Source of the DNA: Candidatus Eiseniibacteriota bacterium
GTDB taxonomy: Bacteria; Joyebacterota; Joyebacteria; Joyebacterales; Joyebacteraceae
DNA: 12,077 bases
Direction of reading: 5' to 3'
Assembly: GCA_043819135.1 (NCBI GenBank)
Contig: JBDRFG010000076.1
Span: 1-12,077, forward strand
Made by a program: the position numbers and the translations under genes. Positions 1-12,077 of the stretch are shown piece after piece. Positions within the stretch are counted from its first letter, which is position 1. Each line of letters begins with the position of its first letter. The notes under the pieces are model-generated. The model ran no database searches. It saw only the letters and a list, made by a program, of their open reading frames with translations, and was not told where the DNA came from.

Positions 1-110
1 GGGGCGCAACACGGGCCGCCGTGGCGCCGCGTCGGGGCCACCACGGGCGGGGGGCGCGCCCCAATCCCGACACTTTGATCCGTTTCCCCTTTTGGGCGTC
101 GTCCCAGGGC

Positions 111-119
111 TGGTAGGCT
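111..119 (+). promoter_or_regulatory. possible extended -10 promoter element (TGG-TAGGCT) for a leaderless transcript
   Basis: TGnTAnnnT pattern ends 6 nt before the GTG at 126; no Shine-Dalgarno upstream of that start. Confidence 0.3.
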
Positions 120-125
120 GCGGAA

Positions 126-857
126 GTGACAACCCTGATCCGCAACCCCGAGGATCTGCCTCCCTTGCTCGACCGTCGGCAGGCCGGCACGTTATCGAGG
201 ATCGCCGTCGGTGCCGGGGCGAAGCCACCGCTGACCTACATCGGGATCGGGATGACCGGGATCGTCTTCTGCGACTCCGCGGGAAGGTGGGCGTTCAAGG
301 TTGCACGCGACACGACCGAAACGGTCTACCGGCTCTTTGAAGCAGAAGCCGAATGGCTCCGGGCTGCGGGGAAGGTCGCCGGTGTCCGACAGCACGTAGC
401 GCGCTTCGGGCGCTGGGTCGGGAAGGGGTGGCCCTGCGTCGTGCGCGAGTGCGTCTGGGGGCGCCCCGGGGCGTGGGCCGACGAGCGGGACCTGTTCGAT
501 CTGCACCAGGACATCGAGAAGCGCATGATCCCGCACGGGTGGACCGCGCCCGAGTTCAAAGGGGACAGCTACATCTACGTGGGGGCGAAGGAGGACTGGT
601 TGGACGAGAAGGCCAAGATGTGGCGGAAGGGAAGCAAGGGCAAGCCGATCCTGGTCGACGCGGGGATGGCCCACCGGGTCGGCGCCGTGCTCCTGCAGTA
701 CACCGCTGAGGTGATGCGGGGCGAGCGCCGGAACCCGGAGAGCCTTACCGACCTGGCCTTCCAGATCCGGCGGGAGATCGGCGGGGGGACGATCCCGAAG
801 GAGTACGGTGAGCAGGTCCTGGAGAAGATGTACGCGCGGGGAGCACGGCGACCGTGA
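126..857 (+). CDS. protein kinase-like fold protein (atypical, possible pseudokinase)
   Basis: Kinase motifs in the right order: Gly loop IGIGMTGIV, beta3 Lys AFKV, helix-C Glu EAEAEW, hinge VVRECVWG, catalytic-loop-like APEFKGDSY, DFG-like LVDAGMA. Confidence 0.65.
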   Translation: MTTLIRNPEDLPPLLDRRQAGTLSRIAVGAGAKPPLTYIGIGMTGIVFCDSAGRWAFKVARDTTETVYRLFEAEAEWLRAAGKVAGVRQHVARFGRWVGKGWPCVVRECVWGRPGAWADERDLFDLHQDIEKRMIPHGWTAPEFKGDSYIYVGAKEDWLDEKAKMWRKGSKGKPILVDAGMAHRVGAVLLQYTAEVMRGERRNPESLTDLAFQIRREIGGGTIPKEYGEQVLEKMYARGARRP

Positions 858-1378
858 CGAAGACGAACTGGATGAAGAAGGCCCACGACGAGCGCGAGGC
901 CCTGCTGCGGAGCTACCCCCCCCGCGCGGGGACCGCCTTTGCGATCTTCCGGCCCGACCCCGACGACCCGAGCCAGGAGATCTGGCTTCACCCGTCGACC
1001 TTCCATCCGGGGGGATGGCGCCTGACGCGGGTCGACAAGCGCCCCGAGTGGGCGCACACCCCGTTCACGGGGCACACCGAGTTCGACACCTACGAGGCCG
1101 CGCTCAAGGAGTTGGCCACCTACGAGCGGGCCATCTTCGTGAGTCGGAACGTCGAGCCGGTGATGCTCCCGCCGTCGGTCGGGTTCCGGAACGTCTCGAC
1201 GGAAGACCTGCGGAAGCAAGCGGCCCAGACCGAGCACGACCTCGAGGAGGACCGGCGAAAGTGGGGCGGGTCGAACGCCCTGCTGTACTCGACGCTGCTG
1301 TTTGCAATGAAGGAGGAACTCCGGCGCCGGGGCGGGGGGATGGCGGGGGTGGCCCTGAAGGCGTTCGGGGGGCGATAA
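854..1378 (+). CDS. hypothetical protein, 174 aa
   Basis: GTGA overlap with the upstream stop, GGAG upstream, GC3-rich codons; no family recognised. Confidence 0.75.
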   Translation: MTKTNWMKKAHDEREALLRSYPPRAGTAFAIFRPDPDDPSQEIWLHPSTFHPGGWRLTRVDKRPEWAHTPFTGHTEFDTYEAALKELATYERAIFVSRNVEPVMLPPSVGFRNVSTEDLRKQAAQTEHDLEEDRRKWGGSNALLYSTLLFAMKEELRRRGGGMAGVALKAFGGR

Positions 1379-1429
1379 CCCCCGCCCATGACCGCCGCGG
1401 GCGAATTAGTGTCCTGTCGCTTTTCTGTA

Positions 1430-1457
1430 CAGGTCACTAACGCATGTTAGGGGCGGT
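1430..1457 (+). repeat. isolated copy of the array site (caggtcaCTAA-cgcatg-TTAGgggcggt)
   Basis: CTAA-N6-TTAG core; GGTCACTAA arm is the reverse complement of the arm at 7935-7943; opposite orientation to the array but co-directional with the local + genes. Confidence 0.65.
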
Positions 1458-1482
1458 GTCCTAACTTTGGACACCAAGCATT

Positions 1483-1531
1483 ACGGCCCGAAATGACGAC
1501 CTTTTCCCCGGTCGCCTTTTCGGGCCGTTTT
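1483..1531 (+). terminator. putative intrinsic terminator or long hairpin
   Basis: ACGGCCCGAAA (1483-1493) pairs with TTTCGGGCCGT (1518-1528), inner CGACC/GGTCG stem, short T run after; lies downstream of 854..1378. Confidence 0.5.
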
Positions 1532-1567
1532 CGCGTTGTGCGACGGGCGTTGCAGGGCGCCGCAGAA

Positions 1568-1612
1568 TAATTAGTATCCCCCCTTGACAGCAACCGATGG
1601 GGATACTAATTA
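1568..1612. promoter_or_regulatory. 14-bp perfect inverted repeat enclosing a TTGACA -35 box (probable operator/promoter of the recombinase operon)
   Basis: TAATTAGTATCCCC (1568-1581) and GGGGATACTAATTA (1599-1612); TTGACA at 1584-1589, 17 bp to a weak -10 (TAATTA), 6 nt to ATG 1619. Confidence 0.6.
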
Positions 1613-1618
1613 GGTTGC

Positions 1619-1900
1619 ATGTCGCTAACGCCAATCAGTGGAGAACCCGGAGCCTTCTGGGACAACGTGACGAAGCAGAAAATCCAGATCGAAACGCTGA
1701 TTCGAATCGAAGTCGTCTCGTCCAAGCGCATCACGTCGAAGAAGAAGATGGCGAAGCTCGCAACCGACCGGCTGACGCTCGCCGGCGAGACGGGGTGGAG
1801 GCTTCCGGGGCAATGGACCGAATCCCTCCGTGCGGACAATCTCTGGCACTACGACGTCGTGGCGAAGAAGCCGCTCCTCGATGACGACCATTCTCTCTGA
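1619..1900 (+). CDS. hypothetical protein, 93 aa; N-terminus paralogous to the next ORF
   Basis: First ORF after the promoter-like region; LTPISGEPGAFWDNVTKQKI motif. Confidence 0.7.
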   Translation: MSLTPISGEPGAFWDNVTKQKIQIETLIRIEVVSSKRITSKKKMAKLATDRLTLAGETGWRLPGQWTESLRADNLWHYDVVAKKPLLDDDHSL

Positions 1901-2015
1901 GATTCGCGGAAAGCCCGGGATGTTCTGGGACACCGAGCGGAAGGAGAAAATCGAGACCTGCGATGCCATGCTCGTCAGCGGCCCGGATCTCACCACCAAG
2001 GAGAAAACCCCGTGA
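1881..2015 (+). CDS. small hypothetical protein, 44 aa (paralog of the 1619..1900 N-terminus)
   Basis: ATG at 1881 inside track ORF 1830..2015; LSEIRGKPGMFWDTERKEKI aligns without gaps to the upstream protein; stop overlaps the next GTG. Confidence 0.6.
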   Translation: MTTILSEIRGKPGMFWDTERKEKIETCDAMLVSGPDLTTKEKTP

Positions 2016-2458
2016 AACTGAAGACCTTGCTCTGGCTCCTGGGCGCCGCGGGCGGCCTCAACCTCATCGCAGACCTGTGGTTCCGCACGAGCGTCAGCGC
2101 GGCCACGAGCGCGCCCTGGTGGGTCTGGGCGCCCGTCGTCGGAACCATCGTCCTCGTCCTCGTGACGGTCGGCGGCTCGGGCCTGCTCAAGCGCCTCCAG
2201 TCCCCCCCGCAGGACGAGAGCGAGGGCGAATGCGTTGACCGGGAAGAGCCCTGGACACCCCCCATCGCTGTGAAATTCTACCACAATTCCCCAACACCCC
2301 AGGAGGGCATCGAGGCAGCCGGAATCGACCGACTCCGCAGGGAGACGGGGCACCCGCTCTGGAGGATGGCCTGCGGCCCAACCACTGCGCTGGAGACAAA
2401 CGGCCACTGGGTACACACCGTCAGCTTCTTCCGGGTGGAGGACACGAGGCCGCTATGA
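2012..2458 (+). CDS. putative membrane protein, 148 aa
   Basis: AAGGAG RBS; two hydrophobic segments (LLWLLGAAGGLNLIADLWF; WWVWAPVVGTIVLVLVTVGG); ATGA coupling to the next gene. Confidence 0.7.
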   Translation: MKLKTLLWLLGAAGGLNLIADLWFRTSVSAATSAPWWVWAPVVGTIVLVLVTVGGSGLLKRLQSPPQDESEGECVDREEPWTPPIAVKFYHNSPTPQEGIEAAGIDRLRRETGHPLWRMACGPTTALETNGHWVHTVSFFRVEDTRPL

Positions 2459-3033
2459 ACCATGATTGCGATTACTTCAACCGCTACGGGTCCTTCGACA
2501 CCTACGGTTTCTTCGACAATGAGAGACACGACGTCTTCCGAGAGTTGGCCGACAAGGACATCGACAGGACCAACCTCAGCGCTCCGAACAAGCTCTGCGA
2601 AGGCGAGGAGATGACGGCCAGGTTGTGGTACGCGCGGTGTTCTGAGCCGCTTGTTCCGGTCGTCCGACATCACATCGCCAACGCTTGGGCCGAGTTCACG
2701 GTTTACGGGAAACTCGTTGCCAACGGTCCTCTCCTCCGGATCGTCCACAGCCCGTGCTCGTTTCCGGCCATGGAACTCACGGCTCGACACGATCTCAATC
2801 TCCGAGTCGTCTGCAAGAAAGCGACCCCGGGGCTCCACGAGTACCTCGTACGGCAGCACGCGCGACCCGGCGAAGCTGCCTTGCTCTTGGCGCAGGCTGC
2901 GACGTTTCTGAAGGCCGGCGTCACCGATGACGAAACCCGCGGCCCGCTGGCCGGCTTCCGGTCGCTCGATATCCCCCCCCTTCGGATCTGGGTCCACATC
3001 GAAGGCTCAGGGAGCACGGCGGCGACGAAATGA
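2455..3033 (+). CDS. hypothetical protein, 192 aa
   Basis: ATGA overlaps at both ends, GAGG RBS; no family recognised. Confidence 0.7.
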   Translation: MNHDCDYFNRYGSFDTYGFFDNERHDVFRELADKDIDRTNLSAPNKLCEGEEMTARLWYARCSEPLVPVVRHHIANAWAEFTVYGKLVANGPLLRIVHSPCSFPAMELTARHDLNLRVVCKKATPGLHEYLVRQHARPGEAALLLAQAATFLKAGVTDDETRGPLAGFRSLDIPPLRIWVHIEGSGSTAATK

Positions 3034-3887
3034 GCGACTCCATCGACCAATTCGCCGAGCACCTCGGGGCCTTCCGACGTCCCAGGACCGTCGAAGCCTA
3101 CAGATCCGCAGCCAAGAAGTTCGAGGAGTGGGTCGTGGGCAAGCCCATGACACCACGGTCCCTGGAGGACTTCGCGGCATTCCAGCTCACCACGAAGAAG
3201 CTCTCCGGGGCCACCGTCCACCTCCTCGTCGTGGGCGTGAAGGCGTACCTCGGCTGGCGCCGGCGCCAGGGAGAGGACCTCCCGGACTTCGACAGCCCCC
3301 CCCTCCCGAGGTTCCGGAAGCGGGTACTTCCCGTGCTGCGCGGCGAGGATCTCAAGTCGTACTACCGAGCGTGCGATAACATGCCCGAACCAGTGCGGAC
3401 GCTCTCTCTTCTCCTCCCCCTAACCGGATTTAGGGTGTCGGAAGCGTGCAATATCCAGGTGCGCGACCTGAAGTGGGCCGGAAACAGGTTCCGCATCACC
3501 GTACGGGACAGCAAGGGGGACGATCGCGTCGTTCCGGTGCCCCGACGCGCGACTCCGCTCGTTCGCAGGTACCTGAAGGAGACATGGGGCGTGCTCCCCA
3601 AACTCGGCGGCGCGCCGGAGGCCCAGCAGTTCCTCTTCCCGTCCCGGCTCGGGACCGCCTACCAACCCAAGGTCGTCCGGGAGTGGATGGCGAAGATCCG
3701 AAAGAGAATCGGCGTCACCCACTTGACTCCGCACGTTCTGAGGCACACCTTCGGAACACGGCTGGAGGAGGCTGGCGTCCCGACTTCGGCGATTGCACGA
3801 CTCATGGGGCACCGGAGCGTGCAGACGACGTCCGGATACACCCACGGCTCGATCGACTCCCTCGGCGACGACGTCGACAAGATCTGA
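3030..3887 (+). CDS. tyrosine recombinase/integrase, XerC/XerD-like, 285 aa
   Basis: Complete catalytic set: R135 (TGFRVSE), K162, H235-x-x-R238 (TPHVLRHTF), H261 (LMGH), Y270; N-terminal core-binding segment (RTVEAY); no room for the IntI-specific insertion or a lambda-type arm-binding domain. Confidence 0.95.
   Translation: MSDSIDQFAEHLGAFRRPRTVEAYRSAAKKFEEWVVGKPMTPRSLEDFAAFQLTTKKLSGATVHLLVVGVKAYLGWRRRQGEDLPDFDSPPLPRFRKRVLPVLRGEDLKSYYRACDNMPEPVRTLSLLLPLTGFRVSEACNIQVRDLKWAGNRFRITVRDSKGDDRVVPVPRRATPLVRRYLKETWGVLPKLGGAPEAQQFLFPSRLGTAYQPKVVREWMAKIRKRIGVTHLTPHVLRHTFGTRLEEAGVPTSAIARLMGHRSVQTTSGYTHGSIDSLGDDVDKI
3413..3440. repeat. array-like site inside the recombinase gene (cctccccCTAA-ccggat-TTAGggtgtcg)
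   Basis: CTAA 3420-3423, 6-bp spacer, TTAG 3430-3433; a perfect half-site GTGCGATAA lies at 3371-3379. Confidence 0.45.
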
Positions 3888-3906
3888 CCACCACCAAGGA
3901 GACCCC

Positions 3907-5501
3907 ATGCCAGGCGACATCGCGAATCTGCTCAGCGAATCCGACCAGCAGCAGCCCCCCCCCCAGAGAACGGCCCTGACGACGCCCTGGAGCCCGCAGA
4001 AGACCCGTTCGAGGCCACGGCCACCCCCCCCGACCCCATCCCGAAGAAGCCGAAGGCCCCGGCGAAGAAGACCAAGAGGTACTTCCGGAGCCAGCTCGAC
4101 AACTGGTTCCCCACGGCGCACCGGATCAAGTTCTGGAAGCGGGACGAGCAGGGGCAGCTTCACTCGATCGCTCGCAACTACTACCCGAGGGACCTGGAGC
4201 GTACGCACGACGTCGAGGACTTCGTGGCGACGTACCTCGTCCCGACGTACCTGGCCGGCGAGTACGAGGTCGCGGTCATCGACAAGGACGGGAAGATCAG
4301 CGACCGGCAGACGGTCTCCGTCCTGGGCGTCGCGGCGACTGCAGCGGCCGAGGGCGGGGACACGAGGATGGCCAACATCGTTGACCGCCTGTTCGACAAG
4401 ATCGGGGACCTCGAGAAGCGCCTCGACGACCCGTCACGCATCCCGCCCCCGCCGAAGACGGCCAAGGAGCAACTCGAGGAGGCCGAGGCCCTCAAGAAGA
4501 CCCTTGGGGGGGGCGGTGACCCCATGTTCACGATGATCATGAATCAGCAAGCCGAGGACCGACGTCTGCTGATGGAGTTCATGCGCGAGCAGCGCGGGGG
4601 TGGGGCCAAGTCCGACCTCGATGAGCTTCGCCGGGAACTCCGCGAACTCCGGCCCGCCCCGGGGCCGGCGCTGCCGCCCCCCGACACGCTTCCCCAGGGG
4701 CCGGACATCGGGGAGATCATCAGGGACGTCCTCGCGGCCACGAGGCCGGTCCAGCCTGCCACCCCGCCCGACACCGACCGCATGGGTCCGAAGGACTGGA
4801 TCGACCTGATCAGAGAGGCGAAGGACATCATCTCCCCCGCCGGCGCGTCGACCGAGGTTTCATCGCTCCGCACGCAACTCGAAGGACTCCGCACGGAGCA
4901 GATGAAGGACATCCGGGACGAGCTCCGAGAGATGAAGACGGGGGGCGGCCCGACAAAGGGCATCGACGACGCCCTGAGCCTGGTCGACAAGATCACGACC
5001 AAGTTCGGAGGCGGCGGCGCGACGACTGGGGACCGGATCCTTCAGGGGATCGAGATGTTCACGGATCCGGACCGGCTCGAAGCCATGGGCGGGGCCATCG
5101 GGCGCACCGCAGCCGCCTTCCGCGAAGGGGCCGCCGGCTCGCCAAAGCCCCCCCGCGACGAGAACAAGAAGCTCCGCTACCCCGCGGGGTTCTCAACGCA
5201 CGTCAAGGCCATCATCGACAACGTCGACGACGACACCGCCCTCGTCACGGCGACCATGCGCGCGGTGGAGTTCCTCGGGAAGTTCACCTCCTGGCAGGGG
5301 TACGTGCTCCAGATGGTCAAGACGTGCCAGGAGAACAACCGCGACGAGGCCTTGGCGTGGGCCAAGGCGTTCATCCAGGGCCTGCGCGGGGCCGGGAAGA
5401 TCAGCCAGGACGTGGAGACCCGGGCCATCGCGGCCTTCGAGGACCACGCCGACGAAATCATGACGAAGGTCCGCGGCGCAACCCAGCCGAGCGAGGAGTA
5501 G
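3907..5501 (+). CDS. large helical/coiled-coil, Pro-rich hypothetical protein (~531 aa), frameshifted at C10 tract 3955-3964
   Basis: AAGGAG + ATG 3907 gives MPGDIANLLSESDQQQPPP; after the tract, the frame of track ORF 4224..5501 is open and protein-like (PENGPDDALEPAEDPF...KRYFRSQLDNWFPTAHRIKFWKRDE...DFVATYLVP); C11 or C8 joins the two. Confidence 0.7.
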
Positions 5502-5504
5502 ACC

Positions 5505-5813
5505 ATGTTCGACACGAAAGCCCTGACGGCGGTGATCCTCCGCATCGCCACCGCCCTGGAGAAACAGGCCGTGGCCATCGAACACCAAAACGAACTGCTC
5601 GAGAGGCAGCTCGCCTTGGCGATGGAGGCCGCGGAGTGGCGGGAAGGGATCACGGAGAAGGTCGAGGGGCTCGCCGGCGCTACGCAGTGCGACTGCGACG
5701 ACGGGGACGGCGACGGGGACGGCGGCGGGGACGAGCCCGGGGACGAGCCCGAGGACGAAGGCGAGAGCGACGAGGAAGAAGCCGAGGGGGAGCCCGCCCT
5801 GACCCTTCCTTGA
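5505..5813 (+). CDS. hypothetical protein with helical N-terminus and very acidic tail, 102 aa
   Basis: GAGGAG RBS, starts 3 nt after the previous stop; D/E/G-rich C-terminus. Confidence 0.75.
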   Translation: MFDTKALTAVILRIATALEKQAVAIEHQNELLERQLALAMEAAEWREGITEKVEGLAGATQCDCDDGDGDGDGGGDEPGDEPEDEGESDEEEAEGEPALTLP

Positions 5814-5838
5814 CGCCACCGCCGAACCGCGCAATGCT
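5810..5838 (+). promoter_or_regulatory. possible sigma70-type promoter for a leaderless transcript
   Basis: TTGACG (5810-5815)-N17-AATGCT (5833-5838)-N6-ATG 5845; no SD before that ATG. Confidence 0.35.
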
Positions 5839-5844
5839 CCACGA

Positions 5845-6513
5845 ATGAACGTCGGAGACGTTGTCATCGCAATCGGGTCGATGGTCGCAGGGTTCAGAGC
5901 CCTGAGGTCCAGCCTTGGTGGTATCGACTCCGTGGGCCGGGTCAGCGACGTTCGCCAGGCGGTGTCGCGCTCCAGGCGGGCTGGCACAAAGCCGAAGGCC
6001 ACGCCGTACAACGTCTACACGATCGGGGATCGCGTCTCCCACATCAGGAAGGTGATGCTCGACGGGAGGGCCGACCCAGAGGTTCGGATTCTGACCGGAA
6101 AGCTGCTCTCGAAGAAGTGCGGGAAGAAGTGGTGCATCGAGGAGCGTGACAGCTGGGGAGAGGTCAAGGCCATCTTCAAGTTGGTGAAGGAAAACGTCCG
6201 CTACACCTCCGACCCCGTGGACATCGACCTCTTCCAGCACCCGATGCGAATCCTGGAGAGCGGGGCCGGGGACTGCGACTGCATGACGATCATCCTCGGG
6301 TCGATGTTGATGTCCGTCGGCTACAGCGTGAAGATGAGGGTGATCCGGGGCCGGGGAGCGCGCGACTGGAACCACATCTACCTGCTGGTCGGGCTTCCGC
6401 GTGGAGCGCCGAAGCAGTGGGTTCCGCTGGACGCGAGCGTGCCCGATGCCCCTCCCGGATGGCAGCCTGGGCGAACCCAGATCGCGGCGTATCGGGATTT
6501 TAGGGTCCTTTAG
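5845..6513 (+). CDS. transglutaminase-like (Cys-His-Asp) putative cysteine protease, 222 aa
   Basis: VKENVRYTSDP...P..ILESGAGDCDC (catalytic Cys), WNHIY (His), WVPLDAS (Asp): transglutaminase-core motif order. Confidence 0.85.
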   Translation: MNVGDVVIAIGSMVAGFRALRSSLGGIDSVGRVSDVRQAVSRSRRAGTKPKATPYNVYTIGDRVSHIRKVMLDGRADPEVRILTGKLLSKKCGKKWCIEERDSWGEVKAIFKLVKENVRYTSDPVDIDLFQHPMRILESGAGDCDCMTIILGSMLMSVGYSVKMRVIRGRGARDWNHIYLLVGLPRGAPKQWVPLDASVPDAPPGWQPGRTQIAAYRDFRVL

Positions 6514-7087
6514 GCCCGGGGCCGTCGAACCTCGCCGACTCGATCTTCGTCAAGTCCAGCCCGTCGGCCTTTCTCCACACGCGCGACGGCATCCCGTCCG
6601 TCGTGAGTCGCGTCTCTCCGGTCTCAACCAGCCCCCCCCCGCGCGACAAGGCCAGGCGGCCGTGTTGAACGGTGTCGAGAGACGCGATGTATCCCGCCTG
6701 CCGGCACGCTCTCCACAACTCCTCGTCGGTGTACTCCTCCCCGTCCGACATGGCGCTGGCGACGGCGAGAACAGCCTTCGCGGACGCCTTCAACGCCTTC
6801 TGGGCTGCCCAGACGCTCGTGTACGGGTCCGTGCTTCGGACGAGCAAGAGGGTGTCAAAGTCGAGTTGTGGAGAATCCTTGTCGTAGCTGATCATGTCGT
6901 CCTCCCGTGTGGCCCGATCATGTCGGGGGGGTCGCTGCACGCACGCCGGGCACACGCACCCCCGACCGTAGTCGACGCAGACCGGCGGCTCGTCTGGGTG
7001 CCACGCACAGGGCAGGCGCGTGCCGTCCGTCCTGCCGCACTCCGGGCAGCGGTCGGCGGCGTCGAAGAAGAGGTCCAGATGGCTCAT
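6500..7087 (-). CDS. phage-type hypothetical protein: Cys-rich N-terminus plus putative winged-helix DNA-binding domain (may be two genes, second starting at 6895)
   Basis: CPEC...CVCPAC; RSTDPYTS..AA...TDEEL resembles a common phage DNA-binding family (from memory); strong internal GGAGG + ATG at 6895. Confidence 0.6.
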   Translation of the reverse strand: MSHLDLFFDAADRCPECGRTDGTRLPCAWHPDEPPVCVDYGRGCVCPACVQRPPRHDRATREDDMISYDKDSPQLDFDTLLLVRSTDPYTSVWAAQKALKASAKAVLAVASAMSDGEEYTDEELWRACRQAGYIASLDTVQHGRLALSRGGGLVETGETRLTTDGMPSRVWRKADGLDLTKIESARFDGPGPKGP

Positions 7088-7692
7088 CCGTTGTTATCTC
7101 CCTTTGGTGGGTCCGGGGGCTTCTTGTGGTAGCGTGAGTTGTTTTCGATGCCGCCCTTGCCCTCGGGGCCGTGCAGCCAGAGCCACACCATCGCGCTCCA
7201 GCAGTTGCCGCAGACGGCGACCTCGCGACCACCGACCGCACCCTGGTTCCACGTCGGGGACACGACCCTGTAGCTGGTCTCGTAGCCGGGAATCCGGCAG
7301 ATATCGCAGGGACGCATCCCCTTGCCGAACCGGAACATGTAGCCGAGGTCGGCGCACTCCTCGGCGTCCTCGAGGCGGACCAACAGGTTGTCGAGCTTGC
7401 CCGCCCTCACCTGCTCGATCCCGAGCGCGGCGCGCGTGTTGAACAGCTCGCGCCGAACCTCATCGCGCTCGTGTTCGGCCTCTCGCGCCAGGTCGGTCTG
7501 CCGGGCGAGTATCGCTGCGTTGTGCTTCAGGTCCTCCCGCGCCTCGCCCCGCTCGTAGAGCAGCCGCCGAATCTCATCGAACAGCGCTTCGACGGTGCGC
7601 CGCTCGTGCCGCAGCTCTGGCCCCTCGCTGATGAGAGCCCACAGGTCATCGATGAACACGGCCTTGGGCTTGTCGGGGTCGTTGGCTCCCAT
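7084..7692 (-). CDS. coiled-coil protein with C-terminal Zn-finger-like motifs, ~202 aa
   Basis: Start moved to ATG 7692, 2 nt after the upstream stop; heptad-like E/R/L-rich middle; CDIC and CGNC motifs; ATGA overlap with the next gene. Confidence 0.7.
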   Translation of the reverse strand: MGANDPDKPKAVFIDDLWALISEGPELRHERRTVEALFDEIRRLLYERGEAREDLKHNAAILARQTDLAREAEHERDEVRRELFNTRAALGIEQVRAGKLDNLLVRLEDAEECADLGYMFRFGKGMRPCDICRIPGYETSYRVVSPTWNQGAVGGREVAVCGNCWSAMVWLWLHGPEGKGGIENNSRYHKKPPDPPKGDNNG

Positions 7693-7694
7693 GG

Positions 7695-7895
7695 TCAGGC
7701 CGATCCCTTCGGGGTCATGTCGGTCCACGCGCCCGCCGGGGCGGTTGCCCAGCGGCACAGCGCCGTCACCTGGACACAGCACTCCAGAAGCTCGTCGCCA
7801 TCATACTGCGCCTCGACAACGACGCGGAGCCTGTCGTCCGTGGACTCCAGAACGAAGCGGTACGGTTTTTTGCATCCCGGACAGTGAAAGTCCAT
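7695..7895 (-). CDS. small Cys-containing hypothetical protein, 66 aa
   Basis: AAGGAG RBS; CPGC motif; follows the site at 7918-7945. Confidence 0.7.
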   Translation of the reverse strand: MDFHCPGCKKPYRFVLESTDDRLRVVVEAQYDGDELLECCVQVTALCRWATAPAGAWTDMTPKGSA

Positions 7896-7924
7896 GTGTC
7901 ACTAACTCCTTTCCAGAAGTGGTT

Positions 7925-8329
7925 CTAATCACTGTTAGTGACCCGACGGGGGCGCCGGCGGTTTTTGAGCCGTTCTCGCATGAAGCGGTCGAGCTCGGCC
8001 TGCGTGAACATCAGGGTCCCTCGAGCCCCCCGCCCGATTGGATGGAGTTCGCCGCGTCGTACTGTCTGGCGCACACCCGACGTCGAGTTGTAGCGCAAGT
8101 ACGCGGCGGCCTCGTCGCACGAGAGGTAGCACGACTTGGCGGCCTCGTTCGCCCTGTACCGTGCTCGCGCGATCCGCTCTCGTTCCCGTATCCGGCCCTC
8201 GCGCCGGGCCCCCCTGGTCGCCGTCTCCCCGGTCGCCCGGTCCAGGCACACGTAGCACCGAGCCGCCGCGACCTCCTCTTCCGAAAGCAGCGACGCCCCG
8301 CAGTTTCCGCATGTGCTGTCCTTGGGCAT
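7925..8329 (-). CDS. excisionase/MerR-type (HTH_17-like) DNA-binding protein with N-terminal Zn finger, 134 aa
   Basis: YLSCDEAAAYLRYNSTSGVRQTVRRGELHP...LMFTQAELDRFM fits the Xis-like winged HTH pattern; CGNC...CYVC; flanked by array sites. Confidence 0.8.
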   Translation of the reverse strand: MPKDSTCGNCGASLLSEEEVAAARCYVCLDRATGETATRGARREGRIRERERIARARYRANEAAKSCYLSCDEAAAYLRYNSTSGVRQTVRRGELHPIGRGARGTLMFTQAELDRFMRERLKNRRRPRRVTNSD

Positions 8330-8345
8330 GTGCCTCTAACTCCTA

Positions 8346-8561
8346 TTAGTGTCCGTTCGCCCATGCGGTCGTCACGGCATCGAAATCGTACCCGGAGGCG
8401 AGCAACTCTAGGAGCTCACTCCGGGTGACTCGAAGATTCCACAGCCCTCGTTCGGTCGTCCAGATCGACCACGCCCGCCCCTCCTTGAGGTCTCTATAGG
8501 TGGGCACGTCGCCGGGAGCCCGGTTGATCAGCCGGTCCAGGACCGTTTGTTTGTTATTCAT
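8346..8561 (-). CDS. hypothetical protein, 71 aa
   Basis: GAGGT RBS; fills the interval between two sites; TAA stop lies in a site arm. Confidence 0.7.
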   Translation of the reverse strand: MNNKQTVLDRLINRAPGDVPTYRDLKEGRAWSIWTTERGLWNLRVTRSELLELLASGYDFDAVTTAWANGH

Positions 8562-8577
8562 GGGTTACCTCGTTCCT

Positions 8578-8802
8578 CTAATCTCGGTTATCGCACTCGG
8601 CAACCATCCGAAGGCCGCGGAATACCTCGACGAGACCCCGTGCGATGTCTTCGTCCTCTTCTGCAACCTCACGGCAGATCGCAATCACCCTTGAGAGCGT
8701 GTCCCAGTCGCGCACACGCAGGATGGGCTGCTCCGTCCGGAGCTCGTACACACCCGCGTGGGGCATTCTCGCCCGGACGATAACTTCGTTGGCTTCGTGC
8801 AT
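8578..8802 (-). CDS. hypothetical protein, 74 aa
   Basis: AAGGAG RBS; ends CDNRD* with TAG in a site arm. Confidence 0.7.
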   Translation of the reverse strand: MHEANEVIVRARMPHAGVYELRTEQPILRVRDWDTLSRVIAICREVAEEDEDIARGLVEVFRGLRMVAECDNRD

Positions 8803-8853
8803 CGGTCGCTAACTCCTTGTCCGTGGTGGTCCTAACGCTCGTTATCGCACCGT

Positions 8854-9039
8854 CTACTGACTGCTTACGGCGTCGAAAATGGAGTCGAAGCCGTCGTCGA
8901 GCTTCCATCTGATCTCGTTCAGTTCTTCGGCGACGCGACCGAGGTTGTTGGCGATGCACACCAGGGGGTCGTGGTGGTCCTCCTTCACGGCCATCTCCCC
9001 CCCACATCGGCTGCAGACGTACTCCTGTGTGTTATCCAT
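8854..9039 (-). CDS. hypothetical protein, 61 aa (MDNTQEYVCSRC...)
   Basis: Start moved from 9327 to ATG 9039 with GGAGG RBS just after the site at 9049-9076; CSRC and HHDPLVC. Confidence 0.7.
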   Translation of the reverse strand: MDNTQEYVCSRCGGEMAVKEDHHDPLVCIANNLGRVAEELNEIRWKLDDGFDSIFDAVSSQ

Positions 9040-9065
9040 GGGTTCCTCCGTGGTTCTAACAGTCA

Positions 9066-9413
9066 TTAGCGCACCCCCCGTCCGAACGGGTCGTCGGGAT
9101 CGTGCAGCGCTTCCCCATAGCTGTTGACCGTCACCGTCCACTCGTACACCGACTCGCGAGCGACGGCGACGGCGTCCTGCTTCTTGTTCGTCCACGTCCA
9201 GGTCCAGAAACCATCGGACCCGTACTCCTTGGTGTGCCGGAGGCGGATCTTCGATGTCCTGAGTCCCGCACCCTGCGCGTGTGCCCGCGCCCATCGGTCG
9301 ATGGCCCGTAGGACGTCCTCCCGCCACTTGAACGTCTTGGTTCGTTCCTCGCCGCAGAACGAACCGAGCGCGGCTTCGGCCAGCCCCTCGCGTCCATTCC
9401 CAACGGGCGTCAC
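9066..9413 (-). CDS. hypothetical protein, ~115 aa
   Basis: Track ORF 9066..9554 with start moved to GTG 9413 (GTGA overlap with the upstream peptide gene); ends VR* in a site arm. Confidence 0.6.
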   Translation of the reverse strand: MTPVGNGREGLAEAALGSFCGEERTKTFKWREDVLRAIDRWARAHAQGAGLRTSKIRLRHTKEYGSDGFWTWTWTNKKQDAVAVARESVYEWTVTVNSYGEALHDPDDPFGRGVR

Positions 9414-9514
9414 CAGGAGAACGCCCCCAGCGCCGCCGCGATCCCGGCGATCGTGCCGGTTGCCATGATGATCAAAAACAGGATGATCGAGTCGCTGTCG
9501 TCCGAGGGTTCCAT
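9410..9514 (-). CDS. small single-pass membrane peptide, 34 aa (MEPSDDSDSIILFLIIMATGTIAGIAAALGAFSW)
   Basis: Hand-translated, below the track cutoff; AAAGGA RBS, ATG 9514, TGA 9412-9410; one hydrophobic segment. Confidence 0.6.
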   Translation of the reverse strand: MEPSDDSDSIILFLIIMATGTIAGIAAALGAFSW

Positions 9515-9544
9515 CGTCGTTCCTTTCGTGGTTATCCGGTGGTT

Positions 9545-9790
9545 CTAATCGCAATTATCGCACCCGACCAGTTTCGAGAGCTCTTCCTGGGCGATGTTGA
9601 AGTACTCGCAGATCGCGAGTTGGCACCCGTCGCAGACGAGATCCTCGCAGGCAAGCTCCGCTTCGGCATCGGTCTGCTCTGGATGCCGCTTCTCCATGCG
9701 GAGTCCGGTGTGCCCGTCCTCTTCCACGTCTGCGATGAGCGCGATGAAGAAGCACCACTCGTGGGGGCAGGCTCTAATGGTTTTCGTCAT
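9545..9790 (-). CDS. Cys-rich acidic hypothetical protein, 81 aa
   Basis: ATG abuts the upstream site arm (TTAGAGGTAC-ATG); ends CDNCD* in the downstream site. Confidence 0.7.
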   Translation of the reverse strand: MTKTIRACPHEWCFFIALIADVEEDGHTGLRMEKRHPEQTDAEAELACEDLVCDGCQLAICEYFNIAQEELSKLVGCDNCD

Positions 9791-9823
9791 GTACCTCTAA
9801 CAGTCCTTATCGCACGGTCGGCA

Positions 9824-10390
9824 TCAGCCGAGCATGACGGCAACCAGCAAGGCTGTCGCCGCTGCGAGGAGGACGAAGTGCAGCGCGGCGGCACCAGCCC
9901 TGGCCTCCCCGCTGTCGGACGTTGGCTCCTCGTACTCGTACTCCCGCTTGCCTCCGAAGACCCACCAGCCCCCAGCGCGGCTCTTGAGCCGACGGACGCC
10001 CATGCAGGCTCGGCGGTAGGACTTCCACGTCAGCACCCAGAGGACACCGAGAAGCGGTGTACAGATCAGGATCGCGAGAATGTCTTTCGCGACGACCTTC
10101 CAGACGACGAGAGCGACCGTCAGCTTCCCGACATCGGTCTTGGCGAACTCGGCGGTGCGGTCGGTCACCGCCGCGAGCGCGCCGTCAACGGCCTTGCCGA
10201 TCTCGCCCCCGAGGCCGACCCACTCGCCGTACTGCTCAACCTTCGCGGCGAGGTCCCGACGGCCGATCTCGGCCTTCTGCGTCTCCGTGAGCATCGATTC
10301 CGGGACGGAAACGGTCCTGGGTTGGGCTTCCTGGGCGGCGGCCGGCGCGGCGAACGCGACGACGATCGCGGTGATTAGTGTCCTCTTCAT
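9824..10390 (-). CDS. phage-type membrane protein with signal peptide, 188 aa
   Basis: AAGGAGG RBS; signal peptide MKRTLITAIVVAFAAPAAA; further hydrophobic segments; WVGLGGEIGKAV...EFAKTDVGKLTVALVVWK resembles a widespread phage hypothetical family (from memory). Confidence 0.8.
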   Translation of the reverse strand: MKRTLITAIVVAFAAPAAAQEAQPRTVSVPESMLTETQKAEIGRRDLAAKVEQYGEWVGLGGEIGKAVDGALAAVTDRTAEFAKTDVGKLTVALVVWKVVAKDILAILICTPLLGVLWVLTWKSYRRACMGVRRLKSRAGGWWVFGGKREYEYEEPTSDSGEARAGAAALHFVLLAAATALLVAVMLG

Positions 10391-10429
10391 GGGGTCCTCC
10401 TTGTGATTAGACCGTGGTTCTAATGATGG

Positions 10430-10777
10430 TTATCGCACGTCGGGTATCGGCTCGCCGCACCACCAGCACAGCCGGGCTGGCTGCGGCAACATCGGAAGTC
10501 GCATCCCGTCCTGTGGGCGCACGGAGATGCCGTTGTGGTACAGCGCGCGGTGGTAGCCGCAGAAAATCCCCTCGGGGCAACACTCGCAGACGTGGTCGCT
10601 CTCGGAAACACCCGCGCGAACGAGGTTCTCGTCCTGGTCCTGCGTTCTTTCTGGCCGCGCCGTGAAGGCGTTTCCACAGCCGTCCTCCACGTTGACGAAC
10701 CCCTGGTAGTAGAAGCAGAACGGCCTGTCGTCGCGCGACTCCAGACACGGGCAGCCGGTGCAGTTGTTTCGTGGCAT
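10430..10777 (-). CDS. Cys-rich hypothetical protein, 115 aa
   Basis: Fills the interval between two sites; CTGCPC, CECC, CWWC; ends VR* in a site arm; RBS weak. Confidence 0.65.
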   Translation of the reverse strand: MPRNNCTGCPCLESRDDRPFCFYYQGFVNVEDGCGNAFTARPERTQDQDENLVRAGVSESDHVCECCPEGIFCGYHRALYHNGISVRPQDGMRLPMLPQPARLCWWCGEPIPDVR

Positions 10778-10798
10778 CCGAAGTGGTCCTAACGTGGC

Positions 10799-11017
10799 TT
10801 ATCGCACCAGCAGCGCCGCGCGCAGGCCCGCGAGGACCGCCTCCGGGTCCGCGGCCTCGACGATGATGCGGTCGTCTCCGATGCCGACGCGCGCCCACCA
10901 GAGGTTCTCACCCACGAGCCCGCGCTCCTCGGGGGGAACCGTAGCGAAGTCGCGGCCAGCGACGATCGCCTCGACGGCGACGCTGAACTCCTCGGCGGTC
11001 ATCGTTCGTTTTGGCAT
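10799..11017 (-). CDS. hypothetical protein, 72 aa (MPKRTMTAEEFS...)
   Basis: Start moved from 11107 to ATG 11017; GAGGGAG RBS provided by the site arm; ends VR*. Confidence 0.7.
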   Translation of the reverse strand: MPKRTMTAEEFSVAVEAIVAGRDFATVPPEERGLVGENLWWARVGIGDDRIIVEAADPEAVLAGLRAALLVR

Positions 11018-11030
11018 TAGCGTGCTCCCT

Positions 11031-11396
11031 CTAAGCGGTATTAGTGTCCTCAGCGCATTCCCCGCACCGCACGGGGTCGCCCTTCCGTTGCGAGTTCCGT
11101 CGCCCACAAGGACGACAGCACCACGAGCGCCGCGACCCGAAGCGCTCCACGGCGTCGCGCCGGAGCCGCACCTTCACGCCGCACGGACACGAAAATGGGA
11201 GGAGGTCAGTGCGGTACGCGCGCTGCCCTTCGGCCACGGCCTCGCGCTCGAGTCGAACGAGCCTCCTGTCCCTGGATTCCATCGCCCGACACCCCGGCAC
11301 ACTGCAGCGGTGGCCGATCGTCTCGCACGCCGCGTTGAGCACGGCGATGAAGTTGTGCTCGTGGCGTCGGCGCTTCTTGCGTGCGCTAAGTGGCAT
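11031..11396 (-). CDS. basic Cys-rich (Zn-finger-like) hypothetical protein, 121 aa
   Basis: TAATG coupling inside the site at 11379-11406; CSVPGC, CPCG, CCRPC, CGEC; ends DTNTA* in a site. Confidence 0.7.
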   Translation of the reverse strand: MPLSARKKRRRHEHNFIAVLNAACETIGHRCSVPGCRAMESRDRRLVRLEREAVAEGQRAYRTDLLPFSCPCGVKVRLRRDAVERFGSRRSWCCRPCGRRNSQRKGDPVRCGECAEDTNTA

Positions 11397-11521
11397 TAGT
11401 GTCCTCGACGCAGCCGCTTCACCACCCGCATCGCGTGCTCAAGCGCGAGGCCGGCGTAGGCGAGCGGGAGTATGATGGCGAGGAAGGCGGCGCCGAGGAG
11501 GGTTTTAGTGGTGTTTCTCAT
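11396..11521 (-). CDS. small membrane peptide, 41 aa (MRNTTKTLLGAAFLAIILPLAYAGLALEHAMRVVKRLRRGH)
   Basis: Hand-translated, below the track cutoff; ATG follows TTAGAGGCAC, TAA in the next site arm; hydrophobic core and basic tail. Confidence 0.65.
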   Translation of the reverse strand: MRNTTKTLLGAAFLAIILPLAYAGLALEHAMRVVKRLRRGH

Positions 11522-11527
11522 GTGCCT

Positions 11528-11722
11528 CTAACGGTTGTTATCGCCATGTTCCCGTCCCCATGCGTGGCCCGGGTCAGGAACGAACGTGAGCGCCACGACG
11601 TAGGTCTCGCCATCGCCCACGCTGTCCCATTCCTGGGCACGGACGATCCATCCCCCAGGGACGCGCATTCGTGCCGTCGACTCCCCCTCCTCCTTGTTTA
11701 TTTCTTCCCACTCGTCCTTCAT
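11528..11722 (-). CDS. phage-type hypothetical protein, 64 aa (alternative start 11761)
   Basis: GGAGG RBS before ATG 11722; TARMRVPGGWIVR...LTFVPDPGH.W resembles a small phage family (from memory); ends GDNNR* in a site. Confidence 0.7.
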   Translation of the reverse strand: MKDEWEEINKEEGESTARMRVPGGWIVRAQEWDSVGDGETYVVALTFVPDPGHAWGREHGDNNR

Positions 11723-11778
11723 GGCCGATCCTCCGTTTTCGGTGTTATCCGTGGGTTCCATGGTGGTGCTAATTGTGC

Positions 11779-12063
11779 TTATCGCACCGCACGCGGCAGC
11801 AACTTCACGTTCACGACCTTGGGCCAGCAGTCAGGGCACAGAACCGCCGACCGCTGGTTGTTGCGGGACAGGTTACCCCACTCCTTCGGGGGGTTCCACT
11901 GCATCCCGCCCCCGGTCCGGGTGATCTCGGACTCCTCGACGACGTGCTCGACCTTGCAGACGCTGCAGCGGTAGACCGGGACATCGACGGTCCTCGTCGT
12001 CGTTTCGTGTTTGCAGATGTGTTTGCAGATCGGGAACTCGCGCTTCAGCCTAATGGTCTCCAT
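11779..12063 (-). CDS. Zn-ribbon-like hypothetical protein, 94 aa
   Basis: AAGGAGG RBS at the window end; CKHICKH, CSVC, CPDC; ends VR* in a site arm. Confidence 0.75.
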   Translation of the reverse strand: METIRLKREFPICKHICKHETTTRTVDVPVYRCSVCKVEHVVEESEITRTGGGMQWNPPKEWGNLSRNNQRSAVLCPDCWPKVVNVKLLPRAVR

Positions 12064-12077
12064 CGTCAGTCCTCCTT

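Follow-up and report, generated by a model that had tools for sequence, protein, structure and literature searches.

A simple tyrosine recombinase from a conserved viral gene block and its possible role at an integron-like array of TAA-N6-TTA sites

Simple tyrosine recombinases (YRs) are composed of a core-binding (CB) and a catalytic (CAT) domain only, with no arm-binding domain, as defined in PMC8138268. The dif sites of the Xer subgroup have an 11-6-11 geometry according to PMC8371274. Integron integrases (IntI) are defined by an IntI-specific additional domain around patch III, and their attC sites need a folded single strand (10.1101/2022.02.06.479319). In Acinetobacter, gene modules lie between dif-like cores (pdif, served by host XerC/XerD), mostly in opposite orientations as described in PMC7399989, where a path of one-strand exchange followed by replication is also discussed for Xer and IntI1. 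Among tyrosine recombinases, the Tn1549-type Y-transposases set a precedent for exchange that needs no homology (PMC6900584). Many oriented sites also occur in systems of repression: the stoperators of L5 are described as more than twenty asymmetric, repressor-bound 13-mers in short intergenic spaces, following the direction of transcription and lacking a free centre (PMC9283540).

The window analysed here, i.e. the whole stretch of 12,077 nucleotides, corresponds to the entire contig C76, a viral contig within the 2.69-Mb bacterial MAG G000. Three viral contigs were assembled (C76, 12.1 kb; C116, 21.9 kb; C51, 4.9 kb; about 39 kb in total). C116, on which lysis and virion-type genes lie together with four further array-type sites, shares a 141-bp overlap with C51. 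Between C76 and C116 there is no overlap, yet the two have common leaders behind their sites and carry genes that neighbour each other in relatives, and both were therefore treated as one virus. No link between the viral contigs and the host contigs of the MAG was found, so that the MAG need not be the virus's host. The rightward genes of the window considered below are:

3030 to 3887, forward strand: simple tyrosine recombinase, core-binding plus catalytic domain, 285 aa (ORF translation, profile searches).
3907 to 5501, forward strand: large conserved protein, following the recombinase in relatives (open frame 3888 to 5501; to begin at 3907, translation would have to shift frame in the C run at 3955 to 3964).
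5845 to 6513, forward strand: transglutaminase-like protein (PF01841), third gene of the conserved viral block (Pfam, synteny).

The ATG at 3907, with its Shine-Dalgarno sequence, lies in another frame than the long conserved ORF that stops at 5501; an assembly error or a slippery site may be hidden in the run of ten C at 3955–3964. The gene content of C116 includes SLT, a glucosaminidase, an M15-like peptidase and an adenine methyltransferase, and four of its ORFs open with a common MLGELAL/MLAEAAL-type leader. On contig C126 (1–804), an integron integrase is cut by the contig end (TIGR02249 255.6 bits over 212 positions).

A sequence-only reading made beforehand had listed the intact residues R135, K162, H235, R238, H261 and Y270 in a protein of 285 aa with an interval of 73 residues from the catalytic Lys to the His, and the ORF translation agreed in each of these points; the K162-to-H235 interval is 67 residues in the MAG's own XerC and 72 in its XerD. 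In Pfam, PF00589 was matched at 109 bits by residues 102–272, and residues 5–80 were PF02899-like, below the cut-off. The recombinase thus has the catalytic R-K-H-R-H/W-Y set and PF00589 of the tyrosine recombinase superfamily, and its CB and CAT domains, with no arm-binding domain, make it a simple YR in the sense of PMC8138268. Every NCBIfam Xer cut-off was missed (archaeal XerA 123.8, cut-off 220; XerC 101.7, cut-off 335; XerD 97.1, cut-off 330), and the MAG's own XerC and XerD passed theirs. The best PDB matches (E 4e-22 and 6e-19) had archaeal XerA (4a8e, 5hxy) as nearest, then XerD (1a0p); Tn1549-type Int (6en0, E 4e-8) was matched by the C-terminal 50 residues only. The integron integrase model TIGR02249 scored 55.4 against a cut-off of 265, with residues 224–272 as the best stretch, and no IntI-specific domain was detected by this score or by the K-to-H spacing relative to host XerC/D, which bears out the earlier statement that the enzyme is not an IntI. 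A quick tree was built from 16 XerC/D-like rows and the viral family, leaving out XerA, XerS and XerH. Here the query grouped with P0002 and P0121 (support 99) inside the viral family, and a branch of support 99 parted the viral side, including the query, from the 16 XerC/D-like rows, so that no grouping with chromosomal Xer proteins was seen among these rows. By the sequence features tested, the recombinase is not a member of IntI or of XerC/D/A/S. Of the HMM search and phylogeny that had been proposed as a check, the former upheld the exclusion from IntI, with scores that also fell below the Xer cut-offs, and in the latter the protein stood apart from the XerC/D-like rows. The description as Xer-like holds for the two-domain plan, the RKHRH-Y set, the K-to-H spacing and the sites with Xer geometry (6-bp spacer); unlike the Xer subgroup, the query is a viral core gene on the viral side of the tree, and its virus has many sites with different spacers where the Xer subgroup has one dif.

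A search of 1.84 billion representatives returned 32 proteins at E ≤ 1e-30, the closest homologs being P0002 (51%), P0121 (42–44%), P0147 and P0126 on contigs of 0.6–6.2 kb. Locus searches of viral contigs with a single protein or an alignment gave mostly generic integrases, and a degenerate DNA pattern for the family motif gave 14 viral, 75 metagenome and 8 genome loci, 42 of these 97 scoring at least 197 bits on the family profile at 24–36% identity to the query. Five relatives are complete records of 54–102 kb with direct terminal repeats, and in one of them (G046) the family profile had a single match. At the family loci the recombinase comes first in a conserved block, followed by the large protein, the transglutaminase and a single-jelly-roll capsid candidate. 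Counted over 41 non-duplicate loci (L219, a duplicate of L173, and 20 sister-group loci being left out), all 21 loci that extend 3.5 kb or more downstream had a transglutaminase homolog, and of the 16 that extend at least 8 kb downstream, 15 encoded a homolog of the 222-aa C116 protein. The sister group comprises shorter viral recombinases (support 100; L171, L172, L174, L177–L181 and others), and its 20 loci had none of the block genes, the transglutaminase and capsid genes included, near the recombinase.

The 222-aa protein was modelled as a jelly roll (pLDDT 80, pTM 0.73), with the SPV1 capsid as best match (Foldseek E 5.8e-4; Z 7.3, rmsd 4.1, 141 aligned) and the HHIV-2 and P23-77 capsid proteins as further matches, although matches at Z values below 8 may reflect no more than a common fold. 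It resembles the single-jelly-roll viruses (SPV1, HHIV-2/HCIV-1/SH1, P23-77) in this model; it differs in that none of 50,697 annotated phage records matched it by sequence and that the genomes measure 54–102 kb. Upstream of the recombinase, the start of ORF 1619 resembles the first 24 residues of this capsid candidate (67% identical; window 1619–1690), a second look-alike of its start lies at about 1908–1960, and residues 22–95 of ORF 2455–3033 match its middle (window about 2518–2740); these capsid-like pieces are, as judged from their similarity, a decayed or scrambled capsid paralog.

In the Kofleriaceae MAG G001, the virus core block lies between host-like genes on the 238-kb contig C1 (about 145–215 kb) and contains the only recombinase match on C1; along 17 kb it shares 94% identity with C48, another contig of this MAG. 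No att direct repeat was found around this apparent provirus, which is probably a provirus of the virus group. The group consists of tailless-looking bacterial viruses known only from metagenomes, and an abstract-level literature search, supplements excluded, found no published description of it. From the family, its block and its circular relatives, all of which were observed, we infer that the gene encodes the core integrase/resolvase in a group of bacterial viruses that have circular genomes and a single-jelly-roll capsid candidate; the family's ordinary job is most likely to integrate or resolve the viral genome. The label "stand-alone" stands only in part: no second tyrosine recombinase was found on the three assembled viral contigs (about 39 kb; C76, C116, C51), but the gene sits in a conserved viral operon.

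The window holds 15 TAA-N6-TTA cores against 0.07 expected, and none of 200 shuffles exceeded 2. Most of them form one array, which with its counterpart on C116 is annotated as follows:

7918 to 11789, reverse strand: array of 13 same-orientation sites bounding 12 units of 142–623 bp (motif count); cores at 7926, 8337, 8579, 8833, 9057, 9546, 9798, 10421, 10790, 11032, 11387, 11529 and 11770.
7925 to 8329, reverse strand: HTH_17 / excisionase-or-regulator-like protein, last array unit (PF12728 30 bits, cut-off 27; phrog_66).
C116, 18805 to 20450: second array of four direct sites among virion and lysis genes (L013), units of 493–644 bp.

The cores of the window array span 7926–11781, the first of them 4.04 kb past the end of the recombinase gene, as the earlier figure of about 4 kb had it. 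Left arms are like GGTGCGATAA and right arms like TTAGRACCAC, separated by a 6-bp spacer, with no other spacing from 1 to 11 present. Across the 13 sites on C76 and the four on C116, TAA and TTAG are invariant (17/17), whereas all 17 spacers differ, with a mean of 1.7 of 6 matches. Over the outer 8 positions, left arms agree mutually at 4.5 and right arms at 4.8, while a left arm compared with a right arm gives 2.5 matches (chance 2.2); the array arms are unequal outside (C/A)TAA, except that site 11387 carries a left-type arm on the right. The orientation is the same in 13/13 window-array sites and in 4/4 C116 sites. In 10/17 sites, half of a second core follows 23 bp downstream (TAA at +14/15 in six, TTA at +23 in four); a degenerate copy was likewise seen 23 bp beyond C116 site 19449.

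The units mostly contain one short ORF each, and 11 of the 13 upstream ORFs stop inside the site, six on the left TAA and five on the right TAG, in frame through the spacer. Leaders behind the sites are common to unrelated ORFs on the two contigs (63 bp at 83%, 45 bp at 89%). Sites 11387 and C116:20439 overlap start codons and coding sequence, and the last three leftward genes have no site. For 16 leftward-strand ORFs (13 of them in or bordering the array) and the four C116 array ORFs, no homologs were found in 1.84 Mb of relative DNA. Two adjacent C116 array units encode paralogous membrane-anchored proteins that are 34–38% identical. A reading of the sites as sigma-70 promoters was rejected, as the scan gave 1 candidate against 1.0 expected.

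Units that follow one another in the same orientation with one short ORF each, stop codons located in the sites, and accessory content give the array the gene-cassette arrangement of integrons. Of ten array sites folded, nine folded no better than shuffles, and only site 7926 formed a short hairpin (z −3.06); single-strand hairpin folding as in attC was thus not found among them. The base before TTA is A in eight, G in seven and C in two of the 17 sites, with no invariant GTT. In contrast to integrons, the query also lacks the IntI-specific domain, and the setting is viral.

The dif of the MAG's bacterial family was determined as GTCGCATAA-N6-TT(A/C)TGTAAAC, the XerD-arm form being TTATG in 20/30 family relatives and TTCTG in 8/8 genus genomes. 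The MAG's own dif is C170:13206 (L342), conserved in 8/8 genus members, in favour of which the candidates C100:12028, C135:2899 and C146:17333 were dropped. Compared over the outer 8 positions, array and dif arms share 1.1–2.5 matches (chance 2.2); all 17 sites carry TTAG in place of the XerD-arm core, and the XerD arm is matched at chance level, a comparison that refers to the MAG's bacterial family only, as the virus's real host may have other arms. Judged by these arms, the host XerC/D of the MAG would be a poor fit as the enzyme for the array sites. The family's XerC/XerD dif sites also share the inner CATAA on both arms, and the array arms differ outside the core; the earlier argument from the common inner TAA to a single-subunit system consequently fails. 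Like the Acinetobacter dif modules, the array has gene modules between dif-like cores; unlike them, it has no XerD arm, its sites are direct and not mostly of opposite orientation, and a recombinase of its own lies nearby. By the features tested, the array is not pdif; if functional, it would work like an integron or dif-module array.

Two window cores, at 1438 and in-gene at 3421, had been left out of the earlier array finding. The features at and near the recombinase operon are:

1430 to 1457, forward strand: array-type site upstream of the recombinase operon (core 1438–1449; motif count, arm match).
1406 to 1477, no strand: half-site cluster around the 1438 site, left-arm-like at 1406–1414 and 1456–1465 (sequence, folding).
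1569 to 1611, no strand: 13-bp inverted repeat enclosing a TTGACA hexamer, operator/promoter candidate (read from sequence; not called by the sigma-70 scan).
3413 to 3440, reverse strand: array-type site inside the recombinase gene (core 3421–3432; motif count, synonymous resampling).

The left arm of the 1438 site matches that of array site 7926 at 10 of 11 positions in an orientation opposite to the array; the site stands 180 bp ahead of the recombinase operon among further half-sites, and the 1406–1477 cluster folds better than shuffles (z −2.95). The inverted repeat at 1569–1611 sits in the window's only AT-rich gap, ahead of the rightward operon. The in-gene site overlaps the codons just before and including catalytic R135, which include rare codons, and one of its arms matches an array right arm at 9 of 11. 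On synonymous resampling, P was 0.0066 for the 12-bp core and 0.0004 for the 14-bp form CTAA-N6-TTAG, and across 19 viral genes one in-gene core was seen against 0.037 expected; none of 33 relatives has an in-gene site. A tie of the motif to the recombinase's operon is supported by the arm matches of the two extra sites, which show, as far as DNA letters go, one binding specificity covering array and operon. The operon and in-gene sites would fit self-regulation or an in-gene att site, and would equally fit a repressor with many operators, like the L5 stoperators. A recombination-type site within an integrase gene recalls the suicidal SSV-type integrases (PMC8371274, PMC7253208). Those, in the descriptions available archaea-only, carry PF16795 where the query has PF00589; moreover, no split copy of the recombinase gene was found in G000, and the query's relatives have no in-gene site.

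The co-occurrence of enzyme homologs and arrays was examined at homologs of 24–36% identity, the three closest (42–51%) lying outside this comparison; 21 of the 41 non-duplicate loci were at least 10 kb, with 438 kb in all. Neither a TAA-N6-TTA array nor another enriched spaced palindrome was found in any of the 42 family loci (window, p about 1e-29) and no TAA-N6-TTA array in any of five complete family genomes, whose TAA-N6-TTA copies numbered 1, 2, 5, 1 and 1 against 5, 6, 6, 20 and 4 in the reversed control. The co-occurrence predicted by the sequence-only reading was accordingly not observed at this identity. A search along almost the entire length of four complete genomes for spaced palindromes or dyads of any kind gave no array, the strongest dyad being a GCC-GCC repeat, and no palindrome was common to the recombinase neighbourhoods of 33 relatives. 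The array pattern had no match in viral contigs, and a looser pattern gave 29 single matches there, none with an array, recombinase or capsid gene. The site pattern was found neither in 30 relatives of the MAG, nor among the genomes searched from 401 of G001's phylum, nor in five genomes or records behind family loci. No published description of such a viral array was found in an abstract-level literature search, supplements excluded. On the genomes compared, the array is a trait of the query virus lineage, and distant homologs therefore cannot tie it to the enzyme. Because the relatives' loci and complete genomes are without arrays, the enzyme is not a dedicated array enzyme by ancestry, as had been proposed, and is instead a conserved core gene of its virus group.

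A role of the enzyme in the array is plausible. That the viral enzyme acts on the array sites in this lineage, as one protein performing homology-independent cassette exchange, has in our estimate somewhat less than an even chance. The enzyme would recognise the TAA-N6-TTA sites, a single protein serving both unequal arms, and would cut at the edges of the 6-bp spacer, with strand exchange proceeding without spacer homology as in Tn916/Tn1549-type Y-transposases; with these it would share the exchange over a variable crossover region (PMC6900584), while only the query's C-terminal 50 residues match and it has no arm-binding domain. Small circles (right arm, leader, ORF and left arm) would be inserted at, or excised from, existing sites, by which integron-like accessory-gene arrays would be built at two places of the viral genome. 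One new spacer per insertion would leave all spacers different, the invariant TAA or TTAG would supply a stop codon whichever the neighbour, and orientation would be set by the unequal arms or by selection; one strand exchange followed by replication is an alternative path. Through the operon-front and in-gene sites, the enzyme may limit its own expression, or they may be the genome's att/res site. Classical exchange between homologous sites would duplicate spacers and none is duplicated, so that, if the sites recombine, exchange would have to tolerate mismatched spacers. The units, with stop codons in the sites at their boundaries and common leaders before unrelated ORFs, look like insertion products.

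Several observations suggest the viral enzyme: the three assembled viral contigs encode no other tyrosine recombinase, the sites have Xer-type geometry, the motif recurs at the enzyme's operon and in its gene with arms matching the array at 10 and 9 of 11, site 11387 has a left-type right arm, and the array arms are unlike the MAG's dif beyond the core. The cassette anatomy, the array ORFs without homologs in relative DNA, and the G001 relative lying among host-like genes with the family recombinase as sole match point the same way. Against it stand the relatives without arrays (0/42 loci, 0/5 genomes) and without the in-gene site (0/33), the gene's conserved place in a virion-assembly block and not at an array, the asymmetric arms, which fit two proteins as well as one, a spacer diversity unlike the products of canonical Xer/Cre exchange, and the two sites (11387; C116:20439) that overlap start codons and coding sequence. 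As about 39 kb of a genome type of 54–102 kb is assembled, another recombinase or regulator may also be missing. That shortfall, together with an array reaching within 300 bp of the contig end, would suit arrays built by another recombinase on the unassembled virus part or a helper element; this is improbable, given the single family-profile match in G046 and an in-gene site that points to the query enzyme.

The sites may instead serve a dimeric viral regulator, e.g. the HTH_17 protein at 7925–8329 or an unassembled repressor, as operators or stoperator-like roadblocks, with the recombinase only integrating or resolving the genome, unconnected with the sites. A dimeric DNA-binding protein would suit a dyad with a free 6-bp centre, there are further sites ahead of the core operon and within a gene, the spacers show no homology, and relatives keep the recombinase without arrays; like the L5 stoperators, the array sites are many, lie in short intergenic gaps and all follow the transcription direction (PMC9283540). 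Those stoperators, however, are described as asymmetric 13-mers without a free centre (PMC9283540), and a site at every boundary of 142–623-bp units with stop codons within it, degenerate second cores 23 bp downstream, leaders common to unrelated ORFs on two contigs, and three last leftward genes without a site sit poorly with operators, so that we rate this account as rather unlikely, if a serious contender. Host XerC/XerD acting on the sites in a dif-module-like manner, with the viral recombinase as bystander, would be compatible with the TAA-N6-TTA core, which is the same as in dif, with a MAG encoding XerC and XerD above cut-off, and with asymmetric arms suiting two proteins of a real host whose arms may be other. 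All 17 sites, however, have TTAG where dif has TT(A/C)TG, the XerD arm is matched at chance level, and the XerD arm is probably conserved beyond the MAG's bacterial family. The array sites are also all direct, where Acinetobacter dif modules are described as mostly opposite (PMC7399989), and an action of host Xer is considered quite improbable. For a host integron integrase working on attC- or attI-like sites, the truncated IntI on C126 and the short hairpin of site 7926 (z −3.06) can be cited; as attC needs a folded single strand (10.1101/2022.02.06.479319), nine of ten sites fold no better than shuffles and the invariant GTT is missing, this is very improbable indeed.

In its full form, the proposal that the viral enzyme serves the array would mean that a bacterial virus turned its core integrase/resolvase into an integron-like engine with 28-bp double-stranded sites, free 6-bp spacers, two loci and a control or att site in its own gene, which we put forward only tentatively. 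In that form, a single simple enzyme of Xer size, with neither an IntI domain nor folded attC sites, would capture accessory genes and reorder them. If the link fails, the array stays an unexplained 19-site element; even then, the gene is the marker of a conserved recombinase-transglutaminase-capsid block in a virus group that has no sequence match among annotated phage records. If the link is true, a single viral lineage would have drawn a housekeeping-type recombinase into a cassette system that does without the IntI domain. The passage from Xer-like enzymes to integrons would then have a model open to testing, and a small homology-tolerant recombinase of possible use would be at hand.
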